Below, piece by piece: positions 1-64,000 of a stretch of 64,000 nt of DNA (within the stretch, counting starts at the first letter, position 1; each line of letters begins with the position of its first letter). The position numbers and the translations under genes are program-made. The DNA is from Prochlorococcus sp. AG-679-M23 (GTDB lineage: Bacteria > Cyanobacteriota > Cyanobacteriia > PCC-6307 > Cyanobiaceae), in contig QCUR01000004.1 of assembly GCA_003208875.1 (NCBI GenBank), positions 96,001 to 160,000 on the forward strand, given 5' to 3'. The notes below the pieces were generated by a model. It worked only from the letters and a program-made list of their open reading frames with translations, was not told the DNA's origin and made no database searches.

Positions 1-11
1 TCTTTGATAAA

Positions 12-2099
12 ATGGAAACTTCAATTTTTAATTACGGAGAATTACCAGATTTTAACAAATTTTCTTCAGATAGAATTAATCAAGAATTTCCAAGCGTAAT
101 AGAAAAGATAAATCTAGATTTCAAAAAAATTGAAAAATTTTTATCTAATTACTTAGAACAAGAAAATCTAGAGTGGGACAAAGTAATTAATCCTTTAAAT
201 GAAGTAAATGAGATTCTAAGGTGGAGTTGGGGAGTTATAAGTCATCTTAATGGAGTAAAAAATTCTGAAAGCCTAAGAGAAATTTACTCAAAGTTTCTAC
301 CTGAAATTATTAATTTAAGTAATAATTTTGGACAAAGTAAAATTATTTATAATGCTCTTTTAAAGCTTAAAAAAACAAATAATTTTGATGAAATCAAAAA
401 TAGAATTCTAGATAAAGAAATTCTCGAAATGGAACATAGAGGTATTTCATTAAATAAAGACACCCAGAAAGAATTCAATGTTATTTCTGAAAAGCTTGGA
501 AAACTTTCTACAAATTTCAGCAATAATGTTTTAGATGCCACTAATTCTTGGTCATTAATCCTGAATGATAAATCTCAAATAGATGGAGTCCCAGAAAGGG
601 TTTTAGAACTAATGTCAATATCAGCTCACAAATATTTAAATAAAGAAGGAGAAGCTGATGCAAAAAATGGGCCATGGAGATTAACTTTAGATATTCCGAC
701 CTATACCGCGTTTATGACATATGCCAATGACCGTAATCTCAGGGAAAAATTATATAAAGCTTTTGTAAGCAGAGCCTCTCATGGAGAAAAAAATAACTCT
801 CAAATAATTGAAGAAATTCTATCTCTTAGGACTAAACAGGCTAAACTTCTTGGTTATGAAAGCTGGGCAGAATTAAGCCTTTCAACAAAAATGGCAAAGG
901 AAATTAATAATGTTGAAAAACTTTTAGAGGAGATTAGAAAGCCTGCCTTTAAAACAGCCAAAAATGAATTAGTTAGACTTAATAAGTTTTCAAAAGATAA
1001 TGGATTCCCTAACTCTGAAAATCTTCAATCATGGGACATTAGCTATTGGTCGGAGCTTCTGAGAAAGAAAAAACTTAATTTAGATCAAGAATCACTTAGA
1101 CCTTGGTTCCCTCTGAATGATGTTTTAAAAGGTCTTTTTAAACTTAGTGAAAAGCTCTTCGACATTAAAGTAATTGAAGCCATAAATGAAGCTCCTATAT
1201 GGAATGATGACGTTTTGTTTTTTAATATCCTAAATAAAGATGATGAAAAAATAGCTTCATTTTATCTGGACCCCTACTCTCGTCCCGAGTCAAAGAGGGG
1301 GGGTGCCTGGATGGACGAATGCCTTAACAAAAACAATATTGGTAAAATTACACTACCTGTTGCTTATTTAGTTTGTAATCAAACCCCGCCATCCAAAGAC
1401 AAACCAAGTTTGATGAGTTTTGATGAAGTTCAAACCTTGTTCCATGAATTTGGTCATGGTCTTCAACATATGCTTACCACAGTAAATCTTCCACAAGCAG
1501 CCGGTATTAATAATGTAGAATGGGATGCTGTTGAACTTCCAAGTCAATTTATGGAAAACTGGTGTTTTCACAAAAGCACTTTATTAAATATTGCGAAACA
1601 CTATAAAACAGGGGAGAAACTATCTGATGAGAATTTCGAAAAATTAGTTAAGAATAGAACTTTTAATTGCGGGATGGCTACTCTAAGACAACTACATTTT
1701 GCAATTACAGATATAAGATTGCATAGCAATATTTATAGTAATCAGGGTAAAAATGCTGATGAGATAAGAAAAGAAATTGCCAGAAATACAACGGTAATCG
1801 AACCTATTCGAGAAGATAAGTTCCTTTGTTGCTTTAGCCACATATTTGCAGGAGGTTATTCAGCTGGATATTATTCTTATAAATGGGCAGAGGTTTTAAG
1901 CGCAGATGCTTTTTCTATGTTTGAAGAGGCTGATTTAGAAAATAATCAAAATATAAAAGTCATAGGTAAAAAATTCAAGGATACTATTTTAAGTCTTGGT
2001 GGAAGTTTCTCTCCTTTAGAGGTATTTAAATTATTTAGAGGGAGAGAACCAAAAACCGAATCTTTGATAAGACACTTAGGTCTATCATCTGTTAATTAA
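12..2099 (+). CDS. prlC: Oligopeptidase A (M3 family metallopeptidase)
   Basis: 695 aa; HEFGH zinc motif, VELPSQFMENW, HIFAGGYSAGYYSYKWAE. Confidence 0.95.
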   Translation: METSIFNYGELPDFNKFSSDRINQEFPSVIEKINLDFKKIEKFLSNYLEQENLEWDKVINPLNEVNEILRWSWGVISHLNGVKNSESLREIYSKFLPEIINLSNNFGQSKIIYNALLKLKKTNNFDEIKNRILDKEILEMEHRGISLNKDTQKEFNVISEKLGKLSTNFSNNVLDATNSWSLILNDKSQIDGVPERVLELMSISAHKYLNKEGEADAKNGPWRLTLDIPTYTAFMTYANDRNLREKLYKAFVSRASHGEKNNSQIIEEILSLRTKQAKLLGYESWAELSLSTKMAKEINNVEKLLEEIRKPAFKTAKNELVRLNKFSKDNGFPNSENLQSWDISYWSELLRKKKLNLDQESLRPWFPLNDVLKGLFKLSEKLFDIKVIEAINEAPIWNDDVLFFNILNKDDEKIASFYLDPYSRPESKRGGAWMDECLNKNNIGKITLPVAYLVCNQTPPSKDKPSLMSFDEVQTLFHEFGHGLQHMLTTVNLPQAAGINNVEWDAVELPSQFMENWCFHKSTLLNIAKHYKTGEKLSDENFEKLVKNRTFNCGMATLRQLHFAITDIRLHSNIYSNQGKNADEIRKEIARNTTVIEPIREDKFLCCFSHIFAGGYSAGYYSYKWAEVLSADAFSMFEEADLENNQNIKVIGKKFKDTILSLGGSFSPLEVFKLFRGREPKTESLIRHLGLSSVN

Positions 2100-2679
2100 G
2101 AAGTCTGTCGATAATTTTATCAACAGCATCTGGATTTCTTATCAAATTTTTATGTTTATAGATCTTTAATGATATTTTCTCACCCGAATTCAAACAAGCT
2201 CTCCATCCAGGGAAAACCATAAGATCCCAATAAGTAAAAAAACTAATACAATTTATTCCATTAAGAAGATAATCGTATTTAGAAAGCTCTCTTAATAAAA
2301 GACTATTTATTTTCATCTCAGATATTCCTTTAAAGGGATATTTAGGAATTAATTGGGATGCAAGAGTTCCATTATGTGGCGACCCAATAGTTATAAATCT
2401 TCGCGTTCTTTTATAACCATTCAATTTTTTAATCCAATATCTACCAATTATTCCACCCATCGAAAATCCCAAAATATCAAGCTCTTCTTCATAACCATAT
2501 TTTTCTAAAATCAAATAATTTAATAAATTAGTTAATTCAACAATAGATGTCATTCCATATTCGTGTTTTAATGTTGGGGCAAAATATTCAATTCCAATTT
2601 CATCAAGTTTAGAAGTTATAGAAGAGAAAATATCTGCTGTATTCCAGAGTCCATGAATTAATATTATGGGATTTCTCAT
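2092..2679 (-). CDS. Small alpha/beta-hydrolase (lipase/esterase)
   Basis: IHGLWN oxyanion motif, GFSMGG nucleophile elbow, GSPHNGT. Confidence 0.85.
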   Translation of the reverse strand: MRNPIILIHGLWNTADIFSSITSKLDEIGIEYFAPTLKHEYGMTSIVELTNLLNYLILEKYGYEEELDILGFSMGGIIGRYWIKKLNGYKRTRRFITIGSPHNGTLASQLIPKYPFKGISEMKINSLLLRELSKYDYLLNGINCISFFTYWDLMVFPGWRACLNSGEKISLKIYKHKNLIRNPDAVDKIIDRLLN

Positions 2680-2690
2680 TGAAAATACCG

Positions 2691-3053
2691 TTAATTATTT
2701 TCAAAAACTCTTACTATTGAAACCTCTCCATCAAAACCAGTAATTGGAGGTTTACATTTCGTTAATATAATTTTAATTCTGCTAAGTTGAAACTCTTCAA
2801 CAATAATTTTTAAAATTTCATTTGAATATTTCTCAATAGTTAAGCAACGTATTTTCTTAGATTGATATTTTAATATTTCAACTAATTTCGAATAATCAAC
2901 TGTACTTTTAATATCATCATTTTGAGTACAATTTTCAAAATCAGCCCATAAAAAAACATCTAAACTAAAAAGTTGGCCTAGGTCTCTTTCTTTTTCTAGA
3001 ACACCAACTCTTGCCCAAAGTTTAATATCCTTAATTTTTAGATATGTTTCCAT
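2691..3053 (-). CDS. folB: Dihydroneopterin aldolase
   Basis: 120 aa; GVLEKER..GQ, DDIKSTVDYS, LTIE, C-terminal K.KPPI. Confidence 0.9.
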   Translation of the reverse strand: METYLKIKDIKLWARVGVLEKERDLGQLFSLDVFLWADFENCTQNDDIKSTVDYSKLVEILKYQSKKIRCLTIEKYSNEILKIIVEEFQLSRIKIILTKCKPPITGFDGEVSIVRVFENN

Positions 3054-3062
3054 TTCTAAGAT

Positions 3063-4373
3063 TTAAAAATCTTTATGTGAATAGATTAATTTACCAGATG
3101 AAAAATCATCAACAACGTGGCCTTCGCCTCTTAAAAAATACTTGTAAGTTACTAGCCCCTCCAGTCCTACTGGGCCTCTTGGGGGCAATGTCTGTGTAGA
3201 TATTCCAACTTCTGCTCCAAAGCCATATCTGAAACCATCTGCGAATCTTGTTGAGCAATTATGAAAAACGCCTGAACTATCTATCTCGCTCATAAATTTA
3301 TTAGCATTACTGATATTTTCCGTAATTATTCCATCTGTATGTTTTGAACTAAATTTTTGTATATGAGCAATTGCTTCTTCTAAATCATTCACAATTTTTA
3401 TAGAAAGAATAAGATCTAAATATTCAGTTTGCCAGTCCTCATAATTAGCTTCAAAAGCAACACCCAATTGAAAAGATTTTTTATCTCCAATCAATTTAAC
3501 ATCGTTAGAGTTAAACATTGGAATCGCCTTATTCAAAAATTCAGAGGCAGTATCTTTATGTATTAAAAGAGTCTCAACAGCATTACACGCGGCTGGATAT
3601 TGGATCTTACTATCTAAAACCACTTTTAAAGCTATATCGAGATTTACTTCATTATCTACGTATAAATGACAAATTCCATCAGCATGACCTAACACAGGAA
3701 TTTCTGTATTCTCCTGTATAAATTTTACGAGTTCATTGCTTCCTCTTGGAATTATTAAATTTATATATTTTTCTAAATTCAACATTGCCATACTATCTTT
3801 TCTACTTGTGAGAAGACAGATTGCATTTTCATCAAGATTTGAATCTTGCAAACCCTCCTTAAGTGCAGAAACTATTGCAAGATTAGTTAAATTTGCTTCA
3901 CTTCCCCCTTTTAGCATTACTCCATTACCAGATCTAATGGCCAGAGAACTTATTTGCATAACAGCATCGGGTCTTGATTCAAAAATAACTCCTAATACTC
4001 CTATGGGTACTGTTTTTCTTTCAAGGATTAAACCTTTAGAAAGTTCCCTTTTTATTTGAATTTGACCAACTGGATCAATTAAATTCCCAACTTGTCTTAC
4101 CCCTTCAATTCCTAAATTAAGTTTTTCTTTTGATAGCTTTAATCTAGAAAGTAAGGACTTTGAAATTCCTTTGATTTCTGCTTTTTTATAATCTTCAATA
4201 TTAGCCTCAATTATTTCTTTAGAGTTTTTTTCTAAATAATCAGCCATTAAGTTCAAGGCTCTGATTCTATCATCATTATTTGTTTGACTTGTTTTAATTG
4301 AAGCCAGACGGAGTTGCTTTGCTTTTTCTAAAAGTTCATTATCAGGAGTTGGTACTTCAAATATATCCGTCAT
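3063..4373 (-). CDS. proA: Gamma-glutamyl phosphate reductase
   Basis: VPIGVLGVIFESRP, CNAVETLL, STRFADGFRYGFGAEVGIST, RGPVGL. Confidence 0.97.
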   Translation of the reverse strand: MTDIFEVPTPDNELLEKAKQLRLASIKTSQTNNDDRIRALNLMADYLEKNSKEIIEANIEDYKKAEIKGISKSLLSRLKLSKEKLNLGIEGVRQVGNLIDPVGQIQIKRELSKGLILERKTVPIGVLGVIFESRPDAVMQISSLAIRSGNGVMLKGGSEANLTNLAIVSALKEGLQDSNLDENAICLLTSRKDSMAMLNLEKYINLIIPRGSNELVKFIQENTEIPVLGHADGICHLYVDNEVNLDIALKVVLDSKIQYPAACNAVETLLIHKDTASEFLNKAIPMFNSNDVKLIGDKKSFQLGVAFEANYEDWQTEYLDLILSIKIVNDLEEAIAHIQKFSSKHTDGIITENISNANKFMSEIDSSGVFHNCSTRFADGFRYGFGAEVGISTQTLPPRGPVGLEGLVTYKYFLRGEGHVVDDFSSGKLIYSHKDF

Positions 4374-4437
4374 AATTTAATTTAATTAACCTAATAATAA
4401 TTCAAAATAAGCATTCTTAAAACTTTTATTTTAGGAA

Positions 4438-7400
4438 TTAATATCTGAAAAATAATTGAACTTGACTTTTCCACTCTCCCTCAGAATCTATAGAACCTAA
4501 TAATTCCAAGTTTGGATTAGCTTGCAAAGTAAGTATTCCTAAAGGTGGTAAATCATCTCTATCTGGAGTAGCTTGAATAGCAAAGTTAACTCTATCAGTA
4601 ATATCAAGACCTATTTCGGCAATCCAAGCTTGACTAGACAAGCCAACATTTGAAGATGATTCATCAGTATCATCTACATCAAGGTTTTCATTAGAAAAAA
4701 CATTATTAATTGGTTCATTATTTTCTATTAGGGCAGGATATAAAGACAATTGAAATTTCTCATTAAATGCATTTGCCGTGTTTAGTTGAGAAATAAATGC
4801 TCTATTTATTAAATTTGCCGAGTTTCCTCCAATTAAACCAATAATTTGAGATCTGTTATAACTTGGAGTACTTCTTAATTGTATTTTTCTATTTTCATCC
4901 TCAAATGATAATTGATCTAAAAATCCTTCATATGATGCTTCAATTTTTATAAGTCTTGTATTACCGATTCCAACCGCTCCAAAACCACTTGAACTAACAT
5001 TCGCATCTAGACCACTTGAAATATTAAGATCTTGATTATTTTCACTAATTGGTATTATTGAATCTGGAACTTTACTAGTTAGTGAAAAGTTAATAAAAGG
5101 AACAATGCCACTTCTAGAGGCAAATAAAATATAATTTTCTTTATTTTTATCTAATTTGAATGGTGTTGTATATAAATTTGCTGTACCTTTACTTAAATTA
5201 ATAAGTCCTCTAGCATTTAAATCTTCTCCAACCCGTCCATTAAAATTTAAATCTAACTTGGTATCTAAATTAGCCTTAACTATACCTGCATATTGAATTC
5301 TAAAATCTGGCCCAAGTTTTAATTTAAGATTCTTAAAACTTAAATTTTCAAGATAATTTGGGAAATTTTTCCCTAAAAGAAAAGAATTTAATATAGTTTC
5401 ATTAGAAATTATTTCAATATTTTTATCTTTTTCCCAAGATAGCTCTGGCCAATTTCTTTCATAATTTCTTTCTTTAAAATTATTTTTTTTATTATTTTTT
5501 TTATCAGCATTATTTAAATTAATAAACCCATTATTTAATGCTAAATTTCCACTAAATATTGGTTCTTTGAATGAACCACTAATATTAATTTTAGAATCAG
5601 TTAGGAATTTTATATTATTAGATTTAATATTAAAATTATTAGTTAATAAGCTAATATCTTTTTTATCCAAACTCTTTTTACTATAAAAAGGTAAAACCCC
5701 CTTAATAAAAATATTTCCAGAAGCATCATCAGAAGCTTTAAAGTTTTTGATTTCTATTTGATCAAAATCAAATATTATAGTGCTATTAATATTTTTAATT
5801 ACATTACTATAGATATCAATTTCAGAATCCTTGATAAAAACAAAACCATTAGCAATAGGTTTATTAACAGTTCCTTTTATTATCATTCTGAGAGTTATAT
5901 CACCTTTCTTAAAAGTGAAATAATCATCGGTAAAGATATCTACTAATTCAATAAACTTTCCATTACCATTTAATCTCAAATCTAATTTATCCTTTTTGTT
6001 CAAAGGAATAGAACCTGAAATATTTATTGGAATATTTGAATTATTCAATAAAAAAGATAAATCTAAATCAAAAATCGAATCACCATAGAGAACTTCTCCA
6101 ATATCTAATGTGATAGGGTTATTATTAATTGATGTATTATTCGAAGAAATATTAGTCGCAAAGAATTTTTTATCTAGATTATAAATTAAATTAATATCCA
6201 AATTTCCTTTAAAGTCTCTAGGTTTATCTAAAAATATATTTATAGTTTTTAAAGGTAATTTATTAATATTCAAAAAACCTTTTCCTGTAAAAATTCCTCC
6301 TTCTAAATCTAGAGAAAACTTTTCTTTAGAACTTTTTTTACTTTCGCTTTCAATATTAAGATATCCATTTAATTTAGTTTTTAATATAAGATTAGATTTA
6401 TTATTTCCTTTTATAGATATATTTGCATCATATCTACTTTGAAATTTATCTAAATATCTTTTTAAATTAAATTTATCTTCCAAAATATTGTCATTATTTA
6501 AAAAATTATTTATTAAAAGTTTTTTTTCGGAAAATGAGCTTTCAATATTATCAATTTCGATATCATCCAAGGCTCTAGAATTACTATTAGGAAGAATTTT
6601 TTTATTATCAAAATTTAAAATATCGACTGCTGTTTGTAATGTCCAACCAGTACTAATATTATTAAAATTTATATTTAAATTATCATCTTTATTAGAATCA
6701 TATTCAAGGTCAATCATACCTCCATCAATTGGATATAGTGATGAATTAACCAAAAATGATTTATTATCAAGAGCAAAATCAAATAATGAATTAGCAAACT
6801 TTATATTCCTATATTTGCCCAAACTCCAAGCTAAACGACCATCAAAATAAGTTTGATCTTTAGATATAAAACCAGAACCATTAACGATTCCACTAATTCT
6901 ATCGAATTCATTATTACCAATAGCCAATTCAAGCTCATCTAAGGGAAAATTATTTGCATTCCAACGATACTTATCATCATCTTTAACTAAATTTATACTA
7001 CCTTTATTAGAATTAAATATTCTGCTAAAAGTTATATTCTCTAACTTAATCTTTGAATCAAGATTAAAGGTAAGAAAAGAAGGCACGGGGGAATATCTAT
7101 TCTTCATATTTACTACATATTTATTATTTTGATTTTTAATCTCACCCTCCCATATTTCTCTTATTCTTATCCCTTTGTAATGAGGATAATCAACATTGAA
7201 ATTGATTTTAATATCAGGTTTATTTATCTCACCTTTTAATTCTCCTTTTGCAGTAATAAAACCTCTTATCTTATCTTTACGAAAAATATTTAAATTAGAT
7301 AATTGGGTTCTATTAAGAATAAAACTTGAATTAATTTTTCCAAAATTTATGCCCCTTTTATCAAACCAATAGGGTACATTTCCTGATAGTTGTATTTCAG

Positions 7401-8385
7401 GATTTAAACTATCTAAATATCCAACATTACCTTTTAAATTTATATTATTAATATTTTTATTTAAAGGAACATTAAGATTAAAATCAGAGATTAAAGTACC
7501 ATAATTAAGATTCTTTGTATCCACGATAATATTATTACCTTGGCATAAAAACCTTATAGAATCACTTTTTATATCCTCTACTAAATTATTAGTTTTCAAC
7601 CTTAAGTTATTAAAAGAGAGATTGCCTTTGCAAAACGTTTTTTGGGAAGATTTATAAAATTTAAAATTAGATTTAATTTTCCCTCCTCTTATAGCAAATT
7701 TCCTATCACCAAAACTATACTTAGATCCCTTTAGGTTTATCCCACGAGATAATATCTCGAGATTCAAAAAGTCTTTATTTAATTTAGTATTTAATTTTAA
7801 ATTTAAATTACCTTTACCCTTAGTATATGTCTGAAAATTACCAAATAACTGTTTAGATTTTGATTTGTATCTTAATTTTCCTTTTACTTTAGTCTCTATT
7901 CCAATATCCTTTAATTTGAAATTTGCAGATTCATTTAAATTAATATTTAGATCATAGTTTACTTTACTTTTTATAAATTTTTTTTCATTATCATCAGATT
8001 TTCCTCTTTTGAAAAAATCTTTATTTATTTCAATTTTAGTTTTTTTTGGTTTTATATTAAAAATCCATCTTTGATTCAAAAATGATCTAATTGGCATTAT
8101 GCCTACGTAGATATTATTAGCTAAGATTTCAGAGCTAGAATTATTTTTATCAATAATTTTTAGATTATTTAAAGATATCCCAAGAAATCTGATCCCAGAA
8201 TAATCCCCCATATCTACTTCTTTATTTAAAAAATTTTCTATCCTATTTTCAAGTATGGGTTTTCTATTAGTATAGAAATCTTCAAGAAATTTATTTAATA
8301 CAAAAGTTCCTATAAAGCTAATTGACAAAGCAGTCCCTAAGAAAAAAAGCTTTTTATTAAAATTTAGAGATCTAATTTTTTTCAA
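4438..8385 (-). CDS. TamB/DUF490-like translocation and assembly module protein
   Basis: 1315 aa; N-terminal membrane anchor, beta-rich repeats, C-terminal L.STPSYNRSQIIGLIGG and terminal FFRY; start codon uncertain. Confidence 0.75.
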   Translation of the reverse strand: MKKIRSLNFNKKLFFLGTALSISFIGTFVLNKFLEDFYTNRKPILENRIENFLNKEVDMGDYSGIRFLGISLNNLKIIDKNNSSSEILANNIYVGIMPIRSFLNQRWIFNIKPKKTKIEINKDFFKRGKSDDNEKKFIKSKVNYDLNINLNESANFKLKDIGIETKVKGKLRYKSKSKQLFGNFQTYTKGKGNLNLKLNTKLNKDFLNLEILSRGINLKGSKYSFGDRKFAIRGGKIKSNFKFYKSSQKTFCKGNLSFNNLRLKTNNLVEDIKSDSIRFLCQGNNIIVDTKNLNYGTLISDFNLNVPLNKNINNINLKGNVGYLDSLNPEIQLSGNVPYWFDKRGINFGKINSSFILNRTQLSNLNIFRKDKIRGFITAKGELKGEINKPDIKINFNVDYPHYKGIRIREIWEGEIKNQNNKYVVNMKNRYSPVPSFLTFNLDSKIKLENITFSRIFNSNKGSINLVKDDDKYRWNANNFPLDELELAIGNNEFDRISGIVNGSGFISKDQTYFDGRLAWSLGKYRNIKFANSLFDFALDNKSFLVNSSLYPIDGGMIDLEYDSNKDDNLNINFNNISTGWTLQTAVDILNFDNKKILPNSNSRALDDIEIDNIESSFSEKKLLINNFLNNDNILEDKFNLKRYLDKFQSRYDANISIKGNNKSNLILKTKLNGYLNIESESKKSSKEKFSLDLEGGIFTGKGFLNINKLPLKTINIFLDKPRDFKGNLDINLIYNLDKKFFATNISSNNTSINNNPITLDIGEVLYGDSIFDLDLSFLLNNSNIPINISGSIPLNKKDKLDLRLNGNGKFIELVDIFTDDYFTFKKGDITLRMIIKGTVNKPIANGFVFIKDSEIDIYSNVIKNINSTIIFDFDQIEIKNFKASDDASGNIFIKGVLPFYSKKSLDKKDISLLTNNFNIKSNNIKFLTDSKINISGSFKEPIFSGNLALNNGFINLNNADKKNNKKNNFKERNYERNWPELSWEKDKNIEIISNETILNSFLLGKNFPNYLENLSFKNLKLKLGPDFRIQYAGIVKANLDTKLDLNFNGRVGEDLNARGLINLSKGTANLYTTPFKLDKNKENYILFASRSGIVPFINFSLTSKVPDSIIPISENNQDLNISSGLDANVSSSGFGAVGIGNTRLIKIEASYEGFLDQLSFEDENRKIQLRSTPSYNRSQIIGLIGGNSANLINRAFISQLNTANAFNEKFQLSLYPALIENNEPINNVFSNENLDVDDTDESSSNVGLSSQAWIAEIGLDITDRVNFAIQATPDRDDLPPLGILTLQANPNLELLGSIDSEGEWKSQVQLFFRY

Positions 8386-8449
8386 GTTAGAATCCCAAAA
8401 TAGAGTAGGCTTACAAAATATAAGAAATTAATCAGTTTAAAGCCACTAA

Positions 8450-8893
8450 ATGTCTTTTTTTGAACTATTAGCAAATACACCTAAAATATTTGGATTTTTA
8501 GGAATATTTCTTTTTCTAGTTACTTTGATTGCATTTATTTTTAACTTTGGTTTTAAATTTAGAATTACAGGTGCGACAATATTTTCATTATTACTTTCTT
8601 TAAGCAGTTGGGCATTTATACAAAGTTATACAGATAATATAAAAATAGATGGAGCAAAATATGTTCCAATTGTTTACGATAATGGATTTGATTTAATTGT
8701 TACAAAAGCTGATAGTGAATTTCCAGAGAAAGCAATTGACCCTACTTTAAAACAATTATCTGAAAATCTTAAAAAAGGTAGTAGATCAGGATCAAAAGTA
8801 AAAATTAAAATCAGGAAACTTGAGAAGATATCCAATGACGTTAGTAAGCCAGTAATTATTGGAGAAATAGAAAAAAGCTTTAATATGAATTAG
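8450..8893 (+). CDS. ycf51: Ycf51/DUF2518 family membrane protein
   Basis: Two N-terminal TM segments with FRITG, IDGAKYVPIVYDNG. Confidence 0.8.
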   Translation: MSFFELLANTPKIFGFLGIFLFLVTLIAFIFNFGFKFRITGATIFSLLLSLSSWAFIQSYTDNIKIDGAKYVPIVYDNGFDLIVTKADSEFPEKAIDPTLKQLSENLKKGSRSGSKVKIKIRKLEKISNDVSKPVIIGEIEKSFNMN

Positions 8894-8901
8894 ATGAATA
8901 A

Positions 8902-9309
8902 ATGATAGAAAAAAATTTTTTAGAAATTTTACCTGAGAATTTTAGACATGAAAAATCTTTTTTAATTAAAGAGAAATTAGACGATTTTACAAGATTAAGT
9001 CAACTTAGTGATTCTGAATTAAATATCATTCAAAAATCTCATTCATTATGTACATTAAATAATTTAAGGAAAATCAGAGCTATTGCTAATTTTAAAAATG
9101 AGCTTTCAATAACTCCATATGAATCTTATTTACTATTACATTGTGGGATAGGGTCTATTAAATCTCTTTCAGTTTTAAACCCATATGATCTCAAAGAGAG
9201 AATTGGAAGATTGGAGAGAAGTCTAAGAACTAAAACTCAAACAAATATAACTTTATCCACTTTAAAAGATTGGATAAAGAGGGCTAATAAAATCTGTAAT
9301 TCTATTTAA
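8902..9309 (+). CDS. DUF4332-like conserved protein
   Basis: LLLHCGIGSIKSL and C-terminal WIKRA pattern. Confidence 0.65.
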   Translation: MIEKNFLEILPENFRHEKSFLIKEKLDDFTRLSQLSDSELNIIQKSHSLCTLNNLRKIRAIANFKNELSITPYESYLLLHCGIGSIKSLSVLNPYDLKERIGRLERSLRTKTQTNITLSTLKDWIKRANKICNSI

Positions 9310-9362
9310 TATCTTGGTTAAAAGATTTTTTTAATGTAGAATTTAGAAAAGATTTTAAATAA

Positions 9363-9629
9363 ATGAATAACTTTTTTTTATTATTATTTTTATCTTTAAC
9401 ATATATAAATCCTGTTTTAAGTCAATCAACTCTTTTGGAAAGCGTCAAAAAGAATCCTAATGATGCAATTAAGATGTGTAATAAATTTAAAGAATTAAAC
9501 TCAAAAGGCATCTCTGCAAGTTCAGATAAAGCTATAGAGTTTGTCTCAAAAAAAAATAATTTGAATCCAATTAATGCTGAGATTCTATCTATTTATGTAA
9601 TTGGTCTTCATTGTCCTCAGGTTACATAA
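9363..9629 (+). CDS. Conserved picocyanobacterial secreted hypothetical protein
   Basis: Signal peptide; two Cys; AEILSIYVIGLHCP ending. Confidence 0.7.
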   Translation: MNNFFLLLFLSLTYINPVLSQSTLLESVKKNPNDAIKMCNKFKELNSKGISASSDKAIEFVSKKNNLNPINAEILSIYVIGLHCPQVT

Positions 9630-9637
9630 ACACTTAA

Positions 9638-11215
9638 ATGCGGGAAGTAAAATGGGTTGACAAGTCTTTAAAATTAAATGACGGAGTTGAACTAGTATCA
9701 AGAATCTGGACACCTAAAGATAAAGGTTCTTGGCCCGCGTTATTAATGAGACAGCCATATGGAAGAGAAATTGCTTCGACAATTACTTATTCTCATCCTG
9801 AATGGTGGGCTTCAAAGGGATACATAGTAGTGGTGCAAGATGTTAGAGGTCAGGGATCATCTGGTGGGGTATTCAAAGGTTTTTCTCAAGAACCTAGTGA
9901 TACATCAGAAACGCATCAATGGGTTAGATCTCTAAAAGAATGCAATGGGAAACTTGGCTTATATGGTTTTTCATATCAAGGATTAACTCAACTTACAGGA
10001 ACAAAAGATTCAAAGCCTCCTGATTGCTTATCGCCCGCAATGACGGGGGTAGATTTTAAAAACCATTGGAGTTCAGATGGGGGGGCTTTTTGGTGGAATA
10101 ATAATATAGCTTGGGGATTACAAATAGCTGCGTTAAAGATGAAAAGAGAGAATAATTCTTTAGGATGGGAAGAAATAATATCAGCCTTAGAAAATAAAAG
10201 TTATTTAAGAAAAGGATTAGATCTTTTAAAAAGATATGATCCGAATAACTTCGTACTTGAATGGCTTAACAATCTAAATCAAAATAAAGATTTTCTAGAG
10301 ATAAAACTAATTTCATCATGGTTAAAAAAACCAATGTTAATTATTGGTGGTCTTTGGGATCCTCATCTAGGAGGAGCATTTGACCTTTATCAAAAATCAA
10401 AAGCAGCAGGTGGAAATCCTGACATAATTATTGGAGATTCTACTCATCTGAATTGGTGGGAGGGATCACAAAAAACATTGTTAGATTTTTTTGATACCCA
10501 CCTCAAAACAGATAAAAAAATTAATAAAACAAGTTCTCTTAAACATAAAAAAATTTGGAATCTTTCATTAAAAAAATGGGATTTAATCAAACAGGACGAG
10601 ATTCATTATTACAAGTTTGGTCTTGAAAGTAATGGAACAGCAAATGTCGAAATAATTGAGGGTAGTCTTCTCTTTAATTCAATTGGATCGGGCTGGTTTT
10701 CAATTGTTCATGATCCGTGGAGACCATGTCAAGGAGACGGAGGACACTTAGGACCAAATCCTGGTTTTTTTAATAGATATATTTTTGACAAAAGATTAGA
10801 TGTGGGTGTTTTTCAAACCAATTCCTTCGAGAAAGATCTTCAACTTTCAGGAATACCTGTACTTGAAACCTCTGTAAAGAGTGATAAGAAAAGCTTTGAT
10901 ATATGTCTTGCTTTGTCTCTAGTTAATGAACATGATAAAAATGTTAATCAATTTTCAACTGGATTTTTAAGAGTTAAAAACTCACAAAGAGACGAAAAAT
11001 GTGATTGTAAAATCTCCATGCATCCTACTAACATTACGATCTTAAAAGGTACAAAACTAAGGTTATCTATATCAACTGCTGCATATCCATCTATTGGCGT
11101 TAATTCAGGATTAGGTGACGATCTGCTTGGTGCTCCAACTATTAATCACAAAATAATAACTTTAAGTTTTGAACTTAATAAAACATTTTTGAGAATGACT
11201 CCATTTTTCAATTAA
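9638..11215 (+). CDS. CocE/NonD family acyl esterase
   Basis: RQPYGR, QDVRGQGSSGG, GFSYQG nucleophile. Confidence 0.9.
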   Translation: MREVKWVDKSLKLNDGVELVSRIWTPKDKGSWPALLMRQPYGREIASTITYSHPEWWASKGYIVVVQDVRGQGSSGGVFKGFSQEPSDTSETHQWVRSLKECNGKLGLYGFSYQGLTQLTGTKDSKPPDCLSPAMTGVDFKNHWSSDGGAFWWNNNIAWGLQIAALKMKRENNSLGWEEIISALENKSYLRKGLDLLKRYDPNNFVLEWLNNLNQNKDFLEIKLISSWLKKPMLIIGGLWDPHLGGAFDLYQKSKAAGGNPDIIIGDSTHLNWWEGSQKTLLDFFDTHLKTDKKINKTSSLKHKKIWNLSLKKWDLIKQDEIHYYKFGLESNGTANVEIIEGSLLFNSIGSGWFSIVHDPWRPCQGDGGHLGPNPGFFNRYIFDKRLDVGVFQTNSFEKDLQLSGIPVLETSVKSDKKSFDICLALSLVNEHDKNVNQFSTGFLRVKNSQRDEKCDCKISMHPTNITILKGTKLRLSISTAAYPSIGVNSGLGDDLLGAPTINHKIITLSFELNKTFLRMTPFFN

Positions 11216-11269
11216 TTTTTTTTATTTGGTTGATAATTTGATAAACTAATTTCTTAACAGCTACCAGTC

Positions 11270-13534
11270 ATGAAAGAAACTATTCAAGCAGACTGGATTA
11301 AATCAGAAGCTTTCAACCTCGAAAATTGTTGCAATGATAATCCATTAAATATTTTAGGTCCCCATTTCGTTAATGGACAGTGGGTAACAAGAGTATGGAT
11401 GCCTGAGGCAGATGAAGTAAATATTATTTTTAAAGATAAAACATATAAAACAACTAGGTTGAATCATAAATGGCTATTTGAAGTAACACTTCCTGAAGAC
11501 CCCAAAAATAATTATCAAGTAAATGTACTAAGAGGAGGAGTTTCTCATTCACAGCAAGACCCTTGGGCTTACAGGGAAGAATGGATGGGGGAATTAGACA
11601 GACACCTTTTTGCTGAAGGTAACCACCATCACATTTGGAAAAAAATGGGGGCTCACATCCATGAAGAGACAAATCAAAAAGGAGTAATGTTCTGTATTTG
11701 GGCACCAAATGCAAAATCAATCTCAATAATCGGAGATATAAATTCTTGGGACGGGAGACACCATCCTATGCAAAAAAGGCTGGGTGGTATTTGGGAGTTA
11801 TTTATGCCAATAATGAAAGAAGGAGATGCTTATAAATATGAAATAAGAACTCAAGAAGGACATATTTATGAAAAAGCTGATCCATATGGTTTCCTTCATG
11901 AAATCAGACCCCAAAATGGCTCAATAGTATCTAAACTAGATAATTTCAATTGGGAAGATAGTTCTTGGATAACTAATAGAGATTCATCTAGTCAAATTAA
12001 TAAACCTATTTCAGTTTATGAGATGCATTTGGGTAGTTGGATGCATGATTCAATTGATAATAAATATATTGAAAAAAATGGACAGTCAAGATCTCCAGTT
12101 CCTGCAGCAGATTTAAAACCTGGGACAAGATTTTTAACTTATCCAGAGTTAACTGAAAAGCTTATCCCATATGTGAAAGAAAGAGGATTTACTCATATCG
12201 AATTAATGCCTATTTCGGAACATCCTTTCGATGGTTCTTGGGGCTATCAAGTCACCGGTTGGTACGCCCCAACAAGTAGATATGGAACTCCTAATGAATT
12301 CAAAGAGTTTATAAATAGATGTCATGCAGAGGGTATAGGTGTAATTCTCGACTGGGTTCCTGGCCATTTTCCAAAAGATAAACATGGTTTAGCTTTCTTT
12401 GATGGTTGTCATCTTTATGAACACAGCGATCCTCGTATTGGAGAACATAAAGAATGGGGTACTTTAATATTTAACTACAGCAGAAATGAAGTAAGGAATT
12501 TTTTAGTCGCAAACCTTATTTATTGGTTTGAGGAATTCCATATTGATGGAATAAGAGTAGATGCTGTAGCTTCAATGTTATACAGAGACTATTTACGTCC
12601 AGAGGGTGAATGGATTCCAAATGAAAATGGTGGGAATGAAAATTTAGAAGCTGTTAAATTTCTTCAGCAAGCAAACCATGTCCTTTTTCAGCATTTTCCT
12701 GGTGCACTATCTATTGCTGAAGAATCAACAACTTGGCCAATGGTTACCGAGCCGACAAATTTAGGTGGACTAGGTTTTAATTTAAAATGGAATATGGGGT
12801 GGATGCACGATATGCTCGATTACTTTGAAATAGATCCTTGGTTTAGACAATTCCATCAAAATAGTGTGACATTTTCAATAACTTATAATTACACAGAAAA
12901 TTTTATGCTTGCCCTTAGCCATGATGAAGTTGTTCATGGAAAAAGTCATCTTTTACATAAGATGCCAGGAGATGATTGGAAAAAGTTCGCCAATACAAGG
13001 GCTTTATTAACTTACATGTGGACACATCCTGGTAAAAAGACAATTTTCATGGGAATGGAATTTGGACAAAGGCAAGAATGGAATGTTTGGGATGATCTTC
13101 AATGGGAACTCTTAGAATTTGAACCCCACAAAGGTATTAGAAACTTGATTGATGACTTAAATAAACTTTATAAAAATGAACCTTCTTTATGGAAAAATGA
13201 CTTTGATCCTTATGGATTCCAATGGATAGATTGCGATGACACATCCAATTCAGTTATCAGTTTCATGAGAAGGGAAAATGAAAGTAATGAATGGCTTGTA
13301 GTTGTTGCAAACTTTACCCCTAATTTTCATGGATCCTATAAAATAGGTGTTCCTTTAGAAGGCTTTTATAAAGAGATTTTCAATTCAGACGGTTCTAAAT
13401 ATGGCGGTAGTAACAAAGGTAATATGGGAGGTAAAGAAACTTTAAAATATAATATTCATAATTATGAAAATGCTCTTGAAATTGTTTTACCACCACTGAG
13501 TGTAAGTATATTTAAGCATCAACTAAACAGATAA
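11270..13534 (+). CDS. glgB: 1,4-alpha-glucan branching enzyme
   Basis: [38 protein letters not shown]. Confidence 0.97.
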
Positions 13535-13661
13535 TAAAGATTTATTAATTAGACAATTTCATTTAATTCTTCACATAATGATTTTAATCTGCTCCACGTT
13601 GTAAAATTTTTAGATTAAAGATTTTTAATTTTTTTTTAAAACAACATATTGAACTCAAAAA

Positions 13662-14702
13662 ATGGGTGAGAATTTACCACTTTTACTATCTGCTGCCTTA
13701 GGAAAGAAAGTTAATAGGCCTCCCGTATGGATGATGAGACAAGCAGGCAGATATATGAAGATTTATAGAGATTTAAGAGAACGCTACCCAAGCTTTAGGG
13801 AAAGATCTGAGAACCCAGAACTCTCTTATGAAATTTCAATGCAACCTTTTAAGGCTTTCAAGCCAGATGGTGTAATTCTTTTTTCAGATATACTTACCCC
13901 TCTTCCTGGAATGGGAATAAACTTTGAAATAATAGAAAGTAAGGGTCCAATAATAGAGGATCCCATAAGAAATATTCACCAAATAGAAAATTTAAAAGAA
14001 TTAGTTCCGAACGAAAGTTTAAGCTTTGTGGGAGAAGTCCTTTCATCATTAAAAAAAGATGTAAAAAATGAAGCAACGGTTCTTGGCTTTGTTGGGGCAC
14101 CTTGGACTCTGGCTGCATATGTCGTTGAAGGGAAAAGTAGTAAAAATTATTCTTTAATAAAGTCAATGGCTTTTAAAGAACCTGATTTACTTCACAAACT
14201 TCTTGATCACTTTGCAAAATCCATTGGTGAGTATTTAAAGTATCAAATAAAATCAGGCGCTCAAGTTGTACAAATTTTTGACTCTTGGGCAGGACAATTA
14301 AGTCCCCAAGACTATGATATTTTTGCTGGCCCTTATCAAAAAAAAGTTGTTGATATCGTTAAAGAAGAATTCCCAGATACTCCGATAATATTGTATATTT
14401 CGGGAAGTGCTGGGGTATTAGAAAGAATGGCTAAAACGGGTGTTGATATAATTTCACTAGACTGGACTGTAGATATTGAGGAAGCTTGCAAGCGAATTCC
14501 TACAGGAATTGGAATACAAGGAAATGTTGATCCAGGTATATTATTTGGAAATAAAGATTTAATAAAAGAGAGAATTGATAATACTTTTAATAAAGTAAAA
14601 GAGAGAAAATATATTCTTAATTTAGGTCATGGAATTTTACCAGGCACACCAGAAGAAAATGCTCAAACATTTTTTGAACATGGTAAAAAATTAACTTATT
14701 AA
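13662..14702 (+). CDS. hemE: Uroporphyrinogen decarboxylase
   Basis: [22 protein letters not shown]. Confidence 0.98.
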
Positions 14703-14710
14703 TTTATATT

Positions 14711-15694
14711 TTGGCAATTAAAAACTTATTAATAACAGGTTCTAACGGATGTGTTGGTCAATATTTGATTGATTGGTTTTTAAAAAACACTCGATTTAGG
14801 CTTTATCTTATGGTAAGAGATAAAAATAAGCTCCCCCTTGCTATACAGAAGAACAAACGAATTAAATTGCTTATATGTGATATCAGAGAATGCAATAGAT
14901 TTAGTAAAGAAATTAGTAAGATAAATTTTCTTATCCACACTGCAACAGCTTGGGGTGATCCAAAAAGAGCCTATGATGTAAACATAAAAGCATTCGAAGA
15001 GTTACTAGGAATGCTTGACAAAGATAAATTAGAGAAAATTATTTATTTTTCAACAGCCAGCATACTCAACAAACAATGTGAATTAATGAGAGAATCTTTA
15101 ACTTATGGGACAGAATATATTCAAACAAAATATAAGTGTTTTGAAAGACTTAAAGAGAGCGCATTTGCAGAAAAAACATTCGCAGTTTTTCCTACATTAG
15201 TTTTTGGAGGGACTCTTAATAAAAGAAGTAAGTATCCCGTAAGCTATTTAACAAGCGGTTTGAAAGAAATAAATAAATGGCTTTGGTTGGCAAGATTTCT
15301 AAAACTTGACTCAAAGTTTCACTTTATACATGCCAATGATATTGCACAAATTTGTGGATTTCTTATTAAAAATCATAAGGAAGAGAATTACAAAGGGTTC
15401 AAAAAGTTTGTATTAGGTCAAAACTTTATTTCAATTGATGATGCGATAAATATCCTTTTAAACAGAAACGGAATAAATAGATATTTTTCCATCCCCTTAA
15501 CAAAAACAATCATGAAAATATTATTAAGAGTGCTTCCTATTCAGATGACTCCTTGGGATAGCTTCAGCATAAAAAAATATGACTTTAACCATGTGCACAT
15601 AACGAATCCTGAGAAATTAAATTTAAAAAGTTATGCTAGATCCCTGCAAGATGTTTTAAGGTTATCAAAGTTACCAGGTTGTAATATCAATTAA
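14711..15694 (+). CDS. NAD-dependent epimerase/dehydratase family protein
   Basis: ITGSNGCVG Rossmann motif, YIQTK (YxxxK). Confidence 0.8.
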   Translation: MAIKNLLITGSNGCVGQYLIDWFLKNTRFRLYLMVRDKNKLPLAIQKNKRIKLLICDIRECNRFSKEISKINFLIHTATAWGDPKRAYDVNIKAFEELLGMLDKDKLEKIIYFSTASILNKQCELMRESLTYGTEYIQTKYKCFERLKESAFAEKTFAVFPTLVFGGTLNKRSKYPVSYLTSGLKEINKWLWLARFLKLDSKFHFIHANDIAQICGFLIKNHKEENYKGFKKFVLGQNFISIDDAINILLNRNGINRYFSIPLTKTIMKILLRVLPIQMTPWDSFSIKKYDFNHVHITNPEKLNLKSYARSLQDVLRLSKLPGCNIN

Positions 15695-15752
15695 ACTTCT
15701 CGCGAATTAGTTCCAAAAACCTTGTAATATATATAAATAGTAAATTTAAATT

Positions 15753-16103
15753 ATGTTACGTTCATTTTTTACGGGTTTTTTTGCAATAGTTTTAACTCTT
15801 GGCCTAGGAATTTCTTCTGTTTCTGCTAAAACTGTTGAAGTTAAGCTTGGTACTGACGCTGGAATGTTAGCTTTTGAACCAAGTTCAATAACTATCAGTA
15901 CAGGTGATACTGTTAAATTCATCAATAATAAATTAGCTCCACATAATGCTGTTTTTGATGGCCATGAAGAATTAAGTCATGCTGATTTAGCTTTTGCTCC
16001 TGGCGAATCATGGGAAGAAACATTTGATACAGCAGGAACTTTTGACTACTATTGTGAGCCTCACAGAGGTGCAGGGATGGTAGGTAAAGTTATTGTTGAA
16101 TAA
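15753..16103 (+). CDS. petE: Plastocyanin
   Basis: Signal peptide; PHN and [11 protein letters not shown] copper ligands. Confidence 0.98.
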
Positions 16104-16107
16104 AATC

Positions 16108-16167
16108 CTTAATTAATTAAAAAATATTCACTAAATAGTGCAATTATTTTAATTAATTAAGTTTATT
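16108..16167 (+). terminator. Long AT-rich hairpin after petE (terminator or 3' stabiliser)
   Basis: Perfect 15-bp inverted repeat CTTAATTAATTAAAA (16108-16122) / TTTTAATTAATTAAG (16147-16161), inner CACTA/TAGTG, followed by TTTATT. Confidence 0.55.
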
Positions 16168-16179
16168 AAATTGGATTAA

Positions 16180-18762
16180 ATGAAAATTTCCCCAAGTGAA
16201 TTCTCAAATTCTGCTTGGGATATTTTTATTTTATCAAAGGAAATTGCACATAATAATTTTCAGCAAAATGTAGATTCTGAAAATATATTGCTTGCACTAA
16301 TAAAACAAGATATTTTTACCTCTAAAATTCTAAAAAAAAATTGTGTAAATATTAGAAAGATAGAAACAAAGTTAAATTCTTTATTGAATGCGAAAGCAAA
16401 AATGAAGAATAAACAAAAAACTCTATTTATAGGCGAAACCACAGAAAAAGTTTTTTTAAAAGCAAACGATTTAAGAGTTTCGTTTAATGATGTAGTGATA
16501 TCAACAGAACACATACTTTACGGTTTAACATATGATGAAGTTTGCAATGAATTAGTTTTAAATACAAAAAAAATTCCGGAATTTTTAGAACTTTTAAATA
16601 AGATGAAATCTGAATCCACGATTAATGATAATTTTGAAAGTTCAAATGAAACTTTAGATAAATTCGGCATTGATCTTACGAAATCAGCTAGGGATGGAAT
16701 CCTTGACCCTGTTATTGGAAGGGATGAAGAAATCAGAAGAACAATCCAGATTTTAAGCAGAAGAACCAAAAATAATCCTATTCTAATAGGAGAACCTGGA
16801 GTGGGTAAAACTGCAATAGTAGAAGGTTTAGCGCAGCGAATAGTTAATGGAGATGTCCCATCTTCATTAAATAATAGGCAATTAATATCAATCGATATGG
16901 GTTCATTAATAGCTGGAGCAAAATATCGAGGCGAATTTGAAGAGAGAATTAAAAATGTTTTAAAAAAAGTTAAAAGTTCTGAAGGTAAGATTATTCTTTT
17001 TATAGATGAAATTCATACAGTTGTTGGAGCTGGAGCAACTGGAGGATCTTTAGATGCCAGTAATCTTTTAAAACCAATGCTCGCAAGGGGGGAATTAAGA
17101 TGTATAGGTGCTACGACAATTAATGAGCATAAACAAAATATTGAAAAAGATCCCGCGCTTGAAAGGAGATTTCAGAAAATAAAAATTAACGCTCCTTCAG
17201 TAGATGATACGATTTCAATACTTAGAGGGCTAAGAGAAAAATATGAGGTTCATCATAGTGTAAGAATTTCTGATAATGCTCTTGTTGCAGCTGCCAGCTT
17301 AAGTGAGAGATATATAAATGATAGATTTCTACCAGATAAAGCAATCGATTTAATTGATGAAGCCGCTTCAAGATTAAATATGGTAATTACATCCAAACCA
17401 GAAGAAATTGATGAAATTGATAGAAAAGTTTTACAACTAGAAATGGAGAATTTATCCTTAAAAAGGGAATCAGATGATTTTTCTTTAGAAAGGCTAAAAA
17501 GAATTAATAATGAGCTTCAAGATCTTAAGATTAGGCAATCCGAATTAAATAATCAATGGAGAAAAGAGAAAGAAGAAATTGATGAGATTAGTAATTTAAA
17601 AGAAGAAATTGAATCTACTCAATTAAAAATAGAACAAGCCAAAAGAAGTTTTGATCTCAATAAAGCAGCAGAATTAGAATTTGGAACTTTAATTTCTTTA
17701 CAAACAAAATTAAAGACAAAAAGTGAAAATTTAGTAGATTCTTTTAAAAATGGTGAAAAGAATCTTTTAAGGCAAGAAGTTAATTTTGATGATATTGCGG
17801 AAGTTGTCTCGAAGTGGACTTCTATCCCAGTAAATAATTTAAACCAATCTGAAAAAGAAAAACTTTTAAAACTTGAATCAACTCTTAAAGAAAAAATTAT
17901 TGGTCAAAAAAATGCTATCTGCGCTGTTTCAGATTCAATCAAGAGATCAAGGACAGGACTAAATGATCCGAATAGACCAATAGCTAGTTTCTTATTTTTA
18001 GGGCCAACAGGAGTAGGAAAGACTGAACTAAGCAAAGTAATAGCCAAAACAATATTCGACTCAAATTCATCAATAACGAGACTAGACATGTCAGAGTATA
18101 TGGAAAAGCATTCTGTAAGCAAAATTATTGGTGCCCCTCCAGGGTATCTAGGTTTTGAATCAGGAGGCCAATTAACCGAAGCCGTGAGGAAAAACCCTTA
18201 CTCTCTTATACTCCTTGATGAAATAGAAAAAGCCCACAAAGATGTTTTGGATATCTTATTACAAGTTCTTGATGATGGAATTATTACCGATGGGCAAGGA
18301 AGAACAATTAGTTTTAAAAATTCAATAATTGTTCTTACAAGTAATTTAGGAGGTCAATCTATAAACGATTTATCTATTAGGAACGAAGATAAAAATGAAA
18401 TTAATAATGTTGTGCACGTTGAATTGAAGAAATTTTTCAAACCAGAATTCTTAAACCGCCTAGATGAAATAATAATATTTCAAAAGTTGGAATTAAATGA
18501 ATTAAAAGATATAGCTAAAATTCAACTAAAGAACCTAGAAAAAAGGCTAATCAAAAAAGACTTTAACTTTAAAATTACAGATGAGGCTATTGACCATCTG
18601 GTCAAAAATAGTTTTGATAATAGTTATGGAGCTAGGCCATTAAAAAGGATTATTCAAAAAGAAATTGAGACAAAAATTGCAAATAATATTCTCAATAACA
18701 ATTATTTAAATAAAAAAGAGGTTTATATTTCTATTAAAGATGGATATATATTTGTAGATTGA
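16180..18762 (+). CDS. clpB: ClpB AAA+ disaggregase
   Basis: Two Walker A motifs ([16 protein letters not shown]) and a long middle coiled-coil domain. Confidence 0.93.
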
Positions 18763-18814
18763 TATTTTAATAATATATAAATTTAAACTTTAAATAAAAA
18801 CTTTTAAATAAATC

Positions 18815-19279
18815 TTAAAACCACTCTGGGAATCTTTCATAACTAGCAGAATTTGATTTATTTTCTTTTGATTCAGTTTTCCAGCAACATGTTCTTCCTT
18901 TATCATTATCCTTCAAGTATTCATTAGCCCATTGCCAAATCATTTCAGAAGAAAATTCCATTCCAACATTATCCATAATCTTCAAATTTAAAGCATCTAA
19001 ATCATGTAATTTCCTCCAGTAATTTAATAAAGGGTCATCACTATTTACAAGAAATGTATGATCAAACTGTTCTTTAAGCCTTTTCTCAAGAGGTTTCAAA
19101 CCAGAAAAATCAACCACAAAACCATTTTTATCCAATTCTTTCGCAGCAAACCAAAAGGTAAATGTCCTCGAATAACCATGAACAAATCTACAGTGTCCAT
19201 CATGGCGCCATTGCCTATGAGAACAGGGAAAATCCTCATAACTTTTGCTGCAAGAAAATTTTGATGAATGAATATCCAT
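18815..19279 (-). CDS. 6-pyruvoyl-tetrahydropterin / 6-carboxytetrahydropterin synthase family (QueD-like)
   Basis: SHRQ..HDGHCRFVHGY, GFVVDF, FDHTFL. Confidence 0.85.
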   Translation of the reverse strand: MDIHSSKFSCSKSYEDFPCSHRQWRHDGHCRFVHGYSRTFTFWFAAKELDKNGFVVDFSGLKPLEKRLKEQFDHTFLVNSDDPLLNYWRKLHDLDALNLKIMDNVGMEFSSEMIWQWANEYLKDNDKGRTCCWKTESKENKSNSASYERFPEWF

Positions 19280-19342
19280 TAATAAACTGATAAGATAAAC
19301 TTTAGTAAAACAAAGAGTAAGAGGTCTAACACATTAAATATA

Positions 19343-20008
19343 ATGGCTTATTCAAAAAATTTTTCCATAGAAGAACTTCGTTTTGATAATAATGGATTAA
19401 TCCCTGCAATAGCACAAGATTGGTTAGACGGATCCATTCTTATGTTGGCTTGGATGAATAAAGAATCTTTAAATAAAACACTCGAAACAAGAAATGTACA
19501 TTACTGGAGTCGATCTAGATCCGAGATATGGAGAAAAGGAGCAACGAGCGGAAGTACCCAATTTCTTAAAGAAATTAGATTTGATTGCGATAATGATGCA
19601 CTTGTTCTTTCGATAGAACAGAATGGCTCAGGGGCATGTCATACAGGCGAAAAAAGTTGTTTTTTCAATGAAATAGATAGTAATTCAATTAATAAAACAG
19701 CAAAGAAAATAAGTCCTTTTTCTAATATTTGCTCAGAATTATTTGATACACTTAATGAAAGATCAATTAATCCTATAGAAAAAAGTTATACAAATCATTT
19801 GTTAACAAAAGGTAGTAATACTATCTTAAAAAAAATGGGAGAAGAAACTGCTGAATTTATTATGGCGTGCAAAGATAATAACAAAGATGAAATTGCAAAT
19901 GAAGCTTCTGATATAATTTATCATCTTCAAGTTGCATTGCTACATAAGGGAGTTAAGTGGAGAGATGTACTAAATGTTCTTGAATCAAGAAGGAAAAAAA
20001 ATAATTAA
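19343..20008 (+). CDS. hisIE: Bifunctional phosphoribosyl-AMP cyclohydrolase / phosphoribosyl-ATP diphosphatase
   Basis: WSRSR..W.KG.TSG, DCD.D, ACHTGEKSCF, KKMGEE. Confidence 0.97.
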   Translation: MAYSKNFSIEELRFDNNGLIPAIAQDWLDGSILMLAWMNKESLNKTLETRNVHYWSRSRSEIWRKGATSGSTQFLKEIRFDCDNDALVLSIEQNGSGACHTGEKSCFFNEIDSNSINKTAKKISPFSNICSELFDTLNERSINPIEKSYTNHLLTKGSNTILKKMGEETAEFIMACKDNNKDEIANEASDIIYHLQVALLHKGVKWRDVLNVLESRRKKNN

Positions 20009-20058
20009 ATACATATAAATTGGTAAGTAAAAATTTAATCAAATTAATAAATAATTAT

Positions 20059-20090
20059 TATTAATTAAATATTAATTAAATATTAATTAA
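20059..20090. repeat. Three tandem copies of the 11-bp unit TATTAATTAAA (third copy 10 bp)
   Basis: Copies at 20059-20069, 20070-20080, 20081-20090 inside an all-A/T stretch. Confidence 0.7.
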
Positions 20091-20157
20091 TTATTACATG
20101 TATAGCTTATTAAGAAATTAACTATAAGTTAAATACATTACGTAAAAGGTGTAAATC

Positions 20158-21081
20158 GTGAGTTCATTAAGCGATTTTCTTGGAGAAATAGGTCGTCATC
20201 AACTTTTGACACCAGAGAAGGAACTCACTATGGGAAGAAAAGTCCAAGAAATGGTAGTACTTATCAATAGATGTCAAACAGCCGGTGGTAAAGGTCCTGA
20301 TTGTGAATATTCCGAAGAGGAAAAAAAGAAAATAAAAATTGGGGAAAAAGCTAAGAATGAAATGATTACGGCAAATCTAAGATTAGTAGTTAATCTTTCA
20401 AAAAGATATCAAGGGAAAGGTTTAGATTTATTGGATTTAATTCAAGAAGGCACTCTTGGACTTACGCGAGCTGTAGAGAAATACGACCCTTCAAGGGGGC
20501 ATAGATTCTCTACTTACGCTTACTGGTGGATAAGGCAGGGACTAAACAGAGCACTCTCAACGCAAAGTAGAACAATAAGAATACCAGTAAACATTAATGA
20601 AAAGCTTACTAAATTAAGAGCAGCAAAATCAAAATTAATGCAACTTAAAGGTTTTCCTCCCACTAGCATTGAGTTAGCAAATGAACTGAAAATCACTAAA
20701 GAGGAGATAGATGAGCTACTTTCTTGTGAATTAAAGAGTATCACTGTAAGTCTTCAAGGTACGGTAAAATCAAAGTCGGATCCATCTGAACTTGTTGATA
20801 TTCTGCCAAGCGATCAAACGCCTCCAATGGAATTAGCAGAACTAGCTGAGAGGACAGCCTCTGCATGGACATTATTAGACAAGGCAAATCTTACTGAAAA
20901 AGAAAGAAAGATTGTAAGCCTAAGATTCGGTTTAGATGGTTCAAATGAATGGAGAACTTTAGCAGAAGTTGCAAGACATATGAGTTGTAGTAGAGAATAT
21001 TGCAGACAAGTTGTACAAAGGGCCTTGAGAAAGCTTAGGAAAGCAGGAATCCAAAATGGACTAGTTGATAGTGTTAGCTAA
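20158..21081 (+). CDS. Group 2 sigma-70 RNA polymerase sigma factor
   Basis: ANLRLVV, DLIQEG, RFSTYAYWWIRQG, region 4 HTH; GTG start. Confidence 0.93.
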   Translation: MSSLSDFLGEIGRHQLLTPEKELTMGRKVQEMVVLINRCQTAGGKGPDCEYSEEEKKKIKIGEKAKNEMITANLRLVVNLSKRYQGKGLDLLDLIQEGTLGLTRAVEKYDPSRGHRFSTYAYWWIRQGLNRALSTQSRTIRIPVNINEKLTKLRAAKSKLMQLKGFPPTSIELANELKITKEEIDELLSCELKSITVSLQGTVKSKSDPSELVDILPSDQTPPMELAELAERTASAWTLLDKANLTEKERKIVSLRFGLDGSNEWRTLAEVARHMSCSREYCRQVVQRALRKLRKAGIQNGLVDSVS

Positions 21082-21108
21082 AAGTCATTAATTAACTAAA
21101 TTAAAATT

Positions 21109-21483
21109 ATGAATAATAGCTATTACGAAAACAAAGAAAAAATTTATGATGCAGAGGTTTTAGAAAGTTCATCATTAGATGAAAATATCATTATAAAAAT
21201 CTTAATAAGGGCTGGCAGAACTATTGCAAAACCAGCTTTAGAAGTTCTAGAAATGGCCCTCGATCCTTTTACTCCAACGCAAGTAAGAGTTTCCTTAATG
21301 GCCGCACTAGCTTATTTAATAATGCCATTTGATCTATTCCCTGACTTTATGCCTTTAGTAGGTTACAGTGATGACTTTGTTGCCCTCACTGCAGTTTTAA
21401 GTATCTGGAGTAGATATATGACTCCATCAATAAGAGCAAGGGCAGAAAGGAAACTTAATAAATTATTTCCTTTTATTAAATGA
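21109..21483 (+). CDS. YkvA/DUF1232 family membrane protein
   Basis: ALAYLIMPFDLFPDFMPLVGYSDD signature. Confidence 0.9.
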   Translation: MNNSYYENKEKIYDAEVLESSSLDENIIIKILIRAGRTIAKPALEVLEMALDPFTPTQVRVSLMAALAYLIMPFDLFPDFMPLVGYSDDFVALTAVLSIWSRYMTPSIRARAERKLNKLFPFIK

Positions 21484-21800
21484 GTAAGCTATCTCAGCGA
21501 GAAGAAAAAGAACTTATGTCTTTTATTAAAGATTGGTTAAAATCCCATGGATATACACAAAAAGATCTAGCTAATGAATTAAATATCAAATCAAGCCGAA
21601 CCTCCGAAATTAATCAAAAAGTTAAAGAATTTTATAAAAAAGGAGGAATTTTCAATATTATAAAAAATCTCATAAAGATAGAACAAAACTGGCTAAACAA
21701 TATTCGAACTAATTCTCAAGGAATAAACGAAACTCACCCATATAATCAATTAGATATCGACTCCTTAGTTAACCAAATAAAAAAAGATAGTAGTAAATAA
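21480..21800 (+). CDS. Hypothetical protein with XRE-like HTH pattern
   Basis: ATGA-type overlap with the upstream gene; LKSHGYTQKDLANELNIKSSRTSEI. Confidence 0.6.
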   Translation: MSKLSQREEKELMSFIKDWLKSHGYTQKDLANELNIKSSRTSEINQKVKEFYKKGGIFNIIKNLIKIEQNWLNNIRTNSQGINETHPYNQLDIDSLVNQIKKDSSK

Positions 21801-22014
21801 ATATTTAAACTAAGCAATTTTTTTATTTAAAACATACTTACTTACTTATATAGAGAATATTTTAAAAATCATTTTTATTAAAATTTAAATTATTTCTATA
21901 TCATTTTTCTCATTAAATATAAAAACTTATTTTACAAGTTAAAAATTAATCGCAGTTCTAATAATAAATAAAATTAACTAAAAGATTATCGCTTTTTTAT
22001 TAATTAAAACTTTA

Positions 22015-22287
22015 TTAAAATGCTTGGATCCATGGATAAATATCAAAATTAATCCATATACCTTCTTGCCAATAAATATCTTTCTCAATTAGTTCTCTTA
22101 ATTCATTTTCATTATTAGCATTAAAAATAGCAAATAAATATTTTGTACATTTAGTAGGTCCTAAAGTAATTAAAATATTTCTATCTTTTAAATCCCCAAG
22201 TCTATCAAGATGATTTTTACGGAATGGTTCCCTTTTATTAATTGCATCATCACAATACTGGCCAAATACTATAAATTTTTCCATCAT
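22015..22287 (-). CDS. YciI family protein
   Basis: REPFRKNHL, LGPT, D.YWQEGIW. Confidence 0.85.
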   Translation of the reverse strand: MMEKFIVFGQYCDDAINKREPFRKNHLDRLGDLKDRNILITLGPTKCTKYLFAIFNANNENELRELIEKDIYWQEGIWINFDIYPWIQAF

Positions 22288-22383
22288 TAAAAGATAACTA
22301 ATTGAATAAATATATAATTAATAATTGCACAAATTACACACTAATTGCTATGTTAATTAAGAATAACTTTTTATTAATTTATT

Positions 22384-22743
22384 ATGCTAAGCGGTAGCGA
22401 TCTCCTTGCTAAAGTTAAAGAACTTGGTGATGTAAGTAAGTCAGATCTTGTTCGTGCATGTGGATATGTTTCCACGAAAAAAAATGGAAGCGAACGTTTA
22501 AATTTCACTGCCTTTTATGAAGCACTTCTCGAAGCAAAAGGCGTTAACCTAGGCGATGCTGGAGTTGCTGGTATTGGTAAGGGTGGCAGAAAATTAAGTT
22601 ACATCGCGACAGTACAAGGAAATGGTAATCTTTTGATTGGAAAAGCATATACTGCACTTTTAGACTTAAAAGCAGGTGATGAGTTTGAAATAAAACTTGG
22701 TAGAAAACAAATAAGATTATTACCTTCAGTAGAATCCGCATAA
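22384..22743 (+). CDS. Cyanobacterial AbrB-like transcriptional regulator
   Basis: L.G.DLL.KVK, ACGY, FYEALLEAKG, VQGNGNLLIGKAYT, GDEFEIKLGRKQIRL. Confidence 0.93.
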   Translation: MLSGSDLLAKVKELGDVSKSDLVRACGYVSTKKNGSERLNFTAFYEALLEAKGVNLGDAGVAGIGKGGRKLSYIATVQGNGNLLIGKAYTALLDLKAGDEFEIKLGRKQIRLLPSVESA

Positions 22744-22768
22744 ACTAATATTTTAAATATAAAAAATT

Positions 22769-22795
22769 AAACCCCTTTTCATTTAGGGGTTTTTT
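22769..22795 (+). terminator. Rho-independent terminator between convergent abrB-like gene and trpA
   Basis: AAACCCCT-N8-AGGGGTTT with a T tract downstream and an A-rich run upstream. Confidence 0.8.
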
Positions 22796-22833
22796 AATAA
22801 AATAAACTTACAAAATTAGCTTTAAAATTACAC

Positions 22834-23673
22834 TTATTGATCAGCAGCTTTACGCATTTCTTCACAAAATTTACCAATTTTATTTACAACTGCCTTTTCA
22901 TTACTATTAGATATTCTTTTAACAAATGCACTCCCTATAATTACTCCATCTGCTCCCCATTTGCAAACTTTATTAACATGTTCAGGGGTAGATATTCCGA
23001 AACCAACCGCGACAGGATTAATGCTTATTTCTTTTAATTTTGTAATAAGGTTCTCTACTCTATTTTCCATTTTGTTTCTCTCTCCTGTGACTCCTGTAAC
23101 GCTAACTAAATAAGTAAAACCTTTTGTATTATTTGATATAATTTTCATTCTTTCAGAGGGAGTAGTAGGAGCAACTAATAATATCAAGTCTATAGAATAA
23201 GAACTAATTATTTCTGAAAATTTATATGCTTCTTCCAAGGGTAGATCAGGAATTATTAATCCTGCAACTCCTGCTTCTGATGCCAATTCACAAAAATTCT
23301 CAAGTCCAAAATTTAATATTGGATTAAAATAAGTGAAAAGTATTATTGGGATATGCAATTTATCTTTGAGAGACTCTAATAATTTGACAACCTTTTTTAA
23401 GGTAGTTCCTGACTTTAATGCTCTAGATGCTGACAATTGAATGATTGGGCCATCAGCAAGAGGGTCGCTATAAGGGATCCCCAATTCAATAAGATCAGCA
23501 CCCTTATCTTGCAACTTTAATAAAATCTCAGAGGTAATTTCAATATTAGGATCACCTGCCATTATGAAAGGCATCAATGCTAATTTATTACTTTTCTTTA
23601 GTTCCAAAAACTTCTTATTTATTTTTGATAAAATTTCATTTTTAGGAATTTGCCTTTTCTTGTTTTCTTTCAT
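22834..23673 (-). CDS. trpA: Tryptophan synthase alpha chain
   Basis: IELGIPYSDPLADGPIIQ, YLVSVTGVTG, VGFGIS. Confidence 0.98.
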   Translation of the reverse strand: MKENKKRQIPKNEILSKINKKFLELKKSNKLALMPFIMAGDPNIEITSEILLKLQDKGADLIELGIPYSDPLADGPIIQLSASRALKSGTTLKKVVKLLESLKDKLHIPIILFTYFNPILNFGLENFCELASEAGVAGLIIPDLPLEEAYKFSEIISSYSIDLILLVAPTTPSERMKIISNNTKGFTYLVSVTGVTGERNKMENRVENLITKLKEISINPVAVGFGISTPEHVNKVCKWGADGVIIGSAFVKRISNSNEKAVVNKIGKFCEEMRKAADQ

Positions 23674-23711
23674 GAATTTTCGATATTTTTAATTAATAAA
23701 TCTTTAGGGGT

Positions 23712-24032
23712 TTATGGATTTTTTTCTAAATCTTCCATTAGTTTTTCCTGCTCTTCTTTTGATAATAAGTTAAATTTGATTTCTAGTTTATCATTCACAA
23801 TTTTTTCATACTCTTTTCTATAGCGCTTCCTTTGTTCCATAAAAGTCATTTTTCCGTTTAAAACTCTAAGAACATAAGATGAAACCCAAGTTATGACAAT
23901 CACAATCAAGATAAAGTTTGAGATAGTACTAGCTGTAAAGTTATCAATACCGATTTGTGGTGCTAATTTATAACTTAATAGTCCTAATAATGAGATTAAT
24001 AAACCTATTTGTAAAACCTTACCTTTAGTCAA
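23712..24032 (-). CDS. DUF3007 family membrane protein
   Basis: Two TM segments, W..SY..RV..GKMTFMEQR; typical position between ndhL and trpA. Confidence 0.85.
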   Translation of the reverse strand: MTKGKVLQIGLLISLLGLLSYKLAPQIGIDNFTASTISNFILIVIVITWVSSYVLRVLNGKMTFMEQRKRYRKEYEKIVNDKLEIKFNLLSKEEQEKLMEDLEKNP

Positions 24033-24036
24033 CTAT

Positions 24037-24270
24037 TTAACCTTTGCTATTTCCTCTTAATCTGAGATTTAAAAATGGAGAAAATATAATCAAACCTGGA
24101 AAAAAGAGAAAGACTAATCCATAAATTATTAATCTCTCAAATTTTCCCATAACATTCCATCTATTATTCATCCAGTAAAAAAGTATTAACGGAATAACAA
24201 ATAAATAAATAGAAATAATTCCAACGTAGGAAATTAAAGCAGCAAATGAATTATTTAAAATACTTTCCAT
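24037..24270 (-). CDS. ndhL: NDH-1 subunit L
   Basis: [28 protein letters not shown]. Confidence 0.92.
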
Positions 24271-24349
24271 TTAAAATTCTGGTTTATTTAGTTAAAACAT
24301 AACAACTATTAAAAGTTATCGTAAGAACTAAAAATAATTAGTTTAAGAA

Positions 24350-24435
24350 TGGGAGTGGGGGGACTTGAACCCCCACGAGCTAAAGCGCTCGACGGATTTT
24401 AAGTCCGGCGCGTCTACCAATTCCGCCACACTCCC
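24350..24435 (-). tRNA. trnL: tRNA-Leu(UAA), intronless, CCA not encoded
   Basis: GGGAGTGTGGCGGAATTGGTAGACGCGCCGGACTTAAAATCCG...GGTTCAAGTCCCCCCACTCCCA; acceptor stem GGGAGTG/CACTCCC, long variable arm, anticodon TAA. Confidence 0.97.
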
Positions 24436-24533
24436 ATAAGGAATTTGCGCTTTTCAATCGTAGCGGAAAGTATACCAATTAACCAAAAAATATCCCAATA
24501 TTTACACTTTTCTGGAATAGATGGATGCGCCAG

Positions 24534-24568
24534 AGTAATGATTATTTATTCATTACTGAATAAATAAT
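24534..24568. promoter_or_regulatory. Overlapping inverted repeats upstream of the islet gene (operator-like)
   Basis: ATTATTTATTCA-N4-TGAATAAATAAT (24541-24568) and AGTAATGA-N8-TCATTACT (24534-24557). Confidence 0.4.
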
Positions 24569-24621
24569 TGCCTCTTCACAGTCTTTTAGCTAGCAATTAT
24601 GTAATTAACATAATAAAAAAG

Positions 24622-25740
24622 ATGAAAAAATTTATAGCATTATCTTTAATAAGTACGAGCTTTTTCATGTGTAGCAATTCAGTAAAAGCCGACCTAATAA
24701 GAGTAGTTACTTTAGGAAGTAAGAACTATAAAGTTCAACGCGTTAATGAAACAACCAATGAGGCTACTGATTTAGTTGAATTTAATCAACCTAGTGGAAT
24801 AGCATCTTCAGGTTCTTTTCTGGATTCTTACAATAGAAAACTTTATATGGCTGGTGATAGTGATGGATATACTATATATGATATTGACGCAAATACAATT
24901 ACAAAAGTACCTTACGGATTGACTGGCCAGCTTAATAATTTTGTACCTTGGGAAGGTAAAAACGTTATCAAAAAAAATGAAGATGGAACTATTCAGATAG
25001 GTGGGGATACTAATGATGTCGACATAACTTCAGAGGGTTTATCTGTTGATGGAGATCCCATAATTAGCAAGAAAGCAAATGGTGAATTACATATTGGTAA
25101 AAATTCTTGGATTACTAAAGAAGAAAACGGAAGACAAAAGGTTTATGCAAAAGATAATGCAGGAAATCCGATTCCTATTGATTACACAAATGGAACAAAA
25201 CTATTAATTAATGGAAGAGATGTTGAGCAATCGATTAATAATGTAGGGGCATTAAGTGCTGCTTTAACAGGATTACCAACCGTTCCATCTAATACGACTC
25301 TTGCCTGTGGTCTTGGAGCAGGAACTCATGGAGGTGATTTTGCTTTATCAGGAGGTTGTGCCTCTAAAGTTAATAAAACCTTATCAGTTAACTATGCGGC
25401 ATCAATGACAATGCCTGGGCAAGATTATGCAGGTGATTTTGAAGATCAGTTTTCAGCTAGAGCTGGCTTTGTTTGGCAATTAGGAAAATCAAATAAATCA
25501 ACTCAAATTAGTTTGAATCAGAAAAAAGAAATGGATCTAAAAATATCTAAACTAGAAAATAATAATGAATCTTTAAAATCTGATATTGAATTATTCAAAG
25601 AAGAAAACAAGGGACTGAAGGTTAAAAATAATGAAATTATTTCTCTAAATGCAAAGCTTATTGCGAGATTAGAAAGATTAGAAAATATTGCTTTTAAGTT
25701 ACAAAAAAATGAAGGACTTAAGTTATCACAGGGGCATTAA
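24622..25740 (+). CDS. Secreted protein with YadA-like anchor region and C-terminal coiled coil
   Basis: ATG at 24622 gives signal peptide MKKFIALSLISTSFFMCSNSVKA; INNVGALSAALTGLP...GLGAGTHGGDFALSGG...ARAGFVWQLG resembles a YadA anchor; heptad-rich tail. Confidence 0.7.
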   Translation: MKKFIALSLISTSFFMCSNSVKADLIRVVTLGSKNYKVQRVNETTNEATDLVEFNQPSGIASSGSFLDSYNRKLYMAGDSDGYTIYDIDANTITKVPYGLTGQLNNFVPWEGKNVIKKNEDGTIQIGGDTNDVDITSEGLSVDGDPIISKKANGELHIGKNSWITKEENGRQKVYAKDNAGNPIPIDYTNGTKLLINGRDVEQSINNVGALSAALTGLPTVPSNTTLACGLGAGTHGGDFALSGGCASKVNKTLSVNYAASMTMPGQDYAGDFEDQFSARAGFVWQLGKSNKSTQISLNQKKEMDLKISKLENNNESLKSDIELFKEENKGLKVKNNEIISLNAKLIARLERLENIAFKLQKNEGLKLSQGH

Positions 25741-25828
25741 AGATAATAGTTACATCTTAATTTTCATTTATAATCACGCGCGAGATTATTGGTTGGATGT
25801 TTATCCTAATATGGAAGGGTTATATATT

Positions 25829-25859
25829 AAGAAAGGGACTGAGTTTTACCCCAATCCCT
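25829..25859 (-). terminator. Minus-strand hairpin terminator inside the islet
   Basis: AGGGAUUGGG-GUAAAA-CUCAGUCCCU, 10-bp stem with two G-U pairs, followed by UUCUU. Confidence 0.55.
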
Positions 25860-25897
25860 ATTTGACCAGTTAGCTAGTGTATAAGATTATCAATTTC

Positions 25898-25938
25898 ATT
25901 TTAAGTCCGGCGAGTCTACCAATTCCGCCACACTCCCA
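25898..25938 (-). pseudogene. tRNA-Leu 5'-half fragment (att-like repeat)
   Basis: Identical to tRNA positions 24396-24436 except C>A at 25913; identity ends just past the anticodon loop. Confidence 0.9.
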
Positions 25939-26112
25939 AGAGGAATTTACCATTTTCCTAGCCGAAACTATCTCAATTAGACAAGAAAAATGCGAAAATT
26001 TAAATTTTCTCGCCATCTTAAAATTAATTTAAATCTTTCAATCATTAAATTAATCATTCATAAAAAATACTGTACTCATTTTTTTTATAAGTAATACAAT
26101 TTCTTTATCTTT

Positions 26113-27162
26113 TTATTTAACTACTCCCTCTACTTGCCAAGTTAAAGTTTCACCTCCATGAAATGGTTTTATTTGTCCAACAACTTTATTATTCTCAATT
26201 ACTTCAATAAATTCTGGAATTTCACGTGACCTAGATACCAATCTTATTTTTTCGTTATTGATAGGTAAATTATAAAAAGTAGGTCCATTCAAGCTAGCAA
26301 ATTTTTCGAATTGATCTAGTGCATTTTCCTCCTCAAAAACTTTTAAATAACTTTCTATTGCTACTGGAGAATTAAAAATGCCTGCACAACCACAAAAAGC
26401 TTTCCACTGTCTTAGGTGAGGAGCAGAATCTGTGCCTAAGAAAAAACATTCTTTTCCACTTGTGGCAGCTTTCCTTAAAGCAATTCTATTATTTTCTCTC
26501 TTAGCGACTGGTAGGCAGTAAAAGTCACTATTTAAACCTCCAAAGAACATTGCATTCCTATTTATGTGTAAATGATGAGGAGTAATAGTAGCTCCTAAGT
26601 TATTACTCTGAACAAAATCAACTGCATGAGAGGTGGTTATATGCTCTAAAACAATCTTTAATTTTGGAAATTGTTGTATTAAAGGTGAAAGTTCTTTATC
26701 TATAAAAACCTCTTCCCTATCAAAAATATCTACTTCAGGATCAGTTACTTCTCCATGAATTAAAAGTGGCATTCCAAGTTCTTGCATAACTTCAAATATT
26801 TCATAAAGATTTTCTATTTTTTTAACTCCATGTCTAGAGTTTGTTGTTGCATTAGCAGGATACAATTTGGCAGCAAAGAAAACTTTATTATTAAAGCCTT
26901 CTATTAATTCATGTTTTATTGTCTCGTCAGTCAGGTATATCGTCATTAATGGCTCAAACGTGGAATTACCAGATAATGCCTCAGATATAGATTTCTTATA
27001 AGAAATACATTTTTCTATAGAAGTTATTGGGTTTTTGGTATTTGGCATCACAATAGCCCTACCAAAATATTGAGAGGTAAACCTAATAATATTTTTTAAA
27101 ACAATACCTTCCCTTAAATGTAAATGCCAATCATCCGGTTTTAATATAATTAATTCTTTCAA
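26113..27162 (-). CDS. pyrC: Dihydroorotase
   Basis: PDDWHLHLR, KLYPA.ATTNS, FLGTDSAPH. Confidence 0.97.
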   Translation of the reverse strand: MKELIILKPDDWHLHLREGIVLKNIIRFTSQYFGRAIVMPNTKNPITSIEKCISYKKSISEALSGNSTFEPLMTIYLTDETIKHELIEGFNNKVFFAAKLYPANATTNSRHGVKKIENLYEIFEVMQELGMPLLIHGEVTDPEVDIFDREEVFIDKELSPLIQQFPKLKIVLEHITTSHAVDFVQSNNLGATITPHHLHINRNAMFFGGLNSDFYCLPVAKRENNRIALRKAATSGKECFFLGTDSAPHLRQWKAFCGCAGIFNSPVAIESYLKVFEEENALDQFEKFASLNGPTFYNLPINNEKIRLVSRSREIPEFIEVIENNKVVGQIKPFHGGETLTWQVEGVVK

Positions 27163-27270
27163 AATTTTAATTATTTGATTAATCTTAACAGCAAATAAAA
27201 ATTGACAATAGTTTTAAGACAGTTAATGAACAAATTAAAGATATAATCATCTAAATAAGTCTTTCTAAAT

Positions 27271-28350
27271 ATGAGTGAATTTATATTGCCGATAATAGAG
27301 ATCATAATTGGAATAATATTACTTTTTGCAGGCGGAGAATTATTCATTCAAGGGGCCATTTCTTTATCGTTAATTTTAGGGATACCTCAAATAGTAATAG
27401 GATTAACTGTTGTTTCTTTAGGTACAAGTTCTCCTGAATTATTAGTAAGTTTAAATTCAATCTTCAAGGGGAGTGACTCACTCGCAGCAAGCAATGTGAT
27501 AGGAAGCAATATTTTTAATGTTCTTGTAGTCTTAGGAATAAGCTCATTAATAACCCCTTTAAAAGTAAAAAGTAGAATAGTCCGAAGAGATGTACCCCTT
27601 TTAATAGCTATTTCATGTGCAGTCTGGGCAATGTCTTCCACTGGTCTTTTGACTTGGCAAGCAGGAATTTTTCTAATATTCTGTTTAACTTTAAATACAC
27701 TTTGGGAAATAAATACTATTAAGGAAAATGAGGAGGATACAAAAAAAGCCGAACCAGAGATAGAAAAATCTCCAGGCATTGAAAGAGGTGAGTTAAATAT
27801 TATATTAAAATTAATTTCTGGAATTTTTCTTCTAAGCTTTGGTTCAAATATTTTAGTAAATGGTTCTCAATCCTTAGCGACTCTATTAGGGGTAAATGAA
27901 ATTATTATTGGTCTAACTATAGTTGCAACTGGTACCTCTCTGCCAGAACTAGTTACTTCAATAATTGCAGCATTGAAAGGTAAAACAGATCTTGCAATTG
28001 GTAATGTTATTGGAAGCAATTTGCTTAATCAGCTTCTTATTCTTGGAAGTTGCAGTATTTTTTCTGGATTAAAAGGGTTTACAATTGATCAAAGTCTTAT
28101 AAAAGTTGACTTACCATTTATGGTTTTAACGACTTTTGCCTGCCTCCCAATCTTTTGGAGCAAGGGTAAAATCACTAGAACTGAGGGCTTTATACTTTTA
28201 AATCTATATATTTTCTACATCGTTGATAAGATATTGTTCTTAAACGGATTTAACAATCTCTATGAATTGAGAGTTTGTATTTTTGTTTATTTTGCATTTT
28301 TAACAGTATTTCTTTTTGCCCAAGAAAGTCTCAAAATAACTAGAAGATAA
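27271..28350 (+). CDS. Ca2+/Na+ antiporter (CaCA, YrbG-like)
   Basis: Two alpha repeats: GTSSPEL..GSNIFN and GTSLPEL..GSNLLN. Confidence 0.92.
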   Translation: MSEFILPIIEIIIGIILLFAGGELFIQGAISLSLILGIPQIVIGLTVVSLGTSSPELLVSLNSIFKGSDSLAASNVIGSNIFNVLVVLGISSLITPLKVKSRIVRRDVPLLIAISCAVWAMSSTGLLTWQAGIFLIFCLTLNTLWEINTIKENEEDTKKAEPEIEKSPGIERGELNIILKLISGIFLLSFGSNILVNGSQSLATLLGVNEIIIGLTIVATGTSLPELVTSIIAALKGKTDLAIGNVIGSNLLNQLLILGSCSIFSGLKGFTIDQSLIKVDLPFMVLTTFACLPIFWSKGKITRTEGFILLNLYIFYIVDKILFLNGFNNLYELRVCIFVYFAFLTVFLFAQESLKITRR

Positions 28351-28355
28351 TTTAA

Positions 28356-29735
28356 TTACCCGTACATAGTTACAAATTCCTCTGAAATAGTAGGATGCAA
28401 CGCCATAGTAGTATCAAAATCCTTTTTAGTAATCCCTGCATTTAAAGACACTGCAACCATTTGTATAATCTCAGAAGCTGCTTCTCCAAACATATGGCAG
28501 CCTAGGACCTTATCATTTTTTTTATTGACCACAAGTTTTAACATACATTTAGATTTATTTTTTTTAAAGGTATTAGACATAGGCGTAAAATTACATTTAA
28601 AAACTTGCACATTTACTTCCGAATAAATTTCATTTGCCTTTTCCTCACTTAGTCCAACTGTTGAAATTTCTGGGATAGTAAAGACTGCCTTAGGAATATT
28701 TTCATAATTAACTTTTCTTTTAAGAGCAGCGAAATAATTATCTGCAAAAACTCTCCCTTGTTCAATTGCTACAGGCGTTAAATTTGGTTTTTTTATTATA
28801 TCTCCAATAGCAAATATATTAGAATTACTTGTCTGATTAAGCTCATTAACTTCTATATATATTCCATCCATTTTTAGATTTAAAGTATCTAAATTTAATC
28901 TTTTAAGAGAAGGCTCTCGTCCAGTTGCAACAAGTATATTATCGGTTAATAATTTACTTCCTGATTCCAAGGTTGACTCTAGATCATCATTTATTTTTTT
29001 TATGGACTTTAACTGATTTTTGAATTTTAAATTTATACCTAAGGAAGTCATTGATTTTTCTAAACATTCAGATAAGTCTTTGTCAAAACCATTTAACAAG
29101 TTCTCACCTCTTATTAATTGAGTAACTTCAGTGCCTAAGTTTTTAAAAATAGATGCAAATTCACAGGCAATATAACCTCCCCCAACTATTAATAATTTCT
29201 TAGGAAAATCTTTTAATTCAAAAATATCATCGCTGCTCCACGCTAAATCTGTTCCGGGAATATTTAATTTTTTTGGTTTACCTCCAACTGAAATAAGAAT
29301 ACTTTTGGCACTTACTTTTCTTAAAATATTTTTTGTTTTTGGACAAACTACTTCTACCGTATTTTGATTTAAAAATCTTCCAAGGCCCTCAAAAACTTTA
29401 ACGTTTAATTTTTTTAAAGAATTTGAATGTAAAGCACTTAGTCTAGAAACTTCTTCCCTCACATTTTTTAGTAAAATATTAGATTCAAAAGTTATTTCTT
29501 TGCTTATTAACCCATACCCTTCAGATGAAACCATATTTTTTCTATTATTAGCAGCATAAACCATCAATTTTTTTGGCACGCAACCTCGAATAACGCAGGT
29601 CCCACCAATTTTGTTTACTTCAATTATTGCAACTTTTGCGCCATAACTCGCAGCTCGTTTTGCAGCAGCCAATCCTCCCGAACCAGCACCCACAACAATT
29701 AAGTCAAATTCAAATTCCAAAACCTTTAAAATCAT
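28356..29735 (-). CDS. gor: Glutathione-disulfide reductase
   Basis: GAGSGG, GGTCVIRGCVPKK, HPTISEEF. Confidence 0.95.
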   Translation of the reverse strand: MILKVLEFEFDLIVVGAGSGGLAAAKRAASYGAKVAIIEVNKIGGTCVIRGCVPKKLMVYAANNRKNMVSSEGYGLISKEITFESNILLKNVREEVSRLSALHSNSLKKLNVKVFEGLGRFLNQNTVEVVCPKTKNILRKVSAKSILISVGGKPKKLNIPGTDLAWSSDDIFELKDFPKKLLIVGGGYIACEFASIFKNLGTEVTQLIRGENLLNGFDKDLSECLEKSMTSLGINLKFKNQLKSIKKINDDLESTLESGSKLLTDNILVATGREPSLKRLNLDTLNLKMDGIYIEVNELNQTSNSNIFAIGDIIKKPNLTPVAIEQGRVFADNYFAALKRKVNYENIPKAVFTIPEISTVGLSEEKANEIYSEVNVQVFKCNFTPMSNTFKKNKSKCMLKLVVNKKNDKVLGCHMFGEAASEIIQMVAVSLNAGITKKDFDTTMALHPTISEEFVTMYG

Positions 29736-29771
29736 TTATTATATCGTAAATATAAAGCTTAAATTCAGTAA

Positions 29772-31001
29772 ATGAATAACATATTGAGTTGGCCTGATTT
29801 AAGTAAATTCAAAATTGATGATATTGATAGAGTTAATGGGATAAATAATTCTTATTCAAACTTAAGATTATTTGGGCATTGTGAAAAAGAAGTCGAACTA
29901 ATTTTCTATAGAGATCGACATTCTTGGTGCCCTTACTGTCAAAAAATATGGTTATGGCTTGAATTCAAAAGGATTCCTTACAAAGTGAAGAAAATAAATA
30001 TGTATTGTTATGGCCAAAAAGAAAAGTGGTATCTCAACAAAGTTAGTTCTGGTAAATTACCTGCAATAGAACTGAATGGCAAGATAATAACTGAAAGTGA
30101 TAATATTATTACTTTTTTAGAAAATGAATTTGGAACACTTGGTTCCTCACTATTATCAAACGATCTTAGAGAAGTTAGAAATTTAGAAAGAGAAATTTTT
30201 AGATCATGGTGTAATTGGCTTTGCAGAAAAAGCCTTAATTATTTAGATGTATCCTTTCGAAAAAAGAAATTTAGAGAATCTATTTGCAAATTAGAAAAAA
30301 TATTAAGTTTATCCAAAACAGGATTTATTGATTCACCAATACATGATTCAGAAAAATTAGAGCCAGGTACTGGAGACATAATTTTTATTCCATATATGGA
30401 AAGAATGAATGCTTCATTAAGTTATTACAAGGGGTTCGATCTAAGAAATAATTATCCTTTTATTGATAGATGGTTAACACTTTTTGAAAATTTCAGTGCA
30501 TATAGAGGTACTCAAGGTGATTTTCATACTCATTCCCATGATCTCCCTCCTCAAATGGGTGGCTGCTTTAAGGATATAAATGATCAACAAGTTTCCTTTT
30601 CTAATCTAATAGATGTTGGAGAAGGACTAGGGAGATTGGAATTTAATCAAGATACTGACATGGATTATTACGCTAAATTTGCACTTCAAAGAGTTCTAAA
30701 ACATAAAGACAATATTATTAACGCTAATCCTTATGAAAAAGACTTATTTGAGGAATCATTAAGGGCTGCTCTTACCCATATGATTACCTCCGAAATGAAT
30801 GAAGTGCCCAAAAAGGGAGCTACATCTATCAACTATTTAAAAAATAGAATTTCTGTGCCAAGAGATATGCCCATAATTTCTGCAAGGATTTTAAGACAAT
30901 CTTTAAATAAAATTGAGTCAACGAATCTTAATTCCAAAATTGATAAGATTCCAGAAAAACATAGATATGATCAAGATCCTGCAAGATTTATATTAAAATA
31001 A
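29772..31001 (+). CDS. Glutathione S-transferase family protein
   Basis: WCPYCQKIW, SGKLPAIEL, ESD motif; divergent from gor. Confidence 0.85.
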   Translation: MNNILSWPDLSKFKIDDIDRVNGINNSYSNLRLFGHCEKEVELIFYRDRHSWCPYCQKIWLWLEFKRIPYKVKKINMYCYGQKEKWYLNKVSSGKLPAIELNGKIITESDNIITFLENEFGTLGSSLLSNDLREVRNLEREIFRSWCNWLCRKSLNYLDVSFRKKKFRESICKLEKILSLSKTGFIDSPIHDSEKLEPGTGDIIFIPYMERMNASLSYYKGFDLRNNYPFIDRWLTLFENFSAYRGTQGDFHTHSHDLPPQMGGCFKDINDQQVSFSNLIDVGEGLGRLEFNQDTDMDYYAKFALQRVLKHKDNIINANPYEKDLFEESLRAALTHMITSEMNEVPKKGATSINYLKNRISVPRDMPIISARILRQSLNKIESTNLNSKIDKIPEKHRYDQDPARFILK

Positions 31002-31004
31002 AGA

Positions 31005-32396
31005 TTATAAATTTTTTCTTGAATCGATTTGAAGTAAATCTTTTATTTTTTGAACTTGACTGGCAACATTTGGATCACTTGACAATTTTTTTTCTACTTG
31101 CTCGATAGCATACATAACTGTTGTATGATCTTTACCTCCAAATTCATCTCCAATTTTTGGAAGGCTTAGATCAGTTCCCTGCCTCATTAGATACATGCCT
31201 ATTTGCCTTGCTTGGCTGACTGGCTTTCTTCTGCTTGAACTAACTAATTCTTCAGCTGAAACTTCAAAGAAATCTGAGACTTTTTTAATTACCTGCTTAG
31301 GAGTCACTACTACTCCAACGCTATTTGGATCAAGCATTGGAGCAATTGATTGAACTGTCATAGGTAATCCAGTTATTGAGGCAAAAGCTACTGCCCTAGT
31401 AAAGGCTCCCTCTAATTCTCTAATATTTGAAGAAAATCTTCCTGCGATAAATTGAATCAAATCTCTTGGGAGATTCATTCTTTCTTGTTCAGCTTTTTTC
31501 TGCAGAATCGCCATTCTTGTCTCTATATCAGGAGGTTGAATATCTGCTATTAATCCCATTGAGAATCTTGAAATTAGCCTTTCTTGTAATTTAGGTATTT
31601 GACTAGGAGGCCTATCACTTGCAATAACGATTTGTTTACCCGCTTCATATAAAGCATTGAAAGTATTAAAAAATTCTTCTTGTGTATATTCCTTGCCCTC
31701 CAAGAATTGTATATCGTCAATTAATAATAGATCTACTGATCTATATTTATTTTTAAAGGCATGCATTCCATCTTTTCTAATAGATTGAATTAAATCACTG
31801 CTGAAAGTTTCAGTAGAAACATATAAAACTTTCGCATCTGGATCAATTTCTACCCGATAATGACCAACAGCTTGCATCAAGTGAGTCTTTCCAAGGCCGA
31901 CACCACCACAAATAAATAAGGGATTAAATTCTCTTCCTGGAGATTCTGCCACTGCTAAAGCAGCAGCATGGGCCATTCGACTATTAGGACCTACAACAAA
32001 TCTTTTAAAGACATAACGTGTATTTAAAGAATGAGATTTTTTTGATCTATTAATTGAATTATTAACTTGATTTATAGAAAATGATTTTGATTGAGAATTA
32101 ATATTTTGCAGACTAACAGAATCAGAAGAATTTAAATTGTTGTTGATATTAGTTTCAGACTTAAAAACTACTTTTACATTATGTCCACAAATTTCTTCTG
32201 CAGCTTTTTCAATAGTTTCACTATAATTTTTTCTTAGCCAATCACTTGTAAAGTTATTTGGAGTAATAAGAGTTAACAATCCATTTTCAAAACAATTAAA
32301 TTTTGCTGGCCTTATCCAAGTTTCGAAAGAAGGCTTGCTTAAATTCTTTTGAAGTAATTGTTGAACTTCTGCCCAAATGGGATTGGCTGCTTGCAC
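31005..32396 (-). CDS. dnaA: Chromosomal replication initiator DnaA
   Basis: [37 protein letters not shown]. Confidence 0.98.
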
Positions 32397-32565
32397 TAAA
32401 TTTTTTCAATAGATATTTAATCTAGTGGGAATTTATTAATTGGTCAGTCCCAGATCATAAGATCATGATAAATTTAAAATTTATTAACAATGCAGATTAT
32501 AAATTTGAAAAAAGTGAAATCTATTAATTGCCTAAACCTTATAATAATTACAACTTATTTATGTT

Positions 32566-33198
32566 TTGTTGGATAAAGCACTACTCATAGTGATGGCTAA
32601 GTGGCATGCTTATGGTCGTTGCAAAAATAGATTATCAAAAGATATAGGGAAAATTAGTTCTGCAAAAGTGCAGAAAAAAATGACAGGTCATACTGTTTCA
32701 GTTGCAAAATTTCTTGAGAATAAAGGGTTGATTGATATTTCCTTAGCCATATCTGGACTAGGATTAAAAAATAGTAAAAGGTGGAGTAATGAATTAGGAA
32801 TTAAAAACTTTAAATTACAAGGTAGAGGATGTTTAGGAGAAAAGATGAGAAGGCAAATTCTTATAGAAAAAAAAAGTAGTTTAAAAACAAGAAATATTAT
32901 TTTTATAGGGACTGATCTTCCAGATTTTTGTCATATGGATTTATTAAATACTCTTTCAAAACTTAAAAAAAATGATCTGATTTTAGGCCCCTCAAATGAT
33001 GGAGGATATTGGCTTATTGCTTTTTCTGAAAGATTATTATCTGCTGATTTATATTTACCCTTTATAAACATTAAATGGGGTAGAGAAGACGTCCTTGAAC
33101 AAACTATTAAAAACCTTTCTTCAATGCACCTAAAGCATGACTTCCTTCATCGAAAAATAGATATTGATAGAATTATAGATATCGAAAAAAGAGAATAA
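32566..33198 (+). CDS. DUF2064 / TIGR04282-type transferase
   Basis: MAK...GRCKNRL, Q..G.LGEKM, IGTDLP, LGPSNDGGYWL, DID. Confidence 0.85.
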   Translation: MLDKALLIVMAKWHAYGRCKNRLSKDIGKISSAKVQKKMTGHTVSVAKFLENKGLIDISLAISGLGLKNSKRWSNELGIKNFKLQGRGCLGEKMRRQILIEKKSSLKTRNIIFIGTDLPDFCHMDLLNTLSKLKKNDLILGPSNDGGYWLIAFSERLLSADLYLPFINIKWGREDVLEQTIKNLSSMHLKHDFLHRKIDIDRIIDIEKRE

Positions 33199-33203
33199 TT
33201 AAG

Positions 33204-33887
33204 TTGCCTAAAATCTCAATTATTATTCCAACTTATAACGAATCTCAACACTTACCATTACTTCTCTCGGATTTATCAATTTCTAATGAGGAAGCAGAAA
33301 TTATAATTGTAGATTGTAATAGTGAGGATAAAACTGTAGAGATAGGAAAGTTATATGGATTAAAGATACATAAATCAAAAAGAAAAAACAGAGGGTTGCA
33401 ATTAAATATCGGAGCCAAAAAGGCTAAAGGAAAATGGTTTATTTTTTTACATGCCGATTCTAGGCTTAATCAAGATTGGTTAAAAAAAGTGAAGTCAGTA
33501 ATGAGATACGATGAAAATTCTGTTTGTTTTTTTAAATTCAAGATTAATAATAAAAAAATTATTTACAGATTTCTAGAGATAGTTGTAAACCTTAGAAGCT
33601 ACATCTTCAAAGATCCATATGGTGATCAAGGTCTCTTAATTCACAGGGAAATATATTTTAAGAATAAAGGTTATCGAAAAATTCCTTTGATGGAGGATTT
33701 AGATTTTATAAAAAGATTAAAGAAAAAGGCATCTTTAAAAAGATTAAGTATTCCAATTTATACAAGTAGTAGGAAGTGGGAAAAAACTAATATTATTTTT
33801 CAAGCATTTAAGAATTGGAGTTATAGGAAAAGATGGTTAAGAGGGGAGTCAATAAAATCTTTACATAATGATTATTATAAAAATTAA
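33204..33887 (+). CDS. GT2 glycosyltransferase, TIGR04283 type
   Basis: SIIIPTYNE, RGLQLNIGA, FLHADS, PYGDQGL, PLMED, TSSRKW. Confidence 0.88.
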   Translation: MPKISIIIPTYNESQHLPLLLSDLSISNEEAEIIIVDCNSEDKTVEIGKLYGLKIHKSKRKNRGLQLNIGAKKAKGKWFIFLHADSRLNQDWLKKVKSVMRYDENSVCFFKFKINNKKIIYRFLEIVVNLRSYIFKDPYGDQGLLIHREIYFKNKGYRKIPLMEDLDFIKRLKKKASLKRLSIPIYTSSRKWEKTNIIFQAFKNWSYRKRWLRGESIKSLHNDYYKN

Positions 33888-33888
33888 A

Positions 33889-34419
33889 TTAATTTGCATA
33901 CCAAAAAGCACATTTTGAACCTTTTGGTTCTAATTCCCAACCCTGCCTTTTATAAAATGAAACCACCTCGGCATCCGCGAATAAAGTAACCTTTGATATT
34001 CCAATTTTTTTTAATTCTTGCAATATATATTTCATCAATTCTTTACCTAAACCAAGTCCTTGATAAACGGGATTAATAGCAACATCCCAAATAGTTGCCT
34101 CAATAATCCCGTCCCCAGTACATCTAGCGAAACCTACAAGCCTAGGGAATTTCTCATCATGTCGCCATAACCCAACTACTAGAATACTAAATTCTAAAGC
34201 TCTTTTAACTCTCCTTATTGGCCTCCTGCTCCATCCTACGGTCTGCAAAAGTTGATCTAACTCAATAAGATCAAACTCCTTGACCTTACTACAAACAAAA
34301 ATCTCTTTTTTCTCTTGATGGGTGAATTCATAAGAATTCAAACCATAATGTTTAATCAACTCATATTGAGAAAGAATATTTGTTTTCTTAATTGATGACC
34401 TTTTGTTCCTAAAAATCAT
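33889..34419 (-). CDS. GNAT N-acetyltransferase (Ycf52-like)
   Basis: VGWSRRP, ATIWDVAINPVYQGLGLG, FY...GW. Confidence 0.88.
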   Translation of the reverse strand: MIFRNKRSSIKKTNILSQYELIKHYGLNSYEFTHQEKKEIFVCSKVKEFDLIELDQLLQTVGWSRRPIRRVKRALEFSILVVGLWRHDEKFPRLVGFARCTGDGIIEATIWDVAINPVYQGLGLGKELMKYILQELKKIGISKVTLFADAEVVSFYKRQGWELEPKGSKCAFWYAN

Positions 34420-36215
34420 TAAAAACTAGCAAATCCTTTTTCTTGAAGCTCGGAAAGTTGAAAATATAATCCTTTTTTGAGTCTAAGCTCTCTATGATTC
34501 CCTTCTTCAATTAAAGCTCCCCCTTTCAAGACTAATATTTTATCAGATTTCTCAATAGTAGCTAATCTATGCGCGATCACTAATGCCGTTCTTTTATTCA
34601 AAAGCCTTTCAAGATCTTTTTGCAAGGTGGCTTCTGTAGATGGATCCATAAATGCAGTCGCTTCATCCATTATCAAGATTATTGGATTTCTTATGGCTAC
34701 CCTAGCTACAGAAAGAAGTTGTCTTTCTCCTGATGAAAGATTACCTCCTCTCTCTCTTAGAGAAGTGTTCAAACCATCAGGCAACTTTTTCAATAAAGTA
34801 CCTAAACCAAGCTCCATACAAATATCTTCTAAGTCTTGTTTATTTATATCAGTACTTAATTTTAAGTTTTCTGCAACATCACCACTGAAAATAAACGTAT
34901 CTTGTAGCACAACACCAAGCATATTTCTAAGTCTTGCTATTGGTATATCCTTAATATCTACATCGTCTATCAAAATGTGGCCTTCTTGAGGCTCATAAAG
35001 TCTACATAATAATCTTATTATAGTTGTTTTACCAGAACCAGTTGGACCAACAAAAGCTACATGTTCTCCTGGATTAACTAAAAATGATAGGTCTTTTATT
35101 ACATGTTCACCCTCGTTATAGAAAAAATTGACATTCCGAAATTCAATTTTCCCTTTAAATTTATAATCCTTATTTAAAATTCCTCCTGAAAGTTGTTGAG
35201 TAGAACTAGAGTCTTTAATCTCAATTTCTTCATCTAACAATTCATTTATTCTCTCTACAGCAGTAAGTCCCCCTTGAATCTGTGTAAATCTCTCTGCTAA
35301 CTGTCTTAAAGGCTCGAAGAGTCTTTGAGAGTAAAGAATAAAAGTTGTTAATGTTCCTAAACCAATATTTCCCGAAGTTACTAGATACCCTCCCACAGCC
35401 AATACTAATGAGACCGCTGCAAGGGATATCCATTCAATAAAAGCAGATATACTACTATCATAAAAAATGGTCCCATTAACTGCTTTCTGGTACGCAATAC
35501 CCGTATTAGAAAATTTCCTACTGTTGAAAAACTCTCTCCTAAACATTTGAACGACCTCTAAACCTTGAAGATTCTCTTGGAAGTCAGAGTTAAGTTGAGA
35601 CAATTCCTCTCTTACTTGATAATTTGCTTTTCTATAGCGTTTTTGAAGCCAAATAATAAAATATGAAACCGGTATTTGAGTTAAAAGAAGCAAAGTTGCC
35701 AATCCTTTGTCTATAGAAAGCATCGTTAATGAAATGACTATAAGACTAACAAAATCAGCTATAACTCCGACGGCTCCACTGCCAAAAACCTCAGCCAAGG
35801 CATCCACATCATTGGTAAGTCTTGTTAGCAATTTACCGACAGGCATTTTATCGTGATACTTAAGAGAAAGGGAAATAGAATGTTCGAAAAGTTCTCTTCT
35901 AATCCTTGCTGTTAATCTTTGTCCAACAGATTGAATATTATATGATTGATATCCTTGTAAAATTAATCTAAATAGAACAGTTATAAACAAAGTGATAATA
36001 ATTATATTTACAGATTGCCCAAAGAAGGTTTTACTTAACCAGACATCTGTGCTCTCATTTTTTAAGATTGTTATCGCTTGACCAACTAATAATGGTTGAA
36101 CTGCTCCTGCAAATGAAACGGGTAATAAGACTATTAAAATAAGATAAATAGTTTTTTTATCTTTAGTTAAATATCTACCTAATTTTTTTATTCTATCAAA
36201 ATCATTCAAAAACAT
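34419..36215 (-). CDS. ABC exporter, fused permease/ATPase (multidrug type)
   Basis: N-terminal TM domain; GPTGSGKT, LSSGERQ, MDEATA, AHRL. Confidence 0.93.
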   Translation of the reverse strand: MFLNDFDRIKKLGRYLTKDKKTIYLILIVLLPVSFAGAVQPLLVGQAITILKNESTDVWLSKTFFGQSVNIIIITLFITVLFRLILQGYQSYNIQSVGQRLTARIRRELFEHSISLSLKYHDKMPVGKLLTRLTNDVDALAEVFGSGAVGVIADFVSLIVISLTMLSIDKGLATLLLLTQIPVSYFIIWLQKRYRKANYQVREELSQLNSDFQENLQGLEVVQMFRREFFNSRKFSNTGIAYQKAVNGTIFYDSSISAFIEWISLAAVSLVLAVGGYLVTSGNIGLGTLTTFILYSQRLFEPLRQLAERFTQIQGGLTAVERINELLDEEIEIKDSSSTQQLSGGILNKDYKFKGKIEFRNVNFFYNEGEHVIKDLSFLVNPGEHVAFVGPTGSGKTTIIRLLCRLYEPQEGHILIDDVDIKDIPIARLRNMLGVVLQDTFIFSGDVAENLKLSTDINKQDLEDICMELGLGTLLKKLPDGLNTSLRERGGNLSSGERQLLSVARVAIRNPIILIMDEATAFMDPSTEATLQKDLERLLNKRTALVIAHRLATIEKSDKILVLKGGALIEEGNHRELRLKKGLYFQLSELQEKGFASF

Positions 36216-36228
36216 TACTTTAAATATT

Positions 36229-36885
36229 TTATGTATCCATATAAGATTCTATTGATAAAATCACATCTCGGAGAGGGTTGCTATCTAATCTAAGTGAGAG
36301 AGGATTAGCTATTAATCTTGCAGTTGAATAAAAAAGATCATCAATTTTACTTAAACCGTTTTCTTTAAGAGTCTTGCCTGTAGCGACCAAATCTATTATG
36401 GCTTCTGCCATCCCAGTAATAGGACCAAGCTCTACTGATCCCGTTAGATGAACTATCTCAACTGGTATATTTAAATCATCAAAATAGGCTCTTGCAGTTT
36501 TTGTGAATTTACTTGCCACTTTACAATTAGCCGGAAGATCCGTAGGTTTTGAATAATTACTATTATTTTTTACAGCAAGTGACATATGACATCCACCAAA
36601 CTCTAAATCAAGCAATTTAGCAACTTTCAATTCAGATTCCTGCAATACGTCGTATCCTACAATTCCTAAATCTGCTTGCCCGTAACTTACATAAACTGGA
36701 ACGTCTCCATTTCTTACCAATAAGGCTTTGGCTCGTTTACATTTAGATTCAATAGTTAATGATCTATTATTTTCTAGCAGTGCATCAGAAAAGTTCAATC
36801 CTGCTTTTTTAAATATTGAAATTGAATCTTTTAACAGAGCTCCTTTAGGTAAAGCTATAGTAATCATATAACAATTTATTTTCAA
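36229..36885 (-). CDS. hisG: ATP phosphoribosyltransferase (short form)
   Basis: [29 protein letters not shown]; true start probably the second Met. Confidence 0.96.
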
Positions 36886-36911
36886 ACAATTTTTTTAATT
36901 CTAAGGTAATA

Positions 36912-37652
36912 ATGGAATTTAATAAAGAGCAAAAAATAATTGGGATTAGAGTTCTAAGTGATAATGTAATTTGGCTCTGGAAAAAAAATAAATCAGCAGT
37001 AGTTATTGATCCTGCTCTTTCTCAACCTGTAATAGAATACTTGAAAACCAATAATCTTTATTTAGAGGCTATATTACAAACTCATCATCATTCTGATCAT
37101 ATTGGAGGGACCAGAGAACTCATAAAGGAATGGCCAAATGTTAAGGTTATAGCTTCTTATAAAGAAAAAGATCGTATACCATTTCAAAATTTGTCAGTTA
37201 AGGACGGAGACACATTATTGTTATTAGATGAAGAGGTAAAAGTAATCGAAGTAATAGGACATACAAGATCACATATAGCTTTCTACTTTAATAACAAAGT
37301 CCCTATCCTTTTTGTTGGTGATACTTTATTTTCAGCTGGTTGTGGAAGAATCTTTGAAGGCACTTATAAACAAATGTATAATTCTCTAAAAAAAATTAAG
37401 TCATTACCTAAAAACACTCTCATTTACTGTGCTCATGAATATACGAAGTCAAATCTTTTGTGGGCTTTGGATCTTGAACCCGATAATCAAATTATTAAAA
37501 ATAAACTCGTTGAAGTTGAAAAGAAAATTGCTTTAAAAGAACTTACAATTCCATGCCTGCTTGAAGAAGAGATGAAAGTTAATCTGTTTCTAAGGGCAGA
37601 TGATTTAAAAAGATTTTCTTTTTTAAGAGCAAATAAAGATTCATGGGTTTAA
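36912..37652 (+). CDS. gloB: Hydroxyacylglutathione hydrolase (glyoxalase II)
   Basis: [30 protein letters not shown]. Confidence 0.95.
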
Positions 37653-37676
37653 ATTTATATAAATATCCTTAATCAA

Positions 37677-38069
37677 ATGTCTTCAACAAAAGTAATTAAG
37701 ACTTCTAATGCACCAGACCCTGTTGGTCCTTATAACCAAGCTATCAAAGCAGGAAATTTTATTTATTGTTCAGGTCAAATTGCCATCGATCCAGTTTCAA
37801 ATGAAATAAATTGCCTAGGAAATATAGAGAAAGAAACTACTCAAGTTTTAAAAAATCTTTTTGCTGTTCTTAATGCCGGAGGAGCAAAAGCAGAAGATGT
37901 AATTAAAACAACTATATATTTAACTGATTTAAAAAATTTTAAAACTGTTAATGATATATACAGTGATTTTTTTAATGTCGAGAACCCACCGGCAAGAGCA
38001 TGTATAGAAGTGTCTTCTTTGCCAAAAGGCGTTCTGATTGAAATAGAGTGTGTTGCTTTTTTAGATTAA
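37677..38069 (+). CDS. ridA: RidA/YjgF enamine-imine deaminase
   Basis: AP.PVGPYNQA, SGQI, PARAC, LPKG..IEIE. Confidence 0.9.
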   Translation: MSSTKVIKTSNAPDPVGPYNQAIKAGNFIYCSGQIAIDPVSNEINCLGNIEKETTQVLKNLFAVLNAGGAKAEDVIKTTIYLTDLKNFKTVNDIYSDFFNVENPPARACIEVSSLPKGVLIEIECVAFLD

Positions 38070-38154
38070 TTTAACATTATTTAGAAATTTGAAATAAGAG
38101 CCAATTTTGCACCATATTTGTATAGATTAATAATTAACAAAACTTCTTTGATCT

Positions 38155-38382
38155 ATGACAGCAGCAAAGCTAAATATAGACGAACTAGAAGCAGGTTACC
38201 CTTTATTTTGTAAAGCGCTAAGATTATTAATTTTAAAAGGGAATTCACTTAAAGAAATTGAAAGGACAGTTTGTTGGGGTCATCTTGAAACATTAAACAG
38301 ATGCCTTCCTGGGAGATATAAAGCCCCTACTTATTTGATGGCTCTAATAAAAAGAGATATAGATAAACCAAATCATTATTAG
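38155..38382 (+). CDS. Conserved picocyanobacterial protein (DUF3136-like)
   Basis: ELEAGYPLFCKALR, RTVCW, LP.RYKAP. Confidence 0.75.
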   Translation: MTAAKLNIDELEAGYPLFCKALRLLILKGNSLKEIERTVCWGHLETLNRCLPGRYKAPTYLMALIKRDIDKPNHY

Positions 38383-38387
38383 GTACA

Positions 38388-38627
38388 TTATTTTTCTAAA
38401 AAGTAATTATCTAATCTCATAGAAAATTCTTTTTCATTACTTGGTATTTTCTCAGAATCTAAAAAGATGGATACACTTACAAAATTCTTACCGAAACTAA
38501 TATTGGGATAGATATTTTTTTCTTTACATAATTCATCTATTTTTTTCAAAAATATACTAATTTTTTGATACTCTTCAAACTCAAATCTTTTTTCAATTCT
38601 TGAAGGCGACTCCCTTTGGTTCCACAT
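38388..38627 (-). CDS. Pterin-4a-carbinolamine dehydratase-like protein (acRAF, Rubisco assembly factor)
   Basis: W..RESP.RIEKRFEF, YPNISFG in place of the catalytic HHP; lies at the end of the cso operon. Confidence 0.8.
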   Translation of the reverse strand: MWNQRESPSRIEKRFEFEEYQKISIFLKKIDELCKEKNIYPNISFGKNFVSVSIFLDSEKIPSNEKEFSMRLDNYFLEK

Positions 38628-38726
38628 TAACGCGTGATTTATAACGGCAATTAATACTATACATTTATTTGATGTTTTTCGTAATTTTCTGACAAATAAA
38701 TCAGGACAATCAAAAGCTATAAAAGT

Positions 38727-38975
38727 CTAATTAGATTCCCAGTAATCGATAATTCCGCCAATAGTTAAATCAGTCTGAACTTCTGGATTAGGGCAAGCAA
38801 ACCTTGCTGCTGAACCGCTAGCGGTAAAAACCCAATTACCCTCTCTAGCTCCAACAGGATCAACCGCAACAACTTTTTTACCTTTATTATTTACTAAAAT
38901 CCTCAAATTCATGTGTCCAAGGCCAGCTACTCTTTGCGTGCAAACCATTCTTCCACATACCTTCATTATTTCCAA
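38727..38975 (-). CDS. csoS4B: Carboxysome vertex pentamer B
   Basis: VAVDPVGAREG.WV, TDLTIGGIID. Confidence 0.95.
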   Translation of the reverse strand: MEIMKVCGRMVCTQRVAGLGHMNLRILVNNKGKKVVAVDPVGAREGNWVFTASGSAARFACPNPEVQTDLTIGGIIDYWESN

Positions 38976-38980
38976 AAGTT

Positions 38981-39247
38981 TTATACCTCAATTTGTTTTG
39001 GACTATCGGGATCCCAATGATCAATAATTCCAACAATCGTTAAATCACTTGGATATGACTTACTTCCTGCAGCTTCTCTAGCTGCAGAACTACCAACACA
39101 AATAACCCAATCACCAGGCTTACAACCAACAGCATCAACTGCTACTTTATTTGAGGATCCATCTAAAACTACTTGTAAATGTTTATGTTCAAAACCAGGA
39201 ATTCTATTGGTTGATACAAGTGGTTTTAAAACCTTGCAAATTAACAT
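38981..39247 (-). CDS. csoS4A: Carboxysome vertex pentamer A
   Basis: LVSTNRIPG, VAVDAVGCKPGDWV, GSSAAREA, SDLTIVGIID. Confidence 0.95.
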   Translation of the reverse strand: MLICKVLKPLVSTNRIPGFEHKHLQVVLDGSSNKVAVDAVGCKPGDWVICVGSSAAREAAGSKSYPSDLTIVGIIDHWDPDSPKQIEV

Positions 39248-39249
39248 AA

Positions 39250-40779
39250 CTAGTGAGCCTCCTCTGTTTTTTTATCTAAAGACATTCCAATAATTTGAGC
39301 GGAATGAATGTTGTCCCTATCTCTAATAGTAAGACAAGTGTGCAACAAACCTTTATCAACTAAATTTTTATATCTAATTGATATCGCATTATTGACTCTA
39401 TAACAATCTTTTGCAGCCCTATCTTTTGCTCCGGGTACTTTACCAGAATAATCAAATCTTATTACTACGGGAATAGGTAGATCTTGAGAAACATTTAATC
39501 CTGTAAAAATCTTTACTCCTACATCCAAATCAGGAGCCCCTTCTTCAACTGTATCAAGATGAGCAAAATAAGTTAAATTTCTTAGATGAACTTCTTTAAA
39601 ACCAATCCCAACTCCAATAAATCTTTCAGCATGACCAATATCTTCATAAGATCCTTTATGAAATTTCTTAACATAATCAATCTGAGAAATATTATTGACT
39701 ATTAATTTAAAGACAAACTTGTCCAATCCCTTTAGTTGACCCTTATTAGAATTTCCTGAAATAATCTGACAAATTTCTTTTTCTGCTTCGTCTTTTGAAA
39801 AATTTATTGTGGAATTGTAAATATCTAAACTAGAAATAGTATTTTCTAAATCAATCTTTCCGTCACTTGAAGATAAATGAATCTTTAACGAATCAGTATC
39901 AGTATCAAGACCAATTAACATAAGATCTACTGAAGCGCCGCAGCAGAAGCTATTTTCAACAGCCTCCTTAAAAGCTAGTAATTTTTCACGACCCTCTTTA
40001 GCTGCTAATTTATCATCACTACCATGAGCCGCACATCCCTGATGCAAAGGGTCAACAGAACTAAAATGGTATGTGACGATTTTTAAATACCTTGTATCTT
40101 CATGGGCTTCATTTGGATTATTTTCTCTATATCTTTTATGTTCAGTTTTTACCCATCTATTCACAGTATTTTCAATATCAAAGAGTGCGCCTGCATGTGA
40201 TCTTCTTCTAACTGCACTAAATGGAATTCTCATTACATAAGCAACTGAATGAGCTAATCTTCCGTCAGAGCACGGTGTTATGTCTAACAAGTGAATTCCA
40301 CAATCTAGCAGTGCTTTCTCAAAATTATTTGCGTTAGGACTACCAGAAGAGCCCTCTAACGGGTCATTTTCGAAAAAATTATCGCTTAATTTCTCATGCT
40401 GCTTAAAAGCGCACCATGCATACAAGGCCCTCATATCTAATGGTTTAACCCAAGATTTATCTAAAATATGCGTTGGTAAATTTATTCCTAAATTTTTATT
40501 AGATATAGATTGAGCTGTATTTATGAAATCCTCATGATGTTGTATACGAGCAATTTCTTTCAAAGTAGGAACAATTCTGTCAAAACTACTTTTTATTTGA
40601 CTTTCATATTTATAAAGTTTTTCATTCTGAGAATTATTAGTTAAGTTATGAGTCTTTTCAATATTTCTTAAATTATTTATTTCATTATTCTGTGAATGAA
40701 CATTTTCTGTAAAGGTTTTCATTGGAGCGGTTGGCCCCAATGTGAAGTTCTTGGCTTTAGCCAGTCCTCTCAAAGGCAT
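39250..40779 (-). CDS. csoSCA: Carboxysomal carbonic anhydrase CsoSCA (CsoS3)
   Basis: PCSDGRL, YHFS...HQGCAAHGS, GHAERFI. Confidence 0.96.
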   Translation of the reverse strand: MPLRGLAKAKNFTLGPTAPMKTFTENVHSQNNEINNLRNIEKTHNLTNNSQNEKLYKYESQIKSSFDRIVPTLKEIARIQHHEDFINTAQSISNKNLGINLPTHILDKSWVKPLDMRALYAWCAFKQHEKLSDNFFENDPLEGSSGSPNANNFEKALLDCGIHLLDITPCSDGRLAHSVAYVMRIPFSAVRRRSHAGALFDIENTVNRWVKTEHKRYRENNPNEAHEDTRYLKIVTYHFSSVDPLHQGCAAHGSDDKLAAKEGREKLLAFKEAVENSFCCGASVDLMLIGLDTDTDSLKIHLSSSDGKIDLENTISSLDIYNSTINFSKDEAEKEICQIISGNSNKGQLKGLDKFVFKLIVNNISQIDYVKKFHKGSYEDIGHAERFIGVGIGFKEVHLRNLTYFAHLDTVEEGAPDLDVGVKIFTGLNVSQDLPIPVVIRFDYSGKVPGAKDRAAKDCYRVNNAISIRYKNLVDKGLLHTCLTIRDRDNIHSAQIIGMSLDKKTEEAH

Positions 40780-40786
40780 TATTTAA

Positions 40787-43084
40787 TTAACCTCTTGCAC
40801 CACCTGAAAAGGTAACCAGTTGTCCATCACGAGTGTTACCACTAGATCCAGTTATAAGAAAATCAGGTTTTTCTTTCTCATCATTTCTCTTATTATCAAC
40901 AGGTGGCATTGCTCCCATAAATCCCGCTCTTGATGGATTCCTCTTCCTAGCAGAAACTCCTTCTGTTCCCGTGACTTTATCTCCTCTATCCCAGTCATCT
41001 CCGGTTATATTCCCAGCAGACTGACCCTCACCTGTTATCCTTGAATGCTCTTTTATATTTGTAGGAATATCAATATTTTGACTTTCTTCTTGTTTCATTT
41101 TTTGTTTATAAGTCATATTTTTATTAGGTTCAAATCTAAATTGCTCAGTACCCGTAACTTTATCTTCTGCCATATCAAAAGGTCCTGTGATCTTTGAACT
41201 ATCTTCATACCTATTACCTGTTACTCCTTCTGTATTTTTAGCTGAATATTTTTCTCTTGATGGTGAATTAACAGAAAATTCCTTCCAAGAATTTGAAGCT
41301 GACTTCTCTTGATTTGCATAAGAAACATCATTTGGTGGTGTTTCGCAATTTGATAAAAACTGATCTCCCCCAATATAAGGAGTTCCAGTTAAATTTTTAC
41401 AAGCACCTTTTCTTGCTCCAGTCATTACTCCACCAATGCCTGGCTGCAGTCCAGTTAATCTAGCATTTGAATTATTTCCAGAATTAACTGTCGCTCGAGA
41501 TTTCATATCATCAGCAATTTCAGGATTGCAATTATCATTAATCTGATCTAATCCTGCATAAGGAGTTCCTGTTAATACCTTGCATGACCCAGGCTCATCT
41601 CCTGTTACGATTTTTGATCTACCTGTCATTGTTCCACTTATCAAATTTGATTTTGAAGAGAGACTCAAACCAACTTTCCTAGCCTCAGGCTGTGGAGTAG
41701 ATCCGCAAAATCTTTCATATTGCTGGGAACCAATATATTCATCTCCTGTCACATTTTTACAGCTCCCATGTTCATTACCTGTTACATAATCAGATCTTCC
41801 AACACCAGTTCCTGTAACGTTATTTCCATTTAAAGTGTCATAACTTCCAACTTTTTCAAATGATTTTCCTTTTGGGCTTGGCTCTGATCCCAGATATTGA
41901 TCCCCAGTCAACTGCTTCCCAGATCCTGATTCATCTCCAGTTACTAAGGACGATCTTCCTGGCAAGGAACCAGATACTTTTAATCCATCAATTGTTATGC
42001 TTTGCTTTACCTTTGCTGGTTTTTTTATTACTTCCCCACAATATTTCTTTGACTGATTAGCAGAAATATATTCTGTTCCAGTCAAGTTTTTACAAGTCCC
42101 AGGTTCGTCCCCAGTAACTTTTTCAGATCTGCCGACTTCATTACCAGTAACCTTATTCCCGGATGTTGTGGATGTAACGGAGGCTCTTATAGGTTGTTTA
42201 TATTTTGGTTTATCTTGACAGAATTGATCAGTTACCTCAGCTCCCATATATTGCGTCCCAGTTACTGTTCTACAGGTACTAGCTTCATTACCTGTTGTTT
42301 TCAAAGATCTGTTAGCTTGTGTTCCTGTAACGGTTTGCCCAGAATCTGTTTCACTTTTTCCAACTTTCCAACTTGCATCAGCGATATTTAATTTAGAACC
42401 ATTTTTGTTTGGACCACATGGCCTACACTTACCATTCCCTTGTTTTGATGTAGATCCTGTTTTACTTCTAAGTTCTCTTACCCTTTGAGAAATTTCCCTA
42501 CTAGACAAATCCGGGTCTCCTCTTCTCGCTAAAGAAGCAGCACTTGTATTTTGTTTTGATGCTGATTTTCCATGTTTAGATTGAGCCTCTCTTCTTGCTA
42601 AAACAATATCTCTGCTTGTATTTGTTATAGGTTTTCTCTTTTGATTAATTCTTCTTTTGATATTTTGTTTAACTACTTGATTATCTTGAATAGTATTATT
42701 TTGATCTTTTAAGGTCTGAGGTTTTTCGGTTAAAATAACTTTATTAACTTTATTATCACTTTTAACATCAGTACGTGTTCTATCTAAAGAATTAATAGCT
42801 GATTTACCATGTGTAGACATTGCTTTTCTTCTTTCTATGCCAAGTTCTTTACTAGATAATTTTGATGAAGTAGATTTTCTAGCAATTTTATTAGCAGGTA
42901 TATTAGATTTATTTGGGGGTGTTAAAACTTTTTTATTCGAAGAAATTGCTCCAGTTGAATGTATATCTTGAGATGATCTAACCCTATCTTTAGTAGAAGA
43001 AGAATGTAAGGCAGCTTTTTTCCCGCCATCACTCATAGCCTTTCTTCTTTCTAGTGCAATCTCTCTACTGGTTTTTGTTGACAT
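40787..43084 (-). CDS. csoS2: Carboxysome assembly scaffold CsoS2
   Basis: Four N-repeats (e.g. SREIALERRKAMS), six M-repeats with [VIL][TS]G triads ending in Y, C-terminal VTFSGGARG; ATG at 43084 preferred over TTG at 43093. Confidence 0.96.
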   Translation of the reverse strand: MSTKTSREIALERRKAMSDGGKKAALHSSSTKDRVRSSQDIHSTGAISSNKKVLTPPNKSNIPANKIARKSTSSKLSSKELGIERRKAMSTHGKSAINSLDRTRTDVKSDNKVNKVILTEKPQTLKDQNNTIQDNQVVKQNIKRRINQKRKPITNTSRDIVLARREAQSKHGKSASKQNTSAASLARRGDPDLSSREISQRVRELRSKTGSTSKQGNGKCRPCGPNKNGSKLNIADASWKVGKSETDSGQTVTGTQANRSLKTTGNEASTCRTVTGTQYMGAEVTDQFCQDKPKYKQPIRASVTSTTSGNKVTGNEVGRSEKVTGDEPGTCKNLTGTEYISANQSKKYCGEVIKKPAKVKQSITIDGLKVSGSLPGRSSLVTGDESGSGKQLTGDQYLGSEPSPKGKSFEKVGSYDTLNGNNVTGTGVGRSDYVTGNEHGSCKNVTGDEYIGSQQYERFCGSTPQPEARKVGLSLSSKSNLISGTMTGRSKIVTGDEPGSCKVLTGTPYAGLDQINDNCNPEIADDMKSRATVNSGNNSNARLTGLQPGIGGVMTGARKGACKNLTGTPYIGGDQFLSNCETPPNDVSYANQEKSASNSWKEFSVNSPSREKYSAKNTEGVTGNRYEDSSKITGPFDMAEDKVTGTEQFRFEPNKNMTYKQKMKQEESQNIDIPTNIKEHSRITGEGQSAGNITGDDWDRGDKVTGTEGVSARKRNPSRAGFMGAMPPVDNKRNDEKEKPDFLITGSSGNTRDGQLVTFSGGARG

Positions 43085-43107
43085 AATCTTCAAATTAGTA
43101 ACTCTTT

Positions 43108-43151
43108 AAAAAAACTTTCTCCAGTAAAATTTTAGTTTTAAAAGGAGAAAG
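43108..43151 (-). terminator. Intra-operon terminator between rbcS and csoS2
   Basis: Minus strand CTTTCTCC...GGAGAAAG stem followed by 7 T. Confidence 0.7.
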
Positions 43152-43173
43152 ATATTGACTGTTAAATAAAAAT

Positions 43174-43515
43174 TTAGCGTCCTTGGAAAACTGCAAAAGC
43201 TGTACCTTGGCTTTGTGTATAAGCGTCATAACCAATGATTCTTACGTGATGATCAGGGTATGCTCTATGGCAAGCCTCTAACTCACTTACAACCAAGTTA
43301 AGATCTTTTTCCCCAAAGAAAGGGAGCTTCCAATAAGACCAATAAGTTTGCATACTTCCACTCGGATGTACATGCTCAATAACAGGACTCCATCCTTGAG
43401 CAATAATGTAAGCAATTTGATCGTATATTTCTTCCTGGGTCATCGGTGGTAAAAAACCGAATGTTTCCAGGGTAGCAACTGTTTGATAGTCACCAACTGA
43501 GCTCTGGAAAGGCAT
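43174..43515 (-). CDS. rbcS: Rubisco small subunit, form IA
   Basis: ETFGFLPP, YWSYWKLPFF, IIGYD. Confidence 0.98.
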   Translation of the reverse strand: MPFQSSVGDYQTVATLETFGFLPPMTQEEIYDQIAYIIAQGWSPVIEHVHPSGSMQTYWSYWKLPFFGEKDLNLVVSELEACHRAYPDHHVRIIGYDAYTQSQGTAFAVFQGR

Positions 43516-43539
43516 AATTAAATGATTTGTGAATGATAT

Positions 43540-43589
43540 TCTCGTAAAAACGAGATTTGAAAAATTGAGGAGAAATAATTATTCTCCTC
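43540..43589 (-). other. Two stem-loops in the rbcL-rbcS spacer
   Basis: GAGGAGAA-N7-TTCTCCTC (43567-43589) and TCTCGT-N4-ACGAGA (43540-43555). Confidence 0.6.
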
Positions 43590-43605
43590 TTGTTTGAAAT
43601 CTGAG

Positions 43606-45021
43606 TTAGCCTTGAACGTCGAGCTTATCAACGGTATCAAACTCAAACTTGATTTCTTTCCAAGTTTCGAGTGCAATAGCTAATTCAGGACTATGCTTAG
43701 CAGCTTCCATTAGAATGTCTCTACTCTCTTTTTCGATTTCGCGACCTGCATTACGTGCTTTCACACAAGCTTCTAATGCAACACGGTTTGCAGCAGCTCC
43801 GGCAGCTGAACCCCATGGATGACCATGAGTTCCTCCTCCGAATTGAAGACAAGAATCATCTCCAAATATTGCAAGAAGTGCTGGCATATGCCAAACGTGG
43901 ATACCACCAGATGCAACAGCAAAAACTCCAGGCATTGATCCCCAATCTTGATCAAAGAAGTTACCTCTTGATCTATCTTCGGGAACAAATGATTCTCTTA
44001 AGTTATCAATGTAACCAAGAGTAGTTTGACGGTCACCTTCTAGTTTTCCAACAACGGTTCCAGTGTGTAACTGATCTCCTCCAGAGAGTCTTAAACATTT
44101 CGCTAAAACTCTGAAATGGATACCATGCTTTGGATGTCTATCAATAACAGCATGCATAGCTCTGTGTATATGCAAAAGCATGCCATTTTTACGACACCAG
44201 TTTGCAAGGCCAGTATTTGCGGTAAATCCACCAGTTATGTAATCATGCATGATGATTGGCATATCAAGCTCTTTAGCAAACTCTGCACGTTCGTATAATT
44301 CTTCAGGAGTATTAGCGGTGCAATTTAAATAATGACCTTTTACTTCTCCAGTTTCTTGCTGAGCGAGTTTAACGGCCTCAGCAACGAACTCAAATCTTTC
44401 TCTCCAACGTTGGAATGGCTGAGAATTGATATTCTCATCATCTTTAGTTAGATCAAGACCACCTCTTAGGCATTCATAGACAACCCTTCCGTAGTTCTTA
44501 CCAGATAATCCTAATTTAGGTTTAATGGTACAACCAAGAAGCGGTCTTCCATACTTATTAAGTCGGTCTCTTTCAACAACTATTCCGTTAGGTGGTCCAC
44601 CACAGGTCTTAATAAAAGCAATTGGGAATCTAATATCCTCAAGACGGAGATGTCTTAAAGCTTTAAATCCAAATACGTTACCTACTAAAGAGGTTAATAC
44701 GTTTGTAATTGAACCTTCTTCGAAAAGATCTAGAGGGTACGCAATAAATGCATAAAATGCTTCTGGATCACCAGGAACGTCTTCGATTCGATAACAACGG
44801 CCTTTGTAAAATTCAAGGTCGGTAAGTAACTCGGACCAAACAGTTGACCAAGTACCAGTAGAAGATTCAGCCGCTACCGCTGCTGCAACTTCTTCTCTTG
44901 GGACACCTTCTTGGCCTGTGCATTTGAAACAGGCTAACAAATCAGTGTCGAGGGGGACATATTCAGGAGTCCAGTAGGTATCTCTGTACTCCTTTACCCC
45001 AGCGTCATACTTCTTACTCAT
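43606..45021 (-). CDS. rbcL: Rubisco large subunit, form IA
   Basis: [35 protein letters not shown]. Confidence 0.99.
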
Positions 45022-45086
45022 AAGGATAAATTTAGGTCTATTAAGGGAAATTATTTATTAGCAAAATTAGATTTTGCTTTATTTAA

Positions 45087-45398
45087 TTAGTCCTTTTGAC
45101 CAAGGAAATCGCCATTACCAAGTGCTGGCTCAACTTCTCTATGAGGGCGAGCAATGATGTGAGCTGCGACAAGACCGTCACCAACTCTCTCACAAGCATC
45201 AGCTCCAGCTCTTACTGCTGCGTTAACAGCTCCCGTTTCTCCTCTAACTAAAACTGTGACATAACCGCCACCTACGAATTCACGACCAATAAGACGAACT
45301 TCTGCTGCCTTGGTCATTGCGTCTGCTGCTTCGATTGCAGGTACAAGTCCGCGTGTCTCGATCATGCCGAGTGCGATACCCATTGTTTCTGTAGCCAT
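45087..45398 (-). CDS. csoS1: Major carboxysome shell hexamer CsoS1
   Basis: GIALGMIETRGLVPAIEAADAMTKAA BMC domain. Confidence 0.98.
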   Translation of the reverse strand: MATETMGIALGMIETRGLVPAIEAADAMTKAAEVRLIGREFVGGGYVTVLVRGETGAVNAAVRAGADACERVGDGLVAAHIIARPHREVEPALGNGDFLGQKD

Positions 45399-45454
45399 TG
45401 CCTACTAATTACTAAATGTGGAATGTTCAATCCGAAGAATGGTCCATAACGTAC

Positions 45455-45559
45455 TGATAAGTCAAGCATTTTTAACTAAATACTCTATTAATGTTTTTTC
45501 TATCATTGATAAGTTAAACTTATCACCCTTGCTATTATTGATATGTCAATACTTATCAA
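45455..45559. promoter_or_regulatory. Palindromic operator-like sites upstream of the cso operon (LysR/CbbR-like)
   Basis: TGATAAGT-N3-ACTTATCA (45507-45525, contains T-N11-A), TGATATGT-N4-ACTTATCA (45539-45558), half site TGATAAGT (45455-45462). Confidence 0.55.
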
Positions 45560-45615
45560 AATTAGTTAGTGCATCAAAACATACGGTTGTGTTAATAAAA
45601 AATTTACATTAAGTT

Positions 45616-45680
45616 ATGCGCGTACGAGACAGGCCCTGTCTACACAGGTGTGGAATGTTCAACCTCTCCTGTCTCTGTAT
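45616..45680 (+). ncRNA. Candidate structured small RNA or leader sharing 14 nt with the csoS1 leader (strand uncertain)
   Basis: GAGACAGG/CCTGTCTC closing stem, inner CCTGT/ACAGG hairpin, TGTGGAATGTTCAA copy, TACATT -10-like element at 45605-45610. Confidence 0.45.
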
Positions 45681-45723
45681 CAAGTTTTAAAGTAAGATAA
45701 TATTCAGAAATTTTTATATTATT

Positions 45724-46311
45724 TTGGATTCTCCTTCTGTTCTTACTATTGCAAGCGGAAATCAGAAGAAGGTATCTGAAATATTAGAGATGTTAGATGT
45801 CCTATCTTTAAAAGTAAAAAAACAACCCGAATATTTAAATGTTGAAGAGACAGGCAAAACCTATTTTGACAACGCTTTTTTAAAAGCAAAAGCAGCTTCT
45901 TTAGAGACTAAGACTTGGGCCTTAGCTGATGACTCAGGGCTTGAGGTTGATTATTTAGATGGGAGACCGGGCATATATTCGGCAAGATATGCCAACAATA
46001 ATGATGAAAAGCTTATTAAGTTATTAAGAGAGCTAAGTGATATCCCTTACAGAAGCGCAAAATTCATTAGTTGTATGGTTCTATGTGATCCAAAAGGAAA
46101 TTTGGTAAAAGATGCAACGGGTATTTGCTGGGGGGAAATTCTTAAAGAACCAAAATATCCTAACGGAGAATTTGAATCTATTTTTTGGGTTAAAGAGGCT
46201 AATTGTGTTTATGGAGAATTAAGTCATTCTCAATTAATTAAATTAGGCAGTAGAGGAAAAGCCGCAAAAAATATAGCTCCTTTTTTAAAAAAAGAATTTG
46301 GAATAGATTAA
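45724..46311 (+). CDS. Ham1/RdgB-like NTP pyrophosphatase, cso-associated
   Basis: ASGNQKK, VEETGKTY..NA..KA, ADDSGL, GRPGIYSARY. Confidence 0.88.
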   Translation: MDSPSVLTIASGNQKKVSEILEMLDVLSLKVKKQPEYLNVEETGKTYFDNAFLKAKAASLETKTWALADDSGLEVDYLDGRPGIYSARYANNNDEKLIKLLRELSDIPYRSAKFISCMVLCDPKGNLVKDATGICWGEILKEPKYPNGEFESIFWVKEANCVYGELSHSQLIKLGSRGKAAKNIAPFLKKEFGID

Positions 46312-46319
46312 AAATCTAT

Positions 46320-47090
46320 TTAATAGTTTGATATTTGATCAATTGCTCTTATCGCAGCTGCTGCGGCCTCTTCAACATCTCCCTCTTTCCCTGCGAGAGT
46401 AAGCCTTCCAAAGGCTCCAACGGCTTTTACATCAATGATGGTTATATTAGCGGATTTTTCAGCTTCATTAGCTGCCTTAAGTACATATCCCGCTGGTTCA
46501 GTCTCCAAAATAAACATGCTCATTCCAGATTGAATCATAGATCCACTTCTATTTTGCCTGTTGATTAAAACTGCATGATCTGGAGTAATTGCACGAATAA
46601 CTTCTGTCCAACTTGTTGATGGCTTGGTTCTTTTCCTCACTTCACTCCCAATAGCATCTAAAACCACATCTCCTGAATGCAAAACTGTACTTTGGTCCTT
46701 ATGGTAAAGAGCTAAAGAGCCAAAGGCTCTTTCCACAATCATCTGACCTAGCCTTACATTACTTGCCTTTAAAGCTATATCAGTAACCCTATGAACTGCC
46801 ATTCCGGGAGAAACTTCCATCCATAGGCAAGAATCACCAGGTATTGGTAAAAAACCTCTACTAACAGTTCCCATATATGCAGCTAACTGAGGTTGTAAAG
46901 AGTCTAAAAAAACATATGTCCTTAATTCTATTTGCTCAACTTGACTTGCTTGTCTTGAAACTAATGACTTTTCAGAGTCAGTTGTTATAAAACAGCTAGC
47001 TCCATTGGACTGAGATTGAACTTCAGATCCAGTAATAAGAGAACTTCCTTTTCTTCGATCTCCTCTATTTAAGCTAGAAGTTGGTTCCAT
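46320..47090 (-). CDS. csoS1D: Tandem BMC-domain shell protein CsoS1D
   Basis: [33 protein letters not shown]. Confidence 0.95.
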
Positions 47091-47188
47091 TCAGGAGACT
47101 ATAACGGATTAGGGTTCTTTTTTTTCTATTAAATTAACTTGCATGCTTCGTACGAACCGATAACTTCAAATTAAAGATATGAAATTTT

Positions 47189-47557
47189 ATGGTAACTTCT
47201 CAAAAAAAAGCACCAGATCCTTCTGCCTCTGAAAATGAATTAAGTCCTGATCAAACCCTTGGTTTAGTGAGCTTAAGTTTAATGCAAAAGTTATCTCAGA
47301 AAGATCCTTCATTTAGTTGGTTGGGAGAGATAAAACCAGATCAATTAAATCTTAGAAATCTTAGAGATAGACTAGAGTTAACCGAATTAGCTATTAAGAC
47401 AGGAGCACCTCTAACAACTTCCGAAGTTTCAATTTTGATGGGAGCAAAGCCTGGTAAATCTAAGATAGAAAGAGGTGGATTATTAGCCGTAAAAGTTGCC
47501 AGAAATGTCTGGAAATTATCTAAACTTGGCCAAGGAAGTTCATATTACAGAAATTAA
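47189..47557 (+). CDS. Conserved hypothetical protein
   Basis: 122-aa ORF filling the gap between csoS1D and chlN. Confidence 0.75.
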   Translation: MVTSQKKAPDPSASENELSPDQTLGLVSLSLMQKLSQKDPSFSWLGEIKPDQLNLRNLRDRLELTELAIKTGAPLTTSEVSILMGAKPGKSKIERGGLLAVKVARNVWKLSKLGQGSSYYRN

Positions 47558-47698
47558 ATTTCAGAGTAAATAAATTAGTTTAATTATTCTTATTAAAGTT
47601 TTTAAACTTTCATATAAGTTTTTTAAATGTATACATTTTGTAAGAGAACTTATCAATTAGTGCTTAAATTCAAAAGTTTATGCAAGCTTGAAGAATAA

Positions 47699-48970
<1,272 letters not shown>

Positions 48971-48973
48971 ATT

Positions 48974-50554
48974 ATGGAATTAACTCTTTGGACATATGAA
49001 GGCCCTCCTCATGTAGGTGCAATGAGAGTTGCATCATCAATGAAAGATATTCATTATGTTCTCCATGCTCCCCAAGGAGATACTTATGCAGATCTTCTTT
49101 TCACAATGATTGAGAGAAGAGGCCAAAGACCACCTGTAACTTATACAACATTTCAGGCTAGAGACTTAGGAGGAGATACAGCAGAACTAGTTAAAAGGAA
49201 TATTACTGAGGCAGTTGAAAGATTTAAACCAAAAACTCTTTTAGTAGGTGAAAGTTGTACTGCTGAACTAATACAAGATCAGCCAGGAGCTCTTGCTAAG
49301 GGTATGGGTTTTGATATCCCAATAGTGAACCTTGAACTTCCTGCCTATAGCAAAAAAGAAAACTGGGGTGCTTCAGAAACCTTTTATCAAATAATAAGAA
49401 CTCTTTTGAAAGATAAGGTGAACGAAATTGAAAAAATTAATCCTAAAAGATGGATTACTTTAGGTCGAAGACCTAAAGTAAATATATTAGGTCCTACTTT
49501 ATTAGGTTTTAGATGCAGAGATGATGTAATCGAGATTCAACGTATACTTTCAGAGCAAGGTATTGATACTAATGTTGTTGCGCCGCTCGGTTCAAGTCCC
49601 GATGATATTACAAGATTAACTGATGCTGATATTAATATTTGCCTTTATCACGAGATTGCTGAGACTTCTTGTGAATGGCTTAAGCGTAATTGCGGAATGG
49701 AATATACAACTACCATCCCAATTGGTATAAAAAATACAATTAATTTTATTAAAGAAGTTCATGAAAAACTTGCTCTCCCATTAACAAATCAAGAGGAATT
49801 AGAGCACAAGTCAAAACTTCCATGGTACTCAAAGTCTGTTGACTCAAATTACTTGACGGGGAAAAGGGTTTTTATTTTTGGTGACGGTACTCATGCTATA
49901 GCAGCTGCCAAAATTGCCAAAGATGAATTAGGTTTTGAGGTGGTAGGATTAGGAACTTACAGCAGAGAAATGGCAAGGCAAGTAAGAGCCGCAGCTAAGG
50001 ATTTAAATATAGAAGCACTAATTACTAATAGCTACCTAGAAGTAGAAGATGCCATGAAAAAAGCATCCCCCGAATTAGTTTTAGGGACCCAAATGGAAAG
50101 GCACAGCGCAAAAAGACTTGGTATCCCATGCTCAGTAATTAGTACTCCAATGCATGTTCAAGATGTTCCTGCAAGATATAGCCCTCAAATGGGATGGGAA
50201 GGTGCAAATGTGATTTTTGACGACTGGGTTCACCCTCTAATGATGGGTCTTGAAGAACATCTTATTGATATGTTCAAACATGACTTTGAATTTGTTGATG
50301 GCCATCAAAGTCATCTTGGTCATACTGCCACAAAGGATACTGAGAATAAAGAGGATCAGAATGCTAGAAGTAATATAAATATTCAAAAGAAGGGAAATGT
50401 TATTTGGACAGACTCTGGAAGAGCAGAACTTACAAAAGTTCCTTTTTTTGTAAGAGGTAAAGTTAAATCAAATACTGAGAAATATGCTCTTTCAAAAGGC
50501 CTTCCTGAAATTAGCGACGAGACCCTCTATGACGCAAAAGCCTATTTCGGCTAA
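48974..50554 (+). CDS. chlB: Light-independent protochlorophyllide reductase subunit B
   Basis: [19 protein letters not shown]-terminal [11 protein letters not shown]-red domain. Confidence 0.97.
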
Positions 50555-50745
50555 TCCTTATAAATAAATTATTATTCTAGCATGAGTATTTTCACCCATA
50601 ATGCTAATAATAATTCCGGAATATCTAGTTATTAACATATATCTTGTATCTTTAATCTTAATAAATAACTATTTGTTGAGAAATGCATTTCTAGAAGCAT
50701 ATTCCTGCAAGAATGTATTTATTAACGTGTTAATTTTAGTTTTAA

Positions 50746-51633
<888 letters not shown>

Positions 51634-51637
51634 CTAC

Positions 51638-52642
51638 CTAAGCTAATCCAACCAATTTTCTAGTTAATTCATAAGTTTGTCTTGAAATATTTTTCTCAAT
51701 AATTCTCTGAGACAATTTTTGAGAAAAAGCTTTTCTACCTAACTTTTGGCGATTTCCCCAACTCCAATGAACTGCCGGCTTAGCATATTCTTTAAGCGTA
51801 GCTACTTGAGCGACTCTTTCTCCTGCTAATCTTTGAGATACATATCCTTTTGTGATGAATTTTTGAAAGATTGGGAATAAAAATCTAAAAAGCCAAGGGG
51901 TATCCCTAAAGAGTTTTGTATCTGCCACACATCCAGGGTAAAGGGAATTAATAATTATTCTTTCTTTAGGATATTTTTTTGATAATTCTTGTACAGTTAC
52001 CATATTGCACAGTTTGCTATCTTTATAGGCTTTCCCGGGTTTAAATTTTTTTCCATTTGCCATGCTAATTGGAGATAAAAATCCATTTTTAAATCCAGAT
52101 AAATTACCAAGATCAGCTGGAGCAGGTATAGGAATTCTCCCGCCTAGTTCTGAATAATTTGCCGTAACAGTTCCTAGTACGGTTATTCTTGGTTTAAATT
52201 TAATTGTTCTACCATTTAAATCAATTTCTTTCTCAGATGACAAAATATTATCAAGAAGAAGATTAATCAAGAGAAAATGACCAAAATGATTAACTGCCAT
52301 AGAATTTTCAAATCCTTGGGGAGATCTTTCAGGTTTCCGTAATCTTGGCTTATAAACTGCAGCATTACAAATAATAGAATTTATGGGTTTTTGAAATTTT
52401 TTCAATATTTCATAACAACCATTTCTTACATCATCCAAATCAGACAAATCAATTTCTATAAAATGAATATTTTTCATTTCGGAATCTGTTAACGATTTCT
52501 GAGCTATTTCTACTGCCCTTTTATTTGAGCGATTTACCGCTATAACCTCCCATCCAAATCTCAACAAAGGTTTTAAGGTATTTAATCCTACTCCTGATGT
52601 TGTCCCTGTTATTAGAACTAAACCTTTAATACTCTTGACCAC
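51638..52642 (-). CDS. por: Light-dependent protochlorophyllide oxidoreductase
   Basis: ITGTTSGVG, CNAAVY, YKDSKLCN, SLYPGCVA.T.LFR, FQK.ITKGYVS. Confidence 0.92.
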   Translation of the reverse strand: MVKSIKGLVLITGTTSGVGLNTLKPLLRFGWEVIAVNRSNKRAVEIAQKSLTDSEMKNIHFIEIDLSDLDDVRNGCYEILKKFQKPINSIICNAAVYKPRLRKPERSPQGFENSMAVNHFGHFLLINLLLDNILSSEKEIDLNGRTIKFKPRITVLGTVTANYSELGGRIPIPAPADLGNLSGFKNGFLSPISMANGKKFKPGKAYKDSKLCNMVTVQELSKKYPKERIIINSLYPGCVADTKLFRDTPWLFRFLFPIFQKFITKGYVSQRLAGERVAQVATLKEYAKPAVHWSWGNRQKLGRKAFSQKLSQRIIEKNISRQTYELTRKLVGLA

Positions 52643-52700
52643 TAGCTATAAAAATTAAAATGAAAAATTCGATAATTAAATGACTTTATAGTCACACTTA

Positions 52701-53048
52701 TCAACGCCATATTACTCTGATTATGTCTCTGGAAATTATTTGATCTTGATCCTTCATAAATCTTTGCTCGCCTTCAAAAGAGATTAAATCATCAAATCTA
52801 CGACTTAAACGGTCAAACCTTGATTTTTCATATAAATAAGAATCTTTAATCTCCCTCAATCTAGTTAATCTAATTTTTGAGCTATATCCAATTTTTACTA
52901 AACTAACTATTGCTAAAAGAGAAAAACAAACTTTTAACCCTAGAAAAACAGAGCTTACAAATTCTTCTTGATCTTTATGGTTTAACTCAATAGCAGACGC
53001 TAAAGATCTTTTGTCTGTAGAAGTCCTTTTACGATAATGTTTAGGCAA
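52701..53048 (-). CDS. Conserved hypothetical membrane protein
   Basis: One TM segment plus coiled coil, between psaM and por; start uncertain. Confidence 0.65.
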   Translation of the reverse strand: MPKHYRKRTSTDKRSLASAIELNHKDQEEFVSSVFLGLKVCFSLLAIVSLVKIGYSSKIRLTRLREIKDSYLYEKSRFDRLSRRFDDLISFEGEQRFMKDQDQIISRDIIRVIWR

Positions 53049-53135
53049 ATTATTTTTCAGAATTATATAAAAGACTCAAGTATAAAAGTCTTCTTTAATT
53101 ATTAACATAAAGTTCTTGATTATCAAATTAGTTTT

Positions 53136-53240
53136 TTATGTTCTAGCTAAACTTATGCCAAGCCTTAAAGCCAATACTCCTGCATGCATTACAACAATAA
53201 GTCCAAGTATTATTAAATTGATTGATTGAGTTGGCTCCAT
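53136..53240 (-). CDS. psaM: Photosystem I subunit XII (not in the ORF track)
   Basis: Manual translation: [34 protein letters not shown], 34 aa with the LA.RLG motif. Confidence 0.9.
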
Positions 53241-53337
53241 AATAAATTCATATTTATTTTCTATATTCTCTACCCAAAAGTGAAAAATTGATAGAATATT
53301 ACAAAATGCTGTTACGTAATTAAATCAAAAAATAATT

Positions 53338-54045
53338 TTGAAATCAGATAATCAAGCTTTAATTATTTCAACAATGAAATTAACTGGAGTTGAACAAATG
53401 GCTCTAGATTTGCATTTTTTAGAAAAAACTATTTCCAAAGTTGAAATTCTTTTTACATTAAGGTTCTATCATTGGGAGGGAAATTGGATTTCTCTTGGTT
53501 ATCATCAAAAAGTGATTCCGCCTTATTGGGAAAAGCTATTAGAGGATGGCATTATTAAGGTCGTTAGAAGACCCTCGGGAGGTGGAGCAGTACTTCATTC
53601 TGGAGGTATAACATACGCTTTAACATTTAAAAAACCTTCTTATAAGATCTTTAGTTATGAGCTTGTAAATAATTGGTTAATTAAAAGTTTTAATGAATTA
53701 GGTTTAGGTTTAAAAAGAGGAACCATTAGAAAATCAATAATTAAAGAAAACTGTTTTGGATCATCCTATATATCTGATTTAGTTGATCAATATGGATTTA
53801 AACGAATAGGAAGCGCCCAATACAGAAAGAAAGGGGCATTTCTTCAGCATGGGGAGATTCAACTTAATCCTCCAAGAGAATTGTGGTTCAGATTATTTGG
53901 AGAAGAGCCTCCCAATAAAATTAATTTAAATCTTACAAATGACGAAATAATTAAATATTTGATTAATTCATTTTTAGAATCCAAGTCAAATATAAAATTT
54001 GAAAAAATCTACTATAAAAAAGATGAGATTAAAGAATTTTTGTGA
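53338..54045 (+). CDS. Lipoate-protein ligase A / octanoyltransferase family
   Basis: QMALD, ISLGYHQ, VRRPSGGGAVLH, GSAQ, LQHG. Confidence 0.9.
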   Translation: MKSDNQALIISTMKLTGVEQMALDLHFLEKTISKVEILFTLRFYHWEGNWISLGYHQKVIPPYWEKLLEDGIIKVVRRPSGGGAVLHSGGITYALTFKKPSYKIFSYELVNNWLIKSFNELGLGLKRGTIRKSIIKENCFGSSYISDLVDQYGFKRIGSAQYRKKGAFLQHGEIQLNPPRELWFRLFGEEPPNKINLNLTNDEIIKYLINSFLESKSNIKFEKIYYKKDEIKEFL

Positions 54046-54052
54046 CTTGAAT

Positions 54053-55279
54053 TTATTCAATTTCTCCTTTTTTTCTCATTAATTTTATAATCTTGGGTAA
54101 TTGAATACCCAGTGGATACTGATCCTTATTATTAAATTTACTGATTAGATTGGAGGGTAAATTTAAACCTAGTTTATTAAACACAAAATAACCAATTTTA
54201 TTTCTGTCAATGATTCCTAATGGTATATCAGCAGAATTGAGTACGAGTATTATACCTTCATTAGATTTCTCTATCTTTTCAATAGCTCTCCATAACTCAG
54301 TATTAAAATTGACACCCTCAAATTTCTTAATAGACTTTTTAAAATCCCCAACAAAAGTACGTTCCCATTTTTTTACTGAAACAGATTTTAAAATTTTTTC
54401 CTCAATAAATCCGTCCCATCTTCCACTATTAGTCAAAAATAAATATTTATCTTGTTTATCTTTTTTACTTTTAACCACATTATTTAACTGTACAAAATTT
54501 GAATTGAATTCTATTTTTCTTAATGGCTTAAATTTAAGTTCAGAAACTTTACTTGATTTTAAAATATTTTCAATTTTAAAAAATTGATTTTCAGACTTTG
54601 AAGAATTAATACCAAATAATCCCAAAAAAGTAAGTAATAAACCATAGTAAAAATTGAAACTAAATAAACATATAATTCCTAAAAGAAAAACTAAAATTGA
54701 TAATATTAAAGTTAATTTATTTAAAAAATTTCTTCCTTTATTTTTACTTCCTGAAAAATACCAAATAGTACTCTTTAACAAATTACCTCCATCTAAAGAT
54801 CCAATAGGAATTAAGTTTAAAAAGCCTAGAAAAAGATTTAATATTGCTACTCTATTCAATATATTTGTGAATATTTGTTCGTTGGATTCAGTAGGATTAC
54901 ATATGAAAATAAGAATTAATGCCGTTGAGAAACATAATAAAGGTCTAACTAGCGAGATTTTTATATTACCCAAAGCTGTTTGACAATCCTTTTCTATTTG
55001 CAAAACTGCTCCTAAGAAGTAAAAGGTAATATTTTTTATTTTTACTCCTTGATTTAACGAAACAAAAGTATGGAAGACCTCATGGAATATGATCGTGCTT
55101 AATAAAAAAAAAGAAGTTAAGAAACCAATTAACCAAGCTTCCTTAATATTATAAATTTCACCAGAAGTTAAATTAACTTGATTAGAAATACTCCATGAAA
55201 ACAAAAAAAGGATTGCAAACCAGTACGGATGTAATTTAAAGGGAATTCCCCTTATTTTAAAAATTTGCAAACTCCTCAA
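54053..55279 (-). CDS. Site-2 (M50) membrane metalloprotease with degenerate CBS-like tail
   Basis: HEVFH (HExxH) and NLIPIGSLDGG. Confidence 0.88.
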   Translation of the reverse strand: MRSLQIFKIRGIPFKLHPYWFAILFLFSWSISNQVNLTSGEIYNIKEAWLIGFLTSFFLLSTIIFHEVFHTFVSLNQGVKIKNITFYFLGAVLQIEKDCQTALGNIKISLVRPLLCFSTALILIFICNPTESNEQIFTNILNRVAILNLFLGFLNLIPIGSLDGGNLLKSTIWYFSGSKNKGRNFLNKLTLILSILVFLLGIICLFSFNFYYGLLLTFLGLFGINSSKSENQFFKIENILKSSKVSELKFKPLRKIEFNSNFVQLNNVVKSKKDKQDKYLFLTNSGRWDGFIEEKILKSVSVKKWERTFVGDFKKSIKKFEGVNFNTELWRAIEKIEKSNEGIILVLNSADIPLGIIDRNKIGYFVFNKLGLNLPSNLISKFNNKDQYPLGIQLPKIIKLMRKKGEIE

Positions 55280-55334
55280 AAATAATCTCCGTTATATTTA
55301 CAAATAATATTAATTCTACCTATAAGATAAAGAT

Positions 55335-55991
55335 ATGCTTGAGACCAAAACTTTAGTTAAAATTTGCGGAATAACTACCATTGAACAAGCTGTTCAAGTA
55401 GCCGAATTAGGAACTAATGCAATAGGTATCATTTCAGTGGATGAATCTCCAAGATATATTTCTCCAGAAAAGAAAAAAGTAATCTTCAAAACTCTAAAAG
55501 ATTTATATCCAAATATTGAGAGGGTTTCAGTTGTAAAAAATAGTCCTATTGATTCAATTATTAAAGGGTTTTTAGGAAAACCAAACGAAACTATAATTCA
55601 ACTCCATGGAGATGAGGATATTGATTATTGTCAAAAACTAAAAAAACGGATTCCAGAGGTTGGCTTATGGAAAGCTTTTAGAATAAAAAATAAAAAAGAT
55701 ATTGAAAAGATTAAACCTTATGAAAAATTTATAGATGCAATACTTTTAGATTCATGGAATAAAGAAACGTATGGAGGTTCTGGGAAAAAAATAAAACAAA
55801 AATATTTAGAAGATTTAAGTTTCAGCAAACCTTGGTGGATTGCAGGAGGCGTTTCCACAGAGTGGATAGGTGAGACTATAAAAAATATAAAGCCAAATGG
55901 TGTTGATATTTCGAGTAGTGTGGAAATCTCCCCAGGAATAAAAGATATTCATAAAGTTGATTTAATTATTAAAGAAGTAAAAAAATACTAA
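55335..55991 (+). CDS. trpF: Phosphoribosylanthranilate isomerase
   Basis: VKICGIT, QLHGDE, GGSG, IAGG, GVDISSSVE. Confidence 0.96.
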   Translation: MLETKTLVKICGITTIEQAVQVAELGTNAIGIISVDESPRYISPEKKKVIFKTLKDLYPNIERVSVVKNSPIDSIIKGFLGKPNETIIQLHGDEDIDYCQKLKKRIPEVGLWKAFRIKNKKDIEKIKPYEKFIDAILLDSWNKETYGGSGKKIKQKYLEDLSFSKPWWIAGGVSTEWIGETIKNIKPNGVDISSSVEISPGIKDIHKVDLIIKEVKKY

Positions 55992-55994
55992 TTT

Positions 55995-56735
55995 TTAGTA
56001 ATTATTTTGAGAAGATTGTTGTTTTACTAGTTCAAAAAATTCTTGTTTTAGGCTTATATCATGCCTAAAATCTCCCCTTACTACTGAATTTATCATACTA
56101 GTATTCGGCTCTTTAACTCCTCTCCATTTCATACAGTAGTGTTGAGCTTTGACTATTATGCCGAGACCTTTAGGCTCACAAAGTTTTTCTATTTCATCTG
56201 CAAGAATCATTACTGCTTCTTCTTGTATATGTGGTCTAGAGAATACCCAATCTGCAACTCTAGCAAATTTAGAGAGTCCTATAACTTTGCTACCGGGTTT
56301 AATTCCTATCCAACATTCTCCTAAAATTGGAACTAAATGATGGGAGCAAGCAGATCTTACTGTTATTGGTCCGACAGTATAAATTTCATCAAGGTTTTTA
56401 TCATTTGGAAAACTTGTAACCTTTGGTTGTTCATGATATCTACCTTTGAAAACCTCGTTAAGGTACATTTTTGATACTCTTTCTGCTGTCTCCTGAGTAT
56501 TATGATCATTATCCACATCAATAATTAGAGACTTAAGTAAATCTTTAATTCTGGAAGCTACCTCTTTTTCTAGAACTTTTAGCTCACCAGGATTAATGAA
56601 GTCAGCGATATTATCATTTGCACTGAATCTTGTACCTTTGCTTTTGATACGATCTCTTATTATTTCGGAGATTAATTTATTAGTAATCTGTTCGTCAAAA
56701 TTTTTAATATTATCGTTGGGTAATGTAGAGGTCAT
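55995..56735 (-). CDS. folE: GTP cyclohydrolase I
   Basis: SACSHHLVP, IGLSKFAR, IQE, H.CM.WRGV. Confidence 0.96.
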   Translation of the reverse strand: MTSTLPNDNIKNFDEQITNKLISEIIRDRIKSKGTRFSANDNIADFINPGELKVLEKEVASRIKDLLKSLIIDVDNDHNTQETAERVSKMYLNEVFKGRYHEQPKVTSFPNDKNLDEIYTVGPITVRSACSHHLVPILGECWIGIKPGSKVIGLSKFARVADWVFSRPHIQEEAVMILADEIEKLCEPKGLGIIVKAQHYCMKWRGVKEPNTSMINSVVRGDFRHDISLKQEFFELVKQQSSQNNY

Positions 56736-56889
56736 AAAATTCTAAACAGGAAATAGTATGCAAACTAGATTAACTGTATCTTTCTTTAGCTTATTTGCTT
56801 ATACACTATATCACATTCTTATGTTTAATCGGGTCTGTCAATACCTAAAAAAAATCACTTTATCGTTATTGCAAATTAATAAACTAGGG

Positions 56890-57597
56890 TCAAAAAGCGC
56901 CTCCTGAAGGCATAAGAGTTAGGTCTTCAATTAATTGCGATTCTGGTTGTTCAGCAATATATAAAATTGTATTTGAGACATTAGTAGAAGAAAGCATAGA
57001 TGATCTATCGAAATCTGATTTTATTGATTCCGTCTCCCAAAGAGGTGTATTAACTGAACCTAAAGTAATTGTGCAGGCTCTTATCAAGTTAGATCTCTCT
57101 TCTTCTCTAAGACACTTTGTAAACATCGCTAAAGCAGATTTTGATACGCAATAAGCACCCCACTGAGGGAAAGCATTATAAGATGCATGACTGCTGACAT
57201 TAATAATCAAACCTCCATTTTTTCTCATTTTGGGGACAATTAAACTACATATTTGAAATATACTTGTGAGGTTAATCTGAATTATTTCTTGCCATTGTGT
57301 CAAAGACATTTCAACTAAATTTCCATTAAAAGCACATCCAGCATTATTTATTAAAACGGAAGGACAGCCATATTTTTTTATTGATTCATTAATTGAATTA
57401 TCTATTTCATTTGCATTAGATAAATTGCACTTTACAAGATTAATTGTTGACCCTGTATCTGATAGTTCATCTCTTAGCATTTCCAACATCTCTAAATCTC
57501 TTGCGAGTAAAATTAAGTCCCAACCAGCATTTGCGAAAGTTACTGCTGTAGCTCTCCCAATACCTTTAGTGGCTCCTGTAATGTATGCTAGTTTCAA
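56890..57597 (-). CDS. Short-chain dehydrogenase/reductase
   Basis: TGATKGIG, NNAG, YCVSK. Confidence 0.9.
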   Translation of the reverse strand: MKLAYITGATKGIGRATAVTFANAGWDLILLARDLEMLEMLRDELSDTGSTINLVKCNLSNANEIDNSINESIKKYGCPSVLINNAGCAFNGNLVEMSLTQWQEIIQINLTSIFQICSLIVPKMRKNGGLIINVSSHASYNAFPQWGAYCVSKSALAMFTKCLREEERSNLIRACTITLGSVNTPLWETESIKSDFDRSSMLSSTNVSNTILYIAEQPESQLIEDLTLMPSGGAF

Positions 57598-57598
57598 T

Positions 57599-58606
57599 TT
57601 ATTCTGTTATTTGAGGTAATTCTTCCTGAATTTCTTCAAAATTATTTGATTCAATAAATTTTCCCAAAACCCTGAATTTTGAATATCTTTGTTCTAAAAG
57701 TTCCTCTTTATTCAACCCCAATAACTCATTAAGGTGCTTCTCAATGGCACCTTTTAGAGTATTCCCAGCCTCTATAGGAGCCCAGTTATTACCACCTGCT
57801 GGTTCTGATAAAACTTCATCTATTACACCTAATTCAAGGAGATCTTTTCCAGTTATTTTTAACGCAGTCGCAGCTTCAGAAGCTTTTGCAGCATCTCTCC
57901 AAAGAATTGAGGCACATGCTTCTGGACTAGCAACAGTATAAACACTATGTTCAAACATCAATAGCCTATCAGCTACCCCAATTCCGAGAGCCCCACCAGA
58001 CCCCCCTTCGCCGATAATAGTAGCAATTATTGGGACTTTAAAACCAAACATTTCTCTTAGGTTTCTAGCGATAGCTTCTCCTTGACCTTGTTCTTCTGCA
58101 GAGAGACCAGCATATGCCCCAGGGGTATCAATAAAAGTAAGAATAGGCAATGAGAATCTATCAGCATGCTGCATTAACCTTAAAGCTTTTCTATAACCTC
58201 CTGGCTTTGCCATTCCAAAGTTTCTAACTACATTTTCCTTCGTATCTCTTCCCTTCTGATGACCTAATAAAAGAACAGGTTGATTATTTACTGAACCTAA
58301 ACCTCCAATTAAAGCCATATCATCTCCTCCATTTCTGTCTCCATGTAACTCAATCCAATCATCACAAAACATTTGAATAAAATCCAAAGTACTTGGTCTT
58401 TGTGGATGTCTAGCTACTTGTATTTTCTGAGCAGGTGTTAGAGATCTAAAAATTTCCTCCCTTCTTCTTGTGGCAAGTGTTTCTAGTTGTAGTAATTGTT
58501 GACTAACATCTACCTCTGAATCTCTTGCTAATTCTCTTATTTGCTCTATTTGCTTTTCTAGCTCTACTAGAGGTTTTTCAAAATCAAGAAGATAACGTCT
58601 TGGCAT
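57599..58606 (-). CDS. accA: Acetyl-CoA carboxylase carboxyltransferase alpha subunit
   Basis: [31 protein letters not shown]. Confidence 0.98.
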
Positions 58607-58609
58607 AAT

Positions 58610-59650
58610 TCAAACTGCTAGTACTTTTGGATACTTATCTAGGCCAATTGCAGAGAAGCCGTGCTTTACAGAAGCAGCTCCAATAAACTCCATTTTCTCG
58701 AGAGATATATTATTTCTTCCCCAGCTAAAGTTTGTATGACATTTTTCAAATTCTAAAATCATTGCTTCTGCAAAGCATGCAAACATTTCTCTCTGTGGAT
58801 TTTGCATTTCAGCTAATTCCATCATATTCCAACCAATATCATTGAAGAATCTTACTATACCTCCTTTTACAACATGTATATTATTTCCTTGAAATTTTTC
58901 ATCTAGATTCTTTGGATAACCTCCATCAATCATTAAACATGGTTGTTTAAGATTATTAGAATCTATTTCCATGGTCTTTGGCATACTTGCTACCCATACA
59001 ACAATATCGGCTATAGGCAATGCTTCATCTAGATTTTTAATAGTTCCACCATCTAATTCTTTTTGCAAAGAATCCAAAGGTTCCTTTTGCCTAGCTACCA
59101 AAAGAAGCTCCCTAATACCTGTTTTATTAATTAACCATCGACAAACTGCACTACCTATATCTCCAGTAGCACCAACTACAGCAACTGTTGCACTTTTAAG
59201 ATCAATACCTATTTTAGGAGCATTCATCTCTAATTGCCTGCAAATAACCCATGCAGTATGAGTATTACCAGTTGTAAACCTTTCCCACTCTAGTGAAGTG
59301 TTTCTAATCTGCTTATGTTGAAGGAGATTAAAATTTTCAAAGATGATAGAAGTGAACCCTCCCAAAGCGGTAATATTAATACCTTTTTTTTGAGCTAATT
59401 CCATTGCATTTAATACTTTTCTTCTTGCCGTTTTAAATCTTGAAAGCATTTCAGGAACGAAACATGAATCAATATAAGAACCTTCAATTGATATACCTGT
59501 AGCACTTTTAACCTCTACATTTTCAACTAGTTGGGGTGGAGCTGTGCACCAAACATCTAAATCACCATCAGCAATATGATCAAAGCCCAATAATGAAGCC
59601 TTTCTTTTTGCATCTTCAAAACTAGTTGAATGACCTATAAGCCCAAACAT
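58610..59650 (-). CDS. aar: Acyl-ACP reductase (alkane biosynthesis)
   Basis: [39 protein letters not shown]. Confidence 0.97.
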
Positions 59651-59758
59651 TGAATAACTTATTAATGGAATCTTTATATTGATATGAACAATAGCACAGA
59701 GCTATTAATAAATAGATAAAATTATTTTTTTGAATAGACTAATTAAATTTATAAAAAA

Positions 59759-60475
59759 TTAAACAATAGCAGCCATTGCCATTCTTGCAATTTCTCTATT
59801 ATCTAAACCTATTTCAAGTAGCGTATCCTGATAGGCAATCATGAATTCTTCCATTAATTCTTCCCTATCCATAGCTAGTACTGAGGCATCTTCAGCGACT
59901 TGATCTAACATTTTCTTAATTAGTGGAAGATTAGCCTTATTGGCATCCATTAGCTCTTCTTTGCAAGTCGCTAAATTTTCTTTTAGCCATTCTTGTCCAT
60001 AATTTAAATGAAGATATTCATCTTTAACAACACCTTGGGTAATTTTTTTCGCAAAAGGATCAGCAACTCTTATGTAGACATGGTATGCAGATATAGCAAA
60101 TGCTTCAATTAAAATTGCCTGTATCAATAAACAAGTAGTTGTCTTGCCATTCGATAACGCAACTTGAAAATTACCATGTAATTTGGAAAAGAATTCTTTA
60201 GCAAAAATCATGTCAGCTTGAACACCTAGATTTCTTCCGCATGCAGTAAAGCCTCTTTTGTGCTTAAGCTCCATTTTTGCTAGTTTCGTTAATTCTTCTA
60301 ATTCGTTAGGAATTAATGTTGCTAATGAAATGTAATTATCATGAGCCTCTTGTTCACCTTCAATAACTATTGCATTTATCCTGCTATAAGCGTCTTTGTA
60401 AGAATCAGTAGTAAAGTCAGGTAAATCAATAGAATTTTCTAGACTAGTTTTTTTATTAGATTCGAGTGTTTGCAT
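59759..60475 (-). CDS. ado: Aldehyde deformylating oxygenase
   Basis: YKDAYSRINAIVIEGEQEA, ELKH and EYLH di-iron motifs. Confidence 0.97.
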   Translation of the reverse strand: MQTLESNKKTSLENSIDLPDFTTDSYKDAYSRINAIVIEGEQEAHDNYISLATLIPNELEELTKLAKMELKHKRGFTACGRNLGVQADMIFAKEFFSKLHGNFQVALSNGKTTTCLLIQAILIEAFAISAYHVYIRVADPFAKKITQGVVKDEYLHLNYGQEWLKENLATCKEELMDANKANLPLIKKMLDQVAEDASVLAMDREELMEEFMIAYQDTLLEIGLDNREIARMAMAAIV

Positions 60476-60597
60476 GTCAGTAATCTTTAGCTCATTATGC
60501 CTAAGTTTTACACAATTATAGTGAGTTTATTTAAATATGATGAAAATAGTTTCAATTGTTAAACGATATTATTGAATAAATAATGATTATTTACATT

Positions 60598-61386
60598 TTA
60601 ATTTGGCCAATCTGATTTCATAAGATTCATAATTAATTTAAACCAGTGATTGATTAATAAGCTCTTTAAACTATTTCCTAGCTCTTTATTTGACCCTTTA
60701 CTATCCCCTATTACTCCAGATTTACTTAAATCTTCTGTAAACCAAGCAGTTGGAGCATTTCCCTCCAAACTCCAACCCTCTGGAATTTGCATTTCAATAC
60801 CTTCGCAAGGTCTTTCATCTCCCACAAGTTTAGATTTTAAAGCCATCATCAAACTAGTTTCGGCTAAGGATGCATGTAATCCATTTTCAATTTCATTTTT
60901 TGTTAACAGTTCACTTAATCCATCAACTCCTTTCCATAAAAAGCAAGGGAAGATTGAAAGTTTAGGAGCAACACTTCTTAATTCTCTTGCTGCGGTGTTA
61001 AGTAAAGAAATTTGACCTCCGTGCGCATTTATTAATATCAATCTTTTAAACCCCATATCCGCTAATTGGACTCCAACTTCTTTTATTAATAAAGTTATTA
61101 AATTTGAAGAAAGAGATATAGTCCCATCAAATCCCTTATGTTCTGGAGAAAAACCTATATATTGAGTTGGAAGTTTTTTTATAGGTGTCTCAGACGGAAT
61201 TAATTTAAAAACTTCGGAAATTATCTCATCAACAAAAATACTATCTGTAGCTAAAGGCAAATGAGGGCCATGTTGTTCTACCGCTCCAAATGGCCAGATA
61301 ATTGTTGATCTTATATCTTTTGAAATATTTTTTACTTCAGGCCATGATAAATACTCAAATTCGCTAGGTATTGATTTAAAGTTCAT
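60598..61386 (-). CDS. Creatininase family amidohydrolase
   Basis: GAVEQHGPHLPLATD, SPEH, NAHGG, HA...ETS. Confidence 0.9.
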   Translation of the reverse strand: MNFKSIPSEFEYLSWPEVKNISKDIRSTIIWPFGAVEQHGPHLPLATDSIFVDEIISEVFKLIPSETPIKKLPTQYIGFSPEHKGFDGTISLSSNLITLLIKEVGVQLADMGFKRLILINAHGGQISLLNTAARELRSVAPKLSIFPCFLWKGVDGLSELLTKNEIENGLHASLAETSLMMALKSKLVGDERPCEGIEMQIPEGWSLEGNAPTAWFTEDLSKSGVIGDSKGSNKELGNSLKSLLINHWFKLIMNLMKSDWPN

Positions 61387-61449
61387 TATTTTTAATTGTG
61401 AGTACTAACATTTAGAATAAGTTAATATTAAATTACTCTTATTTTACCT

Positions 61450-62667
61450 ATGAAGGGAGTTAGTGATAAAGGTGCCCAAAATAATAAGAAAATTAAGGGC
61501 GACAAAAACAATGTTAAGAAGCCACTTCAGGTTCTTCACCTAAGCAAAAAGGATACTATTAATAAAAAGGAAGAGGTAGTTGATAGTCATCAAAATTCTA
61601 CAAAAGAAGTCAAAACTGACATCAGTGCTCTAAAGCCTAAAATTATTGAAGTCCCAATAAATGAAGTAAAAGAAAGTTATTCCAATAATATTAACTTTGA
61701 AAATATAAGTTACAAGGAGTTAGAAAAACCTTTTACTTTACAAGATGACGTTGAAGATTTCATCATAGAGAGAAAAGTTGATGAATTTGATTTTGACGAA
61801 AGTGCCTTTTTAGAAGCGTTAAACGAGAATGAGCCAATAGGTGCAACAGGAGAGACAATTAAGGGAAAAGTAATAGCATTAGAAAGTGATGGTTTGTATA
61901 TAGATATTGGTGGTAAAGCACCTGGTTTCATGCCTAAAAAAGAATGTGGATTAGGAGTAATTACAAATTTCAAAGAAAAATTTACCATTGGTTTAGAAAT
62001 GGAAGTTTTAGTAATAAAAGAACAGAATGCCGATGGTATGGTCACAGTAAGTGCACGAGCATTAATTCTTAGACAAAGTTGGGAAAAAGTTTCAAGTTCT
62101 GCGAAAAATGGAGAATTAATACAAGTTACAATTAATGGTTTTAATAGAGGAGGACTTACTTGCGATGTTGATGGATTAAGAGGATTTATTCCACGTTCAC
62201 AACTTGAAAATGGTCAAGATTATCAATCTTTAGTTAGTAAAAATTTAAAAGTTGCATTTTTAGAAGTAAATCCAGAGACAAGGAAACTTGTTTTATCAGA
62301 AAAAAAAGCACTATTAGTTTCTAAATTTGCAGATCTAAAATTAGGACAATTAATTGAGGGTGAAGTTTTAGCAATAAAACCATATGGCTTCTTTATTGAT
62401 TTAGGAGGGGCAAGCGGGCTTCTTCATCAATCCTCCATAACAAATGGATCGATCCGAAGTTTAAGAGAGATTTTCGTGGAGGGTGAGGTTATAAAGGCAC
62501 TAATAACAGAAATTGACTTGGAAAGAGGAAGAATTGGTTTAAATACAGCCTTATTAGAAAATACTCCTGGAGAATTAATCATTGACAAAGAAAAAGTTAT
62601 GATTGAAGCCTCTGAAAGGTCTATAAAAACTAAGTCACTTTTTGATAAAAAAGATTTAGAAAAATGA
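61450..62667 (+). CDS. Ribosomal protein S1 homolog (S1 RNA-binding domains)
   Basis: Three S1 domains (IDIGGKAPGFMP, GLRGFIPRS, KPYGFFIDLG). Confidence 0.9.
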   Translation: MKGVSDKGAQNNKKIKGDKNNVKKPLQVLHLSKKDTINKKEEVVDSHQNSTKEVKTDISALKPKIIEVPINEVKESYSNNINFENISYKELEKPFTLQDDVEDFIIERKVDEFDFDESAFLEALNENEPIGATGETIKGKVIALESDGLYIDIGGKAPGFMPKKECGLGVITNFKEKFTIGLEMEVLVIKEQNADGMVTVSARALILRQSWEKVSSSAKNGELIQVTINGFNRGGLTCDVDGLRGFIPRSQLENGQDYQSLVSKNLKVAFLEVNPETRKLVLSEKKALLVSKFADLKLGQLIEGEVLAIKPYGFFIDLGGASGLLHQSSITNGSIRSLREIFVEGEVIKALITEIDLERGRIGLNTALLENTPGELIIDKEKVMIEASERSIKTKSLFDKKDLEK

Positions 62668-63569
62668 CCATCAATGAAAAAATAATTTCGAATAAAGAAC
62701 TTAAAATATCAGATTGGGAGTTGGACTTTTATTCGAGGCCAATTATCGAAAAAAATGGTAAAAAAAGATGGGAATTAATTATTTCATCTTCAAAAAGCTT
62801 TAAAACAGAGAAAATATTTTTGTGGAATAAAGTATGTCCCGCAAACGAAGTTAATTCAATATGGCTTACAAAAGCTTTAAATGAAGCTCTGAATGACGCA
62901 GAAACAGAAGGTTGGGCAAAGCCATTAAAAATAAGATTTTGGAGAGCATCAATGAAATCAATAATTAAAAAATCTATTGAGAATATAGGGATTGAGGCTC
63001 TTGTTAGCAGAAGGACTTATGAATTATTTGACAGAATCGAATTCCTCGAACAAGAGATATATCCTTTAGAGAAAGGATATGTAAGAGGAGTATTAGCTCC
63101 AACCTTTACATCTAATATTCTTAATGAGCCTAAACCTTTGCCTGAGGCTGTGAGAGGTGATGCATTAACAATCTCGGAAATATCTATAGAGGAATTAAAA
63201 TTAGCTAAAAATTGGCCTATTGAATTTGGAGATATTTTCCCAATCCAGAGTTCCATAAAAAATGAAAATCTAGTACCTGGCCTTAGACTTTTTAGTAAAG
63301 ACAGATCACTTGCTCTTGCCGCTTGGTTTAGTAGTTTAGAGCCGGTCAAACTGCTAATAAAACAGAACCAACTTATACTTGAAGCCTCAGAAGATGATAA
63401 ATGGTTAGTAACAGATTTACAAGAAAAAGATGCCAAGGTATTAAATGATAAATTCACTCAAACAAAAAAAGATTCTTATGGTTATCAGTTTATATCCATA
63501 CAATCAACTCCATTTATTGAAAAATTCGCTGGTTTTTGGATTTTAAAAGATATTGAACTAATTTCATAA
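62664..63569 (+). CDS. Tab2/Atab2 (DUF1092) RNA-binding protein
   Basis: WELDFYSRP....GKKRWELII, VNS.WL, SRRTY, FAGFWIL. Confidence 0.92.
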   Translation: MTINEKIISNKELKISDWELDFYSRPIIEKNGKKRWELIISSSKSFKTEKIFLWNKVCPANEVNSIWLTKALNEALNDAETEGWAKPLKIRFWRASMKSIIKKSIENIGIEALVSRRTYELFDRIEFLEQEIYPLEKGYVRGVLAPTFTSNILNEPKPLPEAVRGDALTISEISIEELKLAKNWPIEFGDIFPIQSSIKNENLVPGLRLFSKDRSLALAAWFSSLEPVKLLIKQNQLILEASEDDKWLVTDLQEKDAKVLNDKFTQTKKDSYGYQFISIQSTPFIEKFAGFWILKDIELIS

Positions 63570-63579
63570 GGCTAATATA

Positions 63580-64000
63580 ATGTCCTTTAGCGAAAAATAT
63601 TTTCAAGAAAATGAGTTTGCGATAAAAGACAAAAAATTAAAATATTATTTATCTCCTACTCTTCTTGAAAATAAATTTAAACATGGTTTTTTTACCAAAA
63701 CGAGTTCTGAAATCAATCTTTCACTTTTATCAAATCATCTTAAGTTAAATAAAAAGAATTGCGTTTTAAATCAAATACACAGCAATAAAATAGTTTTCGG
63801 ATCAAAGACTCCAGAGAAGGAAAGAGTAGAGGCTGATGGAATAGTTTCTGATAAACAAAATCAAAATTTATGGATATACACCGCAGATTGTATGCCTATT
63901 TTATTTGCTGACAAGAAGAAAAGACTTGTTGCTGCAATACATTGCGGAAGAAAGGGGTTAGAAAACAAAATAATAACAAAACTCATCCAAATTTTTTACG
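63580..64000 (+). CDS. pgeF: YfiH/PgeF family protein (partial, runs off the window)
   Basis: Manual translation from ATG 63580: HGFFTK, QIHS, ADG, TADCMPI, AAIHCGRKG. Confidence 0.88.
   Translation, partial: MSFSEKYFQENEFAIKDKKLKYYLSPTLLENKFKHGFFTKTSSEINLSLLSNHLKLNKKNCVLNQIHSNKIVFGSKTPEKERVEADGIVSDKQNQNLWIYTADCMPILFADKKKRLVAAIHCGRKGLENKIITKLIQIFY

Follow-up and report, generated by a model that had tools for sequence, protein, structure and literature searches.

A structured leader of the divergent Ham1 transcript with complementarity to the 5′ end of the csoS1 message in marine picocyanobacteria

The repeated sequence and its surroundings

A 64,000-nt stretch of the genome of Prochlorococcus sp. 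AG-679-M23 (contig QCUR01000004.1, positions 96,001 to 160,000; hereafter the window) contains the carboxysome gene csoS1 beside a divergently transcribed Ham1 gene, and the spacer between them holds the same 14-nt sequence twice. What this repeat does was the question addressed here. A first-pass annotation, made from the sequence alone, had proposed that the second copy is carried by a small RNA that pairs with the csoS1 leader. The csoS1 gene is the first of the csoS1-rbcL-rbcS-csoS2 cluster, which lies entirely on the - strand in the window, and a CsoS1D-like tandem BMC gene lies beyond Ham1. The coordinates of all features are given in Table 1.

Both copies of TGTGGAATGTTCAA read on the + strand. 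In genome G000 (1,645,990 bases), the two copies noted by the first-pass annotation were the sole exact occurrences, both in the csoS1/Ham1 spacer, and two more sites carried the sequence with one base changed. As had been stated, the distance from the end of copy 1 to the first csoS1 ATG, at 45398, is 19 nt. An exact direct repeat of at least 14 nt was obtained for the 325-nt spacer in 21 of 20,000 mononucleotide shuffles (approximately 0.1%), and the same repeat length in 15 of 20,000 first-order Markov simulations. A looser test, permitting up to two mismatches in the whole window, was uninformative, as two matches were found in 19 of 100 shuffles.

Table 1. Features of the csoS1/Ham1 locus (positions within the window)
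Feature	Position	Strand	Basis or remark
csoS1, carboxysome shell protein	45087..45398	-	ORF; Pfam BMC domain, E 1.5e-26
csoS1 mRNA, initial 15 nt, AACAUUCCACAUUUA	45413..45427	-	first 14 complementary to the leader loop
Copy 1	45417..45430	-	reads TTG, then AACATTCCACA; -3 to +11 of the csoS1 transcript
csoS1 core promoter	45436..45465	-	-35 TTGACT 45460-45465, -10-like CATTCT 45436-45441; placed relative to the mapped start
Repeated TGATAAGT / ACTTATCA half-sites	45455..45559	.	repeat families and inverted pairs found in the spacer
-10-like TAAGTT, distal Ham1 promoter	45610..45615	+	7 nt before the mapped start
5′ leader of the distal Ham1 transcript	45623..45723	+	approximately 101 nt, against 102 nt as tabulated for MED4
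Structured element, approximately 57 nt	45623..45679	+	predicted fold; covariance model match 45624-45677, 33.1 bits
P1 outer stem	45623-45633 with 45668-45679	+	one bulge at 45676
P2 hairpin	45635-45639 with 45644-45648	+	predicted fold
Unpaired internal loop	45649-45667	+	predicted fold
Copy 2, in the internal loop	45649..45662	+	unpaired; invariant in 50/50 genus spacers
Proximal Ham1 start, isoform without the element	approximately 45707	+	tabulated MED4 start 518401(-) aligned to the window
Ham1/RdgB-family gene (non-canonical purine NTP pyrophosphatase family)	45724..46311	+	ORF; Pfam Ham1p_like, E 7.5e-44

The spacer is widely retained in the genus. The region 45380-45740 (361 nt, spanning the spacer) matched 96 of 121 genus genomes including G000, at 84-100% identity, and was found in 38 of the 41 with at least 90% completeness. 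An alignment was made of 50 genus spacers, comprising the 30 best loci and 20 picked to include the most divergent. The two 14-mers were conserved together only in part: copy 2 was invariant, with the GC-rich patch nearly so, while in copy 1 invariance was limited to the first 12 nt (TGTGGAATGTTC), and the last two (AA) differed in 10 of the 50 spacers.

The promoter elements TTGAC and CA(T/A)nnT occurred at the same distance from the csoS1 start across the family listing. The repeated half-sites are separate from the RNA pair described below and form a candidate LysR-type (RbcR/CbbR-like) box. A perfect palindrome, TGATAAGTT-A-AACTTATCA, lies among them at 45507-45525, approximately -80 to -98 from the csoS1 start, and a similar TGATCAG..CTTATCAG is present in Synechococcus-type loci.

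Transcripts, start sites and fold of the element

Transcripts and start sites of both genes are documented in strain MED4. The start-site tables in the supplement of Read et al. 2017 (PMC5607370) list a csoS1 start at 518681(+), 44 nt upstream of the annotated start, with a value of 90415 in N-replete cells at 12 h. They also list two starts for the Ham1 gene PMM0548: a distal one at 518485(-), 102 nt upstream (value 216-595), and a proximal one at 518401(-), 18 nt upstream (value 148-240). These positions were carried to the window by alignment through G015, whose numbering is identical (ATG 518725, TTG 518383). The tabulated csoS1 start fell on 45427, the first A after TTG in TTG-AACATTCC of G015. 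This position is inside copy 1; a start downstream of copy 1 is what the first-pass annotation had regarded as adverse to its proposal. In MED4, only AACAUUCCACA of the 14-mer is transcribed, so a duplex would engage the very first bases of the csoS1 mRNA.

The tabulated distal Ham1 start fell on 45623, the first base of P1. The + strand RNA that had been predicted to begin near 45616 was thus borne out with a shifted start, and the -10-like TACATT suggested for it was replaced by TAAGTT. The same two-start layout appears in Table S2 of PMC5069720, an independent Red Sea metatranscriptome on a Synechococcus reference, which gives csoS1 at +716414 (count 133) and ham1 starts at -716220 (33) and -716107 (29). 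In G605, which shares this numbering, the first of the three tabulated positions is the G of GAACATTCCACCC and the second is the first base of P1.

Stranded raw reads were mapped on the G015 locus (699 from run X23 and 1185 from run X24), and strand was calibrated by known genes, Ham1 and csoS1 each being covered by reads with the first mate opposite. Ham1-sense depth was 157-366 from inside Ham1 to the edge of P1 and 1-4 beyond, and many Ham1-sense molecules ended 10-14 nt inside the mapped start. On the other strand, csoS1-sense depth over the element and spacer was 0 in X23 and 4-8 in X24, against approximately 300 in csoS1; it rose only from the mapped start, with reads beginning 10-12 nt further in. 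The possibility that the element lies inside the csoS1 mRNA was ruled out by the start-site tables and this strand-specific depth. A transcript bearing the seed on the + strand, as expected of a trans-acting base-pairing RNA, is therefore present in both tables and reads. Because the start-site tables agree with stranded depth that continues into Ham1, the element was assigned to the 5′ leader of the distal Ham1 isoform.

The first-pass annotation was thus right about a + strand transcript, which in these data runs on into Ham1; a free-standing small RNA was not seen. Such an RNA, of approximately 60-70 nt, ending after P1 and acting in trans independently of Ham1, would be stabilized by a 5′ stem-loop, and in the clade of G000 P1 is followed 8 nt later by UUUU. 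However, no U-run follows P1 in the Synechococcus-type versions, the distal site is entered as a Ham1 gene start in both tables (PMC5607370, PMC5069720), and read depth is steady past P1 (157-264 over the element, 189-366 over Ham1). No excess of short RNA from the element was seen in X23 or X24, although such libraries can lose short RNAs and the absence of reads in this size class is no proof. A free-standing form was on balance judged unlikely.

The leader has a conserved fold. The minimum-energy fold used two features pointed out by the first-pass annotation, the inverted repeat GAGACAGG (45626-45633) / CCTGTCTC (45668-45675) and an inner hairpin formed by CCTGT/ACAGG, and the motif was unpaired in the centroid structures, where it forms an accessible seed. 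When the 14-mer was searched across the family, the variant GGTGGAATGTTCAA was found once per genome in many genera, always in the context of an outer stem P1, a hairpin P2 and unpaired GUGGAAUGUUCAACC, upstream of Ham1 and in the Ham1 sense. The element is conserved across the family, in Prochlorococcus, marine Synechococcus, and Cyanobium. Its loop core, GTGGAATGTTCAACC (45650-45664), is conserved family-wide; of 31 family genomes, 20 had this exact 15-mer, as did 2 of 270 genomes elsewhere in the class, the latter being approximately the chance level.

RNAalifold detected no stems in a MAFFT alignment, owing to the misalignment of stems that differ in length. A covariance model was built from seven seed sequences, and the elements were realigned to it. 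With this model, the element was found in 68 of the 71 supplied loci, and a single match per genome in at least 66 of 151 family genomes, from a narrow seed and with the best 36 candidates per genome scored. Stem statistics were taken from the 68 model-aligned elements (67 distinct), where the fitting of the alignment to the model favors the figures somewhat: 92.8% of stem cells were paired, compared with 40-58% when partners were slid, and both-side changes occurred in 13 of the 16 stem pairs. The covariation score was 0.364, compared with at most 0.079 when slid, and the observed values were reached in 0 of 500 shuffles. Covariation, which the first-pass annotation had suggested looking for, was therefore strong in P1 and P2. 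G·U cells in the stems numbered 64 and A·C cells nine, which fits the Ham1-sense (+) strand. Together with the near absence of csoS1-sense depth, this count spoke against the earlier suggestion of a - strand transcript that presents the motif as a decoy or distal leader.

The first-pass annotation did not recognize the element as a named RNA family, and in Rfam 15 (including Yfr, Cyano-1/2, and riboswitches) no relevant match was found within 44900-46000 at E up to 10. The whole window at the gathering score returned only a tRNA, and the loci of six relatives at E up to 1 returned nothing relevant.

A conserved, structured 5′ UTR might also act purely in cis, as a leader sensing a ligand, protein or temperature for Ham1 only, with the likeness to csoS1 being functionless. 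Its 5′ UTR position with coverage continuous into Ham1 would suit such a role, as would the proximal promoter, which gives an isoform without the element as in regulated leaders. Additionally, the invariant loop is longer than its csoS1-pairing part, as it includes an AACC without partner in the csoS1 mRNA. In contrast, no expression platform was evident, the Synechococcus-type versions lack a terminator, and neither a conserved terminator nor pairing with the Ham1 start region was seen. The role would also leave unexplained a complementarity of 14-16 nt, with compensatory changes, to the exact 5′ end of the neighboring operon. A leader confined to Ham1 was considered quite unlikely.

Complementarity with the csoS1 5′ end

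The predicted duplex between csoS1 +1 to +14 and the loop consists of 11 Watson-Crick pairs followed by two G·U and one A-U pair, with an energy of -20.4 kcal/mol. The complementarity and the AGG·UUU extension described by the first-pass annotation were retained, while the length was reduced from 17 bp to 14 bp counted from +1 in this clade. The csoS1 5′ end was the best non-self duplex site of the loop in the whole genome, and it was unstructured in the predicted fold.

Other candidate sites were dropped. The second-best duplex genome-wide, on contig C1, is antisense inside a coding gene. A third exact copy of the 14-mer, considered as a second target, occurs in several high-light species approximately 47 kb away, where the MED4 tables list no start; in G000, this site, in the priA / sigma-factor spacer, carries one mismatch. 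Recurrent matches to GGACTGTTCAACC were attributed to chance, since all five that were inspected fell in unrelated coding sequence for G-L-F-N, and the search with one mismatch permitted was too noisy for tabulation.

Pairing was compared among the 40 genomes in which both parts could be found, representing 26 distinct combinations from related and hence not independent genomes. Counted from the G of GAACA, the uninterrupted pairing had a median length of 14 bp (range 2-16), and duplex energies were between -19 and -33 kcal/mol except in G196 (-11.5). Past the 10-nt core, partners changed together, from G-C to A-U or U-A. At position 11, the target:loop combinations were C:G in 24 genomes, U:A in seven, U:G in six, A:A in two, and C:C in one, while position 12 had C:G in 27, A:U in 10, and U:A, U:G, and A:G in one each. 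All 13 wobbles were of the target-U·loop-G type, and only three cells were A·C. In G167, an A-to-G change in the loop kept the pairing as G·U. On average 5.04 of six flank positions were paired, compared with 4.47±0.11 when loops were permuted, and none of 5,000 permutations reached the observed value.

Complementarity to the target was therefore conserved with compensatory changes, though with exceptions. Uncompensated mismatches were found in G123, G159, G287, G128, G258, G193, G216, and G122. Additionally, G196 has two uncompensated mismatches in the core, and the loop of G140 is decayed.

The csoS1 5′ end was also retrieved with a motif-blind pattern, fixed by the -35 box on one side and the start codon of csoS1 on the other, which recovered promoter and leader in 162 of 201 family genomes. 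Most of these leaders read ..CGAACATTCCACCCC.. at the mapped start. The complementarity begins at this +1, and the bases just upstream vary. In G249, G260, G308, and G315, the csoS1 5′ end was canonical and no element was found within approximately 350-500 nt upstream, which indicates that the target sequence is conserved for other reasons too. Among 20 loci with divergent csoS1 5′ ends (e.g., GAACCTCCCC), a search within 4 kb upstream gave one clear match and one weak match and no compensating variant of the element. In five such genomes searched genome-wide, no variant element was found among the best 150 candidates scored per genome (best E 0.63). As negative evidence, the divergent ends for which no element was found are compatible with coupling of the two parts.

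An explanation at the DNA level would hold that the repeat is an operator, where one regulator binds at two places, over -3 to +11 at the csoS1 start and within the DNA of the Ham1 leader, and co-regulates the two promoters. The RNA complementarity would then be a by-product of same-strand copies being read in opposite directions. The loop core does have imperfect dyad symmetry (GTnGAAnnTTCnAC), which is possible for a protein-binding site, and copy 1 spans the start site, a place at which repressors act. The two copies lie 231-234 bp apart in four loci of low-light-type Prochlorococcus and 232 bp apart in the window, and copy 1 is retained at csoS1 even where no element was detected. However, in Synechococcus-type genomes sbtA and sbtB lie between the element and csoS1, and the two sites are approximately 1.7 kb apart. 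The likeness of the two copies ends at transcript +1/-1, and an operator would leave unexplained both the covarying P1 and P2 around copy 2 and a start exactly at the base of P1 in two distant strains. The two copies were not conserved as double-stranded sites with symmetric divergence; their differences were one-directional, with the excess of target-U·loop-G over A·C cells that a DNA site model does not predict. An operator repeat was judged very unlikely, and RNA-RNA pairing was favored over it because of the pattern of complementarity, namely runs of 14 bp, compensatory changes, and one-directional wobbles.

Proposed pairing, related systems and significance

The two 14-mers are probably the halves of an RNA-RNA pair transcribed from divergent promoters, with mutual destabilization as the proposed outcome. 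In cells, the loop (G)UGGAAUGUUC would first contact GAACAUUCCA, the unstructured 5′ end of the carboxysome message. From there the duplex would spread into the 3′ strand of P2, reaching 14-16 bp, and might lead to a mutual, stoichiometric destabilization by double-strand cleavage of both partners. With the distal Ham1 promoter on and csoS1 transcription low, the leader would help clear carboxysome-operon mRNA; with the csoS1 mRNA in large excess, the leader-bearing Ham1 isoform would be held down. The expression of Ham1 and csoS1 is probably linked through pairing of leader and message, by which the leader may take part in the regulation of carbon fixation.

Abundances in MED4 bear on the direction of such an effect. 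In the N-replete tables, the csoS1 start value is more than 100-fold above that of the distal Ham1 start (PMC5607370). With values of this order (90415 against 216-595), the leader cannot titrate its target in N-replete MED4, and in growing cells the csoS1 mRNA may instead be the effective regulator of the leader-bearing Ham1 isoform. Under N deprivation, the 24-h values in the tables are -3.04 for csoS1 and +2.96 for Ham1; the distal Ham1 start has a 12-h entry for N-deprived and not for N-replete cells, and a 24-h entry in both conditions (PMC5607370). Mutual destabilization was tentatively favored because of these correlations, namely the opposite values of the two genes and the listing of the distal start at 12 h. 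The main alternative outcome would be protection of the csoS1 mRNA 5′ end, of the kind exerted by FasX or RoxS, and hence its stabilization.

The element may be filed as a base-pairing RNA, here an mRNA leader that would target the extreme 5′ end of another mRNA. Pairing of a small RNA with the very 5′ terminus of its target mRNA is exemplified by FasX, which targets ska in Streptococcus pyogenes, and by RoxS, which targets yflS in Bacillus subtilis. As in these systems, the Ham1 leader would cover the first nucleotides of its target and not the ribosome-binding site, and the expected effect is on attack at the 5′ end and hence on mRNA stability. The present case differs in that the regulator, as far as shown, is the leader of an mRNA from a divergent promoter, that destabilization is the favored outcome, that the organisms are cyanobacteria, and that the target is the carboxysome/Rubisco operon. 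A leader or riboswitch element of an mRNA that also acts in trans is exemplified by SreA of Listeria. There too, the structured 5′ leader of one gene pairs with the mRNA of another, whereas no ligand or premature termination is evident for the Ham1 leader, and its predicted partner is the divergently transcribed neighboring operon.

RNAs acting on carbon-fixation genes have been described in cyanobacteria. The 2026 CO2-concentrating-mechanism review includes RblR, an antisense RNA on rbcL, and As1_flv4, both of Synechocystis, and a pull-down with Yfr10 enriched csoS1 and csoS2 in MED4 (PMC6778093). As reported there, these RNAs exert, as is predicted for the Ham1 leader, post-transcriptional control of Rubisco, carboxysome or inorganic-carbon-responsive genes. 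However, RblR and As1_flv4 are given as overlapping antisense RNAs of beta-cyanobacteria, and Yfr10 as a separate small RNA with a Yfr1-type motif. None of the three is the Ham1 leader, and these accounts report for none of them a pairing with the csoS1 +1 region. The regulation section of the 2026 review is confined to transcription factors and a small number of beta-cyanobacterial non-coding RNAs and contains nothing on the regulation of the alpha-carboxysome operon.

The closest prior notice found is one table row of Axmann et al., Cluster 87, which lists a conserved sequence, prone to structure, that precedes this gene cluster in relatives. This row likewise derives from a comparative screen, whose authors classed the sequence as a promoter and took it no further. 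It gives no RNA, strand, fold or complementarity, and its 336-nt alignment may or may not include the element. The element is not described in the available parts of the 2026 CO2-concentrating-mechanism review, a carboxysome review, and the Yfr papers. No description of it was found in the literature, where Voigt et al. 2014 and Gierga et al. 2012 with their supplements may bear on its novelty.

For marine picocyanobacteria in general, it is tentatively proposed, with somewhat less confidence than the pairing itself, that the csoS1-operon and Ham1 mRNAs interact directly, through a leader made only from the distal promoter that captures the first 14-16 nt of the carboxysome message. The leader would then be the first post-transcriptional regulator of the alpha-carboxysome, perhaps a bidirectional one. 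If so, Ham1 output during growth would be dictated by the very abundant csoS1 mRNA, and the leader would clear csoS1 mRNA upon shutdown of carbon fixation. With its clear fold, the element is a candidate entry for RNA family databases. Prochlorococcus and marine Synechococcus account for a large share of ocean carbon fixation. If the csoS1-rbcLS message has a conserved RNA partner at its exact 5′ end, this would show in what way these minimal genomes tune the synthesis of Rubisco and the carboxysome. Such pairing would also explain why the puzzling Ham1 gene is retained beside the cso operon.

Transcription and conservation of the csoS1-Ham1 spacer

Two Ham1 start sites were found in each of both strains with data, the second being the Synechococcus reference G605 (locus L186). 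Transcripts from the distal start carry the element, the folded Ham1 leader RNA (P1/P2) with copy 2 of the 14-mer; the proximal start precedes the start codon by about 18 nt. The Red Sea metatranscriptome start-site study (PMC5069720) gives a revised ham1 start codon. In the stranded RNA-seq runs X23 and X24, the depth of the Ham1 mRNA was similar to that of csoS1 (about 300 vs 95-310; locus L012, 1400-2000), and csoS1-sense reads across the spacer were weak (4-8) and present only in X24.

The entire intergenic spacer (45380-45740) was unusually conserved beyond the two motifs alone, with 84-99% identity in 95 of 120 other genomes of the genus. Upstream of csoS1, a perfect 19-bp palindrome was located among recurring half-sites, and Synechococcus-type loci contain a resembling TGATCAG..CTTATCAG. 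Together, the half-sites form a candidate LysR-type (RbcR/CbbR-like) box.

Features of the csoS1-Ham1 spacer and the distant 14-mer copy
Feature	Position	Remark
Half-sites TGATAAGT/ACTTATCA	45455-45559	recurring
Palindrome	45507-45525	~80-98 nt 5' of csoS1 start
Distal Ham1 start	45623	+ strand
Proximal Ham1 start	45707	+ strand
Third near-copy	G000:C4:189540-189553 (= L007 1501-1514)	beyond the window; 1 mismatch in G000 (AG-679-M23)

A third near-copy of the 14-mer

In several high-light species the third copy is exact and about 47 kb distant, on the opposite strand. It occupies the priA/sigma-factor spacer about 300 nt 5' of the sigma gene. GGATTG immediately precedes it, as it does at csoS1. 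No start site at this copy was listed in the MED4 tables (Read et al., 2017; PMC5607370).

Distribution in the family and the sbtA-sbtB genes

The csoS1 5' ends of several genera were quite different in the family promoter/leader listing (GAACCTCCCC, GAACCTCCTCC, GAACTTCCGCC, and GAACATCCAAC), and the element was not found in these genera within 4 kb upstream, or genome-wide among the best 150 candidates in each of five genomes. In Synechococcus-type loci, a motif-like site near sbtA was sought and none was seen. In these genomes, sbtA (Sbt_1) and the P-II-like sbtB, both in csoS1 orientation, occur between the element and csoS1 (locus L077, 2-1380), and the element is therefore directly 5' of a bicarbonate-transporter operon.
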